This document shows positions 1 to 64,000 of a stretch of 64,000 nucleotides of DNA, one piece after another. Made by a program: the position numbers and the translations under genes. The stretch comes from Clostridia bacterium (GTDB lineage: Bacteria > Actinomycetota > Actinomycetes > Mycobacteriales > Mycobacteriaceae). The stretch is taken from assembly GCA_963623015.1 (NCBI GenBank), contig CAVFKS010000002.1, positions 7 through 64,006 on the forward strand, in the 5' to 3' direction. The notes below the pieces were generated by a model. It saw only the letters and a program-made list of their open reading frames with translations, made no database searches and was not told the origin of the DNA. How positions within the stretch are numbered: position 1 is the first letter of the stretch; each line of letters opens with the position of its first letter.

Positions 1-74
1 GCGAAGTCTGTGATTTGCGTGCGCGCCCGGGCGCAGAACTCGCGGGCGAGGATGAGCAGCTCCTCGGCGGTCAT
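1..74 (-). CDS. Partial CDS (N-terminus MTAEELLILAREFCARARTQITDF..., runs off window); possibly a degenerate Fic/Doc-like partner of the adjacent RHH gene
   Basis: ATG at 74 overlaps the stop of the 71..283 ORF (ATGA coupling); only 24 codons visible, so the family call is tentative. Confidence 0.45.
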   Translation of the reverse strand, partial: MTAEELLILAREFCARARTQITDF

Positions 75-283
75 GCCCGTGACCTGCGGATCTCGGCCTC
101 GAGGGCGGCGCGGCCGGGCAGCAGCGCCCGGGCGGTGTCCTGGACTTCGGCATCGCGCAGCGTGCGGGCGGCGGCGGTGACGATGGCGCGTACGGCGGCC
201 TCGTGCTTGGAGGTACCCCCTGCGGCGGCGAGCAGGGTGAGCGCGTGATCCTGATCGGGGGTCAGCCGCAGATTCATAGCCAT
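71..283 (-). CDS. Ribbon-helix-helix (CopG-like) DNA-binding protein / putative antitoxin
   Basis: MAMNLRLTPDQDHALTLLA...SKHEAAVRAI fits the RHH beta-strand plus two-helix pattern; minus-strand -10 TACCAT 7 nt before the ATG. Confidence 0.75.
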   Translation of the reverse strand: MAMNLRLTPDQDHALTLLAAAGGTSKHEAAVRAIVTAAARTLRDAEVQDTARALLPGRAALEAEIRRSRA

Positions 284-291
284 GCGCCAAA

Positions 292-310
292 TGGTACCAG
301 TCTGGTACTA
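292..310. promoter_or_regulatory. Tandem palindromic operator TGGTACCA-N3-TGGTACTA overlapping the RHH gene promoter
   Basis: Two 8-bp palindromic units spaced 11 bp apart; the first covers the -10 of the RHH gene. Confidence 0.55.
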
Positions 311-362
311 CCTACCTTCGCCTACGGCCTGATTTCGACCACAGAGGGTAAGATTTGGGGTT

Positions 363-2918
363 ATGAGTGACCAGACCGGCGATCTTTTCGATCGCATCGA
401 ACCAATTGACATCAATGACGAGATGGAGAAGTCGTATATCGACTACGCCATGTCCGTCATCGTCGGCCGCGCCCTCCCTGAGGTGCGCGACGGCCTCAAG
501 CCCGTGCACCGCCGCATCATCTACGCGATGTTTGATTCCGGCTACCGCCCCGAGCGCGGCTACGTGAAGTCTTCGCGCCCGGTGGCCGACGCCATGGGCC
601 AGTTCCACCCGCACGGCGACGCCGCCCTCTACGACACCCTGGTGCGCCTGGCCCAGCCGTGGAACATGCGCTACCCGCTGGTAGACGGCCAGGGCAACTT
701 CGGCTCCCGCGGCAACGACGGCCCGGCCGCCATGCGTTATACCGAGTGCCGCATGACCCCGCTGGCCATGGAGATGGTCCGCGACATCCGCGAAAACACG
801 GTGGACTTCTCCCCGAACTACGACGGCAAGACTCAGGAGCCGGACATCCTGCCCTCGCGCGTGCCGAACCTGCTGATGAATGGCTCCGCCGGCATCGCGG
901 TGGGCATGGCTACCAATATCCCGCCGCACAACCTGGGCGAGCTGGCAGAGGCCATCTACTGGATTCTCGATCACCCGGACGCCAGCGACGAGGAGGCCCT
1001 CGAGGCCGCCATGAGCTACGTCAAGGGCCCGGATTTCCCGACCGCCGGCCTCATCGTGGGCGACCAGGGCATCAAGGACGCCTACACCACCGGCCGCGGC
1101 TCTATCCGCATGCGCGGCGTGACCGAGATCGAGGAGCGCGGCAACCGTCAGACCATCGTGATTACCGAGCTGCCCTACCAGGTCAACCCGGATAACCTGG
1201 TGGTCAACATCGCAGAGGCGGCCTCCAACGGCAAGATCGCCGGCATCGCCAAGATTGAGGACGAGTCCTCCGACCGCGTGGGCATGCGCATCGTGGTTAC
1301 GCTCAAGCGTGACGCCGTGGCCCGCGTGGTGCTCAACAACCTCTACAAGCACTCCCAGCTGCAGACCTCCTTCGGCGCGAACATGCTCTCCATCGTCGAC
1401 GGCGTGCCGCGCACCCTGCGCCTGGATCAGATGCTGCGCTACTACGTGGAGCACCAGATCGAGGTCATCGTGCGGCGTACCCAGTACCGCCTGGCCGAGG
1501 CCGAGAAGCGCGCCCACATCCTGCGCGGTTTGGTCAAGGCCCTCGACATGCTCGACGAGGTCATCGCGCTCATCCGCCGCAGCCCCACCGTGGACGAGGC
1601 CCGCGAGGGCTTGAAGGCCCTCCTCGACGTCGACGACGTGCAGGCCGATGCTATCCTGGCGATGCAGCTGCGCCGCCTGGCCGCCCTGGAGCGCCAAAAG
1701 ATTGTGGACGAGTTGGCCGCCATCGAGGCCGAGATTGCTGACTACAAGGACATCCTGGCCCGCCCCGAGCGCCAGCGCCAGATCGTCCACGACGAGCTGG
1801 AGGAGATCGTCTCCAAGTACGGAGACGAGCGCCGCACCCAGATCACGGCCGCCTCCGGCGACGTCACGGACGAGGACCTCATCGCCCGCGAGAACGTCGT
1901 GGTCACCATCACCTCCACCGGGTATGCCAAGCGCACCAAGGTCGATGCCTATAAGGCCCAGAAGCGCGGTGGCAAGGGCGTGCGTGGCGCGGAACTCAAG
2001 CAGGACGACATCGTCAAGAACTTCTTCGTCTGCTCCACGCACGACTGGATCCTGTTCTTCACCAACTTCGGCCGTGTCTACCGCCTCAAGGCCTATGAGC
2101 TTCCCGAGGCCGGCCGCACGGCTCGCGGCCAGCACGTGGCCAACCTGCTGGAGTTCCAGCCGGAGGAGCGCATCGCGCAGGTCATCCAGATCCAGTCCTA
2201 CGAGGACGCCCCTTACCTGGTGCTGGCTACCCAGCAGGGCCGCGTGAAGAAGTCGCGCCTGACCGACTACGAGTCCGCGCGCTCGGCGGGCCTTATTGCC
2301 ATCAACCTCAACGAGGGTGACGCCCTCATCGGCGCCCAGCTGGTCTCGGAGGGCGACGACATCCTGCTCGTCTCCGAGCAGGGCCAGGCCATCCGTTTCA
2401 CGGCTGACGATGAGCAGCTGCGCCCGATGGGCCGCGCCACCGCCGGCGTGAAGGGCATGCGCTTCCGCGGCGACGACCAGCTGCTGAGCATGTCCGTGGT
2501 CTCCGACGGCCAGTTCCTGCTGGTGGCCACCTCCGGCGGCTACGGCAAGCGCACCGCCATCGAGGAGTACACGCAGCAGGGCCGCGGCGGCCTGGGCGTG
2601 ATGACCTTCAAGTACACCCCGAAGCGCGGCAAGCTCATTGCCGCCATTGCGGTGGAGGAAGACGACGAGCTGTTCGCGATCACCTCCGCCGGCGGTGTGG
2701 TGCGCACCGAGGTCGACCAGATTCGCCCGTCCTCGCGCGCCACGATGGGCGTGCGCCTGGTGAACCTGGCCGACGATGTCGAGCTGCTGGCCATCGACCG
2801 CAACGTTGAGGACGACGGCGAGGAGAACGCTGAGAAGGTCGCCAAGGGCGAAAAGACCGTGGAGGACATCCAACAGGAGCAGCTCCCGGGTTCTGAGCCG
2901 AAGAGCGATGAGGAGTAG
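363..2918 (+). CDS. gyrA: DNA gyrase subunit A
   Basis: [29 protein letters not shown] catalytic Tyr, GyrA-box QKRGGKG, C-terminal beta-pinwheel repeats. Confidence 0.99.
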
Positions 2919-2921
2919 CCG

Positions 2922-3260
2922 ATGGCACGACGAGACGTAACGCTCAAGCGCGTTGCCCCGCTTTCCGCGTTCCGCGTGGGCCTGGCCTTTGCCCTCGTGG
3001 GTCTCGTGGCCTGGCTCCTGGCGGTCTGCCTGGTCTGGTTCGCGCTCGACCAGGTCGGCATCGTCACGCAGGTCAACAGCCTGATGCGCGATGTCGGCGG
3101 CAATTTCGAGCTCAACTTCGGGATCGTGTTGTCCGTCTCCGCCCTGCTGGGGGCCGTGATGGCCATCTTGATGACCATCCTGTGCCCGCTGTTGGCGGCC
3201 ATCTACAACGCCATGGTTGATCTCTTCGGGGGCTTCGTCCTCCGCCTGACCGACTACTAA
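2922..3260 (+). CDS. DUF3566 membrane protein (Rv0007-like)
   Basis: Two TM segments, IYNAMVDLFGG motif, conserved position after gyrA in Actinobacteria. Confidence 0.9.
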   Translation: MARRDVTLKRVAPLSAFRVGLAFALVGLVAWLLAVCLVWFALDQVGIVTQVNSLMRDVGGNFELNFGIVLSVSALLGAVMAILMTILCPLLAAIYNAMVDLFGGFVLRLTDY

Positions 3261-3349
3261 GATTTTGGTCAAAAACCGTATGTGACCATACGATTTGTGT
3301 TCTTTGCGGAACGCTATGTAAAGTAACTACTCGTTCCGCAAATGGACGC

Positions 3350-3426
3350 GGGCCTATAGCTCAGTCGGTTAGAGCGCATCGCTGATAACGATGAGGTCGC
3401 TGGTTCGATTCCAGCTAGGCCCACCA
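3350..3426 (+). tRNA. tRNA-Ile(GAT)
   Basis: GGGCCTA/TAGGCCC acceptor stem, anticodon loop CTGATAA, GGTTCGATTCC T-arm, encoded CCA. Confidence 0.97.
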
Positions 3427-3435
3427 CGGAACAAT

Positions 3436-3508
3436 GGGGCATTAGCTCAATTGGTAGAGCATCTGCTTTGCAAGCAGAAGGTCAGGAGTTCGATTCTCCT
3501 ATGCTCCA
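3436..3508 (+). tRNA. tRNA-Ala(TGC)
   Basis: GGGGCAT/ATGCTCC acceptor with G3:U70, anticodon loop TTTGCAA; CCA not encoded. Confidence 0.97.
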
Positions 3509-3513
3509 CAGCT

Positions 3514-3551
3514 AGCGGCTGTTAACTCGATTAAGAGTTGACCGCCGCTTT
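3514..3551 (+). terminator. Intrinsic terminator after tRNA-Ile/Ala
   Basis: AGCGGC..TTAACTC / GAGTTGA..GCCGCT hairpin followed by T residues. Confidence 0.65.
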
Positions 3552-3620
3552 GTGGTTTTCTCTGTCCCTTAAGCCACGATTTCGTTAGCGGGATGTCGAG
3601 GAGTAACCTATCTAGTCATT

Positions 3621-3693
3621 GGGGCATTAGCTCAGTTGGTAGAGCGTTGCGTTCGCAATGCAAAGGTCAGGGGTTCGATTCCCCTATGCTCCA
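3621..3693 (+). tRNA. tRNA-Ala(CGC)
   Basis: GGGGCAT/ATGCTCC acceptor, anticodon arm TTGCG-TTCGCAA-TGCAA, T-arm GGGGTTCGATTCCCC. Confidence 0.95.
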
Positions 3694-3698
3694 CAAAC

Positions 3699-3744
3699 AA
3701 AAAGCCTGCTAGGAGAGTATTCTCCCGGCAGGCTTTTTCTTTTT
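3699..3744. terminator. Bidirectional intrinsic terminator
   Basis: AAAAAGCCTGC...GCAGGCTTTTT hairpin between convergent tRNA-Ala and dioxygenase genes. Confidence 0.8.
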
Positions 3745-3747
3745 CGG

Positions 3748-4617
3748 TTAGTGGACCTCGAAGGAACGGATGTGGTTGCCCAGGCCCTTGCGGGTAAACA
3801 CGGTGCGGGCCGTGCGGGCATCGTCAGCCGCGCCTAGGGTCAGCAGCAGCGGCACGTAGTGATCGGCCGTGGGGTGGGCGATCTGGGCGCCGGGGGCCTT
3901 GTGCAGGTAGTCCACCAGCTCGTCGACGTTGCCGGCGTGGACGTTATTGGCGGCCCACTCGTCGAAGGCGTCCAGGTGGCCGGCGAGGGCCGGGTTGCGG
4001 AAGACAGCGAAGGAGTGCGTCATGTAGCCGGAGCCGATGACCAGGATGCCCTCCTGGCGCAGGGAGCGCAGGCGCGTGCCCAGGTCCAGCAGATCCTGCG
4101 GGTTGAGCGAAGGCATGGAGACCTGGACTACGGGGACATCGCCAGCCGGGTACATGGCCATCAGCGGAATGAATGCGCCGTGGTCCAGGCCGCGGTTGGT
4201 GAACTGGTGGACCGGGCTATGGCCCAGCAGGCCGGCCACGCGCTGCGCCAAGTCGGTGGCGTCGGGGGTCTCATAAGTCAGGGAGTAATACTCCGGATCG
4301 AAGCCCGAGAAGTCGTAGTACAAAGGCGTGCCGGCGGCGGTGCCGTTGATAGCCACCGGGGCGTTTTCCCAGTGGGCGGAGATCACCACGATGGCGCGCG
4401 GCTTCGGCAGCGCCTGGGCCCAGTCATAGAGATCGTTCATCCAGGCGTGGTTGCCCAGGGCCGGCGGGGCGCCGTGGGAGATAAACAGCGAAGGCATGGG
4501 GCCATCGGCAGGCTCCCAGCGGCGCTGCAGGTGGGCGACCGGGATGGCGCGCTCGCGCAGATCGTAGATGGCGCCGGCAGGGCGGGCGGGGTTGAATTCT
4601 TCGGCCAGGGTAGTCAT
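3748..4617 (-). CDS. DODA/LigB-type extradiol ring-cleavage dioxygenase (YgiD-like)
   Basis: SLFISHGAP, VVISAHWE, RGLDHGAFIPL, GSGYMTH, AHPTADHYVPL motifs. Confidence 0.92.
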   Translation of the reverse strand: MTTLAEEFNPARPAGAIYDLRERAIPVAHLQRRWEPADGPMPSLFISHGAPPALGNHAWMNDLYDWAQALPKPRAIVVISAHWENAPVAINGTAAGTPLYYDFSGFDPEYYSLTYETPDATDLAQRVAGLLGHSPVHQFTNRGLDHGAFIPLMAMYPAGDVPVVQVSMPSLNPQDLLDLGTRLRSLRQEGILVIGSGYMTHSFAVFRNPALAGHLDAFDEWAANNVHAGNVDELVDYLHKAPGAQIAHPTADHYVPLLLTLGAADDARTARTVFTRKGLGNHIRSFEVH

Positions 4618-4657
4618 GGGAAATCCTTTACTTTGTTGTTTTCCTCACCCTACCCCA

Positions 4658-4681
4658 GATGACTTCAAGTGTAAAGTCATC
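4658..4681. promoter_or_regulatory. Putative MarR operator GATGACTT-N8-AAGTCATC
   Basis: Perfect 8-bp inverted repeat in the divergent dioxygenase/MarR intergenic region. Confidence 0.6.
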
Positions 4682-4731
4682 GCGCGGGGTTGTTTAAATT
4701 TTAAAGTGCAATTGTGCTAGCTTGAATATTT

Positions 4732-5202
4732 ATGAATGCGCAGGCAGAACCCAACTGGCTCGACGAGGAAGAACTCGCGGCCTTCACCTCCTTGATGCAC
4801 GTTAACCTGCAGCTCATCAACAAGCTCGACCGCCAGCTCCGCCGCGATTCCGGCATGAGCTTCTACGATTACTCGGTCATCTCTAGGCTCTCCGAGGCCC
4901 CGGATCGCACCATGCGCATGAGCGAGCTCGGCCACGTCACCGGCGGCTCGCTGTCCCGGCTGTCCCAGGTGGTCAGCCGCCTAGAGAAGAACGGCTGGGT
5001 GGTGCGCCGCCCTGACCGCGAGGACGGGCGCTTTACCGTGGCCACGCTGACCGAGGAAGGCTGGCAGACGGTGCTCTCTGCCGTGGGCGGCCACGTCGCG
5101 GCGGCTCGTCGGATTATCATCGACCGTTTGACGCGGACGCAGATCCGCCAGCTGACTCAGATCAACGAAAAGATCATGGAAGGCATCAGCGCGGAAGATT
5201 AA
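4732..5202 (+). CDS. MarR-family transcriptional regulator
   Basis: MRMSELG...SRLSQVVSRLEKNGWVVRRPDREDGR winged HTH. Confidence 0.93.
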   Translation: MNAQAEPNWLDEEELAAFTSLMHVNLQLINKLDRQLRRDSGMSFYDYSVISRLSEAPDRTMRMSELGHVTGGSLSRLSQVVSRLEKNGWVVRRPDREDGRFTVATLTEEGWQTVLSAVGGHVAAARRIIIDRLTRTQIRQLTQINEKIMEGISAED

Positions 5203-5998
5203 CCGCGGTATAGGTCTGGCCCGGAGCCGGCTGCGGAATCATCTGATCCAGGCTCACCGGGTTAAGGCCCTTGGCCCGCAGGCCCGAAATAACGCAGTCC
5301 ACCGCCGCCACCGTGGTGGGGTGGATGTCGTGCATCAACACGATAGAGCCCGCTCGCGCCTGATCCACCGCCGTGCGGCAGGTGGTATCCGGGTTGCGAT
5401 GCTGCCAGTCCAGCGTGTCGACGTCCCAGAGCACCAGGGACTGGCCGGCCGCCCGTGCAGCGTCGGTGACGGTCTGGTTGGTGGCCCCATAAGGCGGGCG
5501 GAGGAAGCGGGGGTTGGCCCCGGCGGTCTCGGCGATGGCGCGGGAGCCCTCGCCGATCTCCCAGCGCACCTGCTCGGCGCTGCGCGTGCGTAGATCTGGG
5601 TGCGAGGAGGTGTGGTTGCCAATCGTGTGCCCGGCCGCGCGCATACGCCGGATGAGGTCCGGGTGGGAGCGCGCACTCGGGGCGAGCACGAAGAAGGTGG
5701 CATCCACGTGGTGGCGGTCGAGGATATCGAGCAGGGCCGCAGTCGAGGCAGCCGGGCCGTCATCGAAGGTCAGGGCCACGCAGTTTGGGCAGCCGGCCGG
5801 GCGCGCAGGGGCGGGCGGGGTACGCGGGGCGAGGTCTTTGAGTGCCGGATGGTTGCGCGCCTGCGGGGGCAGGGCATTCCACAGCGCCTGGTGCGCGGAC
5901 TCTGCCGCGTCGCTGCTGCCGGCCAGGGGTGAGGCGCTGGCCACGGGGGTGCCCAGGGCGACGGTGGCGGCGAGGAGGACGGCGGCAAGGCGGCGCAT
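5186..5998 (-). CDS. Secreted polysaccharide (peptidoglycan) deacetylase, NodB/CE4
   Basis: Signal peptide; TFDDGP, HTSSH, RPPYG, DTLDW, LMHD motifs. Confidence 0.93.
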   Translation of the reverse strand: MRRLAAVLLAATVALGTPVASASPLAGSSDAAESAHQALWNALPPQARNHPALKDLAPRTPPAPARPAGCPNCVALTFDDGPAASTAALLDILDRHHVDATFFVLAPSARSHPDLIRRMRAAGHTIGNHTSSHPDLRTRSAEQVRWEIGEGSRAIAETAGANPRFLRPPYGATNQTVTDAARAAGQSLVLWDVDTLDWQHRNPDTTCRTAVDQARAGSIVLMHDIHPTTVAAVDCVISGLRAKGLNPVSLDQMIPQPAPGQTYTAVNLPR

Positions 5999-6100
5999 GG
6001 AGGGGATTCCTTTCGGGGTCGGTTGCCTCCATTGTCGCCGGTAGATACCTTTGTGCCCTGTGCGACACGTGAAAATTGTTAATTAAAGTGATTCAAGTGA

Positions 6101-6592
6101 TTAGAATCGCTTGACCAGGACGCTGTGGGTGTCGGCGCGCCCGGCGTCCTCGAAGCCCACGTGGAGGTAGAGCTTGTGCGCGCGGGGGTTATCGTCCTCG
6201 ACGGACAGGGAGATGCCCGGGGCGCCGAGGGTGCGGGCCAGCTCCGTGGCGGCATCGAGCAACTTGGTGCCGATGCCATGGCCCTTGTAGCGGGCCTCCA
6301 CCGCGATGGCAAGCTCCGGGATGGCCTCCTCTACGAAGCCATAGCCGTGGAGATCCTGCGTGCCCCAGTTGAGCCACACGCCACCGGCCGGGATATTGCC
6401 CTTCCAGGCGATGAAACCGCCGTTGTCGGGGCGCCACTGGTCAAGGTAGAACTCGTAGTCGGCGTCGAAGTCCTCGCAGGGCGTGCCGAACTCGTCGCCG
6501 AAAGTGTCGGTGAGGAAGTTCAGCCGTGCGATATAGGTGCGGTCAGATTCGGTGGTGGGGCGCAGTTGCAGTTCTTCGTTCATGCGCGCCAT
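6101..6592 (-). CDS. GNAT-family N-acetyltransferase
   Basis: AVEARYKGHGIG motif A; NPRAHKLYLHVGF motif B. Confidence 0.88.
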   Translation of the reverse strand: MARMNEELQLRPTTESDRTYIARLNFLTDTFGDEFGTPCEDFDADYEFYLDQWRPDNGGFIAWKGNIPAGGVWLNWGTQDLHGYGFVEEAIPELAIAVEARYKGHGIGTKLLDAATELARTLGAPGISLSVEDDNPRAHKLYLHVGFEDAGRADTHSVLVKRF

Positions 6593-6612
6593 CCTAGACG
6601 CCGCCTGCTGGG

Positions 6613-6816
6613 CTAGGCCAAGTAGTAGTTGGCTACGTCGGCGCCGTTGAACTCGCGCAACTCGCCGTTGACGTCCGGGGAACGGAAAAGAGAGGCGTCA
6701 TCGATGGCATCGCGCAGTAGGTCCACCCGGTTTAAGGGATCGCCCATGATGGCGCCGGCACGGAAGTAGTACACGGAGCCGTCGCGAAGCTTGACGGTGA
6801 GATCCTCGATTGCCAC
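6613..6816 (-). CDS. Small hypothetical protein
   Basis: 67-aa ORF, GTG start with GGAGG RBS, same orientation as flanking genes. Confidence 0.65.
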   Translation of the reverse strand: MAIEDLTVKLRDGSVYYFRAGAIMGDPLNRVDLLRDAIDDASLFRSPDVNGELREFNGADVANYYLA

Positions 6817-6938
6817 AGAATTAACCTCCAGTTAGCCAAGAATGGAATTGCTCTATAACAACACCAAACGGTCCCCCGGGCAATGAAATGAGACGCAGGC
6901 AACACGCCTATATGCCCGGAATGGGGGAGGAGGCGGGG

Positions 6939-7625
6939 CTAGTCCTCGTCGCGGTGCTTGGCCAGCTGCTCGTCTAAGGAGTCCAGCAGCTCCTCATCGC
7001 GCTCGGTCACGCCCTCTTCCGGGGTGGACTCGCTGGTGGAGGTGTAGACGAGGGTGGAGCTTTCCGGGTTGCTGCCGCTGAAGTTCTCCACGCGCGGCGG
7101 GTTCTCGGACGGGGTCTCCTTGACGAAGACGTTGCGCACCAGGTAGAACGCCACGCCGCCGAGGGCCAGCAGGAGGGCGAGAACGCGGAAGATGGGCCAG
7201 AACTTGCCCTTGTCCTGCTTGCGGGCCAGGGCCTTAGCCTGCTTTTGGGCGGCCTTGCGGGACTTCTTGGCCTCCTTGCGGGCGGACTTGACCTGCTTCT
7301 TGCCGGCCTTCTTGGCCTGCTTGACGGTGCGGGCGGCCTCCTTGCGGGCGGCGGCGACGCGGTCTACTAGACCTTCCTTGGCTTCCTCACCGCGCTCGGA
7401 GAGGTCGGCCAGTGCGCGCTCCAGGCGGGCGTGGGCGGCCTTGGTGACCTCGCCGGCCTCGCGGCGGGCCTGAGGCAGCAGGTCCTCGGCGTCGTCCTGG
7501 ACGGTGTGGGCGGCATCGGCCAGCGAGGAGTAGGCGGCGCGGGCCTTCTCCTGGCGGGAGTCATCCAGCTTCTCCCAGAGGGAACGGGCGACCTTGTAGG
7601 CCACATTGACGGTTGCGAGGTTCAT
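6939..7625 (-). CDS. Membrane-anchored coiled-coil protein with Lys/Ala-rich segment (position resembles cwsA/Rv0008c)
   Basis: Start MNLATV after AAAGGAG RBS; helical N-terminus, single TM, acidic C-terminus; orthology not verified. Confidence 0.65.
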   Translation of the reverse strand: MNLATVNVAYKVARSLWEKLDDSRQEKARAAYSSLADAAHTVQDDAEDLLPQARREAGEVTKAAHARLERALADLSERGEEAKEGLVDRVAAARKEAARTVKQAKKAGKKQVKSARKEAKKSRKAAQKQAKALARKQDKGKFWPIFRVLALLLALGGVAFYLVRNVFVKETPSENPPRVENFSGSNPESSTLVYTSTSESTPEEGVTERDEELLDSLDEQLAKHRDED

Positions 7626-7716
7626 CGCTTCTCCTTTGCGTGTTAACTCTTTTGTTCCCAGCGTACTTGGGGCAAGGGGGTGCCCGCCGCAAGAAACTGC
7701 CCTAATCCTCGCGGAG

Positions 7717-7732
7717 TAGACCGCTTGGTATA
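7717..7732. promoter_or_regulatory. McbR-like box TAGAC-N6-GTATA
   Basis: One mismatch to TAGAC-N6-GTCTA, upstream of metF-metE. Confidence 0.7.
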
Positions 7733-7827
7733 GAAGTGGGCGTTTTAAATTCTTGCGCAGGCGCCTCATCTGCGCAGCTGCGCGACTTTTAAAGGTATTA
7801 CCTTTGCTCTCGGCCTAGCCAAATTTC

Positions 7828-7843
7828 TAGACAGCTTGGTACA
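7828..7843. promoter_or_regulatory. Second McbR-like box TAGAC-N6-GTACA
   Basis: TAGACAGCTTGGTACA, nearly identical to the 7717 site. Confidence 0.6.
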
Positions 7844-7884
7844 TTTTTGGTCACAACAACCCCCTGACCAGGAAGGAGGCCGCC

Positions 7885-8793
7885 ATGACCCCGCGCCTAT
7901 CCGCGTCCGCGCCGCTCGACGAATGGGAAGACATAGCCCCGCCGGCGCCCGCGCGCACGGCGCTGTCTTTCGAGGTGATCCCGCCCCGCGACTTCACCGA
8001 CAGCACCAAGATCGACGCCCTGCTGGCGCGGCTGGAGTCCTATAACCCCGACTACATCGCCGTGACCAGCTCTCAGCGCTCTGGCTGGTTGGACGGCACC
8101 GCCGAGTTCATCCGCCGCATCGACCAGCAGACCAGCATGCGCCCCCTGGCGCACCTGGCGTGCACCGCCGGGCCGCGCGAGGTGCTGGGGGAGTGGATCG
8201 ACCGGCTCGTCGATGCCGGCGTCCGCGGCCTGCTGGCCCTGCGCGGGGATCTCCCGGAAGGCGGGATGCCGGAAGGCTACCTGCCGCACGCCACTGACCT
8301 CATGGCGCTCATCCGCGAGCGCGAGGCTAGCCAGGCGCCGCGGTTTGCGGCCGGGCGGCTAGCGGTGGGCGTGGCCTGCTATCCCGGCGGGCACGCGGAG
8401 TCCCGCAGCTTCGACGAGGACATCGACGTGCTCCTGGCCAAGCAACGCCTGGGCGCGGACCTGGCGATAACCCAGCTCTTCTTCGACGCCGAGGAGTACC
8501 ACCGCTTCGTCGAGCGCGCCCGGCTGGCCGGGGTGCGCATCCCGCTCATCCCCGGCATCATGCCGCTGACCACGCCGGCCAAGCTTGAGCGCATGGCCCA
8601 GCTCTCCGGCCTCCCGGTGCCGGAGAGTCTCCGCCGGCGCCTAGCGGATGACCCGGGCAGCGGCATCGAGATCACCGCCGAGCTGGCCCGGTCCTGCCTC
8701 GACGGCGGGGCGGGTGCCCTGCACATCTATACCCACAACGACGCACTTATCACGCAAGAACTACTAGACAGAATTGGAATCTCTCATGACTAA
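7885..8793 (+). CDS. metF: 5,10-methylenetetrahydrofolate reductase
   Basis: LSFEVIPP, AHLAC, LALRGD, AITQLFFD, PGIMP, HIYTHN motifs. Confidence 0.93.
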   Translation: MTPRLSASAPLDEWEDIAPPAPARTALSFEVIPPRDFTDSTKIDALLARLESYNPDYIAVTSSQRSGWLDGTAEFIRRIDQQTSMRPLAHLACTAGPREVLGEWIDRLVDAGVRGLLALRGDLPEGGMPEGYLPHATDLMALIREREASQAPRFAAGRLAVGVACYPGGHAESRSFDEDIDVLLAKQRLGADLAITQLFFDAEEYHRFVERARLAGVRIPLIPGIMPLTTPAKLERMAQLSGLPVPESLRRRLADDPGSGIEITAELARSCLDGGAGALHIYTHNDALITQELLDRIGISHD

Positions 8794-11059
8794 GACCCCT
8801 TTCCCCACCACCACCATCGAGGGCTATCCCCGCATCGGCGCCAACCGCGAGCTCAAGCGCGCGCTGGAGGCCTTCTGGTCGACAAAGATCGACGAGGCCA
8901 CCTTCCGCTCCGCCACGCACTCGCTGCGCGTCGATACCTATAACCGCCTGCGCGAGCTCGGCCTGCGGGAGGACTACGCCATCCCGGCGGACGTGGCCTA
9001 CTACGACCAGGTGCTTGAGACTGCCCTGACCGTCGGCGTCCTGTCGGCGCCCAGCCTCCAGGCCGAGTTTGACCTGGCCCGGGGCACTAAGAATTCTCCG
9101 GCGTTGGAGATGACCAAGTGGTTCGACACCAACTATCACTACATCGTCCCCGAGATTCCGGATGACCCAACCTTTACGCCGGACCCGCAGCGCATCGTTA
9201 GCATCTTCACCGAGGCCAAGGAGGCCGGGCACCTCGTGCGCCCGGTCCTGGTGGGCCCGGTCACCCTGCTGGCTCTGGCTAAGCCTGCCGATGCCGCCAC
9301 CACCGCACCCCTGGAGCACCTGGACCGCCTGATCCCTGCCTACCTCGAGGTGCTCGAGGCCCTGCACGCCGCCGGCGCGGAGTGGATCCAGCTGGTCGAG
9401 CCCGCCCTTGTGGCTGATCTGACCGTGGCTGACGATGCCCAGCTGGCCCAGGCCGCAGAAACCGCTTACTCCCAGCTCCTGGCCGCCACGGCCCGCCCGC
9501 AGCTCTATGTCACCACGCCCTATGGGGCGGCCCGCGCCGGCCTGGAGGCCCTGCGCGGGGTCGACGCCCTGCACGTGGATCTGTCCGTGGGCACCCGGCA
9601 GCAAGAGCCTGATTACGTGGACCGCGTGCGCAATGCGGGGGCAAAGCACCTGGTGGCGGGCCTGATTGATGGCCGCAACATCTGGGCGGCGAACCTGCGC
9701 GAGCTGCGCGAGGTCTTTGAGGCCACCGGGGCGGGATCCGTGTCCACCTCGGTGTCGCTGCAGCACGTGCCCCACTCGGTGGCGGCGGAGACGAAGCTGC
9801 CGGTGGACGTGGCCACCTGGTTCTCGTTCGCGGATGAGAAGGTGGCCGAGGCCGTGGCGCTGGCCGCCGGCCCGCTCGATGCCCCGGAGGCCTATGCCGC
9901 CGCCGACCGCGCGGTGCGCACCCGCGCCGAGTCGGACCGCACGCATCGCCAAGCCGTGCAGGACCGCGTGGCGGCCCTGCCGGAAGGCCAGGTGCAGCGC
10001 CAGCCGCTGTTCGCACAGCGCCAGGAGGCGCAGAAGTCCTTGGGGCTGCCGTTGCTGCCCACCACCACCATCGGATCCTTCCCGCAGACTGCGGAGATCC
10101 GGGCGGCGCGGGCGGCGCACCGCAGCGGCGAGATTGACGATGCCGCGTACACGCAGGCCCTGCGCGAGGAGGTCAAGGCGGTAGTGGAGCTCCAGGAGCG
10201 ACTGGGCCTGGACGTGCTGGTTCATGGCGAGCCGGAGCGCAACGACATGGTGCAGTACTTCGCGGAGCTCCTCGACGGCTTCGTCACCACCGAAAACGGC
10301 TGGGTGCAGTCCTATGGCTCCCGCTGCACCCGCCCGCCAATCGTGGTGGGGGATATCTCCCGCCCGGCCGCGATGACGGTGGAATGGTCCACGTACGCGC
10401 AGTCGCTGACCGACAAGCCGCTCAAGGGCATGCTCACCGGCCCGGTGACCATCCTGGCCTGGTCCTTCAACCGGGATGACGTGCCGCTAAGCGTGTCCGC
10501 AGATCAGCTGGGCGTGGCGCTGGCCGACGAGGTCGCCGACCTGGAGGCCGCCGGCATCCGCATCATCCAGATCGACGAGCCCGCCCTGCGCGAGCTGCTG
10601 CCGCTGCGAGCGGAGGATCGGCCTTCCTATCTGGACTGGGCAGTGCGCGCCTTCCGGTTGGTCTCGCTCAACGCGGCGCCGGCGACCCAGATCCATACCC
10701 ACCTGTGCTACTCCGAATTTGGGCAGATCATCGATGCCGTCGCCGGCCTCGACGCCGACGTGACCTCTATTGAGGCGGCGCGCTCGCGCATGGAGCTGCT
10801 GCGCGACATCGACGAGCGCTTCCACTCGGAGCTGGGCCCGGGCATCTATGACATTCATTCGCCGCGCGTGCCGTCGGTGGCGGAGCAGGCCGAGCTCATC
10901 CGGGCCGCGCTGCGCAACTTCCCGGCTGAGCGCCTGTGGGTTAACCCGGACTGCGGGCTCAAGACCCGCGGCTACGCGGAGACCGAGGCCTCCCTGCGCA
11001 ACATGGTGCTCGCCCGCGATGAGGTGGTGGCAGGCCTGCAGGCCGAAGGCGATCGCTAA
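8786..11059 (+). CDS. metE: Cobalamin-independent methionine synthase
   Basis: GYPRIGANRELK, EMTKWFDTNYHY, HGEPERNDMVQYF, HTHLCYSEF and VNPDCGLKTR zinc ligands. Confidence 0.97.
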   Translation: MTKTPFPTTTIEGYPRIGANRELKRALEAFWSTKIDEATFRSATHSLRVDTYNRLRELGLREDYAIPADVAYYDQVLETALTVGVLSAPSLQAEFDLARGTKNSPALEMTKWFDTNYHYIVPEIPDDPTFTPDPQRIVSIFTEAKEAGHLVRPVLVGPVTLLALAKPADAATTAPLEHLDRLIPAYLEVLEALHAAGAEWIQLVEPALVADLTVADDAQLAQAAETAYSQLLAATARPQLYVTTPYGAARAGLEALRGVDALHVDLSVGTRQQEPDYVDRVRNAGAKHLVAGLIDGRNIWAANLRELREVFEATGAGSVSTSVSLQHVPHSVAAETKLPVDVATWFSFADEKVAEAVALAAGPLDAPEAYAAADRAVRTRAESDRTHRQAVQDRVAALPEGQVQRQPLFAQRQEAQKSLGLPLLPTTTIGSFPQTAEIRAARAAHRSGEIDDAAYTQALREEVKAVVELQERLGLDVLVHGEPERNDMVQYFAELLDGFVTTENGWVQSYGSRCTRPPIVVGDISRPAAMTVEWSTYAQSLTDKPLKGMLTGPVTILAWSFNRDDVPLSVSADQLGVALADEVADLEAAGIRIIQIDEPALRELLPLRAEDRPSYLDWAVRAFRLVSLNAAPATQIHTHLCYSEFGQIIDAVAGLDADVTSIEAARSRMELLRDIDERFHSELGPGIYDIHSPRVPSVAEQAELIRAALRNFPAERLWVNPDCGLKTRGYAETEASLRNMVLARDEVVAGLQAEGDR

Positions 11060-11113
11060 GGGCATGCGGGTCTAAGGCGGCGGTTGCCCCCGGAATTCTT
11101 ATAGGATGGGGGC

Positions 11114-11635
11114 ATGACTCAAAAGACCGCTACTGCAACCATGCACACCAACCACGGTGACATCGTCATTGACCTGTTTGGCAATCACGCTCCCGTCACC
11201 GTGGAAAACTTCATTGGCCTGGCCAAGGGCGACAAGGACTACTCCACCCAGAACGCCAAGGGTGAGCAGTCGGGTCCGTTCTATGACGGCGCCATCTTCC
11301 ACCGCATCATCGACGGCTTCATGATCCAGGGCGGCGACCCGACCGGCACCGGTACCGGCGGCCCGGGCTACCAGTTCCAGGACGAGTTCCACCCGGAGCT
11401 GCAGTTCGACCGCCCGTTCCTGCTGGCCATGGCTAACGCCGGCCCGGGCACCAACGGCTCCCAGTTCTTCATCACCGTGGCGCCGACCCCGCACCTGAAC
11501 AACCACCACACCATCTTCGGCGAGGTCACCGATGCCGCCTCCCAGAAGGTCGTGCAGGAGATCGCCGGCGTGCGCACCGGTTTCGCCGACCGCCCGGTCG
11601 ACGACGTGGTAATCGAATCCATCGAGATCGCCTAA
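11114..11635 (+). CDS. ppiA: Cyclophilin-type peptidyl-prolyl isomerase
   Basis: [41 protein letters not shown] -10 just before ATG suggests leaderless mRNA. Confidence 0.97.
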
Positions 11636-11670
11636 ACCCCAACACCGCGGACACCTTGTCCGCTACAGCC

Positions 11671-11698
11671 AAAGCCCGTGCCACCTGGCACGGGCTTC
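11671..11698 (+). terminator. Terminator hairpin after ppiA
   Basis: AAGCCCGTGCCA-CC-TGGCACGGGCTT inverted repeat. Confidence 0.7.
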
Positions 11699-11900
11699 GT
11701 GCTGTTTAACCCCCTCTTGAGGCAGGCGCGCCCAGGAGCGCGGGTTGGCATTGGGGGATGCTGACCCCGACAAGATCGTAGATAAGTGAGCACAACCGTG
11801 CTCCGAACGGTCCATTGGGCTATTTCGCTAACCGTAATGCGAGTGCGTGTCGCTCCGCCACTGCCTCCTAAGGCGTGATACGGCGCCCTCAGCTGGGGAT

Positions 11901-12298
11901 TGGGGATAACCCCGGCGTGTTATCCACGCGAGCATATGTTCTAAAACTATCCACAAGAGTTATCCACATTGTGGATAACCACATTTTTGTAATTTCCCGA
12001 ACGTCTTTGCGGAGTTTTCCCTGATCAGCGAGGTAGAGGCGGCGGAATCACAAGAATCTTGTGGCTGTGGAACGGTGAAAAACAGTTATCCACAGGGTGT
12101 GGACAAGCCTGTAGAATTCGATAATTCACAATTTTATCCCCAGCCTGTGGATAACTTTGTTCGCAGCCTGTGTCAAGATCGTCCAGGAAGCTCAGTCCAC
12201 TTGTGGAATCTACGTGGAATTCTTGTGAAAACCCCAGCTCAAGGCCTGTGGGCAAAAAGAATGGGCCTGTGGATAACGTGCCGCAAAAGTTGTGCACA
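11901..12298. promoter_or_regulatory. DnaA-box cluster (at least 12 boxes)
   Basis: Perfect TT(A/G)TCCACA on either strand at 11960, 11970, 12086, 12098, 12146, 12268; one-mismatch boxes at 11901, 11920, 11947, 12134, 12247, 12290. Confidence 0.9.
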
Positions 12299-12474
12299 GG
12301 CCTCATTATCAGACGCGAAAGTGGATCCATCCAGGGATAACGAAGCTGCGTGGGTGGAGAGCCTCGACGGCTACGGCCTCGAAAACAAGAAGGGTTTTAT
12401 CGCCGCTGGGCGACAGCCTGAGGGGGTCAGGCCCGGCCGAAGGCGTTGATCTTCTCCCAAAGAGATAGACAGGA

Positions 12475-12934
12475 TTGATTTCTATTCTTAAAGCAGCAGT
12501 TGCAGGAGTTTTAGGAGGCGCGGTAGCTATCGCTGGAGCGCCGTCCTACGCCATGGCGGCGACTGAGACGACTTCTGATCAGGCGAATAACAGTAGGACT
12601 GAGATTCAGATTCTTGAGCTAACTGCCGATAGCGCAAAGCTGAAGGTTAAAGACGGAACGCCGTGTTGCTTCCTGATGGCTCTATCTCCAATATTGGTTA
12701 CGTCGCTGATGGCGATGAGATTGATGCAACCCTTTCCGTTCCGGTTGTTGCCGGAGAAAGTGAGCCAGTTGCTGATCAGGGCTGGGGCGACTGTGCTTTC
12801 GGTACGATTGGTACCATTACTGCCATTGGCTGATTCCAGTGACGGGTGGAGCAAGTGCAGTTATCCTTCCCGTATTGGGTGCAGGAGCTGCTGCAAGAGG
12901 CACTAATTATTGCGTTAGTGTCGCTAAGGGGTAA
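12475..12934 (+). pseudogene. Frameshifted secreted bacteriocin-like preproprotein
   Basis: Signal peptide in frame 1; shift near 12660 gives VLLPDGSIS...WGDCAFGTIGTITAIG; shift near 12830 gives LIPVTGGASAVILPVLGAGAAARGTNYCVSVAKG-stop; low GC. Confidence 0.55.
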
Positions 12935-13001
12935 CTCTATACCTCGGTAATGTGGAGCTAGAGTGCTGACCTGGGTTTACATGTAGGAGGACTGAGAAGA
13001 T

Positions 13002-13214
13002 ATGTCTAATGGGAAAACTCAGCAAGTACGAATGGCATTTTCTATCGCATGCTTGGTTTTGATCTCCATTTCGGTCGGGGGGATTGCAGGAACCGGAAAC
13101 CAGGCAATGTCGATTTTGTTCGCTGGGGTTTGGCTACTTGTGGCTCCTGTGCTTATCAAGCAGATCTACGACATTAAGAAAGCTGAAGAGGAGAGCGGTA
13201 AGTCGAATGCCTAG
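13002..13214 (+). CDS. Small two-TM protein (candidate immunity protein)
   Basis: GGAGG RBS, two hydrophobic helices, charged tail, low GC, directly after the bacteriocin-like pseudogene. Confidence 0.6.
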   Translation: MSNGKTQQVRMAFSIACLVLISISVGGIAGTGNQAMSILFAGVWLLVAPVLIKQIYDIKKAEEESGKSNA

Positions 13215-13350
13215 AGGTTGACCGCGACTGTTTCAAAGCTGTCACGAAGGGAACCGCTGATTCCTCCAACCTGGACAGTGACCTTTCCCAAGCCGCCAGC
13301 GCAATGGTCGCCAACTCCATCAACTGCCTAACCGCTGACTTCCGCTAAAG

Positions 13351-13385
13351 ATGTGCCCCGGAACAATAGTCGTTCCGGGGCACAT
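13351..13385. terminator. Bidirectional terminator hairpin
   Basis: ATGTGCCCCGGAAC-N7-GTTCCGGGGCACAT, perfect 14-bp stem. Confidence 0.75.
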
Positions 13386-13401
13386 TTTGGGTAGGGAAGT
13401 A

Positions 13402-13725
13402 CTAGCTGGAGGGTAGAGCCTCGTCGAGAATGCGGCGCATTGCGTTGCTGGTGGAGAGGTTGTTTCGTGTCTTGAAAAGGGTGAACCTGCGGGACAGGTC
13501 GGAAGACACCCTGACCTGGAGGGTGGTGGACGGCTCGCCGGAGGAGGACTCGTCGCCATCGTTGAGGCCTGGGCGGCCTACGCGGCGGATAAGGCGTTGT
13601 GCCTTAGCTAGGTTCGAGTCCTCATTGAGATTGTCAGCGGGTTCGGTATTGTTGCTGGCGGACAGGCCGTCTGAGCTTTCGGCCCAAGAGGCGAGCTTGT
13701 CATAATCAACATGGTCGTGTGGCAT
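13402..13725 (-). CDS. Putative antitoxin with C-terminal RHH (BrnA/CopG-like)
   Basis: DYDKLASWAE N-terminus, GRP motif, then TTLQVRVSSDL...STSNAMRRILDEAL RHH. Confidence 0.7.
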   Translation of the reverse strand: MPHDHVDYDKLASWAESSDGLSASNNTEPADNLNEDSNLAKAQRLIRRVGRPGLNDGDESSSGEPSTTLQVRVSSDLSRRFTLFKTRNNLSTSNAMRRILDEALPSS

Positions 13726-13780
13726 TGTTTGATCCTCGGTTCTTTGGGGTCGGTTTGCGTGAGGGTTCGTTGGTGGGGGA

Positions 13781-13940
13781 TTAAATTGCCTCGATAGCTG
13801 CGCATTTGTTTCGTGGTCGCGCTTCCATGCAATGGAATATAACGACCGATTCTTCTGTCAGGTGGTACATCACCTCCAATTCTTTTCCGGCTTTGCCTGG
13901 CCCTGCCGGGCCAGAGAGTGTCTGATGGTTTGTGTGTGGG
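13781..13940 (-). pseudogene. 3' remnant of a RelE/BrnT-like toxin gene
   Basis: SGPAGPGKAGKELEVMYHLTEESVVIFHCMEARP resembles the C-terminal GP..G..LEV....VIFHAM..R pattern of actinobacterial toxins; N-terminus not recognisable. Confidence 0.5.
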
Positions 13941-14084
13941 TTCCCAACCTGCATGAGGCGATGGACCAGGATGACTACTGTGGCACGACGATTGAAGCCG
14001 ATAATGCTAGCTGATCTATGGCCCGGGCTCGTGCGCCACGATGGGGCGGTCAGCAAGCTGAACTAAGAGAACTTAGTGCATGTA

Positions 14085-14140
14085 AAAAGCTCCCCGCCAG
14101 TCGGTGACTGAATTCTCAGTTCACCGACTAGGCGGGGAGC
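14085..14140 (-). terminator. Long terminator hairpin downstream of crgA
   Basis: GCTCCCCGCC-AGTCGGTGA-CTGA / TCAG-TCACCGACT-GGCGGGGAGC stem followed by TTTTT on the minus strand. Confidence 0.8.
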
Positions 14141-14171
14141 AGTTAAAGCCGTGGGGCTTTTTAGGGGCGCT

Positions 14172-14441
14172 CTAGCGCCAGCCCATGGTCATCAGCAGGC
14201 CGATGATGGCCAGGCCGAAGCCGATGCCGTAGTTCCAGGGGCCGAGGGCGGCCATGAAGGAGATGTCCTCGCCGGCCAGGTAGTTGACCACGATCCAGGC
14301 CAGGCCGAGCAGCATCAGGCCCAGCATGATGGCGATGTACCACTTCGGGGTGCCCTCAGTATTGATCTTGACGGGGGTGCGATTAGCCGCGGTGCTGGTG
14401 ACCTGCGGCGTCGAGCTCTTGGTGACCTTTGACTTAGGCAT
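14172..14441 (-). CDS. crgA: Cell division membrane protein CrgA
   Basis: [35 protein letters not shown]. Confidence 0.96.
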
Positions 14442-14522
14442 TGTCTACCTTCACTTTGACTAGTCGAATTGTTGAAAATCTTTTAGTTACTGCTGCGATT
14501 GTACTGCACCGGGCCACGAGGC

Positions 14523-16490
14523 CTAACCGGTGAGCGAATCAATCGCGTTGTTGAGGTCCCGGTTGAGGCCGTCCAAGGAGATGAGCTTCCAATACCGGAT
14601 CTCGATGTCCTGATCCTTGCGGATCTCCTGGCCAGCCTGGATGTTGCTCCAGCCGATCTTGCCGGCATCGGTGGGGATGCGGGTGTCGATGGTATCGCCC
14701 ACCTTGAAAGAGCCGGTCCAGCCGCGGTTAGTCAGCGAGCGCTGGGCCTGGTTCTCCGTCAGGCGCAGCAGGTCGGGGGCCTGGATCAGCATGCCGTTGG
14801 AGACCTCCAGGGTGATGGTCTCGCCCTTGGCCAGCCCGCCGCCGCGGCCCGGCATCGACAGCACTCGGCCCTCCTCCTCCGAGGAGTCGACGAGGTTCAT
14901 CGAGACCTTGAAGCCGGCGGATTCCAGCGCCTGCTTGGCGTTGTCATAGTCCATGCCGGTCACGTCCGGGAGGCGGACTAATTCCTTGCCACTGGAGACG
15001 GTGACGCGGACCTTGGAACCCTTCGACAGCTGCGAGCCCGCGGCCGGGGACTGGCTGAGGATCTCATTGGCGGGGACCTCCGGATCGGACTCTTCCTTGA
15101 TGTCCTCGTCCAGCTCCAGGCCGGCCTCCTTGAGCTCCTCTTCGGCCTCCTCCAGCGTCATGCCCTCGATGTCGGGGACGTCGGCGATCTCCTTGCCGGA
15201 AGACACCGTCAGGCTCACCGTGGAATTCTTCTGCAGCTGCGAGCCAGCCGAAGGATTGATGCGAATGGCGCGGTCGCGGGCGATGTCCGGGTTGGGCTCC
15301 AGGTTGACCTGGACCAGAAGGCCCAGCTCCTCGAGCTCCTTCTGGACCTCGGCGCGCGGCCGGTTTTCTACCTCCGGCAACGTCACCATATTGCGCTGGG
15401 CCTCCAGCTGCTCCTGGCGTTCGACTTCCTGGGCGCGCAGGGCGCGGGTGTTCTGGTAGAAGTCCCAGCCAAAGTAGCCCAAGATCGCCACCAAGAGCGC
15501 TGCCAGGGCGGCCGCGAGCCACTTGAGCCCGCTCCCGGACTGGCTCTCACCGGGCCCCGGGCGGGTCGAAGCCACCGGGGCGCGCTGGATCGTGGTGGTC
15601 GGGTTTTCCTCGCTATTGACGTGGGCGCGGGCGGCGGTGGTGATGTTGCCCATCTCCAGCCGCTCCAAGTCATCGCCCATCTCCCACGCGGACTGGTAGC
15701 GATCCGCCGGGTGCTTGGCCATCGCGGTGAGTACTACCGCATCAATGTTGACCTTTTGCGTGGGAGACAGCCCCTCCGTGTAATCGGACGGCGGGATCGG
15801 CTCTTCCTGGACATGCTGATAGGCCACCGCAAACGGGGTCTCGCCCTCGAAGGGGGTGCGGCCTGCTACGCACTCGTAGAGCACGCAGCCCAGTGCGTAG
15901 ACGTCCGAGCGAGCATCGGCAGTCTTGCCCCGGGCCTGCTCCGGTGAGAGGTACTGGGCGGTGCCGATGACGGCAGAGGTCTGCGTCATGGCCGAGGTGG
16001 AATCGTCCAGCGCGCGGGCGATGCCGAAATCCATGACCTTGACCTGCCCGGTGTTGGTCAGCATGATATTCGCCGGCTTGACGTCGCGGTGGATGATCCC
16101 GGCCTCGTGCGAGGCCTGCAGGGCCTCGGCCACCGGGCGCAGGATCCGCGCGGCCTCCTCCGGAGACATCTGGCCGTCCTCGCGGATGATGTCGCGCAAA
16201 GTCCGGCCATGGATGCGCTCCATCACGATGTAGGGGATGGTCAGCCCCTCATCCTCGGTCTCGCCCGTGTCATAGACGGCGACGATGTTGGGGTGGTTGA
16301 GCTTGCCGGAGTTCTGGGCCTCCCGGCGGAAGCGCTCGCGGAAGTTGATGTCGCGGGCCATCTCGGGCCGGAGCATCTTGATCGCGACGTCGCGGCCTAG
16401 GCTCGTGTCCTCGGCGGCATAGACCTCGGACATTCCGCCGGAGCCGATGACCTCGCCGAGCGTATATCGGTCGCTAAGCATTGCTGGCAA
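14523..16490 (-). CDS. pknB: Ser/Thr protein kinase with four PASTA domains
   Basis: GSGGMSEV, HRDVKPAN, DFGIARA, TM, four PASTA repeats. Confidence 0.97.
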   Translation of the reverse strand: MPAMLSDRYTLGEVIGSGGMSEVYAAEDTSLGRDVAIKMLRPEMARDINFRERFRREAQNSGKLNHPNIVAVYDTGETEDEGLTIPYIVMERIHGRTLRDIIREDGQMSPEEAARILRPVAEALQASHEAGIIHRDVKPANIMLTNTGQVKVMDFGIARALDDSTSAMTQTSAVIGTAQYLSPEQARGKTADARSDVYALGCVLYECVAGRTPFEGETPFAVAYQHVQEEPIPPSDYTEGLSPTQKVNIDAVVLTAMAKHPADRYQSAWEMGDDLERLEMGNITTAARAHVNSEENPTTTIQRAPVASTRPGPGESQSGSGLKWLAAALAALLVAILGYFGWDFYQNTRALRAQEVERQEQLEAQRNMVTLPEVENRPRAEVQKELEELGLLVQVNLEPNPDIARDRAIRINPSAGSQLQKNSTVSLTVSSGKEIADVPDIEGMTLEEAEEELKEAGLELDEDIKEESDPEVPANEILSQSPAAGSQLSKGSKVRVTVSSGKELVRLPDVTGMDYDNAKQALESAGFKVSMNLVDSSEEEGRVLSMPGRGGGLAKGETITLEVSNGMLIQAPDLLRLTENQAQRSLTNRGWTGSFKVGDTIDTRIPTDAGKIGWSNIQAGQEIRKDQDIEIRYWKLISLDGLNRDLNNAIDSLTG

Positions 16491-16499
16491 AAACCTTCC

Positions 16500-17921
<1,422 letters not shown>

Positions 17922-17928
17922 AGAAGTA

Positions 17929-19371
17929 TTACTGCCCTTCCTGTGCGGGCGGGTTGTATGCGCGCAGGATCGTGCGCCCGATGGGGGAGGAGACCTGGCC
18001 GCCGGTGGCGCCCTGGCCCAAGTGTCCGCCGTTTTTGACCACGACGGCCACGGCGATGTCCTTGGCCGGATCGTAGGCCACGTACCAGACGTGGGGGTCG
18101 AGCCCCTCGCCGTGCTCGGCGGTGCCGGTCTTGGAGGCAAAGCCGTTGCCGTCGTAGCCGAAGGTGGCCCGTTCGGAGGCGAACATGAGGTTCTGCAGGG
18201 TCTCCGCGGTGGGTTCGTCGATGGCCCGGGCGGCCTCGCGCGGGGTGGTGGTGCGGACCTCCTCCATCTGGGAGTCGGTGATCTTATTGACCAGGTACGG
18301 GGTCATGCGCACCCCCTTGTTGGCCACGGTGGCGGCCATGACGGCGGCCTGGAGGGCGGACATGGTCACATCGCGCTGGCCGATGGCGGACTGAGCGACC
18401 TGGGCGCCATCGGAAAGCTCACCGAGGTTGCCCGGGGAGGTGGGAACACCGAGGTCATAGGTCTCGCCCACGCCGAAGGCCTCGGAGTACTTGCGCAGCT
18501 CGTCGGCGCCAATCTGGTTGGCCATCTCCACGAAGGCGGTGTTGCACGACAGGGCGAAGGCCGTGGTCAGGGTGACCGCGGTGGACCCGCCACAGGTCTG
18601 ATTGCCGTAGTTGGTCAGCTCGGTCACCGAGTCCGGCAGGGTGATGGACGCCTGGCCGGTCAGCGTCGAATCCGGGGCGAACCCGTTGTTGAGGCCGGCG
18701 GCGGCGGTGATGATCTTGAAGATCGAGCCCGGCGGCAGGGTGTCCTGCGTGGGGTGGTTGATAAGCGGGGCGCCCTCCTGATTCTGCAGGCCCGCCCACA
18801 CTTCCTCGGCATTGGGGCCCACGACCTCGGATGCGGAGTAGCTGGGCGTCGAGGCCAGGGCCAGGATCTTGCCGGTGGACGGCTGGATCGCCACGGCGGA
18901 GCCCTCGTAACCGGGGCCAGCTAGGGCATCGTAAGCCACCTGCTGCAGGCCCGGATCGATGGTGACCTCCACGTTGGCGCCGGGCAGCTGCTTGCCGGAC
19001 AAGGCGTCGAGCCAGTGCTGGGCCACCAGTGCCTCGGCGGTGCCGTTGAGGACGTCGTTATAGGAAGACTCGATGCCGGCCGCACCGAACTGCTGGGACA
19101 GGTAGCCGGTCACGTTGGAAAAGGCCGGCGAGGCCTCCGGGTAGGTGCGCGTGTACGTGCCCTCTCCGTCGGAAACCGACTGGGCGAGCACCGTGGTGCC
19201 GGCATAGATCTGGCCGCGGGCAATGGACTGGGTCTCATAGATCCCGCGCAGGTTGCGGGGGTTCTTGGCGTACTTCTCGTCGGAGAAGGCCTGGATCACG
19301 GTCAGGTTAACAAGCAGCACGCAGACAAGCAGCAGCGAAAAGAGCGCGGTCCAGCGGATGGATTTATTCAT
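17929..19371 (-). CDS. pbpA: Class B penicillin-binding protein
   Basis: PGSIFK (SxxK), SCN, KTGTAE. Confidence 0.96.
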   Translation of the reverse strand: MNKSIRWTALFSLLLVCVLLVNLTVIQAFSDEKYAKNPRNLRGIYETQSIARGQIYAGTTVLAQSVSDGEGTYTRTYPEASPAFSNVTGYLSQQFGAAGIESSYNDVLNGTAEALVAQHWLDALSGKQLPGANVEVTIDPGLQQVAYDALAGPGYEGSAVAIQPSTGKILALASTPSYSASEVVGPNAEEVWAGLQNQEGAPLINHPTQDTLPPGSIFKIITAAAGLNNGFAPDSTLTGQASITLPDSVTELTNYGNQTCGGSTAVTLTTAFALSCNTAFVEMANQIGADELRKYSEAFGVGETYDLGVPTSPGNLGELSDGAQVAQSAIGQRDVTMSALQAAVMAATVANKGVRMTPYLVNKITDSQMEEVRTTTPREAARAIDEPTAETLQNLMFASERATFGYDGNGFASKTGTAEHGEGLDPHVWYVAYDPAKDIAVAVVVKNGGHLGQGATGGQVSSPIGRTILRAYNPPAQEGQ

Positions 19372-20717
19372 CGGTGGGACTCCTGAACAACGGGAAACAG
19401 GGAGGTATCGCTTCGGGCGGGGGTCGCCGCGGCCGTGGCCGGGCGGCGCGCCGCGTTAGAGATGCGCAGCAGGATGGCCAGCAGGATGTAGTTGGCCATC
19501 AGCGAGGAGCCGCCGGCGGACATGAACGGCGTGGTCAGGCCCGTCATCGGCAGCAGGGCGGAGATGCCGCCGGTGACCACGAAGACCTGGATGGCAATGG
19601 TAAGTGCCAGCCCGGCGGCGACCAGCTTGCCGTAGGTGTCGCGGCAGCTCAGCGCCGCATTAAAACCGCGGGTGACCAGCATGCCGAAGAGGACGAGCAC
19701 CGCGGCTAGGCCGATGAGCCCGAACTCCTCGCCGATGCCGGCCAGGATGAAATCCGAGTGCGCCACGGGGACGACCTCCGGGTGGCCCTTGCCAAGCCCG
19801 GTGCCGGTGATGCCGCCCGAGGACATGCCAAACAGCGCCTGGGAGAGCTGGTAGCCGCCGGTCTCGTAGTTGGCCAGCGGGTCCAAAAAGTTGGAGAAGC
19901 GGTTCTGGATCTTGTCCGAAATCTGGTAGATGCCAAAAGCGCCAACCGCCACGAGGACCAGCCCGATAAAGAGCCAGGACACCCGGCCGGTGGCGATAAA
20001 CAGCATGCCCAGCACGGTGCTAAACAGCAGCAGGGCGGGGCCGAAGTCATTGGACACGCCCATGATCACGATGGCGATGGCCCAGATGACCAGGATCGGC
20101 GCGAGATCGCGCAGGCGGGGCAGGGACAGGCCCAGGACCTTATATCCGGCGACGGTGAACAGGGAGCGCTTCTGCGCGAGCAGCATGGCGAAGAACAAGA
20201 TCAGCAGGATCTTGGAGAACTCGCCCGGCTGGATAGAAAAGGGCCCAAGCCAAATCCAGATGCGGGCCTCCGACTGCGGCGGCTGCGGCCACACCAGCGG
20301 CAGCGCCAAAAACACCAGGCCGACTAGGCCCAGAAGGTAGGAGTAGCGGGTCAGCGTCTTGTGATCGCGCAGTACGACGAGTACCAGGATGAACAAGATG
20401 ATGCCCACCACGGTCCACAGGATCTGGCGCGGGGCCAGGCCCCAGTCGTTGGCGAGATCCAGGCGCGCGAGCATGACCAGCCCGGTGCCGTTGAGCACGG
20501 CCACGATGGGCAGCATGAGCTGATCGGCCCACGGCGCCAGGAAGCACAGGGCTAGGTGGGCCACCGCGAAGACGCCGATGAAGCCGCCGATGAGGTAGAA
20601 GATTTCGGTGGTCAGGGCGTTGTCCTGGGACAGCTCCAGGCTGACCAGGGTGATGGCGAAGACCACCGTGGCCACGATGAGCAGCCCCAGCTCGGTGCCG
20701 CGAAACTTGAATGACAT
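19368..20717 (-). CDS. rodA: SEDS-family peptidoglycan glycosyltransferase RodA
   Basis: SIQPGEFSK, HSDFILAGIGEEFG, PMTGLTTPFMSAGGSS. Confidence 0.96.
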   Translation of the reverse strand: MSFKFRGTELGLLIVATVVFAITLVSLELSQDNALTTEIFYLIGGFIGVFAVAHLALCFLAPWADQLMLPIVAVLNGTGLVMLARLDLANDWGLAPRQILWTVVGIILFILVLVVLRDHKTLTRYSYLLGLVGLVFLALPLVWPQPPQSEARIWIWLGPFSIQPGEFSKILLILFFAMLLAQKRSLFTVAGYKVLGLSLPRLRDLAPILVIWAIAIVIMGVSNDFGPALLLFSTVLGMLFIATGRVSWLFIGLVLVAVGAFGIYQISDKIQNRFSNFLDPLANYETGGYQLSQALFGMSSGGITGTGLGKGHPEVVPVAHSDFILAGIGEEFGLIGLAAVLVLFGMLVTRGFNAALSCRDTYGKLVAAGLALTIAIQVFVVTGGISALLPMTGLTTPFMSAGGSSLMANYILLAILLRISNAARRPATAAATPARSDTSLFPVVQESHR

Positions 20718-20720
20718 GTA

Positions 20721-22076
20721 TTAATCCACCTTCCGGCAGTTGACCCCGGGCTCAGAGCGGAACTTGGTCTCATTCTTGCTCCCGTCCCGGCAGACCGGCA
20801 GCGCTTTGTCCGCCAGGCGGGTCAGGGCCGACTGGGCCTCGTCATAGCTTCCGCCCGGCAGGTTGGCTACCGCGCCGCGCTCGGTCTCGGGCAGGTCGGT
20901 GACGCTAAAGGGCGCGAACTTGCCCTCGCATTCCCCGGTGGGAAGCCCCAGCTCGCCCTCGGCGTTGAGGCAGGCGTGCTGGTAGGTCTGCGCCAGCTCG
21001 CGCCCGAAGAGGGAGAAGTCCACCCCGTTTTGGATGCTCAACTCCTGGGTCTCCGGGTCAGCGGCGACGTAGTAGTGGTTGGCCAGGTAAGTCTTGGAGC
21101 CGATGCCGGCGCCCAGGACCACGACTAGGGCCACGACGATGCCGGCGATGGCCGCCCAACCGATGCGGCGGCGGCCTCTGGCCGGCTCCTTATCGTCCGG
21201 GTCGGCCTCGCCCGCCATGGTCTTTTCCGTGGTGGACGGCACCGTCGCCGGAATGGTCTGCGGCGTGCGGTGCAGCTTGGCGGCGCGGCTGGCCGCCGAA
21301 TCCGGATGGGTGGGCTCGGGCACCTCGCCGGCGATGGCGCCGGCCAGCACGGGCTCGGCGTCGGCGGTGCCCTCCACGACCTCGGCGAGCACGACCGTGA
21401 CGTTGTCGGGCCCGCCGGAGCGCAGGGCCAGCTCAATGAGCGTCTGGGCGGCATCGTCAAGCTTCTCGCGCCCCAGCGCGGACTCGATGGTCGCGGCGGT
21501 GACGGGATCCGAAAGGCCATCGGAGCACAGCAGCAGGCGGTCGCCCACCTGGGCGTCGATGGGGGTCAGGGTGGGCTCGACATCGCGGCCGGTGTAGGCC
21601 TTGAGGATGAGCGACTTCTGCGGGTGGGAGGAGACGTCCTCCGGGTCGAGGCGGCCCTGATCCACCAGGGACTGGACGAAGGTGTCATCCTTGGTCAGCT
21701 GGGTCAGCTTGCCGCCGCGCAGCCGGTAGCCGCGGGAGTCGCCGACGTGGATGAGGCCAAACTCGGAGCCGTTGAACATCAAGGCGGTGAGCGTGGTGCC
21801 CATGCCCTCGGTCTCCGGGTGCTGGGCGACGTGGCGGGCGATGTCCGCGTTGGCATCGCGCGCCGCAGCCCCCAGGATGGCCAACATGTCGTTGTCTTCT
21901 GGGTCCTGGTTGGCGCGCTGCAGGCGCGTGATCATCAGCTGGGAGGCGACCTCGCCGGCGGCGTGGCCGCCCATGCCGTCAGCCAGGGCGATGAGGTGGG
22001 CGCCGGCGAAGGCGGAGTCCTCGTTGTTCTGGCGCACGAGCCCGCGATCGGACCTGGCGGTTACCTGTAGTTTCAT
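20721..22076 (-). CDS. ppp: PP2C-family Ser/Thr phosphatase (PstP/Ppp)
   Basis: RQNNEDS, ADGMGGH, LLCSDGL, GGPDNVT; TM and extracellular domain. Confidence 0.96.
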   Translation of the reverse strand: MKLQVTARSDRGLVRQNNEDSAFAGAHLIALADGMGGHAAGEVASQLMITRLQRANQDPEDNDMLAILGAAARDANADIARHVAQHPETEGMGTTLTALMFNGSEFGLIHVGDSRGYRLRGGKLTQLTKDDTFVQSLVDQGRLDPEDVSSHPQKSLILKAYTGRDVEPTLTPIDAQVGDRLLLCSDGLSDPVTAATIESALGREKLDDAAQTLIELALRSGGPDNVTVVLAEVVEGTADAEPVLAGAIAGEVPEPTHPDSAASRAAKLHRTPQTIPATVPSTTEKTMAGEADPDDKEPARGRRRIGWAAIAGIVVALVVVLGAGIGSKTYLANHYYVAADPETQELSIQNGVDFSLFGRELAQTYQHACLNAEGELGLPTGECEGKFAPFSVTDLPETERGAVANLPGGSYDEAQSALTRLADKALPVCRDGSKNETKFRSEPGVNCRKVD

Positions 22077-22534
22077 GGCATCAACCTCACGGTCGTTCGA
22101 CCCATCTTGATTTCGCTACCCACGCCGACCTGCTCGGGCTGATCGATGCGCATACCGTCGACATAGGTGCCGTTGCGGGACTCGAGATCCTCGACGAACC
22201 AGTCGGAGCCGCGACGGAAGAGCCGGGAGTGGTGGGCAGATGAGTAATCATCCCCGGTGATGAAGTCACAGTTGGTGGCGCGGCCGAGCACGAGCTCCTC
22301 GAGGGCGCCGAGTTCCATGTGGGAGCCCTGCAGCGGGCCCTCCACGATGGTGATGTGGCCGGCCCTCTCATGGTGGCGGGCGCCGGCGCGCGGGGCGGCC
22401 GCCGGCGCGGAGACAGAAGAAACAGAGGCTGCGCGGTTGACGTCGCGCCGCATGGCACCTAGCGCCAGGAAGATAAAGACCCACAGCAGTGCGAGCAGCC
22501 CGATGCGCAGGCCCAGGAGAACAACGGAGTCCAC
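22073..22534 (-). CDS. fhaB: FHA domain protein FhaB/FipA
   Basis: N-terminal TM; GR...S..H...SRNGT FHA motif. Confidence 0.93.
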   Translation of the reverse strand: MDSVVLLGLRIGLLALLWVFIFLALGAMRRDVNRAASVSSVSAPAAAPRAGARHHERAGHITIVEGPLQGSHMELGALEELVLGRATNCDFITGDDYSSAHHSRLFRRGSDWFVEDLESRNGTYVDGMRIDQPEQVGVGSEIKMGRTTVRLMP

Positions 22535-22549
22535 GAGGGTTAGCCTTCC

Positions 22550-23380
22550 TTATTTAGAGCTACCGGCATCGTCGACGCCGGTAATTCGGACCTCGATGTG
22601 GGAGTGGCCCACGGTGATGACGTCGCCGTCGGCGAGCAGCCAGTTTTCAATCGGGGTGTCGTTGACGGTGGTGCCGTTGGTGGACTGCAGGTCCACGAGG
22701 ACGGCATCGGAACCATTCCACGTGATCTCAGCGTGCTGGCGGGAGACCCCGGTGTCCGGCAGGCGGAGGTCGGCGTCGTTGGAGCGGCCGATGATATTGG
22801 AGCCGTCGTGGACCTGGTAGGTCCGGGAAGACCCGTCCTGCAGCAGCAGGTTGACGCTGGGGCCCTGTTCCGGGTCTGGGTTGAACCCGGTGTGCGCGCG
22901 GAAGGCGGTGGTTGCGGCCTCGGCGTCGGCGTGTGGGTGAGTCATCTGGTCCTCCTGACCGGTGTCGTGAAAGATGGCGTCGTATCCGGTTTCCTCGACC
23001 GGTTCATGATCGATAAAAGACGAGATCCGCAGCTGACCGGTGCGCAGTCCCGATTCCTCCGCGATGCGCACCACGATGCGCCCGGCCACCGACCAGCCGC
23101 TGTTGCGCACGAAGCGCGCCAGCTGATCTGCTAGCTCGGACGGGGTGTCTGCGTCCCGCGAGAGGTTCTCGATGTCCTTGGAACTCACCGCGACGGTGAG
23201 CACGTTGGGGGCGTAGAGCACCCCGTCCTCCCCGCGGGAGAGGTTATCTTGGGCCTCCTGCTTGAGGAGCTCCTCGATTTCCGCCGGGACGACCTTGCCG
23301 CCGAAGACGAGCGCCATGGAATTGTCCAGCCCACGCTGGAGCGACGTGTCCAGCTTGGCGAGCTTGGCAAATACTCCCAT
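22550..23380 (-). CDS. fhaA: DUF3662 + FHA domain protein FhaA
   Basis: FGGKVVPAEIE N-terminal domain; IGRS...VSRQHA...STNGT FHA. Confidence 0.94.
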   Translation of the reverse strand: MGVFAKLAKLDTSLQRGLDNSMALVFGGKVVPAEIEELLKQEAQDNLSRGEDGVLYAPNVLTVAVSSKDIENLSRDADTPSELADQLARFVRNSGWSVAGRIVVRIAEESGLRTGQLRISSFIDHEPVEETGYDAIFHDTGQEDQMTHPHADAEAATTAFRAHTGFNPDPEQGPSVNLLLQDGSSRTYQVHDGSNIIGRSNDADLRLPDTGVSRQHAEITWNGSDAVLVDLQSTNGTTVNDTPIENWLLADGDVITVGHSHIEVRITGVDDAGSSK

Positions 23381-23647
23381 TGAGGTGGCCTCCCATCAGA
23401 ATTGCGGCGGTTGCAGGGTCAACTGCGTTCTTCAAAGTGTTTCAAAGTCGGTGCGAGTGCCTCCTTTAAGGCACCCGCGCGTCTTAATGACCCGTCCAGT
23501 ATAGGGTCTGCGTGTAGGCACAACGAATACCTTGGCGCGAAAGTTCCGGTGATTTTTGCCAAAATCTCCGCCGTGTACTGCGGATTTGCGAAAGGATGGG
23601 GATCTCATGCTATCTTTATCAAGTCGCACAGCACATATCGACACCCT

Positions 23648-23734
23648 GCCCGGGTGGCGGAATTGGCAGACGCGCTGGCTTCAGGTGCCAGTGTTCGCAA
23701 GAACGTGCGGGTTCAAGTCCCGCCCCGGGCACCA
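23648..23734 (+). tRNA. tRNA-Leu(CAG)
   Basis: GCCCGGG acceptor, anticodon loop TTCAGGT, long variable arm, encoded CCA. Confidence 0.97.
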
Positions 23735-23736
23735 TC

Positions 23737-23777
23737 GAAATCTCGAGTCATTACTATGATGGCCCGAGATTTTTTCG
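23737..23777 (+). terminator. Terminator after tRNA-Leu
   Basis: AAATCTCGAGTCAT / ATGGCCCGAGATTT imperfect stem plus T run. Confidence 0.7.
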
Positions 23778-23889
23778 TTTTCCAAGCTTGAGCCTAAGCC
23801 GAAGCGTGAGGGTTAAGCCAGGTGTGGGGACAGCTTTAGGGAATGTTGCCGTGTCGGATTCCTATTGAGTGGTTGTACTCGGTTGGGAT

Positions 23890-24015
23890 AGCGTCTGTCG
23901 TAGACGTGCCTAGGTCATAGGTCGGCTTCGCGATTTCAGGGTTAGCAAGCAGCTTCCTTTCAATCGCATCAATCTTGGCTTTATCCGCCGGATCTCGTCG
24001 TACCACGGTAGTCAT
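23890..24015 (-). mobile_element. IS256-family transposase N-terminal fragment
   Basis: MTTVVRRDPADKAKIDAIERKLLANPEIAK...DLGTSTTDA matches my recollection of corynebacterial IS256 transposase starts; truncated after ~42 codons. Confidence 0.7.
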
Positions 24016-24038
24016 TCTGGATCCCATTTTTAGGCATT

Positions 24039-24233
24039 ATGGGTGGACATATTACGCGTCATGCGGCAACTCAGATGGCTAAGCGGAAGATCAGTAAAGA
24101 GCTAGTTGAGTGTGCCATAAAGACAGGCAGGGCATGCCGTGGTAACGGAAATACTACGGTATTTAACGGAAACGGTGCCAGGGGTGTTTTCGATAATGTG
24201 ACCGGCAAGGTATTTGCCGCTACGAAAGGATAA
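24039..24233 (+). CDS. DUF4258-like small basic toxin domain (possibly 5'-truncated)
   Basis: ITRHAATQMAKRKISKELVECAIKTG fits the T.HA..RM..R.I pattern; low GC; no clear RBS. Confidence 0.6.
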   Translation: MGGHITRHAATQMAKRKISKELVECAIKTGRACRGNGNTTVFNGNGARGVFDNVTGKVFAATKG

Positions 24234-24235
24234 TT

Positions 24236-24454
24236 GTGAATTTCGACTACGACCCGGAAGCTGATGCAGCCTATCTTGCTGTAACGCGGTCAGGAGCCCT
24301 TCCGGATCGGCAGATATCAGGAATAGCTGCGGAAGGAATGGAAGGAGAGATAGAGATAGACATCGATGAAAATGGCAAAGTTATTGGTATTGAGTTTGTG
24401 AATGCTTCCTTGATCCTTTATCCAGATTTCCTTAAGAGGACAAATAGGGCATAA
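24236..24454 (+). CDS. DUF2283 domain protein (putative antitoxin/immunity)
   Basis: YDPEADAAYL...IDIDENGKVIGIEFVNAS signature; GAAAGGA RBS. Confidence 0.85.
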   Translation: MNFDYDPEADAAYLAVTRSGALPDRQISGIAAEGMEGEIEIDIDENGKVIGIEFVNASLILYPDFLKRTNRA

Positions 24455-24835
24455 TATTAGCGGCTAGAGGGGTGCCTTGGGTAGGGGATTTTCCAGTCTG
24501 CTGTTAATTTGCGTGTAGACACGTCAAAGTAGTGATTCTAGCGGGGATATTATTCTGATTTCCGTGTGCGCAGAGGCGACGTCTTATTGTGTTGATAGGG
24601 GATGCCGGGCGGGGCCATCTGTGGTGTTTTGAAACAGGCATATCGGGGTTTCATCAACTCGCGCTGAAATGTACTGCGTCAAGGGCGCAGAGTACCCGTG
24701 AGTGTGAGGACGCCATCTCTCCACACATCGGGCATAGCCTCCTTATCTTGTCCCTTTCCGTCGGGCAACAAGGGCGAACGGGCCTGGGGGATGAGGGGGC
24801 CTCCTAGGAGTTTTGTCGGGGCGGGGAGTCGGGAC

Positions 24836-24854
24836 TAAGGTAACCCTTGCCTAA
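24836..24854. promoter_or_regulatory. DtxR box
   Basis: TAAGGTAACCCTTGCCTAA versus consensus TWAGGTWAGSCTWACCTWA, upstream of the iron ABC operon. Confidence 0.85.
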
Positions 24855-24891
24855 TTTCAGGCATTGTGATGTGAAAGAGACTTGACTCATT

Positions 24892-26100
24892 ATGAAAAAG
24901 ATTTTCGCCGCAGTCGCCGCGACTGCGCTGATGTTCGGGGCAGCGGGCTGCTCCAATAACGCGGCCGAAAAGCCGGCCGCAGACAACACGGCTGCCACCT
25001 CGCAGGTACAAACGAGCGCGCGCACCGCGGATCATGCCGCGCTGACCGTGCACGACGCCGCCGGCCGGACCGTCGAATTTGCCGAGCAACCTGAGCGGAT
25101 CATCCTGGCGGAGGGCCGCAATACCTTCGTCACGGCGATGCTCCAGGAGGATCCCTTCCACAACGTCGTGGCCTTCGGCAAGGACCTGAGCAATGCCGCC
25201 CCGAAGTTCGAGGAGAAGCTCTACGAGCTCAACCCGGCGGCGAAGGATCTGCCGGAGATCGGCAACATTGCCAAGGGCGACGTCACGGTCGAAAACCTCC
25301 TGGCCCAGGACCCGGACGTCGTGGTCATGTCCCTGGATCACAAGGATGGCGCGGAGAAGACCGGGTTCATCGAGAAGCTTGACCAGGCCGGCATCACCTA
25401 CGTGTTCACCGACTTCCGCCAGAAGCCGCTGCAGAACACGACCACCTCGGTCAAGCTGCTGGGCGACCTTTTGGGCCAGTCCGAGCGGGCTGAGAAGTTC
25501 AATGCATTCTACGACGCCAAGGTCAAGGAGATCACCGACCGCATCAAGGACATCAAGGAAGAAGATCGTCCGGCCGCGCTGGTGTGGACCGCCGCCGGCC
25601 TGATGGACTGCTGCTCGGTGTCCTCAGACAAGAACTTCGGTGCCCTCCTTGATGCCCTGCAGGTCAAGAACCTGGGCAAGGAGATTACCTCGGCAGAAAA
25701 CAACAAGCTGACCGCCGAGAAGATGATTGAGATGCAGCCGGAGAACCTCATCGTCACCGGCGGCGAATGGTCGGGCGATGCCGACAAGAACCCCGACGTC
25801 AACCACGTGGAGCTGGGCTACCAGTCCAGCCCGGAGTTGGCGGAAAAGACCCTCAATAGCCCGCTGGAGACCCCGGGTCTGGAGTTGCTGGAGGCCCCGA
25901 AGAATAACAAGTACTTTGCCGTCTACCACCAGTTCTACGACAACCCCTACAACGTCTTCGCCCTCGAGGCCTTCGCCCAGTGGCTCTACCCGGACCAGTT
26001 CAAGGACATGGACGCCACCCAGGACTTCGCGGACTTCCACAAGGACTGGATGCCGTTTGACTACTCCGGCGCCTTCTTCGTCCAGGCCAACAACAACTAA
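24892..26100 (+). CDS. Iron-siderophore ABC transporter substrate-binding lipoprotein
   Basis: Lipobox AAGC; HDAAGRTVEF..QPERII class III SBP pattern; HQFYDNPYN. Confidence 0.9.
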   Translation: MKKIFAAVAATALMFGAAGCSNNAAEKPAADNTAATSQVQTSARTADHAALTVHDAAGRTVEFAEQPERIILAEGRNTFVTAMLQEDPFHNVVAFGKDLSNAAPKFEEKLYELNPAAKDLPEIGNIAKGDVTVENLLAQDPDVVVMSLDHKDGAEKTGFIEKLDQAGITYVFTDFRQKPLQNTTTSVKLLGDLLGQSERAEKFNAFYDAKVKEITDRIKDIKEEDRPAALVWTAAGLMDCCSVSSDKNFGALLDALQVKNLGKEITSAENNKLTAEKMIEMQPENLIVTGGEWSGDADKNPDVNHVELGYQSSPELAEKTLNSPLETPGLELLEAPKNNKYFAVYHQFYDNPYNVFALEAFAQWLYPDQFKDMDATQDFADFHKDWMPFDYSGAFFVQANNN

Positions 26101-26106
26101 TCGGCG

Positions 26107-27192
26107 ATGACGCGCATGCAAGCACCTGAGGATCAGTCATCTCTCCCGGACCTGAAGCAGCGGGCCATCCGGGATTACCACCATCGGGCCCGCCGCAAGG
26201 TGGTGGCCATCGCCGGGCTTATCGTGCTTGCGTTCGCGGCCTTCGTCGTGGCGACCATCGTCGGCCCCATCGATCTCAGTGTCGGCGACCTCTTTGCGGC
26301 CCTGACCGGCGCCGAAGGCGTGGATCAGCGCACCCACACCGTGCTCTGGGACCTGCGCCTGCCGGCCTCGGTCATGGCCCTGTTGGTGGGTGCTGCGCTG
26401 GGGCTATCCGGCGCGCTCATGCAGACCATCCTGGACAACCCCTTAGCCGAGCCGTTTACCTTGGGCATTTCCTCGGCGGCGGCGTTCGGCGCGGCCTTTT
26501 CCATCGTCATGGGCTGGACCATCCTGGCCAACCCGCAGTTCAACCTGGCGCTCATGACGTCGATCTCGGCGCTGGTTGCGGTCGTCGTCGTGGCGGGGGC
26601 GTCGCTGTGGCGCGGTGCCAGCGCCGAGGTGATGATCCTGCTGGGCATTGCGCTATCCTTTTTCTTTCAGGCCCTGCTGTCGCTGATGCAGTACGGCGCC
26701 TCCACGGAGGCCCTCCAGCAGATCGTGTTCTGGACCATGGGCTCGATGCAGCGCGCCAACTGGGCCTCGAACGGGATCATCCTGGCCGCCCTGGCCATCG
26801 CCATCCCATATGCGGCGGCCAGCGCCTGGAAACTGACCGCCATGCGGCTAGGCGATGACCGCGCGGCATCGCTAGGCGTCAACGTCAAGGCTCTGCGGAT
26901 TACCGTTTTGGTCGTGGCCTCCGTGTTGGCGGCCGCCGCGGTGGCCTTCGCCGGCATCATCGGCTTCATCGGGCTGGTAGGCCCGCACATCGCGCGCATG
27001 CTCGTCGGCGAGGATCAGGCCTTCTTCCTGCCGGCATCTGTGGCCGCCGGCGCGGTGTTGATGACCGTCGCTTATGCGGTGTCCATCACCATCGTGCCCG
27101 GGGTGGCCATCCCGATTGGCATCATCACGGCCCTGGTGGGCGTTCCCTTCTTCGTATTCCTTGTATTCTCGCGCCGGCGGGCAGGAAGGTAA
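26107..27192 (+). CDS. FecCD-family iron ABC permease
   Basis: LRLP, NPLAEPFTLGISSAA, GIIGFIGLVGPHIAR. Confidence 0.93.
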   Translation: MTRMQAPEDQSSLPDLKQRAIRDYHHRARRKVVAIAGLIVLAFAAFVVATIVGPIDLSVGDLFAALTGAEGVDQRTHTVLWDLRLPASVMALLVGAALGLSGALMQTILDNPLAEPFTLGISSAAAFGAAFSIVMGWTILANPQFNLALMTSISALVAVVVVAGASLWRGASAEVMILLGIALSFFFQALLSLMQYGASTEALQQIVFWTMGSMQRANWASNGIILAALAIAIPYAAASAWKLTAMRLGDDRAASLGVNVKALRITVLVVASVLAAAAVAFAGIIGFIGLVGPHIARMLVGEDQAFFLPASVAAGAVLMTVAYAVSITIVPGVAIPIGIITALVGVPFFVFLVFSRRRAGR

Positions 27193-27199
27193 GACAGCA

Positions 27200-27943
27200 A
27201 TGGCAATCACGGTTGAAGACCTCACCTTCCGTTATGGCAAGCGCACCATCTTGGATGGCATGTCCTTCGGGCCCCTGTGGGAAGGCCGCCTCACGGGGCT
27301 TTTGGGCCCCAACGCCGCGGGCAAGTCCACCCTGCTCAACTCAATCGCGGGGCTCAAGCGCCCCACCGGCGGGCGGGTCTTAATTTCCCGCGATGGCGCC
27401 GCGCTGGGGGCCAAGGAGCAGCGCGCGGCCATCGGCTACGTCCCGCAGGACATTTTGTCCACGGCATCGCTCACCGCGTTCGAAAGCCTCATGGTTACCG
27501 CCCGCCGCCGCCACCGCCCGGGCGTCGATCCGGTGCAGGCCTGCGCGAACACCCTGGAGCTGCTCGGCATTACCTACCTGGCCGACCGCCTGGTCTCGGA
27601 GATGTCCGGCGGCCAGCGCCAGCTGGTTAGCGTAGCCCAGGTCTTAGTCGGGGATCCGGCCATCTTATTGCTGGATGAGCCGACCTCCGCGCTGGACCTG
27701 CGCCACCAGATTGAGCTGCTCACGGTCGTGCGCGGCACCGTTGCCGACGGGGCCCACCAGGCCGTCGTGGCCATCCACGACGTCAACCTCGCCGCCCGCT
27801 ACTGCGACGACCTCCTGGTCATCAAGGACGGCAAGGCACTGGCCCACGGGACTCCCGCCGAGGTCTACGGGATCCAGGCCACCATCCTCGACGATAACGG
27901 CACCCCGGTCATCTGCCCCGTATCTGGCCCTGCGGCTAGCTAG
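27200..27943 (+). CDS. Iron ABC transporter ATP-binding protein
   Basis: GPNAAGKS, MSGGQRQ, LLLDEPT, IHD. Confidence 0.92.
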   Translation: MAITVEDLTFRYGKRTILDGMSFGPLWEGRLTGLLGPNAAGKSTLLNSIAGLKRPTGGRVLISRDGAALGAKEQRAAIGYVPQDILSTASLTAFESLMVTARRRHRPGVDPVQACANTLELLGITYLADRLVSEMSGGQRQLVSVAQVLVGDPAILLLDEPTSALDLRHQIELLTVVRGTVADGAHQAVVAIHDVNLAARYCDDLLVIKDGKALAHGTPAEVYGIQATILDDNGTPVICPVSGPAAS

Positions 27944-27946
27944 GCG

Positions 27947-28771
27947 ATGCCGGCCGCGCGCGTTCTGGTAGCGTCAGTAGCAATGTTAAACTCCCAGCGC
28001 ACTGCGCATTCTGTAGAGACCGCGCATACTGTGTCGGTGGTTATCCCGTGTTTTAACGACGCGGTGTTGCTACGTCGGGTGCTGGGCTCGCTAGTGCGGC
28101 AGTCGGTGCCGGCGGATGAGATCATCGTGGTGGATAACAATTCCACCGATGCCTCCGCGGCGGTGGCCCGGGAGTTTGCGGGGGTGCACGTGGTCACGGA
28201 GGCCCGGCAGGGGATTACCTGGGCCGCCGCGGCCGGCTATGACGCCGCGCAGGGGGATCTCATCGTGCGCACCGATGCCGACGCCGTCGTGCCGCCCGAC
28301 TACATTGCCTGGGTGCACCGGGAGTGGGAGGACGCCCAGCTGCGGCCGGGCAACCAGGTCGTGGGGTTGACCGGGCCAGCGGAATTTGAGCTGCCCGGCC
28401 GGCCAGAGTGGTTCGCGCGGGTAGTTTCCGCGCTGTACCTGGGGGCGTATTTCTTAACGACGGGTTCGGCGCTGGGGCATCGCCCGCTGTTTGGCACCAA
28501 CTGCGTGCTCAGCGCCGCCTGGTGGCGCAGCGTGCGCGGGGCCGTTTCGCTTGACGATGCCGAGGTGCACGACGATCTACACCTATCCTTCGCGGTGCGC
28601 CCAGGGGAGACCGTGCGCTACGCGCCGCAGCTGCGGGTGCGCATGGATGGCCGGGCCCTGCGGGGCGGGCGGCAGCTGGTGCGCCGTTTCCGGCGCGGGT
28701 TCCACACGATGGGTTTAAACTTTAAAGTCAATCCGCCACACCGGCGCCTGCTCCAGAGGATCACGCATTAA
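27947..28771 (+). CDS. crtX: GT2 carotenoid glycosyltransferase (start may be ~27983)
   Basis: VVIPCFND, VDNNSTD, RTDAD, HDDLHLS; heads the crt cluster. Confidence 0.8.
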   Translation: MPAARVLVASVAMLNSQRTAHSVETAHTVSVVIPCFNDAVLLRRVLGSLVRQSVPADEIIVVDNNSTDASAAVAREFAGVHVVTEARQGITWAAAAGYDAAQGDLIVRTDADAVVPPDYIAWVHREWEDAQLRPGNQVVGLTGPAEFELPGRPEWFARVVSALYLGAYFLTTGSALGHRPLFGTNCVLSAAWWRSVRGAVSLDDAEVHDDLHLSFAVRPGETVRYAPQLRVRMDGRALRGGRQLVRRFRRGFHTMGLNFKVNPPHRRLLQRITH

Positions 28772-28808
28772 TAACCACACTCATCGCAACGAGGTAAAGA
28801 TCAAAGAA

Positions 28809-29780
28809 GTGACCACGCACGCACCAAGCTTGGGTTATCTAGATCAGCGGGTAGAGGAATCGCTGCGCTTTGTGCGCGAGCGGTTCGCATCCACCAATAG
28901 TTTTTCCGACGCGCCCCTGTTTAACGCCGCCATGGAGGTGCTGGAGACCAATGCGCTAGGCGGCAAGCATATCCGCCCGCGCCTGGTGCACATCGCCGCC
29001 GGGGACTGCGACGGCCAGGCGCGCGAGAGTGCCGTGGTCTTCGGGGCCGCGGTGGAGCTCCTCCACGCGGCCCTGCTGGTCCACGACGACGTCATCGACA
29101 ACGACCCCCTGCGCCGCGGCAAGGCCACGCTGCACGAGCGCGTCGTGGCCGAGGGCGGAGACCGCCACGTGGGCATGGCGGCGGCTATCCTGGCCGGGGA
29201 CATGGGGCTCATCGCCGTGTTCGAGACGCTGACCAGCGCGGTGCCGGACGCAGCCACGGCGCAGCGCGCCTGCGCCATGGTGGCCAGCGTTGCGGCGCAG
29301 ACAATCCACGGCGAGCTGCTGGACGTCTCGCACAAGCTGCACGATGACGCCACCCTGGAGACGGTCCGCGCCAGCAATTTCTTCAAGACCTCGTTGTATA
29401 CGTTTACCGCCCCGCTGCACTTGGGCGCGCTAGCCGCCGGCCGCGCCGACGCGGAAACCTTGGATGCTTTAACCGCGGTGGCCAACCCGCTGGGGCGGGC
29501 CTACCAGGCGGCGGATGACATCGCCGGCGTCGTGGGGCACGCCGCGGATACCGGCAAGGTTGCCGGCGGGGATCTCCACGAGGATCGCCGCACCCTGCTG
29601 ACCCTGCGGCTGAAGTCCATGCCCCTAGACCAGGCGGTGGCCGCCGTGGCCGCCGAGGCCCGCGAGCAGATAGCCGCCGCTAGTGTGGCCGCGGGCAACC
29701 GCCTGCTTACGCCTGTGACCCAGGCCGGCCTGCGCGCCGTGATTGCCAAAGTAGAAAGCTCACTCAACGCCTATGAATGA
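28809..29780 (+). CDS. crtE: Geranylgeranyl pyrophosphate synthase
   Basis: GGKHIRP, HDDVIDND..RRG, FKT, YQAADD. Confidence 0.9.
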   Translation: MTTHAPSLGYLDQRVEESLRFVRERFASTNSFSDAPLFNAAMEVLETNALGGKHIRPRLVHIAAGDCDGQARESAVVFGAAVELLHAALLVHDDVIDNDPLRRGKATLHERVVAEGGDRHVGMAAAILAGDMGLIAVFETLTSAVPDAATAQRACAMVASVAAQTIHGELLDVSHKLHDDATLETVRASNFFKTSLYTFTAPLHLGALAAGRADAETLDALTAVANPLGRAYQAADDIAGVVGHAADTGKVAGGDLHEDRRTLLTLRLKSMPLDQAVAAVAAEAREQIAAASVAAGNRLLTPVTQAGLRAVIAKVESSLNAYE

Positions 29781-30645
29781 TTACCTCGCCCGCTATGACG
29801 CCATGGCTGACCGGGCTGCCGCGGCGGTCATCGGCCAGTATTCGACCAGTTTTGGCATGTCCACCAACCTGCTGTCCCCGCGCATCCGGCGCGACATCCG
29901 CAACCTCTACGCGATGGTGCGCATCGCCGACGAGATCGTGGATGGCACCGCGGACGCGGCCGGCATCACCGATGTCGCGGCCGCGCTCGATGCCTACGAG
30001 GCCCAGATCCTCAAAGCCCCCGGCGTGCGCTTCCACACCGATCCGGTCGTGCACGCCTATGCGCAGACCGCGCGGCGCTGCCGCTTCGATGACGAGCACG
30101 TGGCGGCCTTCTTCCGCTCCATGCGCCGGGATCTCACTCAGACCGAGTACACGGACGAGTCCCTGGAGGACTATATCTACGGCTCCGCGGAGGTCATCGG
30201 GCTGTTATGCCTGGCGGTCTTCTATGCGGAGGAGGAGCTTAGCGAATCAACTCGCGCGGAGTTAGAACACGGCGCGCGCAGCCTGGGGGCGGCCTTCCAG
30301 AAGATCAATTTCCTGCGTGACCTGCGGGAGGACACCCAGGGGCTGGGCCGCAGCTACTTCGCCTCCTCCGCGCAGCGGCTTGACGATGCCGCCAAGGATG
30401 AGAGCGTGGCCAGCATTCGCGCCGATCTCGCCGCGGCGCGCCGGGTCATCCCGCAGCTGCCGCTTTCCGCCCGCGCCGGCGTGCTGGCTGCCACCGAGCT
30501 GTTTAGCGATCTCACCGACCGGCTTGCCGCGGCGCCGGCCGCCGAGCTGACCCAGCGCCGCTTTAGCGTGCCGGCCCACCGCAAGGCCGTGCTCATCGCC
30601 CGCGCCGTGGCGCGTGCACCCCGCCTGAAAGGACCCCAACAATGA
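29773..30645 (+). CDS. crtB: Phytoene synthase
   Basis: YSTSF, RIADEIVD, YIYGSAEVIG, FQKINFLRD. Confidence 0.95.
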   Translation: MNDYLARYDAMADRAAAAVIGQYSTSFGMSTNLLSPRIRRDIRNLYAMVRIADEIVDGTADAAGITDVAAALDAYEAQILKAPGVRFHTDPVVHAYAQTARRCRFDDEHVAAFFRSMRRDLTQTEYTDESLEDYIYGSAEVIGLLCLAVFYAEEELSESTRAELEHGARSLGAAFQKINFLRDLREDTQGLGRSYFASSAQRLDDAAKDESVASIRADLAAARRVIPQLPLSARAGVLAATELFSDLTDRLAAAPAAELTQRRFSVPAHRKAVLIARAVARAPRLKGPQQ

Positions 30646-32219
30646 CCCAACCCCGCTCCGCCCTCGTGATTGGCGCCGGCGTGGCCGGCCTGGCCACCGC
30701 GGGCCTGCTGGCCAAGCGCGGCATCGAGGTGACTGTCGTGGAGAAGAACGCCCACGTCGGCGGCCGCGTGGATGAGATCACCGTGGACGGCTTCCGGTTT
30801 GAGACCGGACCCTCCTGGTACCTCATGCCCGAGGCCTTCGATCATTTCTTTGAGCTGATGGGCACCACAACCGACCAGGAGCTGGACCTGCAGTTGTTGG
30901 ATCCCGGCTACCGCGTCTTTCCGGAGGGCCTGGATCCGGTGGACGTGCCGGCCGGGGAGGAGGCCGCCGTGGCGCTCTTCGAGTCGCTGGAGCCGGGCGC
31001 GGGCCAGGCCCTGCGCGAGTACCTGCGCAGCGCCGAGGAGATTTACCAGATCGCCCTCGACCGCTTTTTGTACACGACCTTTTCCTCGCTGCGCCCCTTC
31101 CTGCACCGGGACGTCACCGGCAATGCCGTGCGCCTGGTGGGCCTGCTGTTGCGCTCGCTGAAGAACTTCGTGGACGAGCGCTTTAGCGACCACCGCCTGC
31201 GCCAGATCCTGCAGTACCCCGCGGTCTTCCTTTCCTCGCGCCCGGCCCAGGCGCCGAGCATGTACCACCTGATGAGCCACACCGACATCACCCAGGGCGT
31301 GCACTACCTGCAGGGTGGCTTTAGTTCGATCGTTGCCGCCCTGGAGCGGCTGGCCCGCGAGCACGGCGTCAACTTCCGCATGGGTGCCGAGGCCACCGCG
31401 ATTCTCACGGAGTCCGGCCGGGCGCGCGGGGTGCGCGTGGTCACCGATGCCGGCGCGGGCTCCGAGACCCAAGAACTCTTCGCCGATATTGTGGTGGGCG
31501 CAGGCGACCTCTACCACCTGGAAAACTCCCTGCTGCCGGCGGATCAGCGCACGTACCCCAAGCGCTACTTCGCCGGGCGCGACCCGGGCCTGGGCGTGGT
31601 GCTGGCCCTCGTCGGCGTCGAGGGGGAGATTCCGGAACTCGCGCACCACACGTTGATGTTTTCCAAGGACTGGGAACGCGACTTCGCGGTGGTCTACGAC
31701 GGCCCGCAGGACAGCCGGCCAACGGGGGCCTCGCGGTCCATCTACATCTGCAAGCCCTCGGCTACCGATGCCTCCGTGGCCCCGGCCGGCTGCGAGAACC
31801 TCTTCGTCCTCATCCCCGTCGCGGCCGACCCCACGCTCGGACACGGGGACGCCTACACCGGGCAGGCTAGCGCGGCGGTGCAACAGATCGTGGATGAGAC
31901 CCTCGATCACATCGCGGCCACCGCCGGCATCGCGGATCTGCGCGAGCGCATCAAAGTGCTGCGCTCCATTGGCCCGGCCGACTTCGCGGACCGCTACTTC
32001 TCCTGGTCGGGCGGGGCGATTGGCCCGGCGCACGTGCTGCGCCAGTCTGCTTTCTTCCGTGGCCGCAACGCCTCGCGCAAGGTGGAGGGCCTCTACTACG
32101 CGGGCCAGACCACCGTGCCGGGCGTGGGCGTGCCGATGTGCCTCATCTCGGCCGAGAACGTGCTCAAGCGCCTGGATGGCAACTCCGATGGCGCGCCCCT
32201 GGGGAGCGTAGATGGGTAG
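30642..32219 (+). CDS. crtI: Phytoene desaturase
   Basis: VIGAGVAG FAD motif, FETGPSWYLMP, TVPGVGVPMCLISA. Confidence 0.96.
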   Translation: MTQPRSALVIGAGVAGLATAGLLAKRGIEVTVVEKNAHVGGRVDEITVDGFRFETGPSWYLMPEAFDHFFELMGTTTDQELDLQLLDPGYRVFPEGLDPVDVPAGEEAAVALFESLEPGAGQALREYLRSAEEIYQIALDRFLYTTFSSLRPFLHRDVTGNAVRLVGLLLRSLKNFVDERFSDHRLRQILQYPAVFLSSRPAQAPSMYHLMSHTDITQGVHYLQGGFSSIVAALERLAREHGVNFRMGAEATAILTESGRARGVRVVTDAGAGSETQELFADIVVGAGDLYHLENSLLPADQRTYPKRYFAGRDPGLGVVLALVGVEGEIPELAHHTLMFSKDWERDFAVVYDGPQDSRPTGASRSIYICKPSATDASVAPAGCENLFVLIPVAADPTLGHGDAYTGQASAAVQQIVDETLDHIAATAGIADLRERIKVLRSIGPADFADRYFSWSGGAIGPAHVLRQSAFFRGRNASRKVEGLYYAGQTTVPGVGVPMCLISAENVLKRLDGNSDGAPLGSVDG

Positions 32220-32520
32220 CCTGTACCTGCTTTCCCTGGTCACGGTGATCATCTGCATGGGCCTGTGCGACTGGCGCTGGAAGCTGGCCTTCTTTGCTCA
32301 CCCGGCCCGCGCCGCGCTGATTAGCGTGACTCTCGTGGTGGCCTTTTTGGTCTGGGATGCGCTCGGCATTGCCACCGGCACCTTCTTCCGCGGGGAGGCC
32401 TCCTATATGACGGGAATCCTGTTGGCCCCGGAGATGCCCCTCGAGGAGCCCGTGTTCTTGTTCTTCCTGGTCTATCTGATCCTGAACCTGACCTCCGGGG
32501 CAAGGAGGCTGCTGCGATGA
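32212..32520 (+). CDS. crtYe: C50 carotenoid cyclase subunit
   Basis: DWRWKLAFF, WD..GI, MPLEEPVFL. Confidence 0.85.
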   Translation: MGSLYLLSLVTVIICMGLCDWRWKLAFFAHPARAALISVTLVVAFLVWDALGIATGTFFRGEASYMTGILLAPEMPLEEPVFLFFLVYLILNLTSGARRLLR

Positions 32521-32858
32521 CCTACCTGTTGATTTCCCTGCCCTTCCTCCTCGTTGCCGCCGGCACGTGGTGGTGGCGCCGCGGCCGCTACCCGCGGCAG
32601 GGCCAAGTGACGCTGGCCGTCCTGGCCGTGGTGCTGGTGTTGACCGTCATCTTCGACAACCTGATGATTGCCTTCGGCAACGTCGACTACGGCAGCGACC
32701 AGAACCTAGGCATCTACTTGGGGCTGGTTCCCATCGAGGATCTGTTCTATCCGCTTTTTGCCACGCTCATCATCACGGCCGTGTGGCCGCCCCGAAAGGA
32801 CAAGAATGCAACTGCTGCGCGTCATCCTAGCGGCGTCTCGCCCGATCAGCTGGATTAA
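32517..32858 (+). CDS. crtYf: C50 carotenoid cyclase subunit
   Basis: LTVIFDNLMI, PIEDLFY. Confidence 0.85.
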   Translation: MTYLLISLPFLLVAAGTWWWRRGRYPRQGQVTLAVLAVVLVLTVIFDNLMIAFGNVDYGSDQNLGIYLGLVPIEDLFYPLFATLIITAVWPPRKDKNATAARHPSGVSPDQLD

Positions 32859-33669
32859 TACCGCCTTCCCCTTCGCCGCCGCCTACCTGCTCAGCGGCGG
32901 CGGGGTTACCTGGCAGCTGGTCGTGGGCACGGTCTTCTTCCTGATTCCCTATAACATCGCCATCTACGGCATCAACGACGTCTTCGACTACGAGTCGGAC
33001 CTGCGCAACCCGCGCAAGGGCGGCATCGAGGGCTCCGTGCTCCACCCGTGCTGGCACCGCCCGGTGCTCGCGGCCTCCGCGTGGACGACGATCCCGTTCC
33101 TCGTTGCGCTCGTGTTGGACGGGACGTGGACTGCGACGGCCTGGTTGGCGGTGTCCATGTTCTCGGTGGTGGCCTATTCCTACCGGGGCCTGCGTTTTAA
33201 GGAGCGCCCCGTGCTGGACTCGGTGACCTCGTCGGCGCACTTCGTCACGCCTGCCTTGGTGGGCGCCACCTTGGTGGACCCGTCCCCGGGCGGACAGTTC
33301 TGGGCGGGCATCGGCGCGTTCTTCCTGTGGGGCATGGCCTCCCACGCCTTCGGCGCCGTCCAAGACATTCAAGCCGATCGCGCGGGCGGGCTAACCTCCA
33401 TCGCCACGGAGTTGGGCGCCCGCCTGGTTACGCGCCTTACGGCCGCCTGCTACGCGGTGGCCGCGGGCCTGCTGCTATTTCTGCCGGGAATGGCCTGGCT
33501 CATTGCGCTGGTGGGCCTCGGCTACGTGGCCAACACCGCGCGTTTCTGGAACGTCACCGACGCCACCTGCGAAGACACCCGCCGGGGCTGGCGGGTGTTC
33601 CTCTGGCTCAACTACCTGGTGGGCGCGCTGGTGACCATCGCGCTTATCACCGGCGGGGGCCAAGTATGA
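32806..33669 (+). CDS. crtEb: Lycopene elongase (UbiA-family prenyltransferase)
   Basis: SRPISWINTAFPF, YGINDVFDYESDLRNPRKGG, AVQDIQADRAGG. Confidence 0.93.
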   Translation: MQLLRVILAASRPISWINTAFPFAAAYLLSGGGVTWQLVVGTVFFLIPYNIAIYGINDVFDYESDLRNPRKGGIEGSVLHPCWHRPVLAASAWTTIPFLVALVLDGTWTATAWLAVSMFSVVAYSYRGLRFKERPVLDSVTSSAHFVTPALVGATLVDPSPGGQFWAGIGAFFLWGMASHAFGAVQDIQADRAGGLTSIATELGARLVTRLTAACYAVAAGLLLFLPGMAWLIALVGLGYVANTARFWNVTDATCEDTRRGWRVFLWLNYLVGALVTIALITGGGQV

Positions 33670-33775
33670 GGTGCGGGCTGGATCGCCTAGCTCTTGACCT
33701 AGCAACCTCACCATAAACGGGGGTGTCCTTTGAGGGAAGGAATCATTTTTTGCGTTGAGCCTGTAAACTAGTCGG

Positions 33776-33825
33776 CAACAGTCCCCCTGCAAAGCCTCTC
33801 GAAGACGCGCAACCAGGGGTCCTTC
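33776..33825 (+). ncRNA. Candidate structured leader RNA upstream of the Abi-like gene
   Basis: -10 TAAACT at 33764-33769; CCCCTG(33784)/CAGGGG(33814) closing stem with inner GC/GC and TCT/AGA pairs. Confidence 0.4.
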
Positions 33826-33848
33826 TCTATCTTGTATCTGGTGATTTC

Positions 33849-35018
33849 TTGTCGACTTCCCCACACCTCCCGAAGAAAGAGCAGAAGCTCAACTACCTTG
33901 GCGACAAGGGATACCTCGGCTCTGCTCAATTGACCGATGCACAAGTTGAGATGTTGTCAAACGTCAATTTTCACTATTTTCTCGGATACGCCAGAAACTA
34001 TGGCATGCTTCACGACCGAGGAATTTTCACCGGAGATCGCGACCCTCAGCATGTTTTCGACTTGATTTCTTTAGACCAAGAAGTTGTAACCTGTCTGTTC
34101 GATTTGATCCGACAGGCTGAGCTCAATCTTCGTAATCGTACGGTTGACTTCTTCTGTTCGAATGGGGATCCAACAAGTTATCTTGATGAATCTCATTTAG
34201 AAAAGCAGTGCCTCGAAATAGATGAGCGACAGTTAGTTTCTGGCATGCTCAAAGAAATCTTTCGCTACGGCGAGGATTTCGTTATTAGGGCTCTAGAGGA
34301 AAAGGCTAAATCAATTGGCAAGAAGAAGCCCAAGCGATATTCTCCGCAAGATCACGACCTTTGCTTAACTCTAGCTTCCGATCTCCCCATCTGGTCGGTT
34401 ATCGACAGCTTTTCACTAGGTCAGCTCGGTAAGTTTGTGATGGCATGCGACGCCCACGTAGAAGACTATCAGAGTAGAACTTGGAGGCAACTCGCGGACA
34501 GTCTGGGGATGAAGGCAAAAGTGTTTTCCAGCGGTATCGAGTCCTTATCGAACACTCGTAACCTGATCTGTCACCACGCTAGGCTTTGGATGCGCCCTGC
34601 GAATCATTCTCCTAAGAAGCCGAAAATGTTCGAAAAGCAGCTGCGGGGTGTAGATCCCAAATCCCAGTTGATGGCATTCGCAAATGTTGCTCACTTCCAG
34701 CAAACTTCAGAAAAGCGAGCAGCTTTCCAAGCCATTCTTGACCTAGTCGAAAGCAATAAATGTACTGCTACGGGATCTCGCAAACCTCGCACAGAGAACG
34801 TGGATCTTGACCTCAGGGCGGTGAGAATCCACGATGTGTTTAACTTAAACACTCCGACCTGGCTAGGGCTCGAAGGGGAGCTGAATACTTCGAGCCCGGC
34901 GTCAGCTCGTTCGGGGACTTCTAAGCGATGCAGTGTGAGCCGTGAAACCTTGGAGCAGTCATTGTGGGGAACTGGATTGAGGCTGCTCTGGCCATCCGCT
35001 GGCGCAAGTTATTCGTGA
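33849..35018 (+). CDS. Abi-like (Abi_2, AbiD/AbiF family) HEPN protein; likely frameshifted near the C-terminus (probable true end 34810)
   Basis: LSNVNFHYFLGY, E..LR, LPIWSVIDSFSLGQL, HEPN motif RNLICHH; low GC island. Confidence 0.8.
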   Translation: MSTSPHLPKKEQKLNYLGDKGYLGSAQLTDAQVEMLSNVNFHYFLGYARNYGMLHDRGIFTGDRDPQHVFDLISLDQEVVTCLFDLIRQAELNLRNRTVDFFCSNGDPTSYLDESHLEKQCLEIDERQLVSGMLKEIFRYGEDFVIRALEEKAKSIGKKKPKRYSPQDHDLCLTLASDLPIWSVIDSFSLGQLGKFVMACDAHVEDYQSRTWRQLADSLGMKAKVFSSGIESLSNTRNLICHHARLWMRPANHSPKKPKMFEKQLRGVDPKSQLMAFANVAHFQQTSEKRAAFQAILDLVESNKCTATGSRKPRTENVDLDLRAVRIHDVFNLNTPTWLGLEGELNTSSPASARSGTSKRCSVSRETLEQSLWGTGLRLLWPSAGASYS

Positions 35019-35046
35019 CTGTCCCAGGGATTAGCAGGACGGGGGA

Positions 35047-35583
35047 CTAAAAAGAAGAACCCTGTGCGAACTGTGCAATCTGGGCCTGGACGATCTGGGC
35101 CAGATCCGGCAGGCGCAGGGTTACATTGGCCACGGGGATCTGCACGTCGAAGGTGGGCTGGCCGGGGATGACGGCCACGGGGATGACCGGGCCGGCAGCC
35201 GGGGCGGGCGCGGGCTTGCCTGCGTTACTGGTGTTGCCGGCATTGCTTGCGTTGCTCTGGTTGCCAGCGTTGTTGGCAGCAGCATTGCCACCGGCGTTGC
35301 CGGTGGTGCCCGCCAGGCCGCAGCGGGCGACAGCTTCGTCGACGCGGGCGATGGTGGAGCGGATCTCGCCGCCGCGCGGGTGGAAGTTGGCGGCGGCCAG
35401 GGCCTGGCTCCTCTTGGAGTTGTAGTCGCCCGAGTTGGTCCAGTAGGCCTGGGCCTGCTCGCAGGAGATCTGGCCCGCCGGAACCTTGGCCAGGTAGTCG
35501 TCGACGATGTCGGCGGAGGCAACGGGGGCGGACAGAGCGAAAGCCGCGGCGGTGGCCGCGGAGGCGATGGCAAGTTTCTTCAT
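35047..35583 (-). CDS. Secreted hypothetical protein (Cys pair, Asn/Ala/Gly linker, C-terminal GSSF)
   Basis: MKKLAIASAA...ASA-D signal peptide; high-GC codon usage. Confidence 0.8.
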   Translation of the reverse strand: MKKLAIASAATAAAFALSAPVASADIVDDYLAKVPAGQISCEQAQAYWTNSGDYNSKRSQALAAANFHPRGGEIRSTIARVDEAVARCGLAGTTGNAGGNAAANNAGNQSNASNAGNTSNAGKPAPAPAAGPVIPVAVIPGQPTFDVQIPVANVTLRLPDLAQIVQAQIAQFAQGSSF

Positions 35584-35672
35584 GACGGCCATTGTTGCAC
35601 ACCCGCCCCACCTGCACCAGAGGCAACTGGCGCGGCGGAGCCCGGGGCCGGCGGTTCGGGGCAGAGGGGTGG

Positions 35673-36980
35673 CTAGGCCCCGGCGAGGAAGCGGTTGACT
35701 ACCCGCTCGTAGGCGGCGACGGTCAGGCGCAGGTCTTCCAAGTGGAGGGCCTCGTCGTGGCTGTGCAGCTGCGAGTTGGCCGCCGCCAGGGAACGTCCGG
35801 CGGCATGTAAGGCAAACCCGTAGGCGCAGCCGCCGGCGCGCCGGGCAAAGCGCAGGTCCGATCCGCCGGTGGCCAGGGTGGGCACCACCGGCCGGCCGGG
35901 GAAGAACTCCTCCACGGTGTCCACGAGGGTCTCCCATAGCGGGCCGGAGGTAGGAGAGGTTGTGGCGTCTTCGGTGATGAGGTGCTCGATATCAGCGCCG
36001 TGCTCGTCGATGCCGGCCGCGGCCAGGGCTTGGCGCAGGAAGCCGTCGACGTCGTCCTGGCTGTGCTCCGGCAGGGGGCGGATGTCGAGCTCTACCTGGG
36101 CTAAAGAGGGCAGCACGTTGATGGCGCCGCCGGCGCGCAGCACCGTCTGGGAGATGGTGGTGTGCGAAAAGGCGTGGGCAAAGGCCGCCAAGTCCCCGAA
36201 GGGGGCGTAGTCGCCGTCGGCGATGCGGGCGAGATCTTCGGCGCCGAAGGAGAAGGAGTCGCAGAATCCACGCCACAGGGCATCGGTGGCCACGGGGGTC
36301 TCCAGCTCGTCGAGGGCGGCGGCAAAACGCCCGGCTAAGGCGATGGCCTGCGCCTTGCCGTAGGGGGTAGAGCCGTGGCCGGCGTCGCCGTGGATGGAGA
36401 TCCGGCGCTGGGCCGCGCCCTTCTCCCCGACGATGATGGCCACCCCGCCCGGCAGGTGGCTGCCGCCGGTCTCCGACAGGCAGTTCTTCCAGGAAAAAGC
36501 GTCTGGGTGGTGCTGCGCAATCCACTTGGCGCCCAGGCCGCCGCGGGCCTCCTCGTCGGCCAGGCCTACGAAGGTGAGATCGCCGCCGGGGTTGCCGGCG
36601 CGGGCGACCTGGCGGGTCACCGCGGCCATGGTGGCGGTGATAAAGAGCATGTCCACGGCCCCGCGGCCGTAGAGGACGTCGTCCTCGATGACGGCATCGA
36701 AAGGCGGACGGGTCCACTTGTCCTCGTCCACGGGCACGACGTCGGTGTGGCCCAGCAGGGTCAGCGGCTCCTTGGCCGGGTCGCCCGGGACGGTGAAGGC
36801 GATGGAGACTCGGTGGGGGTGCGGCTCGAAGCGCTGGACCACCACGTCGGTGCCGGCGAAGAATTCGGCCAGCGTGTCGGCGTTGCGTTCCTCGAACCCG
36901 GAGTCGGGCGTCAAGTCGTTGACGCAGGCGTTGCGGATGAGGTCACGCAGCAGGGCCAGGGTGTCATCGTAGAGGCTCAT
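35673..36980 (-). CDS. M20/M25/M40 family metallopeptidase
   Basis: GHTDVVP, GRGAVDM, ADEEA, HSHDE. Confidence 0.92.
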   Translation of the reverse strand: MSLYDDTLALLRDLIRNACVNDLTPDSGFEERNADTLAEFFAGTDVVVQRFEPHPHRVSIAFTVPGDPAKEPLTLLGHTDVVPVDEDKWTRPPFDAVIEDDVLYGRGAVDMLFITATMAAVTRQVARAGNPGGDLTFVGLADEEARGGLGAKWIAQHHPDAFSWKNCLSETGGSHLPGGVAIIVGEKGAAQRRISIHGDAGHGSTPYGKAQAIALAGRFAAALDELETPVATDALWRGFCDSFSFGAEDLARIADGDYAPFGDLAAFAHAFSHTTISQTVLRAGGAINVLPSLAQVELDIRPLPEHSQDDVDGFLRQALAAAGIDEHGADIEHLITEDATTSPTSGPLWETLVDTVEEFFPGRPVVPTLATGGSDLRFARRAGGCAYGFALHAAGRSLAAANSQLHSHDEALHLEDLRLTVAAYERVVNRFLAGA

Positions 36981-37066
36981 GGATTATCACCCTACGCGCT
37001 CATAACGGGTGCGGGCCGAGGTGGGCAGGGGCGGATCTGGCGGTTGAGGGGGCGAAAGTGCCAATT

Positions 37067-37083
37067 CTTGAACGCCGTTCAAG
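37067..37083. promoter_or_regulatory. BioQ operator
   Basis: CTTGAAC-GCC-GTTCAAG contains TGAAC-N3-GTTCA and abuts the -10 TATGCT of bioB. Confidence 0.88.
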
Positions 37084-37095
37084 TATGCTTCGCGC

Positions 37096-38076
37096 ATGAG
37101 CATTTTAGATATTGCACGCGATAAAGCCCTCGAGCGCGGGCAGGGCCTGGGCGAGGCCGAGCTGCTCGAGGTCCTCCAGGTTCCGGACAACCAGCTCGAG
37201 GAGCTGGCCGACATCGCCCACCGCACCCGCCTGAAGTGGTGCGGCCCGGAGGTCTCCGTGGAGGGGATCATCTCAATCAAGACCGGCGGGTGCCCCGAGG
37301 ACTGCCACTTCTGTTCGCAGTCTGGGCGCTTTGACTCCCCGGTGCGCGCCGCCCGCCTCGACATCGCCGAGCTGGTCGAGGCCGCGCAGAAGACCGCCAA
37401 GACGGGCGCCACGGAGTTCTGCATCGTCGCCGCGGTCAAGGGCCCGGATGAGAGTCTGCTGGACCAGGTGGGCCAGGCGATTGCCGCCATCAACGACGCC
37501 GTCGACATCGAGATCTCCTGCTCGCTGGGCACGCTCACGCGAGAGCAGGCCCTGTGCCTCAAGGAGATGGGCGCGCAGCGCTATAACCACAACCTGGAGA
37601 CGGCCCGCTCCTTCTTCCCGCAGGTGGTCACCACGCACACCTGGGAGGAGCGCCGCGCCACCCTGAACTACGTGCGCGAGGCGGGCATGGAGATCTGCTC
37701 GGGCGGCATCCTCGGCATGGGCGAGACCCTGGCCCAGCGCGCCGAGTTTGCCTATCAGCTGGCACAGCTGGACCCGTGCGAGGTGCCCATGAACTTCCTG
37801 GACCCGCGCCCGGGCACCCCGTTTGCGGACCGCCCGCTGGTCCCGCTGGGGGAGGGCCTGCGCGCGGTGGCGGCCTTCCGCTTGGCGATGCCGGCGGTGA
37901 CCTTGAGGTTTGCCGGCGGCCGCGAGCTCTCGCTGGGCGACGACGGCACGGAGCGCGGCCTGCTGGGTGGCATCAACGCGATCATCGCCGGCAACTACCT
38001 GACCACCCTGGGCCGCCAGATCGAAAAGGACGTGGACATGCTCGGCCGCATCGACCTGCCCATCAAGGCGCTATGA
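37096..38076 (+). CDS. bioB: Biotin synthase
   Basis: [11 protein letters not shown] radical SAM motif, [23 protein letters not shown]. Confidence 0.98.
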
Positions 38077-38348
38077 GCGGCGGGCGGGCGACGGCCGGCG
38101 CAGAAACGGAGCTCGCCGCGGCGGTGCTGGCCGGTGAGGAGCCGGCATTCCACCCGAACACCGGGGAGCCCTCCGGCTCGGCCGCGCACCTTCACCCGGC
38201 GGCCGCGGCGGGCCTAGACGTGCCGCGGTACTGCCAGTTATGCGGGCGGCGCATGGTAGTCCAGGTGCGCCCGGATGGCTGGAATGCCTGGTGCGCGCGC
38301 CACGGGGAGCTCGACTCCGACTGGCTCTATGTAGAGCGCCTGCCCTAA
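38073..38348 (+). CDS. bsaP: Biotin synthase auxiliary protein (Rv1590-like)
   Basis: [32 protein letters not shown]-coupled to bioB. Confidence 0.88.
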
Positions 38349-38386
38349 TCCGGCGGCACCTGGGCTAGGTGCCCAGCGCAATTGCC

Positions 38387-38842
38387 CTATTTATTCCAGA
38401 TTGGGTTGAGTCCCGGCAGGAACCAGACGAGTAAGCCCACGAAGCTGGCGATGCCGAGCGCGCCGGGCAGCGCCAGGGACTCCGGCAGGAACCAGAAGCC
38501 CGTGGCGCAGGCGGCAATGGCTGCGAGCAGGAAGATGGGCAGGGCCCAGTTGAGCTTGAGCCGGGAGGCTGCGCGGTACTCCGCCCAGTCCTGATCGGGG
38601 AAGCGGCTGCGAGCCTCGGCGCGCACGCGCCGGCGCGTCTGATTGGACTGCAGGAAGGCTGCGAGCACCACCAGGCCTAGGCCGACGCCGGCGATGACGA
38701 CGTCGGCGCGCACCGCCCCGAAGGCCAGGATGGCAAACGCCACGGTTAAAGAGAGGCGCTCGGAGGCGCTGAGGGGTAGACCTTTGGTTGGGTCCACGTC
38801 GGGGTAGAGGGTGGCAAAGGCGGTGGTGGTGACCGCAGGCAT
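38387..38842 (-). CDS. Hypothetical membrane protein
   Basis: Four hydrophobic segments; AAGGAAG RBS. Confidence 0.7.
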   Translation of the reverse strand: MPAVTTTAFATLYPDVDPTKGLPLSASERLSLTVAFAILAFGAVRADVVIAGVGLGLVVLAAFLQSNQTRRRVRAEARSRFPDQDWAEYRAASRLKLNWALPIFLLAAIAACATGFWFLPESLALPGALGIASFVGLLVWFLPGLNPIWNK

Positions 38843-38902
38843 CGGGCTTCCTTCGTTACTGGCGGGTGGATTTCCGGGGGATTGGGGGTGATTCTTGAGC
38901 GG

Positions 38903-38950
38903 TTAGCTTAGCATAGCCTATGCAAGCAATATTAGGGTTGTGTACCCTAA
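38903..38950. promoter_or_regulatory. Two DtxR boxes upstream of htaA
   Basis: TTAGCTTAGCATAGCCTAT (38903-38921) and TTAGGGTTGTGTACCCTAA (38932-38950). Confidence 0.8.
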
Positions 38951-39028
38951 GTCCAGTTTGTATACCCTAACTCCGACTGCAGCACTTCGTCTCCTGCAGG
39001 TTCTCGATCTCTTATGAGGAGGAATCCC

Positions 39029-40921
39029 ATGAGTCTCCGTTCCTTTAGCAGCAAGCTGGGCCGGGTGATGGCGGCCGCCGCCCTCGCCGCCCTCCCCCTG
39101 GTAGCCGTCGCCTCGCCCGCGGCCACCCCGCGGGCTGCAGCCGCCGAAAACTGTGCCTGGGACTGGGGCGTGAAGCAGTCTTATCGCAGCTACATCCGCG
39201 GCCCCGTGGCCAAGGGCAAATGGACCCTGGACAGCGTTGGGTTCAACGGCAGCGAGACCGGCACGGACGGCGCGTTCCGCTTTACCCCGGGCAAGGCCGC
39301 GGTGGAAGGGGATACCGTGACCATCCCATTTGGCGGTACGGTGCACTTTACCGGCCACAACTACGGCGGCCCGGACCTGCTGGACATGACCATCTCCGAC
39401 TGGAAGGTCCAGGCCTCCGGCAACCGGGCGGCCATCGTGGTGGACTACGTCTCCTATGAGTCGGACATGCAGGACAAGACCGAGCGCGGCGAAAAGATCA
39501 CGGGTGACAACGTGGTCATCGCCGGCATCGATCTCAGCCGCGCGGTCGATGCCGGGGCGGGGACCGTGGATCTGTCCGGCCCGGTCACCCTCACCGACGC
39601 CGGCCACCAGCTGTTTTTGGCTTATGACGCCGGCACGCAGATGGACCCCTCCCGCGGAACCGTTAAGACCGACGGCAGCTGCGGCGGCGGCTCGAACTCT
39701 GGTTCCGGTTCCGGGACTAAGCAGCTCAAGCAGATCACCGGCGAGTTCAGCGGCTACAACAAGGAGGCCATGGGCATCCTGAAAGAAACCAACGACACCC
39801 TCAACGGCGTGACCACCTTCATGGGTAACACCGAGGCTTTCCTGGACCAGCTGGACTCCTTCCGCGACCGCACCGGCACCGGCACCAAGTCCGGCTCGGC
39901 GTCCGGCACGACCTCGGGATCCGGTACTAGCGCTGGGTCTACGTCCGGCTCGACGTCGGGGTCTACCTCGGGAGCTAACTCTGGCTCGGGGTCCGGGGCC
40001 AATTCCGGATCGAATTCCGGCTCCAATGGTGGCTCTACCGCGGGTGCGGCCTCCGGCGGGGGCACCAACTCTGGTGCTGCGGGCGGTACTGCCCGCGCCG
40101 CTGCGGGTGGCGACGAAAAGTGTGAGGCCACCGGCGTGCAGTCGGCATCGGCAGCCTGGGGGATCAAGAAATCCTTCCAGTCTTATATCACCGGCTCCAT
40201 TGCCAAGGGCAAGTGGACCTTAGACGGCATGGGCTATGAGGGCGGCCAGTTCCGCTTCACCGGCGCCGGCGGCGACGTCGACCCGGCCGCGGGCGCCGGC
40301 TCCCTGCGCTATGGCGGCTCGGTGCACTTTACCGGCCACAACGGCGTGCTCGACCTGAATATTTCGGATGTGGAGATCCGCTTCGGCGGCGGTGGCGGCG
40401 CGCTATACGCCACGGTGCGCTCCTCCGACATGGAGGGCAACCGCCACGACTTCGGCCACACCCAGATTGCCGACCTGCGCTTCAACCAGCTCGACGTCAG
40501 CGATTCCCGCGTGGCCGGGTCCGCCCAAGTATTCCTGTCCGGCACCGGCGCGCAGGCCTTTGCGAGCTTCTACGATGCCGGCATCGAGCTCGACCCGCTG
40601 ACCTTCGAGGCCGCCCTGGGCGGTGCGGGCGACTGCGGTGGCGTCGGCGGGGCATCGGCAGGCTCAGCCGGCGGGGCGGGGGCTTCCGGCTCGGGCTCCG
40701 GGGCATCGGCAGGCTCAGCCGGGGCAGAAGGCGCCGGTTCGGACACCTCGACCACCGGGTATGAAAGCGGCGCGGACAAGTTCAAGATTCACTCGGCCGC
40801 GGCCAGCGGCCCGGGCGGCGGGCTGGGCGAGGATGCCACCACCTGGCTGCTGCTCATCGTGGGCGGGCTCATCGTCGCCGGCGGCTCCCTGGGCCGCGTC
40901 GTCATGGGCAACCCGGCCTAA
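39029..40921 (+). CDS. htaA: Surface heme-binding protein with two HtaA (CR) domains
   Basis: Signal peptide; two WG(V/I)K.S(Y/F).SYI...FTGHN...LD domains; Gly/Ser linkers; C-terminal TM. Confidence 0.92.
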   Translation: MSLRSFSSKLGRVMAAAALAALPLVAVASPAATPRAAAAENCAWDWGVKQSYRSYIRGPVAKGKWTLDSVGFNGSETGTDGAFRFTPGKAAVEGDTVTIPFGGTVHFTGHNYGGPDLLDMTISDWKVQASGNRAAIVVDYVSYESDMQDKTERGEKITGDNVVIAGIDLSRAVDAGAGTVDLSGPVTLTDAGHQLFLAYDAGTQMDPSRGTVKTDGSCGGGSNSGSGSGTKQLKQITGEFSGYNKEAMGILKETNDTLNGVTTFMGNTEAFLDQLDSFRDRTGTGTKSGSASGTTSGSGTSAGSTSGSTSGSTSGANSGSGSGANSGSNSGSNGGSTAGAASGGGTNSGAAGGTARAAAGGDEKCEATGVQSASAAWGIKKSFQSYITGSIAKGKWTLDGMGYEGGQFRFTGAGGDVDPAAGAGSLRYGGSVHFTGHNGVLDLNISDVEIRFGGGGGALYATVRSSDMEGNRHDFGHTQIADLRFNQLDVSDSRVAGSAQVFLSGTGAQAFASFYDAGIELDPLTFEAALGGAGDCGGVGGASAGSAGGAGASGSGSGASAGSAGAEGAGSDTSTTGYESGADKFKIHSAAASGPGGGLGEDATTWLLLIVGGLIVAGGSLGRVVMGNPA

Positions 40922-40981
40922 GGCCCGGGCGAGGCAGCCGAGGCGAAAAAGTAGGACACACGAGCGTAGGAGAACAGTGAG

Positions 40982-42052
40982 ATGAAGAGGATAGCCCAGG
41001 GCTTGGCCGCGATTGTGTGCGCGCTGAGCATTGCCAGCTGCGGGGTGCAAGGCGCCTATGACGCCGGCAACTCCAACGAGCAGCTGCAGGAGGAACTCGC
41101 CCACGCCGACGCGGGCGATCCGCGCGGGTTTACTGGGGTCAGCCACGTCGACGACTTCGACGAGGTCGTGCCGGTGGCGCAAGACCCGCAGCCCCAGCTG
41201 CCGGTCACGCTCACCGACGCCGACGGCTACGACGTCAGCGTGGACACGGTTGACCGCATCCTGGCGCTCGACATCTACGGCACCTACACCAAGAGCCTGG
41301 AAGGCCTGGGGCTGACCGACAACATCGTCGGCCGCACGGTCTCCTCGACGGAAAAGGTCTTGGCCGACCGCCCCGTGGTCACCCAGGGCGGCCACAACAT
41401 CAACGTCGAGGCCGTGCTGGAGTTGCGTCCCGACCTGGTCATCGTTGACCACTCCATCGGCCCGCGCGATGCCATCGATCAGATCCGCGCCGCCGGCGTG
41501 ACCACCGTGGTCATGGAGCCCAAGCGCACCATCGACGCGGTGGCCGAGGACATCACCACGCTGGCCGCCGTGGTGGGCCTGCCCGCCGAAGGCGAGAAAC
41601 TCGCGGAGCGCTCCACCCGCGAGATCGCCGGCGCCAAGGAGACCATCGCGTCCCTGGTACCCGGCGAGCCGATGCGGATGGCTTTCCTCTACGCCCGCGG
41701 CAACGGCGGTGTCTTCTTCGTCATGGGGGAGGGCACCGGCGCCAAGGACCTCATCGAGGGCGTGGGCGGCATCGACTTAGGCACCGAATACAACCTGTCC
41801 TACGCCGAGCCCGCCAACGCCGAGGCGCTGGCCCGGATCAACCCGGAGATCATCGTCATGATGACCGACGGCCTGGAGTCCACCGGCGGCATCGACGGGC
41901 TCATGCAGCGGCCCGGCGTGGCCCAGACCACGGCGGGGCAGAAGCAGCGCATCATCACCATCCCGGACGGGCAGTCGCTGGCCTTTGGCCCGCTGACCGG
42001 CCAGACCCTCTTGCGACTAGCGCAGGCCATCTATGACCCAGACAATGCTTAA
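40982..42052 (+). CDS. hmuT: Heme ABC transporter substrate-binding lipoprotein
   Basis: Lipobox IASC; TQGGHNINVE and FLYARG heme-ligand motifs. Confidence 0.93.
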   Translation: MKRIAQGLAAIVCALSIASCGVQGAYDAGNSNEQLQEELAHADAGDPRGFTGVSHVDDFDEVVPVAQDPQPQLPVTLTDADGYDVSVDTVDRILALDIYGTYTKSLEGLGLTDNIVGRTVSSTEKVLADRPVVTQGGHNINVEAVLELRPDLVIVDHSIGPRDAIDQIRAAGVTTVVMEPKRTIDAVAEDITTLAAVVGLPAEGEKLAERSTREIAGAKETIASLVPGEPMRMAFLYARGNGGVFFVMGEGTGAKDLIEGVGGIDLGTEYNLSYAEPANAEALARINPEIIVMMTDGLESTGGIDGLMQRPGVAQTTAGQKQRIITIPDGQSLAFGPLTGQTLLRLAQAIYDPDNA

Positions 42053-43112
42053 AGCCTCCGCCGCCCCCGGCGCCCGCAGCGCCCGCGATGTCTTCGCGCG
42101 CCGCCGGGCCCTGCGCGTGGGCGTATTTACGGCCCTGCTCATCCTCCTCGTCTTTGCCTCGCTGCTATCGCTGGCGCTGGGCCAGTACTACGTCGGCCTA
42201 GCCGACCTGGTGCGCATCCTGGTGGCCGGGCCCGGCCAGGCGGAGCTGGCCGCCAACGTGGTCTGGCAGATCCGCCTGCCCCGTATCCTGCTCGGCTTCG
42301 TCGTCGGCGCTTGCCTGGGCGTGGCCGGCACCCTGATGCAGGCGGTCTTCGCCAACCCGCTGGCCGAGCCCTCCGTCATCGGCGTGACCTCGGGTGCGGG
42401 CGTGGGCGCGGCCGTGGCCATCGTGTTCAACCTGAGCTTCCTGGGCACCTTCACCGTGCCCTTCGCCGCCTTCCTCACCGCGGTGGCGGTCACGGTGGTC
42501 ATCTACCAGCTCGCCCGATCCCGGGGGCAGGTGGCCGTGGTCAACCTGATTCTGACCGGCATCGCCATAAACGCGGTGTGCACCGCCATCATCTCCTTTA
42601 TGACCTACCTGGCGCCCACCGCCAACCGGGAGCAGATCATCTTCTGGCAGATGGGCTCCCTCAACGGCTCCCAGTGGAAGCACGTGTGGGTAGTCGCCCC
42701 CATCGCGGTCGTCGGCATCGCCGTGGCCCTGCGGCTCGGCGCTAGCCTCGACGTACTCGCGCTGGGGGATAGGGCCGCCGGCCACACCGGCGTCAACGTC
42801 GCCCGCCTGCGCATCCTGGCGATTGCGGCATCCGTGGTGCTAACGGCTGCGGCCGTGGCGTTTGCCGGCCTCATCGGCTTTGTGGGCCTAATCGTCCCCC
42901 ACCTGCTGCGCACGCTCGTCGGACCCGAAAACCAGGTGCTGCTACCGGCCTCGGCGCTGGCGGGCGGGGTGCTCATCGCGCTGGCCGATGTCGCCGCGCG
43001 CACGCTCATCCCCTTCGCGGACCTGCCCATTGGCATCTTCACCGCGCTAGTGGGCGGGCCGACCTTCTTCATCCTTCTGCGCCGCATGATGCGAAAGGGG
43101 CTGCACGCATGA
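42033..43112 (+). CDS. hmuU: Heme ABC transporter permease
   Basis: IRLPRI, NPLAEPSVIGVTSGA, IGFVGLIVPH. Confidence 0.93.
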   Translation: MTQTMLKASAAPGARSARDVFARRRALRVGVFTALLILLVFASLLSLALGQYYVGLADLVRILVAGPGQAELAANVVWQIRLPRILLGFVVGACLGVAGTLMQAVFANPLAEPSVIGVTSGAGVGAAVAIVFNLSFLGTFTVPFAAFLTAVAVTVVIYQLARSRGQVAVVNLILTGIAINAVCTAIISFMTYLAPTANREQIIFWQMGSLNGSQWKHVWVVAPIAVVGIAVALRLGASLDVLALGDRAAGHTGVNVARLRILAIAASVVLTAAAVAFAGLIGFVGLIVPHLLRTLVGPENQVLLPASALAGGVLIALADVAARTLIPFADLPIGIFTALVGGPTFFILLRRMMRKGLHA

Positions 43113-43939
43113 TCGATGCGACACCGACCATCGACATCCAGGGCCTAGAGGTCAGCCTCGGCGGGACCAAGCTGCTGCGCGATGTGAGCTTTAGTGCCGC
43201 GCCGGGCCAGGTCACCGGGCTAATCGGGCACAATGGCGCGGGCAAATCCACGCTGCTGGCCGCCGCGGCCGGGGATCTTCCGCGCGCCGCCGGCACGGTC
43301 ACCATCGCCGGCCATGACCCGGCTAACACCAGCCCGCTGGCGATGGCGCGTCTGCGCGCGGTCATGCTCCAGGACGTCACCGTCTCCTTCCAATTTCTGG
43401 TGCGCGACGTCGTGGCTTTTGGCCGGCGGCCCTGGGCCGGCACGGCGCGCGAGGAGCTTGACGATGCCATCGTGGATGCGGCCCTGGCCGCCGCCGACGT
43501 GGCCCACCTGGCCGGGCGCGATATCGCCACGCTCTCCGGCGGGGAGCGCGCCCGCGTGGCCTTGGCCCGCGTGATTGCGCAGCAGACCCCGGCGATGTTC
43601 CTCGACGAGCCCACCGCGGCCCTCGACATCCGCCACCAGGAGGTGGTTCTGCGCTTGGTGCGCACCATCGCCCGGGAGGCGAACGTGGCCGTCGTGGTGG
43701 TCCTCCACGATCTCAACGCGGCCGCCGCCTACTGCGACCACATCGTGTGCCTCTCCGGCGGAACCGTGGCCGCCGCCGGCCCGGTGCCCGCGGTCTACAC
43801 GGAGGAGATCCTCTCCGACGTCTACGACTGGCCCGTCTCCGTCGCCCGCACCGATGGCGCCATCACCGTCCACCCGGCCCGCCGCCCCGACTCGGCCGCG
43901 GCCACCGGCTTCATCGACCTCATCCGCACCCACCCCTAG
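43109..43939 (+). CDS. hmuV: Heme ABC transporter ATPase
   Basis: GHNGAGKS, LSGGERARVALARV, LDEPT, LHDLN. Confidence 0.93.
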   Translation: MIDATPTIDIQGLEVSLGGTKLLRDVSFSAAPGQVTGLIGHNGAGKSTLLAAAAGDLPRAAGTVTIAGHDPANTSPLAMARLRAVMLQDVTVSFQFLVRDVVAFGRRPWAGTAREELDDAIVDAALAAADVAHLAGRDIATLSGGERARVALARVIAQQTPAMFLDEPTAALDIRHQEVVLRLVRTIAREANVAVVVVLHDLNAAAAYCDHIVCLSGGTVAAAGPVPAVYTEEILSDVYDWPVSVARTDGAITVHPARRPDSAAATGFIDLIRTHP

Positions 43940-43991
43940 GCCAGCCCTCGGCCTCAATCCCTACCAACACCACAACACCAAGGAGTCCTTC

Positions 43992-44318
43992 ATGAACACC
44001 TTCACTCGCCGCGCCACCGCCGTCACCGTCGCCCTGTCGCTGACCACCGCCGCAGTCCCTGCCACCACGGCCGCGCCTGCCCCCGCTGTCCTCGCAGCCG
44101 GAGCCGACACCGCGCAGCCCGCCGATCACGAGCAGCCCGCCGATCAGTCGACCGGGCAGCCGGCCGAGCAGCCTGCCGAGGAGGGCTCGTCGTTTGCGAA
44201 GAGCTGGAATATTGTGCTCGCGGTATTCACCCTGACCTCGCTGTTTAGCGTTATCGGTGCGACCATCTATTCCTCCGGCGCGCTCGACGGCCTCCTGGGC
44301 CACCTGCCGCGGGGGTAA
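43992..44318 (+). CDS. Small exported protein: signal peptide, QPA(D/E) repeats, GSS plus hydrophobic anchor
   Basis: AAGGAG RBS, MNTFTRRATAV... signal peptide, 108 aa. Confidence 0.7.
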   Translation: MNTFTRRATAVTVALSLTTAAVPATTAAPAPAVLAAGADTAQPADHEQPADQSTGQPAEQPAEEGSSFAKSWNIVLAVFTLTSLFSVIGATIYSSGALDGLLGHLPRG

Positions 44319-44336
44319 CTTCACGCCCCACCCTTG

Positions 44337-44375
44337 AAAGGTAAGGTAAACCTTTTTAAGGTTATGGTTGCCTAT
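44337..44375. promoter_or_regulatory. Tandem DtxR boxes
   Basis: AAAGGTAAGGTAAACCTTT (44337-44355) and TAAGGTTATGGTTGCCTAT (44357-44375). Confidence 0.8.
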
Positions 44376-44462
44376 CTTAACTGGGGTCGGGCGCTGCGCC
44401 CGGATTCCGTCTCTAAACGATTGGCACTTCCTCGGCTTAACCCTTCTCAAGGAGAAAATCAC

Positions 44463-45458
44463 ATGAAGACTCGCTCTACCGCCGGACTGGCCTTCGGCGT
44501 TTCCCTGGCCCTGGCCGGCAGCCTCGCGGTAGTCCCCGCGGTCTCCGCGGAGCCCACCGAGCCCGCTGAGCCGCAGACCTGCAAGAACCCGGGGGTGGAA
44601 ATCGTCTCCGGTACCGTCGACTGGGGCGTGAAGACCTCCTGGCGCTCCTACATCACGGGGAATATCGCTAAGGGCCAGTGGACGATTGGCGGCGCGGTGA
44701 AGGAAGGCCCGCAGGCCAAGAATGCCAAGGACTTCCAGTTCCTCTTCGAGGTCGACCCGGCCAAGTCGAACATTAAGGTCGACAAGGACGGCAACGTCAC
44801 CGAGGCCAAGATTCAGACCAAGGATTCCTCCATCGAGTTCGAGGGTCACAAGGGCGCGTTGTACTCCAAGATGCAGTCCCCGTACTTTGAGATTCAGGGC
44901 AACACCGTCCGCCCGGGCGTGACGTACGTGGCCTACTACGTCGAGGGCAAGGGCATGACGGAGTACACCCCGGCAGACCGCATCGAGGCCAACAAGGTCA
45001 CCGGCACCGACACCTTCGGCCAGGGCGCGGTGGAGGCCGTGACCGAGGGCGACATCATCCACCTGGAGACCCAGGGGATGAAGTACAAGCAGAAGCCGGG
45101 CACCAACTACGATCCGGAGACCAAGAAGCAGACCGTCGAGGGCATTGACCGCCTGTTCCTGGGAACCTACAACGAGAACTACCAGCCAGAGCTGGACGAT
45201 GCCTCCATCGCCCTCAAGACCCGCCAGGTGTGCAACGACGCTGCTACTCCGTCCGAGAAGCCCTCCAAGCCGTCCGAGTCCTCCAAGCCTTCTCAGCCTT
45301 CCAAGCCGGGTAAGGACCCCAATGGTTCTTCGCAGGGTAGCTTCGGCCCGATGGCCTGGATCATCCCGTTGGTGTCCGCCCTGCTCGCCCTGGGTGGCGG
45401 GTTTGCATGGCTGGCTCAGAACTTCAACATTCTGGGCAAGCTGGGTATCAAGTTCTAA
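44463..45458 (+). CDS. Single HtaA-domain surface heme-binding protein (HtaB/HtaC-like)
   Basis: Signal peptide; WGVKTSWRSYI, FEGHKGAL, FLGTY; PSK linker; GSS plus TM. Confidence 0.88.
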   Translation: MKTRSTAGLAFGVSLALAGSLAVVPAVSAEPTEPAEPQTCKNPGVEIVSGTVDWGVKTSWRSYITGNIAKGQWTIGGAVKEGPQAKNAKDFQFLFEVDPAKSNIKVDKDGNVTEAKIQTKDSSIEFEGHKGALYSKMQSPYFEIQGNTVRPGVTYVAYYVEGKGMTEYTPADRIEANKVTGTDTFGQGAVEAVTEGDIIHLETQGMKYKQKPGTNYDPETKKQTVEGIDRLFLGTYNENYQPELDDASIALKTRQVCNDAATPSEKPSKPSESSKPSQPSKPGKDPNGSSQGSFGPMAWIIPLVSALLALGGGFAWLAQNFNILGKLGIKF

Positions 45459-45572
45459 GTCTGGATAACTAGTCGCATAAATCCAGGGCCATAAGGCAAC
45501 CTCACGGCAGCTCTAGCGTTTGCTAGGGCTGCTTTGGGTTTTGGTACGGGCGGCAACCGGGACGCTGTGTGA

Positions 45573-46718
45573 TTAGGTGAGCTGTTTGAGCACCGTGCGC
45601 ACGATGGCGCGGACTCTTTTGTCCATGGGCATGTCCATGTGCAGGACTACGGCCCGGCTGTCGAAGTCCTGGACGTAGATGTTGCGCACGGTGCCATCGG
45701 GGGCATCGCCAGGCGAGAGGAAACAGGTCTCCGGGGGTACGACGATGGTGTCCTGCTTGGTGGCGATGCACGTATAGCTCACGCCCGGGACGATGTCCCC
45801 GCCGTGGTTGAGGCGCTCGATAATCTTGCTGCCCACTATCTGCTCCAGGCCGGCCTGTCCGAAATAGGAGTCGATGATCGACTGCATCACGTGCTCCTGC
45901 CGGCGGGTGCTCACCAGCGGACTGATGATGCCGCCCTGCGTGGTGCCGTGGTTCGGCGCACCTAGGCAGATGACGTGGCGAACCCGCGCCGGGTCCTGCT
46001 TGGCCACCGCGCGCGCTACCAGCCCGCCCTGCGAGTGGCCCACCAAAACCGCCTGCTCCGCGCCTAGGGCGCCCAGCACCGCCGCGACGTAGGCAGTCAC
46101 CTGATCTACAGAGTCGGGGATATGCCCGGTGGCGCGCAGGCCATAGTCCGGGGCGAAGACCGCCCAGCCATCGGCACGTAGCTCCTGGCCAAGCAGCTGC
46201 CAGGCGCCCTTGGAATCCGTGGTGCCGTGAATGAGGATCACCGGCCAGGGGTGGTCCTTGTCGGTGCGCGCGGTCCAGTCATCCTCGAAGACCCCGCGGC
46301 TCTTGAGCCGGGCGCCTAGCGGCAGCGGCGCGGTGGCTTCCGCCTCCGCGGGGTCCTGGCGGTGGTAGACCAAATCCGAAAAACTGCGGCGATCCCCGTG
46401 GAGCATCTCCGTGATCTCGTCGGCGACCTCCTCGCGTAGGGCGTTCGCCGCCGGCGGGGACGCCACCCCGAAGCGCGCCGAGTTCTGCGGGGCCTTCGCG
46501 GGGGCGGGATCTGTAGCCGGGGCATCGCCGGCGTTGGCGTCGTAGTCGGTGGTGTGGTCGGCGTCGTGGTCGGTGGTGTGGTCGGTGGTGCTTGCGGCAT
46601 CGACGGCGCCGTCTGTGTCGTCGTAGGCGACCACGGGGCGCTCGGGGTCGGGGCGCCAGAACTTCCCGAGAGCTTCGGAGACGAGGGTACGTAACTCGGA
46701 AATCGGATCTTGGGCCAT
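45573..46718 (-). CDS. Alpha/beta hydrolase (lipase class 2-like)
   Basis: PVILIHGT, GHSQGG nucleophile, GAPNHGT, D...VPP. Confidence 0.88.
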   Translation of the reverse strand: MAQDPISELRTLVSEALGKFWRPDPERPVVAYDDTDGAVDAASTTDHTTDHDADHTTDYDANAGDAPATDPAPAKAPQNSARFGVASPPAANALREEVADEITEMLHGDRRSFSDLVYHRQDPAEAEATAPLPLGARLKSRGVFEDDWTARTDKDHPWPVILIHGTTDSKGAWQLLGQELRADGWAVFAPDYGLRATGHIPDSVDQVTAYVAAVLGALGAEQAVLVGHSQGGLVARAVAKQDPARVRHVICLGAPNHGTTQGGIISPLVSTRRQEHVMQSIIDSYFGQAGLEQIVGSKIIERLNHGGDIVPGVSYTCIATKQDTIVVPPETCFLSPGDAPDGTVRNIYVQDFDSRAVVLHMDMPMDKRVRAIVRTVLKQLT

Positions 46719-46871
46719 GACCCGATACTAGCCATGGGGTGAAGCTTTGGGGTCGGGCCGGCAGCCGGGCTGGTGGGGCTGGCAGCTGCGCGGGCAGATG
46801 AGCTGCGTGAGTGAGGTGTGGCAGCCAGTAGAGGCTCATGCGCGGGCGCGAAAAACTTTTTTGGAAAGCCC

Positions 46872-46913
46872 TTGACTATCCTCCGAAAGGTGCATAAACT
46901 AAGGCTTGCCTAA
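46872..46913 (+). promoter_or_regulatory. SigA-type promoter overlapped by a DtxR box
   Basis: TTGACT(46872)-17 bp-TAAACT(46895); TAAACTAAGGCTTGCCTAA (46895-46913) matches TWAGGTWAGSCTWACCTWA at 16/19. Confidence 0.8.
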
Positions 46914-47019
46914 TCACGGGCGGTACTTCACAAAGGTTGCGCTCCACTTCCTGCGTGAGGACCGAAAGATTAGTCATGGGGAGAAGGCCCACCGGTGCGC
47001 AGCCGGTGGGCCTTCGTTA
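46907..47019 (+). ncRNA. Candidate iron (DtxR)-regulated small RNA, ~110 nt
   Basis: Own promoter; nested pairings CTAATC/GATTAG, CGGT/ACCG, CTTCAC/GTGAGG, AGG/CCT around a C/U-rich loop; 13-bp terminator stem; no credible ORF. Confidence 0.7.
46983..47019 (+). terminator. Intrinsic terminator of the candidate sRNA
   Basis: GAAGGCCCACCGG-N7-CCGGTGGGCCTTC perfect stem, then GTTAT (short U tail). Confidence 0.75.
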
Positions 47020-47033
47020 TACAATGGGGCGGC

Positions 47034-48431
47034 ATGAGCGACGCATCTGAAGCAGTGGTTTCCCTCATCGAGCACTATGATTCCGCGTGCCGCAAGGCCC
47101 GGGAAATCCTCGAGTCCGGAAACTTCGAAGACTATGGCCAGGTGACCTATCCCAAGCTCACCGTCGAGGTAAAAACCTGGAACCCCATCGACCGTTCGGA
47201 GCCCTTCGGCTATGTCGACGAGGCCGGGGTCTACTCCGCGGTGATCTCCAAGCCGCACATCATGCGCGATTACCTCGAAGAACAGCTCGAGCGCCTGACG
47301 GCCAACTACGAGTGCCGCATCACCGTCGCCCCCTCCGAGATCCGCATCCCACCCGAGTACATCCGGGGTGCAGCCCAGGTGGGCCAGCAGCGTCCGCCCC
47401 AGGTCCCGCGGCCCACGCTGGACGATGTCCACGACGCCATCATCGACGGCCACTGGGAGGCCTTCCACGATCCGCTCACTGGGGAAAAGCCGCTGTTCCA
47501 CTTCGGCCCGCAGCGCTTTGACATCGCCTGCGCGCGCATCGAGCATTACACCGGCGTCGAGGTGGACACGGTGCAGAAGTACATCCTCTTTACCAACTAC
47601 GCCATGCACACCACGGAGTTCGTCCGCTTCGGCCTGCGCGAGCTGACCCGGGAGGACTCCCGCTACACCGCGCTGGTGCTCCCCAGCGGCGAGATCCTGC
47701 ACCCGAATGACGCGGTCGACCTCGACTTGGACGAGTTAACCCTCGAGTCCCGCTTCCAGATGCCCCGTTTTGACCTGGTCACCGCCGCCGGCGATGGCAT
47801 CACGATGATCAACATCGGAGTCGGCCCCTCTAACGCGAAGACCATCACGGATTGCCTGGCGGTGCTGCGCCCCGAGGCCTGGATCATGATCGGTCACTGC
47901 GCGGGCCTGGACGGGCGCATGCGCATGGGGGATCTGATCCTGGGCAACGCTTATCAGCGCGACGATCACATCCTCAACCACCCCATCCCCGTCGACGTTC
48001 CCATCCCGGCGGTGCCGGAGGTCCAGCGCATGCTGGAGAACTCCGTGCGTGCCGTCTACGGCGAGGACCAAGAGCTCATGCGCACCGGCACGGTGTTATC
48101 CACCGGCGACCGCAACTGGGAGTGGCGCACCCCACGCGAGCTGTGGGAATGGCTGCGTGGTTCCACCGCCGTGGCCGTTGACATGGAATCGTGCATGGTG
48201 GCTGCCAATGGGTACCGCTACCGCGTGCCCTATGGCACCTTGCTGTCGGTCTCCGACCTGCCGCTGCACGCCGTGCCCAAGCTGCCGGCGGCGGCGCAGG
48301 CGTTCTATTCCAACTCCAAGGAAGCCCACGTGATGTGCGCGGTTCGTGCCGTGGAGTCGCTGGCCTCCAACCCGGAGCGCCTGCGCACCCGCAAGCTGCG
48401 GCGCACCATCGGGGAAGTGCCTTTCCGGTGA
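47034..48431 (+). CDS. amn: AMP nucleosidase
   Basis: QKYILFTNY, FQMPRFDL, NIGVGPSNAKTITDCLAVLRP, GHCAGL, DRNWE, DMES, LRTRKLR; own -10 TACAAT at 47020. Confidence 0.95.
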   Translation: MSDASEAVVSLIEHYDSACRKAREILESGNFEDYGQVTYPKLTVEVKTWNPIDRSEPFGYVDEAGVYSAVISKPHIMRDYLEEQLERLTANYECRITVAPSEIRIPPEYIRGAAQVGQQRPPQVPRPTLDDVHDAIIDGHWEAFHDPLTGEKPLFHFGPQRFDIACARIEHYTGVEVDTVQKYILFTNYAMHTTEFVRFGLRELTREDSRYTALVLPSGEILHPNDAVDLDLDELTLESRFQMPRFDLVTAAGDGITMINIGVGPSNAKTITDCLAVLRPEAWIMIGHCAGLDGRMRMGDLILGNAYQRDDHILNHPIPVDVPIPAVPEVQRMLENSVRAVYGEDQELMRTGTVLSTGDRNWEWRTPRELWEWLRGSTAVAVDMESCMVAANGYRYRVPYGTLLSVSDLPLHAVPKLPAAAQAFYSNSKEAHVMCAVRAVESLASNPERLRTRKLRRTIGEVPFR

Positions 48432-48480
48432 TCGGGAAGCGCCGTTCCGGTGATCGGGAAGCGCCGTTCCGGTGATCGGG
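48423..48480 (+). repeat. Tandem repeat, 22-bp unit TTCCGGTGATCGGGAAGCGCCG x2.6
   Basis: Units at 48423, 48445 and 48467 (partial); the first contains the amn stop codon. Confidence 0.9.
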
Positions 48481-48532
48481 CGGTATCTAGTAAACTTTGT
48501 CCAAACCTTTTTTAAACCGTGAAGGAGCCCTT

Positions 48533-49048
48533 GTGAGCCAGCCGGATTGGGTCCACCCGGACCGCGAAAACCTAACGTGGGAGACCTTCGGTGAAGCCTC
48601 CCGCTACCTCTCCCAGGCCATCGTGGATTCCGGCTGGTTCCCGGATCTCATCGTGGGCGTGGCCCGCGGCGGCCTCATCCCCGCCGGCGCCATCGGGTAT
48701 GCCATCGGCGTCAAGGAAATGGGCGCCATCAACGTGGAGTTCTACAGCGACATCGGCAAGACCCTGCCGGAGCCCATCATCTTGAACCCGCAGCTCGACA
48801 CCGACTCCCTGAAGGGCAAGAAGGTCCTCGTGGTCGACGACGTTGCAGACTCCGGCAAGACCCTGGACCTGGTGGTCAACCTGCTGGAAGAGACCGCCTC
48901 CGAGGTCAAGTCCGCGGTGATCTACACCAAGCCCACCACCATCTTTGAGCCGGACTTCTCCTGGCGCAAGACCGATCAGTGGATCAATTTCGCCTGGTCC
49001 GTCCTCCCGGTCATCACCGTCGACGGCTCCTTCAAGGAAGGCGCCTAA
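48533..49048 (+). CDS. Purine phosphoribosyltransferase (Gpt-like)
   Basis: GVARGGLIPA, VLVVDDVADSGKT PRPP-binding loop; GAAGGAG RBS before GTG. Confidence 0.9.
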   Translation: MSQPDWVHPDRENLTWETFGEASRYLSQAIVDSGWFPDLIVGVARGGLIPAGAIGYAIGVKEMGAINVEFYSDIGKTLPEPIILNPQLDTDSLKGKKVLVVDDVADSGKTLDLVVNLLEETASEVKSAVIYTKPTTIFEPDFSWRKTDQWINFAWSVLPVITVDGSFKEGA

Positions 49049-49138
49049 ACCCGGAAGCGGCCGACAGTCTCGCGGGGTGGCGCCCGCGGGCAGCGGCTCC
49101 CGTGGGCCCTGGGGCGCGGTGGCCTACAATGAACCCCC

Positions 49139-50611
49139 GTGTCTCAACAGGTCCCGGCCCCGATGGGGGTCATCGATAGTTTTCGCTTCGCCTTCTCCAG
49201 CCCCGTGCGGCTGCGCAAGGAGGTCTTTGCCGGGCTGGCGGTCTCGCTAGCCTTAATCCCAGAGGTCTTAAGCTTTTCCATCTTGGCGGGCCTCGACCCG
49301 CGGGTGGGGCTTTTTGCCTCCGTGGTGATGTGTATTTCCATCGCCTTTACCGGCGGGCGCCCGGCCATGATGTCCGCGGCCGCCGGCGCCATCGCCGTGG
49401 TCATCGCCCCGCTAGCCAAGACGCACGGGCTCGACTACGTGGTGGCCACGGTGCTGCTGGCCGGGATTTTGCAGGTGGTCATGGCCCTGCTCGGGGTGGC
49501 CAAGCTCATGCGGTTTATTCCGCGGTCGGTGATGACCGGCTTCGTCAACGCCCTGGGCGTGCTCATGTTTACCGCGCAGCTGCCGCACCTCATCGGCGTT
49601 CCCTGGCTGGTCTACCCGCTCGTGGCACTCGGCCTTATCATCATGGTGGTCTGGCCGCGGATTAATGCCGCCGTCCCGGCGCCGCTGGTGACCATCCTGC
49701 TGGTCACGGGCCTGGCGGTCATCGCCGGCTGGCAGGTCCCGGACGTGGCGGACCAGGGCGAGCTGCCCACCAGCCTGCCCGGCCTCTTCATCCCGGACGT
49801 GCCGTGGAACCTCGAGACGCTAGCGCTGATTGGCCCTTATGCGCTAGGCGTGGCCCTCGTCGGCCTGATGGAGTCCCTGCTCACAGCCAAGCTGGTCGAT
49901 GACATCACGGATACCCACTCCGATAAGACGCGCGAGTCGCTCGGCCAGGGCGTGGGCAACATCTTGTCCGCGGCCATCGGCGGCATGGGCGTGTGCGCCA
50001 TGATCGGCCAGACGATGATCGGGGTCAAAGAATCCCAGGCGCGCACCCGCCTGTCGACTTTCCTGGCGGGCCTATTCCTGCTCATCCTCATCCTGGTGCT
50101 GGGGGAGACCGTCGGCCGGATCCCGATGGCTGCGCTGGTGGCGGTGATGATCATGATCTCGATTTCCACCGTCAACTGGCATTCGGTGCGCACCATCTTC
50201 CGCATGCCCCTGTCGGAGACCGTGGTCATGCTCACCACCGTGGTGGGCACCCTGGCCACCAATAACCTGGCCATTGGCGTGGTGCTTGGCGTGGTGGCGG
50301 CCTCCATCGGGTTCGCCCGCCGCGTGGCGCACGTGGTGGCCGTGGATCTTGTCGATGACGTCTACTGGGTCAAAGGCCAGCTTTTCTTCGCCTCCTCGAA
50401 TGACCTGGTCTACGCCTTCGACTACACCCTGGACGTTGAGGAGGTGGTCATCGACTTCAGCCAGGCGCAGATCTGGGACGCCTCCACGGTGGCCACTCTC
50501 GATGCCGTGCGCGCCAAGTATGCGGATCGCGGCATCCGCGTGCAGGTGCGCGGCCTGGATCCGGGCAGCCGGGCCCGCCTGGACCGGCTGTCTGGCAACC
50601 TGGGCGAATAG
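49139..50611 (+). CDS. SulP-family anion permease with STAS domain
   Basis: LALIPEVLSFS, GGRPAMMSAAAGA, ESLLTA, GQLFFAS, IWDAS. Confidence 0.93.
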   Translation: MSQQVPAPMGVIDSFRFAFSSPVRLRKEVFAGLAVSLALIPEVLSFSILAGLDPRVGLFASVVMCISIAFTGGRPAMMSAAAGAIAVVIAPLAKTHGLDYVVATVLLAGILQVVMALLGVAKLMRFIPRSVMTGFVNALGVLMFTAQLPHLIGVPWLVYPLVALGLIIMVVWPRINAAVPAPLVTILLVTGLAVIAGWQVPDVADQGELPTSLPGLFIPDVPWNLETLALIGPYALGVALVGLMESLLTAKLVDDITDTHSDKTRESLGQGVGNILSAAIGGMGVCAMIGQTMIGVKESQARTRLSTFLAGLFLLILILVLGETVGRIPMAALVAVMIMISISTVNWHSVRTIFRMPLSETVVMLTTVVGTLATNNLAIGVVLGVVAASIGFARRVAHVVAVDLVDDVYWVKGQLFFASSNDLVYAFDYTLDVEEVVIDFSQAQIWDASTVATLDAVRAKYADRGIRVQVRGLDPGSRARLDRLSGNLGE

Positions 50612-50693
50612 GGTCCCGGGTGGGGAGTGGACCCCATCGAATGGTTGATCTTTGTGTGAGATCATTGCCTAATCGATAACGTTGCAAATAAGC

Positions 50694-50727
50694 TTAGGGC
50701 AACTTAACTTAGGTAACCTTTACTAGG
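50694..50727. promoter_or_regulatory. Overlapping DtxR-like boxes upstream of hmuO
   Basis: TTAGGGCAACTTAACTTAG (50694) and TTAGGTAACCTTTACTAGG (50709). Confidence 0.65.
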
Positions 50728-50735
50728 AGTTCACA

Positions 50736-51383
50736 ATGACCCTTGCAACGACCACGATCGAGCTGGATAGCCCGCTCTCGGCCCAGCTGCGGGAGGCCAC
50801 CCAGCAAGCCCACTCGGAGGCGGAGGGCTCGCAGTTCATGTCCCGCCTCATCGCCGGCGAGCTCAATCCGGAAGCCGTGGCCTTCTTTACTGGCCAGCTG
50901 TGGTTTATCTACGAAGCCCTGGAGCGCGCGGTGCGCAACGTGGACTGCCCGGTGGCGGATCCGCGCCTGGAGCGCAAGCTAGCGCTGGAGGCCGACCTGG
51001 CGGAGATGTACGGCGCCGACTGGCGCGACCAGGTGCGCATCCTGCCGGCCACCGCGCGCTACGTGGCCCACCTGGGGGAGCTCGATTCCCCGCACCTGGT
51101 CACCGCCCATCACTACGTGCGCTACCTGGGGGATATCTCTGGCGGGCAGGTCATTGCTGCCCGACTCGGGGCCGTCTATGGCATCGACCGCGACGCGCTC
51201 AACTTCTATCACTTCACCGCCATCGACAAGATCCCGCCTTATCGCAAGGCCTACAAGGCGGCGTTGAATGAGATGCAGCTTTCCGATGCCGCCCGCGCCG
51301 AGCTGCTCGAGGAAGCCCGCGTGGCCTTCGGGCTGAACTCTGCCGTCTTCGCGGAGATGGATGTTGAATTCCCGGCGGGTTAG
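50736..51383 (+). CDS. hmuO: Heme oxygenase
   Basis: LREATQQAHSEAE proximal His; AHHYVRYLGDISGGQVI signature. Confidence 0.95.
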   Translation: MTLATTTIELDSPLSAQLREATQQAHSEAEGSQFMSRLIAGELNPEAVAFFTGQLWFIYEALERAVRNVDCPVADPRLERKLALEADLAEMYGADWRDQVRILPATARYVAHLGELDSPHLVTAHHYVRYLGDISGGQVIAARLGAVYGIDRDALNFYHFTAIDKIPPYRKAYKAALNEMQLSDAARAELLEEARVAFGLNSAVFAEMDVEFPAG

Positions 51384-51422
51384 TAAATGTAGCCTAAGCT
51401 GCCTATACTAAGGGTGTCCTAA
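51379..51422. promoter_or_regulatory. DtxR-like boxes upstream of the HtaA-domain gene
   Basis: GTTAGTAAATGTAGCCTAA (51379) and TATACTAAGGGTGTCCTAA (51404), the latter overlapping -10 TATACT. Confidence 0.6.
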
Positions 51423-51453
51423 TTTCTGATTCCCTTGGGAAGGGGAGAACTAC

Positions 51454-52335
51454 ATGCACTCTCAGCTCTCGTGCCGCGCGGCCTCGACCGCAACGCTTAC
51501 CGCTGCCGCCGTGGCCATGGCAACGGCCATCGTTGCCCCGCAGGCGGCCGCGGCCCCGGCCGTATTGGAGTCGGGCAGCTTTGCCTGGCCGATCAAGACC
51601 TCGCTCATGCACCACCTGCAGTCCAACCCGATTGCCAAGGGCCAGATCACCCCGAGCGAGGGTGCGAGCTTCGAGGACAGTCAGTTCGTCTTCCCGGTCG
51701 ACGCCGCCGAGACCACCATCGACGCCCAGGGCAAGGGGGTCATCGAACTCGATGGCGAGGCCCACCTGCAGGCCTACCCGAAGATGGGGCCCGGTGGCGG
51801 CCTGGGACTCGATGCCCGCTACTTCGACCTCGAGGTGCGAGTGGATGGCACCAAGGCTCAGCTCGTGGGCGACTACGAGGTCAAGGGCGTGCCCGGCGGC
51901 CAGGGTGCCAGCATCGATCTGCACGGCGACGACGAGGTTCTGGTGACCTTCGACTTGAGCAAGGCTGTGACCCCAGGCGCGGACGTGGCGGAGATGGACC
52001 GCGTCACCACCGCCGGCCCGGGCCTGGCAAAGTCCATGGTGCGCTACCAGGATGGCGAGCTGCTAGACGATACCGCGGTGGATCTCATCCTCGACTATGC
52101 GGACGGCCAGGCCGCCCCGAAGCCGGATGGCACGCAGATGGCCAGCTCCAAGCAGCTGTCGGCGGATCTCGGCCCGGAGAAGACCTGGGCGCTGGTGGCC
52201 GCCGGCGCGCTGGCAGTGCTGGGTGCGGCCGGCGGCGCCATCGCCTGGCTGGTGGGCCAGCTTGGGGTCAACCGGGGGCACAATTTTGGCGGGGAAATCA
52301 ACAAACTTTTGGCGGGCCTGGGCCTCCGCCTTTAG
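51454..52335 (+). CDS. Divergent single HtaA-domain surface protein
   Basis: Signal peptide; GSFAWPIKTSLMHHL, FVFPVD, LQAY...GLD, RYQDGELLDD; C-terminal TM. Confidence 0.8.
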   Translation: MHSQLSCRAASTATLTAAAVAMATAIVAPQAAAAPAVLESGSFAWPIKTSLMHHLQSNPIAKGQITPSEGASFEDSQFVFPVDAAETTIDAQGKGVIELDGEAHLQAYPKMGPGGGLGLDARYFDLEVRVDGTKAQLVGDYEVKGVPGGQGASIDLHGDDEVLVTFDLSKAVTPGADVAEMDRVTTAGPGLAKSMVRYQDGELLDDTAVDLILDYADGQAAPKPDGTQMASSKQLSADLGPEKTWALVAAGALAVLGAAGGAIAWLVGQLGVNRGHNFGGEINKLLAGLGLRL

Positions 52336-52452
52336 GGTGCGTCTTGTCGGATTAGGAACATCTTCGCACCCCAATGTGATGCACGCCTCATATGTGGCAA
52401 AAGAAGTCCCAGCTAGCGCCCTTGGGCGGCCCGGTTTTAAGGCCTCCTTTAC

Positions 52453-52504
52453 TTAGGTAAAGGTGGCCAAAAAAGCCCCTGACGTGCAGGTATGGTTAAC
52501 CTTT
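52453..52504. promoter_or_regulatory. DtxR boxes upstream of the ftn promoter (activator position)
   Basis: TTAGGTAAAGGTGGCCAAA (52453) and GCAGGTATGGTTAACCTTT (52486); -10 TATTCT at ~52533. Confidence 0.7.
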
Positions 52505-52586
52505 CCTGCCTGGCGCACCGAAAACAGTCGTGTATTCTTAGGCGCATACCGAATTAATCACTGTCTAGAGAAAAGGAAAACCTATC

Positions 52587-53075
52587 ATGGACGAGAAGCT
52601 TCTCACCCTCATGAATAACCAGGTCATCAACGAGTTTGGTGCTTCCCTGATTTACTCCCAGCTGGCCTACGAGATGGATGATCAGTCCTTCCCGGGCATG
52701 CGCGACTGGTTCCAGGCTCAGGCCGAGGAGGAGCGCGAGCACGCTGCTAAGTTCGCTGACCACCTGCTGGCCCGCGGCTACCGCGTCGAGCTGACCGACA
52801 TTCCGGTTGGCTCCATCAAGGCCCCGACCCCGCTGGACGCCTTCGAGGCTGCCTACGCTCACGAGCAGAAGGTCTCCGAGCAGATTCGCGAGATCGCCCG
52901 CCTGGCAGATTCCGTAGGCGACCTGGACTCCCGCCAGCTCATCAACTGGTTCCTGGACGAGCAGATCGGGGAAGAGGACACCGTCTCCGAGATCATCGAC
53001 CAGATCAAGCTGGTTGGCAACGACGGCTCCGGCCTGCTGCGCATCGACGCCCGCCTGGGCGGCCGAAACAGCTAG
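52587..53075 (+). CDS. ftn: Ferritin
   Basis: NQVINEFGAS..Y, QAEEEREHA, HEQKVS, WFLDEQIGEE ferroxidase residues. Confidence 0.95.
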   Translation: MDEKLLTLMNNQVINEFGASLIYSQLAYEMDDQSFPGMRDWFQAQAEEEREHAAKFADHLLARGYRVELTDIPVGSIKAPTPLDAFEAAYAHEQKVSEQIREIARLADSVGDLDSRQLINWFLDEQIGEEDTVSEIIDQIKLVGNDGSGLLRIDARLGGRNS

Positions 53076-53128
53076 CAGCGCACGCCAACATTAAGAAGGC
53101 GTAACGAAGCCGTTAAGATACGGCCACT

Positions 53129-53164
53129 TTCTCCCACCGAGTCTGATTCGGTGGGAGAATTTTT
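53129..53164 (+). terminator. Terminator after ftn
   Basis: TTCTCCCACCGAGTC/GATTCGGTGGGAGAA stem plus TTTTT. Confidence 0.8.
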
Positions 53165-53168
53165 GCAT

Positions 53169-53534
53169 ATGTCCACTCAGCAGAAGAAACTGACCATTGG
53201 CGCGTTGCTCGGCCTCGTCCTGGCCCTCGTGGCCGGCGTGGCGCTTGCGTCGACCTACCTGGCTTTGGGGACCTTCCTATGGGGCGCGGCCGTCATGCTC
53301 GGCCCCTTCGTCGGCGTGGGCCTGTTCGTCTTCGCCTCTCGCGCGGTGGCCACGGCCCCGCAGCGCACCCTGTCTTGCCTGGGCGGAGTACTCCTGTTGG
53401 CCTCGGTGGGCCTGGTGCTCTTTAGCCCCGTGGGCTCTAGCCCCGGCGCCAGCTTCCCGCTCTATGTGGCCGGCGGCCTTTCCGGCGCGGCGGCCATCGC
53501 CCTGGTCAAGCCGCGCGCCCTCGCCCGCGCCTAG
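53169..53534 (+). CDS. Small four-TM hypothetical protein
   Basis: MSTQQKKL start, four hydrophobic helices. Confidence 0.65.
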   Translation: MSTQQKKLTIGALLGLVLALVAGVALASTYLALGTFLWGAAVMLGPFVGVGLFVFASRAVATAPQRTLSCLGGVLLLASVGLVLFSPVGSSPGASFPLYVAGGLSGAAAIALVKPRALARA

Positions 53535-53623
53535 GCGAGGCGCCGCCCGCGTGCCCTCCATTCCGGCCGCTTCGTTACGGGCATGTCATTTAGGGCGCGG
53601 CGGTTTTCACTAGGCTTTAGGGC

Positions 53624-54223
53624 ATGGTCAAGTTCCTCTTCGATTTCTATGGCGTGCTGCTCAAGGGTCATTCGCCCGCCTCGGCGCGGCACCTCGAGGA
53701 GGTCGTTCGCGCCCCCGATCCCCAGCTATTTTGGCGGGTCTACGAAGAGCTGCGCCCGGCTTATGATGCCGGCCTGGCCTCCGATCAGCGCTGGTGGCAG
53801 CAGGTACGTGCCCGCGCCGGCTTGCCGGGCTTCGACGTGGCTGCCGCCGTGGAGGCGGACTTTGGCCCCTGCGTGGGAGCCGATTCGGAGGTCGTGGACT
53901 ATGTGCTAGAACTCGTCGGCGTCGGGGCCACGGTGGGCGTGCTATCTAATATCCCGCTGGGCCTGGCCCAGCGCGTGCGCGCCCGGCACCAGTGGCTGGG
54001 CTGCCTGGCGGCGGTGACTTTGAGCTGCGATATTGGCCTGGTCAAGCCCGACCCGCAGGCCTTCGCCGTGGCGGTAGACGCGCTCGGCGGCGGGGCCCGC
54101 GGCACGCTCTTTATCGATGATCGCGCCGACTACCTGGCCGGCGCGGCCAAGGCGGGCCTGGCCACGCACCACTTCCGGGATCTGGCCGGCTTGCGCCGGT
54201 CCGTGGAAGCGCTGCGCGGCTAG
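53624..54223 (+). CDS. HAD-superfamily hydrolase
   Basis: FLFDFYGVL, LSN, KPDP, FIDD. Confidence 0.88.
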   Translation: MVKFLFDFYGVLLKGHSPASARHLEEVVRAPDPQLFWRVYEELRPAYDAGLASDQRWWQQVRARAGLPGFDVAAAVEADFGPCVGADSEVVDYVLELVGVGATVGVLSNIPLGLAQRVRARHQWLGCLAAVTLSCDIGLVKPDPQAFAVAVDALGGGARGTLFIDDRADYLAGAAKAGLATHHFRDLAGLRRSVEALRG

Positions 54224-54287
54224 GGGAGCGCCCCTGCCCCTTCCTCGCCCCCGCGCCCGCGCCCAGCGTCCGCTGGGCGCGGGGGCG

Positions 54288-55358
54288 CTACTTTTCGAGT
54301 TCGAGCGGGGTGCGCAGCAGGGGATCGAGGGCGGCGGCGCGGGCGATGGCGCGGACGATCTCGCGGTGGTTGGGGATCATGCGCAGCGCCGGCGCCTGGG
54401 CCCCGGTGCCCTCGAAGGCGGCGCGGACGTGGCCGGCATAAAGGCGCGGGGCATCGGCGTCATCGTAGAAGGCGCCGCCGGCGATGACCACGGTGGCCGG
54501 CTGGTGATCCTGGATGAGCTCGACGGTCAGGGCCGCGAGTTTCCGGGCGCGCTCGTTGAGCGCTTCGCGCCGCTGCGCGCCCCGGGCCACCTGGCGCTCC
54601 AGGGCGGCGGTGGCCAGGGCCTCGGAGGCATCGGCGCCGTCCACGGTGGGCAGACGCAGGGGGTGCACGCCGTCGGCGTCAGAGAGTGCGGCGCCCACGG
54701 AGTCGTCGGCGAAAAGCGCTAGCACCGTCGCGGCATCGTCGAGCCCGGCGGCCTGGGTCTCCGAGCCCAGGATGGCCGGGACCACGGAGGTCACGGTGAT
54801 GGGCACGCCGAACTGGAACTGCAGGCGGGCGGCAATGTCCATGCCTTCCCAGCCCAGGTTGGGGGCAAAGACCAGGCCCTCGGCGTCGACGTAGCCGGAG
54901 GTGGCAACCCCCACCGAGACCAGGGTGCGGTCGATGCCGGCGGAGAGCATGTTGACCCCGGCCATGATGTGCTGGATGAAGTCCTCGGTGCTCAGCTCAG
55001 AGACCGGGGTGGGGAAGTCGTCTTCGCGGATGGTGCGCCCGCGGGAGTCATACAGGGCGATGTAGGTGGAGCTGGTGCCGATGGCCAGGCCGGCGAGCAT
55101 CCAGCCGTTGTCGGCCACCTCAAGCGGCACGGTGGGCCGGCCGCGCCCGCGCGAGCGGGTGAGATCGGTGCGCTCCTGGAGTAGGCCCAGGCCAAGCAGT
55201 GCCGCGGTGGCGCGGGTGATGGTGGGCTGGGACAGGCCGGTAGCCTCCACGAGCTCGCTGCGGGTGATGATGGGGTTTAAGCGCACGAGGTGGAGGCATT
55301 TAGCCGCGGGGGTCCGCGGGCGAGTAAATACCGTGCCTACATTTTGCATGCACTGCAT
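54288..55358 (-). CDS. cysR: ROK-family transcriptional regulator, probably CysR
   Basis: TRSELVEATGLSQPTITR HTH, GRGRP, ROK body; perfect McbR box upstream; neighbourhood (HAD, DUF885, AbrB) recalls the C. glutamicum cysR locus. Confidence 0.8.
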   Translation of the reverse strand: MQCMQNVGTVFTRPRTPAAKCLHLVRLNPIITRSELVEATGLSQPTITRATAALLGLGLLQERTDLTRSRGRGRPTVPLEVADNGWMLAGLAIGTSSTYIALYDSRGRTIREDDFPTPVSELSTEDFIQHIMAGVNMLSAGIDRTLVSVGVATSGYVDAEGLVFAPNLGWEGMDIAARLQFQFGVPITVTSVVPAILGSETQAAGLDDAATVLALFADDSVGAALSDADGVHPLRLPTVDGADASEALATAALERQVARGAQRREALNERARKLAALTVELIQDHQPATVVIAGGAFYDDADAPRLYAGHVRAAFEGTGAQAPALRMIPNHREIVRAIARAAALDPLLRTPLELEK

Positions 55359-55369
55359 GTTAAATTATC

Positions 55370-55419
55370 TAGACCGCATTGTCTAATTGGCTCGCTTTTT
55401 CAACAGACCGCTCTGTATG
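55370..55419. promoter_or_regulatory. McbR boxes upstream of cysR
   Basis: Perfect TAGAC-CGCATT-GTCTA (55370-55385) and degenerate CAGAC-CGCTCT-GTATG (55404-55419). Confidence 0.85.
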
Positions 55420-55510
55420 TCGGTGGAAAAGCCAGCGCAGATCGGGTCGCAGGCTGGGCCCGGGCCCGCCGTGGGGGCTTGGCTGCGGCGGCTGTTCTAC
55501 GATGGCAGTC

Positions 55511-56104
55511 ATGACTTCTGCCCAAACCCCCGCCCTGACGTCCATCGCAGTCTATTGCGGCTCCGCGCCGGGGGAGGACCCGGCCTTTGCGCGTGCGGCC
55601 CGGGACCTCGGGGCAGAATTGGCCCGCCGGAGACTGAGGCTGGTCTATGGCGGCGGCAATGTGGGGCTGATGGGGATTGTGGCCGACTCCGTCCTAGCCG
55701 CCGGCGGCGAGGTGGTAGGCGTTATCCCACACCAGCTGGCCAACTTAGAGATGGCACACCCCGGCCTGACGAGCCTGGAAAAGGTCGACACCATGGCGCA
55801 GCGCAAGACGCGCATGGAGGAGCTGGCGGATGGCTTCATCGCGCTGCCCGGCGGCATCGGCACGCTCGAAGAGCTAGCCGAGGTGCTCACCTTGCAGTCC
55901 TTGGGCACGATCAACGGCCCGGTGGGCCTTTTAAACCCCGCCGGGTTCTGGGAGCCGTTTCTGGAAATGTACCGCGGTTTTGCCGCCGCCGGCTTCGTGC
56001 AAAGCCGCTACGTTAACGGACTTCTGGTGGACTCAGAACCGGGCCGGCTTTTGGATAAATTCGCAGGCTGGACCCCGCTTGGGGCTAAGTGGGACAACAA
56101 TTAG
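55511..56104 (+). CDS. LOG family (TIGR00730) nucleotide phosphoribohydrolase
   Basis: VYCGS, LVYGGGNVGLMG, RK..M, ALPGGIGTLEE; -10 TACGAT 7 nt before ATG. Confidence 0.92.
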   Translation: MTSAQTPALTSIAVYCGSAPGEDPAFARAARDLGAELARRRLRLVYGGGNVGLMGIVADSVLAAGGEVVGVIPHQLANLEMAHPGLTSLEKVDTMAQRKTRMEELADGFIALPGGIGTLEELAEVLTLQSLGTINGPVGLLNPAGFWEPFLEMYRGFAAAGFVQSRYVNGLLVDSEPGRLLDKFAGWTPLGAKWDNN

Positions 56105-56161
56105 GCAACAATGCACGCATGGGTTGGCCCCGCGCCCGCGCGGGGGATAGACTGACCCGTT

Positions 56162-57820
56162 ATGACTTCCGAACTCTCAGACGAGCGCCAGTCCTCCCTG
56201 CTGGATGCTTCCTGCGATAATTTCGTCTATGACCTCGCGGCCCTGACCCCTACCGATGCCACCGCGCTGGGCATCGAGGGCTTCGACGGTGAGCTCCAGG
56301 ATTTCTCCCCGGAGTACTACGCCGCCGTTGCCGACCGCACCCGCGAGATGGTCGCTGACCTCGACGCCCTCGATGACAGCACCTATGACTCGGACGATGA
56401 CGACGACTTCGACGACGTCGACTACGTCACGGCCGCCGTCCTGCGCGACCGCCTGTGCTTGCAGCTGGATCTGCACCACCACGGCGAGGATCTGCGCAAC
56501 CTCAACAACATCGAGTCCCCGGTGCAGACCATCCGGGACACCCTGCTGCTGATGCCGCACTCCACGGCCGAAGAGATCGATGCCGTCCGCTCCCGCCTGT
56601 CCAAGATCCCTAACTCCCTGGCCGGCTACCGCGAGTCTCTCAACGAGGCCGCCTCGCACGGCATGGTGGCGGCCACCCGCCAGATCAACGAGGTCATCGG
56701 CCAGTGCAACCAGCTGGCTGACGATGACGTGCTGGACAACCTGGGCGTTGACCCCGACTCCGCGGAGGTCGAGGGTGCCAAGCGCGCCTTCGAGGAATTC
56801 GCCGGCTGGCTCTCCTCTGAGCTGCAGCCGCAGGCCCCGACCGAGGACGCCTTCGGCCGCGAGCGCTATGAGCGCTTCTCCCGGCTTTTCGTGGGCGACT
56901 CCGTGGACCTGGACGCCGCCTATGAGTGGGGGCTGGAGCGCGTGGCCGCCATCAACGCCGATCAGGAGCAGATTGCCCGCTCCCTCTACGGCGACGACGT
57001 GAGCCCGCGCACGGCCATGCGCAAGCTCAACTCCGAGGAGAAGTACCTCATCCAGGGCAAGGACGCCCTGGTGGAGTGGATGCAGTCCGTGGCCGACCAG
57101 GCGATTTCCGATCTGGATGGCAAGTACTTCGACATCCCGGAGCCGATGCGCACCATCGAGTGCAAGATCGACCCGGCCGGCACCGGCGGGATCTTCTACA
57201 CCCAGCCTGCCGATGACTTCTCGCGCCCGGGCCAGATGTGGTGGTCCGTGCCCGCGGGCCAGGAGACCTTCCACACCTGGCAGGAGCTGACCACCGTCCA
57301 CCACGAGGGCGTGCCGGGCCACCACCTGCAGATCGGCACCGCGCTGATGCAAAACGATCTGAACCTGTGGCGCCGCGCGGCCTGCTGGAACTCCGGCCAC
57401 GGCGAGGGCTGGGCCCTCTACGCGGAGGCACTCATGGCGGAGCTGGGCTACATGGATGACCCGGGCTACCGCATGGGCCTGCTAGACGCGCAGCGCCTGC
57501 GTGCTGCCCGCGTGGTGGTCGACATCGGACTGCACCTGGGCAAGACCATGCCGGATGGCTCCGGCGTGTGGGACAAGGCGCATGTGCGCACCTTCATGCG
57601 CGAAAACACCGCGATGGATGACGCGAACTTGGCCTTCGAGGTCAACCGCTACCTGGGCTGGGCCGGCCAGGCCCCGTCCTATGCGCTGGGCGAGCGCCTG
57701 TGGCGCAAGACCCGCGATGACGCCGTGGCCCAGGGCATGACGGAGCGCGAGTTCCACTCCCAGGCCTTGGCGCTGGGCTCTATCCCGATGTCTATCCTGC
57801 GCGACACCATCCTGGATTAA
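56162..57820 (+). CDS. DUF885 family protein (putative metallopeptidase)
   Basis: HHEGVPGHHLQ, GEGWALYAE, RAARVVVDIGLH, GQAPSY. Confidence 0.92.
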   Translation: MTSELSDERQSSLLDASCDNFVYDLAALTPTDATALGIEGFDGELQDFSPEYYAAVADRTREMVADLDALDDSTYDSDDDDDFDDVDYVTAAVLRDRLCLQLDLHHHGEDLRNLNNIESPVQTIRDTLLLMPHSTAEEIDAVRSRLSKIPNSLAGYRESLNEAASHGMVAATRQINEVIGQCNQLADDDVLDNLGVDPDSAEVEGAKRAFEEFAGWLSSELQPQAPTEDAFGRERYERFSRLFVGDSVDLDAAYEWGLERVAAINADQEQIARSLYGDDVSPRTAMRKLNSEEKYLIQGKDALVEWMQSVADQAISDLDGKYFDIPEPMRTIECKIDPAGTGGIFYTQPADDFSRPGQMWWSVPAGQETFHTWQELTTVHHEGVPGHHLQIGTALMQNDLNLWRRAACWNSGHGEGWALYAEALMAELGYMDDPGYRMGLLDAQRLRAARVVVDIGLHLGKTMPDGSGVWDKAHVRTFMRENTAMDDANLAFEVNRYLGWAGQAPSYALGERLWRKTRDDAVAQGMTEREFHSQALALGSIPMSILRDTILD

Positions 57821-57838
57821 CGCTTAGCGGGGAGCCTT

Positions 57839-58951
57839 TTAGGCCCCGCGGCGGCGCAGGCGGCGCAGCAGGTCCAAGATTTGCGGCAGGTAGCCGGCCA
57901 CGACGAGCACGACGATGAGGCGGACGACCTGGACGGCCACGACGGCCGGGCCGGCCCCGCCCTCGGCCGAGAGCGCCAGTACGGTCTCCAGCGCGCCTGG
58001 GGAGGTGGCCAGGTAGGCCTCGAAGTAGGTGATGTTAAGCCACCACGTCAGCGGCCATGCGGTGAGCGCGCCCGTGCCGATGACCGCGAGGATGAAGGCG
58101 ATGGTGGCCAGCAGCTGCCGGGCGAAGGCCCGCAGCGCCGGCACGGATAGTCCGCCGCCGCACACCCACCCGATGGACATGAAGGCCAGCACCTGGAAGG
58201 CGTAGTGGGGCTCTAAGGAATAGCCAGCGGGCAGCACCGCGGAGACTGCAACAGTGAGCACCAGGGGGCCGAGCACCGCCGCGGCCGGCAGGCGCAGCAG
58301 GCGGCCTATGCGCTCACCCACCAGGGCAATTGCCACGGTGAGCAGCACCAGCCACCAGGTGGTATCCGTGTTCCCGAAGGCGGCCAGCCAGTCCGGCAGG
58401 CCGCTTTCTGCAGCCTCTGCCCCCACCGTGCCGCGCGTGCCGCCGCCCGGGGCGTTAAGCAGCGCCACGACCATAGGCAGCGACATCGACACCGCCAGCA
58501 GGCGCAGGTACTGCGTCAGCGCGACGTAGCGATAGTCCGCGCCCAGCTGCGAGGCCAGCGCCGGCATGAGCGAGGCGCCGCCGGGCAGCATGGACATGAT
58601 GCCGGTCTCCCAGGAGATGGACTTCGGCTGCGTGCGGTGGAGCAGCATGCCGCCGATCATGCCGATGCCGACCGTGACGAAGGAGACCGCCAGCGCCGCC
58701 GGCAGGAAGCCCGCCAGGGTGGCCGCCGGAACGGCGGTCAGCGGCAGGCCGGCGAGCATACCGATGAAGCCGCGGGCCAGCGAGTAGAAGCGCCGGCCCA
58801 CGGGTAGCTCCTCTCCCGTGGTCAGCGCCATCGCCGCGGAGACGATGATGGCCGCCAGGATCCAGGCGGCCGGGACCCCCAGCGCGGTCAAGGCGGCGCC
58901 GAGCGCGAGCGAGCCGGGCGCCACGATGGCCCAACGTAGACGAGGTGACAT
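57839..58951 (-). CDS. AbrB-family (ammonia monooxygenase-like) membrane protein
   Basis: Duplicated domain with LPGGAS...QYLRL and SPGALE...QVVRL motifs. Confidence 0.88.
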   Translation of the reverse strand: MSPRLRWAIVAPGSLALGAALTALGVPAAWILAAIIVSAAMALTTGEELPVGRRFYSLARGFIGMLAGLPLTAVPAATLAGFLPAALAVSFVTVGIGMIGGMLLHRTQPKSISWETGIMSMLPGGASLMPALASQLGADYRYVALTQYLRLLAVSMSLPMVVALLNAPGGGTRGTVGAEAAESGLPDWLAAFGNTDTTWWLVLLTVAIALVGERIGRLLRLPAAAVLGPLVLTVAVSAVLPAGYSLEPHYAFQVLAFMSIGWVCGGGLSVPALRAFARQLLATIAFILAVIGTGALTAWPLTWWLNITYFEAYLATSPGALETVLALSAEGGAGPAVVAVQVVRLIVVLVVAGYLPQILDLLRRLRRRGA

Positions 58952-58973
58952 ACCTGGGAGTTTAATGATGATC

Positions 58974-59750
58974 ATGGACATCGGAATGGGCACCCTGGGG
59001 GTATTGCTGGCGGGCTCGGCGTTCGCGGGCTGGATCGATGCCGTCATCGGCGGCGGGGGCCTGGTGCTCATCCCGCTGATTATGGCGCTGTGCCCGCAGC
59101 TGGCCCCGGCCGCGGTGCTGGCCACCAACAAGGTCGCCGCCGTGACCGGCACCGCCTCCGCCGCTTTCACCCTGGCCCGCAAGGTCCGCCCGCCCGCCGG
59201 GGAGCTGGTGCGCTACGGGATAGTCGCCGCGGCGTGCTCTGCTGGTGGCGCGCTGGCGGCCTCCGCGCTCGATACCGCGGTGATGCGCCCGCTCATCATC
59301 GTGCTCATGCTCGCCGTGGGCGTCTTCGTGGCCTTCAAGCCGGACTTTGGCGCGGGCGAGGACGCCGGCAACCACAGCCGCGGCCGGGTGCTGGCCGCGG
59401 GCCTGGCGGTGGCGGCCGTCGCCTTCTATGACGGCATCTTCGGCCCCGGCACCGGCATGTTCCTCATCATGGCGTTTACGGCGATCTTCTCCCAGAACTT
59501 CCTGCGCTCGGCGGCGATGGCCAAGGTGGTCAACACGTGCACCAACCTGGGCGCGCTGGCTACCTTCATCGCCGGCGGGCACGTGCTGTGGGGCCTGGCG
59601 CTAGCCCTGGCCGCCGCCAACATTATCGGCGCCCAGCTCGGCGCGCGCACCGTGCTCGGCGGCGGCACGAAGCTCATCCGCTATGCCCTGCTGGGCCTGG
59701 TCGTCGTGATGAGCGCCTACCTGTCCTGGCAGCAGTGGGGCGGGGCCTAG
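58974..59750 (+). CDS. TauE/SafE (TSUP) family sulfite exporter
   Basis: AGWIDAVIGGGGL, ATNK, FYDGIFGPGTG, AKVVN. Confidence 0.92.
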   Translation: MDIGMGTLGVLLAGSAFAGWIDAVIGGGGLVLIPLIMALCPQLAPAAVLATNKVAAVTGTASAAFTLARKVRPPAGELVRYGIVAAACSAGGALAASALDTAVMRPLIIVLMLAVGVFVAFKPDFGAGEDAGNHSRGRVLAAGLAVAAVAFYDGIFGPGTGMFLIMAFTAIFSQNFLRSAAMAKVVNTCTNLGALATFIAGGHVLWGLALALAAANIIGAQLGARTVLGGGTKLIRYALLGLVVVMSAYLSWQQWGGA

Positions 59751-59787
59751 AGCCATCGATCCCCCGCGCGAGCTAATGCTCGCCCGC

Positions 59788-62115
59788 CTACTTGTGGCTG
59801 GCGCGCTTGGTGCGCGCCGTCGCCGGCGCAGTCCACGGATCCTCGGGCCAGGGGTGCTTGGGGTAGCGCCCGCGCATCTCGGAGCGGACCTGGGCATAGG
59901 GCCCGGCCCAGAAGCTGGCCAGATCGTCGGTGACCGCCAGCGGGCGGCCGGCGGGGGAGAGCAGGTGGAATTGCACCCGGTGCCCGCAGTACTCGGGCGA
60001 TTCCGCCAGCCCGAAGCATTCCTGCAGCTTGATGGCCACCACCGGGCGATCCCCGGACCAGTCGATGCGGGCGTCGCGCCCCGAGGGCACCGGCAGGCGC
60101 TGCGGCGCCAGTTCGTCCAGGCGGGCGGCCTCCGGCCAGGGCAGCAGGCGCTGCAGCGCCGGGTACATGTCCACCTTGGCCGCCGGGGTGCCATCCGCGA
60201 TGGCGCGCAGCTCCGGGCCCAGCCAGGTCTCCGGGTCGAGGCCGCCGCCGTCTAGGTCCGGCCAGGGCGCACCATAGGCGGCGTGCAGGTGCCGCAGGCG
60301 ATCCCTTAAGTTCTGGGCCTTGTCGCTGAAGGTGAACATGCCCAGGCCGCGCTCGCGCACGCCGGCGGCCAGCGCCGCGGCGGCATCGGCACCACGCACC
60401 TGCACCGGCGTCTCGGTCAGCACGATGGCCCCGGCGGACTTGACCCGCAGGCCGCGGACCTTGCCGCCGTCCAGGAAGGCGCGGGTCTCCTCCTGCACGC
60501 CGATGGCGCCTAGAGCATCAGGCTCATCGATGCGCGCGGCCGCCCGAATAATGGCGTTGCCCGCCTGTGACAAGGAGACATCTGAAATCGCCAGCCACGG
60601 CGCGCCGCTTAGACCGGTGCCCTCCGGCAGGCGCGCTCGGGTGCCCGAGGCCAATAGGTAGTCATGGCCGCCGGCGGTGTCCTGCAGGCGGGCGACCTGC
60701 TCGGGGAAGGCCGCCGCCACGACTGGTCCGGGCTCTGCCGGGCCGTGGTCGGGCACCAGGCGGGCCAGGCGCTCGACCTCCCTGCGTGGGGGACGGGCGC
60801 GCGCGACATCACCGCGGGCATCGTCTAGCGCCGCGATGGTGCCTGCCGCCTGTGAGCCGTAGCGCAGCAGCGCTGCGCCCGCCCGAGGATCGGTGGGCAG
60901 GGCGGCCAGCTCCGCGGCGCGCTGGCCGGTAGCGCCCAAGGAATCCAGCACCCGGTGCGCGTCCGCCAAAGCCGTAGCGGGCGGCGCATCCAGCAGCGGG
61001 AAATCGGGGCCCGCGCCCCAGCAGCGCAGGAAGAGTGCGGCCTGGGTGAGATCGGCGCTCAGAATCTCCGGCGGGATATGCGCCGGAAAGTGCAGGTAGT
61101 CGTCCTGCGAGTAGCAGCGATACACGGTGCCGGGGGCCTCACGCCCGGCACGGCCGGCCCGCTGATCCGCACTCGAGCGCGACGCGGAGACCGTCACCAG
61201 GCCCGACATGCCGCGCTGGGCATCGCGCCGCGGGGTCCGGGCCAGGCCCGCGTCCACCACCGCGCGCACGCCGGGCACCGTCAGGGAGGACTCCGCGATG
61301 GAGGTGGCCACCACCACGCGCGGGCCCGGCGCATAGAGCGCGGCATCCTGATCCCGGTTGTCCTGCTGCCCGTGCAGCGGCAGCGCCGTGATGCCGCCTG
61401 CCTCCAGCGCGCCGGTGACCTGTTGGACCTCCCGCACACCCGGCACGAAGACCAGCACGGAGCCGCCCCCGTGTGCCTGCTCGCTCTCGAAGGCGCGCCG
61501 GGCCACGTCGGCCACGTGCGCATAGAACTCGCGGGTGCCGGCCGCGCGGCCGGCGGCGGGGCAGTAGTGGGTCTCCACCGGGTGCGTGACCGCCTCTGTG
61601 GTGTGGATGGGGGCATCGAGCAGATCCGCAAAACGCTCGGCGTCGACGGTGGCGGACATGGCGATGACCCGGAAGTCCTCGCGCAGCTGGGCAAGCTCCA
61701 GGCACATGCCCAGCACCAGATCGCTGTCGAGCTGGCGCTCGTGGACCTCGTCGATGGCCACGGCGGCCACCCCGTCGAGGCCCGGGTCCTTGAGCAGCCG
61801 GCGCAGCAGCACGCCCGGCGTCATAAACTCCACGTCCCGGCCGGCGCGGTGGGCCCCGCGCATGGAGTAGCCAATCTGCTGGCCGCTCAAATCCTGCAGG
61901 CGGTTGGCCGCCGCGCGCACGGCCACGCGCCGCGGGGCGGTGACTAGCACCTTGCCGCCGCCACTGCGCGCGGCCTGGTTGGCCAGCGCCGGCGGCACCA
62001 AGGTGGTCTTGCCCGTGCCCGGCGGGGCCTGAACTACCACGTTGCCGGTATCCGGCAGCGTGTTGATGGTGGCCGCGACCGGCAGGCCCGCCCCGATTGC
62101 CTCTAAGTCAAACAT
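59788..62115 (-). CDS. hrpB: ATP-dependent RNA helicase HrpB
   Basis: APPGTGKTT, DEVHER, MSAT, QRAGRAGR, LLSPAGRPLAVTDDL, GRYPKHPWPEDP. Confidence 0.95.
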   Translation of the reverse strand: MFDLEAIGAGLPVAATINTLPDTGNVVVQAPPGTGKTTLVPPALANQAARSGGGKVLVTAPRRVAVRAAANRLQDLSGQQIGYSMRGAHRAGRDVEFMTPGVLLRRLLKDPGLDGVAAVAIDEVHERQLDSDLVLGMCLELAQLREDFRVIAMSATVDAERFADLLDAPIHTTEAVTHPVETHYCPAAGRAAGTREFYAHVADVARRAFESEQAHGGGSVLVFVPGVREVQQVTGALEAGGITALPLHGQQDNRDQDAALYAPGPRVVVATSIAESSLTVPGVRAVVDAGLARTPRRDAQRGMSGLVTVSASRSSADQRAGRAGREAPGTVYRCYSQDDYLHFPAHIPPEILSADLTQAALFLRCWGAGPDFPLLDAPPATALADAHRVLDSLGATGQRAAELAALPTDPRAGAALLRYGSQAAGTIAALDDARGDVARARPPRREVERLARLVPDHGPAEPGPVVAAAFPEQVARLQDTAGGHDYLLASGTRARLPEGTGLSGAPWLAISDVSLSQAGNAIIRAAARIDEPDALGAIGVQEETRAFLDGGKVRGLRVKSAGAIVLTETPVQVRGADAAAALAAGVRERGLGMFTFSDKAQNLRDRLRHLHAAYGAPWPDLDGGGLDPETWLGPELRAIADGTPAAKVDMYPALQRLLPWPEAARLDELAPQRLPVPSGRDARIDWSGDRPVVAIKLQECFGLAESPEYCGHRVQFHLLSPAGRPLAVTDDLASFWAGPYAQVRSEMRGRYPKHPWPEDPWTAPATARTKRASHK

Positions 62116-62116
62116 C

Positions 62117-62827
62117 CTAGGACGCGGAGTCTCCCACCTCGTCACCGGCAGCCGCGCCGGCGTCCTGGCCCGCGGCATAGCCTTCCACCGGGCCGTCCAG
62201 GTCGGCGCGCTCCCAGCGGGAGGCATCGTCTAGCTGGCGCACCACGCGCCCCGGCTGGCCAAGTAACAGGGAATTGTCCGGCACGTCGCGGGTGACCAGG
62301 GTGCAGGCCCCGATGACGCAGTTTTCCCCGATGGTCACGCCCGGCATGACGGTGACGTTGGCGCCGAACCAGGTGTTGCGGCCCACGGTAATCGGGCGGG
62401 CGATCTCCCAGCCGCCCGCGCGCATCTCATGGTCGTTGACGGGGTGGCCCACCGTGATGAGCGAGCAGTTCGGCCCGATCATCACGCCATCGCCCAGCGT
62501 GACCGGGGCTTGGGCCAGGATGGTGGCGTTGAAGTTGATGAAGACGTTCTTGCCTACGTGCAGGTTGCGCGCGTATTCGATAGCCACCGGCGTGTGCAGG
62601 CCGAAGACCTCGGAGTCTTCCGGCAAAAGCTCCCGCAGCAACTCCGCGGTGCGCTTCGGGTCAGTATTTCCCAGTTTGTTCAGCTCGCGCACGAGCCTAA
62701 AGCCGCGCGCGTGTTCGCCCGCGACCTCCTCGGTCACGCCCGGCAGGTGCCAGCTGCCCCCTGTCATCTGCTCCCAGGTACCAAACTGCGAAAGATCCAT
62801 GCCCGCCATCCTATCCATGCCCGTCAT
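62117..62827 (-). CDS. maa: Maltose/galactoside O-acetyltransferase (exact start uncertain)
   Basis: EQMTGG, EYARN, hexapeptide repeats, PGVTIGENCVIGA. Confidence 0.85.
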   Translation of the reverse strand: MTGMDRMAGMDLSQFGTWEQMTGGSWHLPGVTEEVAGEHARGFRLVRELNKLGNTDPKRTAELLRELLPEDSEVFGLHTPVAIEYARNLHVGKNVFINFNATILAQAPVTLGDGVMIGPNCSLITVGHPVNDHEMRAGGWEIARPITVGRNTWFGANVTVMPGVTIGENCVIGACTLVTRDVPDNSLLLGQPGRVVRQLDDASRWERADLDGPVEGYAAGQDAGAAAGDEVGDSAS

Positions 62828-62903
62828 CCTACGGGTGCGCTGCTATTCTCAACCCAGCGCGTGCGCCGGCGCGCGGCACACAGACCGGCAGGAGGGAGGC
62901 ATC

Positions 62904-63599
62904 ATGCTCGTGGGACTGCTGGCGGTGTGGGCCATGGTGTTGGTGGTGCCCGGCCCAGACGTGCTGCAGACCTTCCGCGTGGCCTTGTATTCCTTCCGCT
63001 CTGGCCTGGCGTGCGCCACCGGCATCGCGGCGGGAACCGCGGTGTGGATCACCGCGAGCCTGGCCGGCATGTCCGCCCTGGTCCAGCGCCACCCCGGGGC
63101 CTTGGGCTTCCTCCAGCTCGCCGGCGGGGCCTACCTGCTCTACCTGGGAATCTCCGCTGTCACCGGCTTCCTCAAGGCCCGCCGCGCCCAGCGCGCTACC
63201 GCTGCCGATGCCCCGCCTGCCGATGCCGCCACACCACAGCTCACCCCATCGCCCGAGTCCGCAGCACCCGCCGCGGAGCGGTTTACGCTGCGCCGGGCCT
63301 TCGGCTTAGGGCTGGCCACCAACTTGTCCAACCCGAAGGCGTTGTTGTTCTTCGGGGCGGCGTTCGCGCAGTTTCTGCGCCCGGATAGCCCGGTGGTGCT
63401 CATTGGGGCGGCCATGCTGGCTATGTCTTGGTCCTGGTTTAGCCTGCTGGCGGCGCTGGTGCACACGGCCGCCCGCTGGGTCGGGCGTTACTCCGCGGTC
63501 ATCGATGCCGCCGCGGGCGTACTCTTCGCCGCGCTGGGTGTCTCCCTGCTCGTCGAGGGTAGTTTCGCGGTCGCCGCGCTGGCGGGCGCCGGCGGGTAG
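62904..63599 (+). CDS. LysE/RhtB family amino acid exporter
   Basis: VPGPD, GGAYLLYLG, TNLSNPKALLFF. Confidence 0.92.
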   Translation: MLVGLLAVWAMVLVVPGPDVLQTFRVALYSFRSGLACATGIAAGTAVWITASLAGMSALVQRHPGALGFLQLAGGAYLLYLGISAVTGFLKARRAQRATAADAPPADAATPQLTPSPESAAPAAERFTLRRAFGLGLATNLSNPKALLFFGAAFAQFLRPDSPVVLIGAAMLAMSWSWFSLLAALVHTAARWVGRYSAVIDAAAGVLFAALGVSLLVEGSFAVAALAGAGG

Positions 63600-63609
63600 T
63601 GTGGGGCCC

Positions 63610-63948
63610 ATGATTTTCACCACCACCAATAACGTCGATGGCTACCAGATCACCCAGTACATCCGCGTCATCGCGGGGGAGACCGTCACTGGCATCAACT
63701 TCCTCAAGGACATCGGGGCGAGCTTCCGTTCCTTTACCGGCGGGCGCTCTGCCGGCTATGAGGAGGAGGCCGTCAAGGCCCGGGAGGCCGCGCTCAATGA
63801 GCTGTGGAACCGCGGCCAGGAGCTGGGCGCCGACGGCGTGGTGGGAATCTCCTTTGATTACTCGCCGATGGGCGCCTCCAATGACATGCTGCTGGTCACC
63901 GCCACCGGGACCGCGGTCAAGCTGACCCCGCAGGCCTCTGTAGACTAG
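63610..63948 (+). CDS. YbjQ/UPF0145 family protein
   Basis: MIFTTTNNVDG, GGRSAGYE, LGADGVVG, ATGTAVKL. Confidence 0.93.
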   Translation: MIFTTTNNVDGYQITQYIRVIAGETVTGINFLKDIGASFRSFTGGRSAGYEEEAVKAREAALNELWNRGQELGADGVVGISFDYSPMGASNDMLLVTATGTAVKLTPQASVD

Positions 63949-63952
63949 CCGC

Positions 63953-64000
63953 ATGCTGGAAGTTTCGATTCAGGGTGAATCCATCAAGTTAGGCCAGTTC
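63953..64000 (+). CDS. Partial RNA-binding S4 domain protein (YaaA-like)
   Basis: MLEVSIQGESIKLGQF... runs off the window. Confidence 0.7.
   Translation, partial: MLEVSIQGESIKLGQF

Follow-up and report, generated by a model that had tools for sequence, protein, structure and literature searches.

In the Corynebacterium genome analysed here, the region between a lipase-like gene and amn carries a compact non-coding unit (positions 46872-47020 of the window, by which we mean the whole 64,000-nucleotide stretch of DNA) made up of a promoter, a DtxR box over the start site, a long hairpin and a terminator. The arrangement and conservation of these parts point to a conserved, apparently undescribed non-coding gene. 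We think it probable that this gene, which belongs to one Corynebacterium clade, makes a small RNA that acts in trans, is repressed by DtxR and serves to spare iron. Such an RNA would act like RyhB and MrsI without detectable homology to either. The iron-sparing role is supported by comparative evidence of unusual quality for a prediction made from genome sequences.

A promoter scan places a -35 hexamer, TTGACT, at 46872-46877 and a -10 hexamer, TAAACT, at 46895-46900, both on the forward strand, and finds this TTGACT-17-TAAACT promoter (46872-46900) once against 0.2 expected from shuffles. Spanning the -10 and the inferred start site is a 19-bp DtxR operator (46895-46913, assigned to neither strand) that matches the consensus printed in PMC1382209 at 16 of 19 positions. 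Sites with at most three mismatches to this consensus number two in the 64-kb window, the other lying at 24836, and none in 100 shuffles, and the two boxes share their last 9 bp. A preliminary description of this DNA had proposed a self-contained unit between the lipase gene and amn with this promoter and this operator, and the features sit where it placed them; it also likened the operator to a box at about 51403/51404, which does share the layout but matches the consensus at only 13 of 19 positions. A DtxR-type gene is present in this genome.

The predicted small RNA occupies 46908-47020 on the forward strand, with both ends inferred, giving a length of about 110-113 nt and a fold z-score near -4. 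A covariance model of it, R1, scores 53-145 bits on 29/29 loci. In the minimum free energy fold its 5' part (46910-46973, forward) forms one hairpin of 64 nt (z -2.45), with a near-invariant basal helix (46910-46915 paired with 46968-46973) and upper helices that vary among homologs with compensatory changes. All four stem pairs named in the preliminary description appear in this fold, but the hairpin is shorter than the roughly 75 nt given there. Likewise, the terminator-like hairpin that follows (46983-47020, forward; stem 46983-47015, z -7.8) is present with a stem of 14 rather than 13 bp, but its U-tail is weak and a scan of the element for terminators with a U-tract called none. Rfam 15 covariance models matched no family in window positions 46000-48000, giving one chance match elsewhere (E 1.6), and on six homolog loci gave a single match (E 0.72) under its gathering score. 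A query from one homologous locus (L037) matched 24 sequencing runs, and the four RNA runs compared with the locus are available as contigs only, which cover the whole region and its flanks evenly, as DNA would. In one of them (X9), a 57-nt contig inside the RNA reaches a depth of 52.8 against 17.5-19.8 beside it, which a segment shared among strains would also give.

The unit is flanked by a divergent alpha/beta-hydrolase (lipase-like) gene on the reverse strand (45573-46718) and by amn, encoding AMP nucleosidase, on the forward strand (47034-48431), both assigned by Pfam. As already proposed, amn has its own -10 hexamer after the terminator and outside the RNA gene (TACAAT, 47020-47025, forward), 8 nt before its ATG at 47034, and its transcript is probably leaderless. 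The surrounding region encodes HtaA, heme oxygenase and ferritin (Pfam), and from 38903 to 52335 is dense in heme and iron genes, with weaker DtxR-like boxes at about 38903, 44337/44357, 50689 and 51403 before hta, hmuO and related genes. The description of the unit as part of a heme/iron locus is thus true here, but is specific to this genome: across 35 distinct loci, the constant neighbour is the divergent hydrolase (35/35), while amn lies within the fetched flank in 21. Just past the terminator, insertions recur, with genes that differ from genome to genome (L003, L007, L032, L039, L041, L045, L049) and whose identities were judged by eye, so that this site is an insertion hotspot.

Promoter, box, loop and stems are kept in related species. 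Among 46 distinct homologs, every copy has TTGAC 16-18 nt before a -10 of the form TA-N3-T, and every copy keeps the DtxR box with two or three mismatches and with its spacing to the -35 and -10 held. The upper hairpin varies in sequence and length yet stays paired: in an alignment of homologs, 17 of 31 pairs show two-sided changes, a count that none of 500 shuffles reached, and the terminator stem shows them at 8 of 12 pairs. These figures are not probabilities, since the aligned copies are relatives and their common structure was drawn up manually from folds of individual sequences. When the structure is slid along the alignment, the paired fraction drops from 91% to below 50%, with a similar result on a model-fitted alignment, in a control that is biased by the hand-set structure. 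Owing to the many gaps in the alignment, an unconstrained RNAalifold consensus failed to show the long hairpin.

BLAST returned full-length matches in 6 of 24 genomes of the genus and nothing meaningful in 16 genomes from other families. A strict sequence pattern matched once in each of 53 of 321 Corynebacterium genomes and nowhere in the control, and a covariance model, with 27 true matches among 151 genomes, added two divergent copies, so that the element is found in 55 of the 321 genomes at one copy each. A looser pattern recovered all 55 and no further convincing copy; its 15 extra matches compare with about 37 in a reversed control, and the eight inspected held no element. When a single genome per species was scanned, 40 stretches matched, and 38 of these bear the title Corynebacterium or Corynebacteriaceae; the carriers named there include C. 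striatum, C. tuberculostearicum, C. kefirresidentii, C. aurimucosum, C. macginleyi, C. flavescens and C. phocae. Two pattern matches outside Corynebacterium, which had neither promoter nor box, were rejected, as were two covariance-model matches at E of about 0.007 that are terminator look-alikes.

Trees of MiaB and SdhC from 30 genomes group all 17 sampled carriers in a single clade, which also contains one genome that has no copy, G014 (support 100/99 and 99/97). The clade holds human-, animal- and food-associated species, including common skin and nose corynebacteria. No homolog was found at 16 lipase loci of non-carriers, in five genomes outside the clade searched at relaxed settings, or in 150 genomes of the order, seven of which gave matches of at most 26 bits; since the covariance-model searches of the 151 genus and 150 order genomes scored the best 22 candidates per genome, distant homologs could be missed. 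In G014 the lipase gene and amn stand back to back (L160), with no covariance-model match between them and with a similar amn -10 and ATG. This genome probably lost the element recently and resembles a natural knockout, in which the acn, katA, sdhA and miaB sites described below are intact.

Two segments of the RNA are candidate seeds. The apical loop GCUCCAC (46941-46947, forward) is complementary to ribosome-binding sites of the form (G)UGGAG(C/U); its core GCUCCA is invariant in 24/24 aligned copies, unpaired in 23 of the 24 single folds, and costs 1.4 kcal/mol to open. Between hairpin and terminator lies the linker AGUCAUGGGG (46972-46981, extendable to 46968-46983, forward), complementary to start regions reading CCCC-AUG-ACU, which is likewise invariant in 24/24 aligned copies, with one C>U variant elsewhere, and costs 2.8 kcal/mol to open. 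Our search patterns required both loop and linker, but the first BLAST matches, found without patterns, show the same conservation. The near-invariant linker, which the preliminary description missed, is the strongest candidate and appears to be the main seed, predicted to pair over start codons. The exposed CCT stretch proposed there does not stand: the CCT after the loop is an arm of a covarying stem. The broader proposal of RNA-based iron sparing agrees with all four comparative checks, namely conservation of box, loop and stems, independence from amn, matching sites in iron-protein mRNAs and no RipA found in carriers, but is amended in that the seed appears to be the G-rich linker and not only the pyrimidine loop.

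Complementarity to the linker is concentrated in iron genes of this genome. Our own gene model called 1899 genes, and the 1221 with ATG starts were ranked by exact linker complementarity across the start codon. The set of iron genes used for comparison comprised 41, of which 34 start with ATG; it was drawn up from motifs and known iron proteins when part of the matches had already been noted. On this set, matches of at least 9 nt occur in 7 of 34 iron genes against 15 of 1187 others (p=8.7e-7). By Pfam, the seven iron genes among these 22 encode SdhA, NarG, a ferredoxin, catalase, an Fe-S oxidoreductase, a serine dehydratase and a Rieske protein. When pseudo-seeds were taken from the starts of other genes, none of 1187 did as well at 9 nt and four did at 8 nt, these best ones all sharing the context CCC-ATG-AC. 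The miaB start has a 14-bp linker match that includes one G-U pair, and sites for the loop GCUCCAC occur at acn and leuC as well as at the gene for the hydrogenase small subunit. Neither leuC nor the start of acn was found in this 86%-complete assembly; where the true start should be, its aconitase contig opens with an internal fragment that is out of place (G000:C31:1-60), probably a local misassembly. The hydrogenase gene belongs to a NiFe-hydrogenase cluster (G000:C30:2734-14072), and its ribosome-binding site has an 8-nt loop match. DtxR-like boxes with three mismatches also lie ahead of sdhC (G000:C97:4408) and in the gap separating a catA-like from a Rieske gene (C74:9786), which suggests that DtxR may act on these genes directly as well as through the RNA.

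We compared target starts in 17 carriers and 12 genomes outside the clade, keeping G014 apart. A linker site is present at sdhA in 15/17 carriers and 0/12 outsiders, at katA in 10/17 carriers and 0/11 outsiders (one outsider start was not located), and at narG in both carriers that have the gene, among five searched. At acn, the median linker duplex is -21.8 kcal/mol in carriers (n=16), beyond the top 1% of starts in this genome (-18.0), against -12.4 kcal/mol in outsiders (n=12). In all 16 carriers with the acn 5' end, a loop site, TGGAGC, directly precedes the linker site; four of the 16 (L144, L147, L148, L149) have a second CCCCATG(ACT) site some 70-90 nt upstream of the start. Sites at acn are found in 9 of 13 non-carriers, and TGGAGC itself in 8 of 12 outsiders. 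Since GGAG is moreover an ordinary Shine-Dalgarno core, loop matches are weak evidence. The loop-type site GTGGAG is present at leuC in 12/14 carriers and 0/5 outsiders (20 regions fetched, one start not located). The fdx duplexes range from -13.8 to -18.9 in carriers and from -9.8 to -14.4 in outsiders, overlapping ranges from five genomes each. Among neighbouring genes in carriers, a linker-type match occurs in 1 of 168, so this start context is not a clade-wide habit. As the sampled carriers are one clade, the contrasts between genomes amount to one or two evolutionary events, as does the exclusion of RipA discussed below.

Several other candidates fared less well. The preliminary description had named ftn, sdh, acn and katA for checking, and sdhA, acn and katA have sites as described, but no linker site was found at the ftn start of this genome, and sdhC was dropped since it pairs better outside the clade: 11 of the 12 genomes there read GCCATGACTG at the sdhC start, where carriers read GTCATG (L219-L248). 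This sequence, and TGGAGC at acn outside the clade, may be ancestral or the footprint of another regulator. We also dropped folE (G000:C16:11200-11787), whose perfect 14-nt linker match is found here only and in 0/5 other carriers, and glbO, whose site is likewise private to this genome (0/5 other carriers), and mostly dropped sdaA (sites in 2/10) and ilvD (2/5). The non-iron gene serC has a match in 2/5. The picture for miaB is mixed, with a linker-type site in 3/17 carriers and a loop-type site in 4/17; the seed type appears to switch among carriers (L266-L295), and the loop-type site covers a GTG start.

These observations suggest how the element may work. When iron is present, DtxR would sit on the -10 and start site and block transcription; when iron is scarce, the RNA of about 110 nt would be made. 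Pairing would begin at the free UCAUGGGG and extend, by opening the basal helix, to 10-14 bp over the start codon. The G-rich linker is predicted to pair over the start codons of the acn, sdhA, katA, narG and fdx mRNAs, and the apical loop with the ribosome-binding sites of leuC and acn. RyhB-type small RNAs repress iron-protein mRNAs. By this analogy and from the position of the sites, we assume that translation of dispensable Fe-S and heme enzymes would stop, so that the RNA would fill the role that RipA holds in C. glutamicum and C. diphtheriae. A more ambitious account, to which we give about even odds, is that in this clade an RNA took the place of a protein within the DtxR circuit. Lacking RipA, it would have independently evolved a two-seed RNA whose G-rich main seed reads the start codon, and its targets would have converged on CCCC-AUG-ACU, that is, on Met-Thr N-termini, with loop and linker sites side by side at acn. 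The basal helix would then serve twice: the DtxR operator ends in its 5' strand, and its 3' strand lengthens the seed.

The strongest competing explanation accepts a DtxR-controlled small RNA that is not a translational repressor: its loop and linker would bind to one another or to some protein, or it would activate its targets, and the start matches would be inherited features of the clade. RNAalifold does pair loop CUCCA with linker UGGGG in 24/24 sequences, without covariation; G014 has lost the RNA but retains the sites at acn, katA and sdhA, and several target sites are not conserved. Yet the enrichment within this genome is independent of phylogeny, and a mere inheritance of the start context sits poorly with its presence in only 1 of 168 neighbouring genes. 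The loop lies at the tip of the long helix and the base of that helix adjoins the linker, and therefore, as we read the structure, loop and linker cannot pair alongside the helix, which is itself well supported by covariation. We judge this explanation unlikely. The RNA might instead be a leader, attenuator or riboswitch acting in cis on amn or another downstream gene, as the weak U-tail, which could allow read-through, and the presence of amn near 21 of 35 loci might suggest. Downstream genes differ widely, however, and are convergent in 6 of the 15 loci examined, so the element is not an amn leader, a role that the preliminary description had also thought unlikely; its clean absence from G014, which keeps amn, shows that it can be lost alone and argues the same. 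Together with the separate -10 of amn and the lack of an Rfam riboswitch match, this makes a cis-acting role very improbable.

It is equally improbable that the locus holds DNA signals only, in which case DtxR would control the divergent lipase gene from this operator, a terminator would follow, and no RNA would have a function. At 35/35 loci the sole constant neighbour is indeed the lipase gene, and a palindromic operator could serve either strand, but the promoter, kept in 46/46 copies, points away from the lipase gene, the distance from that gene to the box varies by hundreds of bases, and a covarying hairpin with an invariant loop would be left unexplained. The slimmest chance of all attaches to a small protein of 24 codons from the linker ATG at 46976. 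This ATG is invariant in 24/24 aligned copies, which pairing of its self-complementary CAUG core with target start codons would explain; no ribosome-binding site precedes it, homologs differ by single-base indels after it, and the frame crosses the terminator stem.

The closest functional counterpart in the genus is RipA, which C. glutamicum and C. diphtheriae possess as an AraC-type repressor that is itself repressed by DtxR (PMC1382209, PMC13001254). In one Corynebacterium genome (G108), the AraC protein encoded downstream of a DtxR box proved by exact look-up to be RipA, and its box is the ripA box printed in PMC1382209. With this protein as query, orthologs were called at E <1e-60, well separated from the next matches at 1e-30, and RipA was found in 48 of 321 Corynebacterium genomes and in none of the 55 carriers, where about eight would be expected if the two were independent; by these queries, 218 of the 321 genomes have neither RipA nor the element. 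katA is a RipA target. RipA, under DtxR control, represses iron enzymes, with acn, sdhCAB, nar and leuCD among its targets (PMC1382209, PMC13001254). The element would hold the same position in the circuit and share these targets; it differs in being a predicted RNA, while RipA is a protein acting on transcription and is absent, by query, from all 55 carriers.

Corynebacterium is, to our knowledge, described as lacking Hfq. The element shares with MrsI (ncRv11846; PMC6016810; bioRxiv 10.64898/2025.12.17.694866), the mycobacterial iron-sparing small RNA controlled by IdeR, a length of about 100 nt, an IdeR/DtxR-family box at the start site, a 5' hairpin with an apical loop, a terminator, a host without Hfq, and, by prediction, iron-protein targets including catalase. 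Yet the MrsI seed GGGCUG is absent from the RNA in the window, whose loop is GCUCCA in 24/24 copies; the RNA has an additional, G-rich candidate seed beyond its hairpin; and MrsI is divergent from blaI, where here a lipase-like gene (35/35) and lipase/amn synteny are found. One MrsI-like locus (L467), found in one of five genomes checked, aligns with the element no better than shuffles do (132/200 score as high) and scores 4.9 bits (E 3.8) with the covariance model. By seed, by synteny and by its dissimilarity to this one locus, the element is not a member of the MrsI family, which the main text of PMC6016810 reports from Mycobacteriaceae and Nocardiaceae with no mention of Corynebacterium; a very distant common origin may still underlie the shared layout.

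RyhB, PrrF, FsrA and IsrR are described as convergent rather than homologous iron-sparing small RNAs (PMC9410917), repressed by an iron sensor and overlapping with the predicted targets of the element at aconitase, nitrate reductase and MiaB; IsrR, too, has several separate seeds. Features of this class seen here are an iron-sensor operator over the promoter (a predicted site), an independent non-coding unit by genome context, and a conserved single-stranded seed complementary to the initiation regions of iron-protein mRNAs, though not at every such gene. The differences are that those RNAs are Fur-controlled, that no Rfam family matches the element, and that IsrR and FsrA use C-rich seeds against the Shine-Dalgarno sequence (PMC9410917), whereas the best-supported seed here is rich in G and would pair around the start codon. 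The 6C RNA of Actinobacteria is also a conserved small RNA, whose exposed loops pair with no need of a chaperone, but it is linked to the SOS response and not to iron, and the element has neither C-rich loops nor a match to it in Rfam. The preliminary description knew of no equivalent, and we found no DtxR-controlled small RNA of Corynebacterium in the literature consulted (including PMC8628891, bioRxiv 10.1101/2025.01.02.631128, PMC8247434, PMC12096840, PMC5784534 and PMC4046766), though supplements, motif lists of large surveys (e.g. PMC11109978) or subscription papers could contain the element.

A small RNA under the DtxR homolog IdeR is already known in MrsI, while Table 1 of a 2022 review (PMC9294342) lists none under DtxR itself. 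If our reading is true, iron-sparing RNA would have arisen independently once more, here with a seed that is unusual in being directed against the start codon, and with long duplexes predicted in a genus said to lack Hfq. Iron sparing in Corynebacterium has been credited to RipA, yet RipA is found in only 48 of 321 genomes; for 55 others, the element described here would offer a concrete answer.
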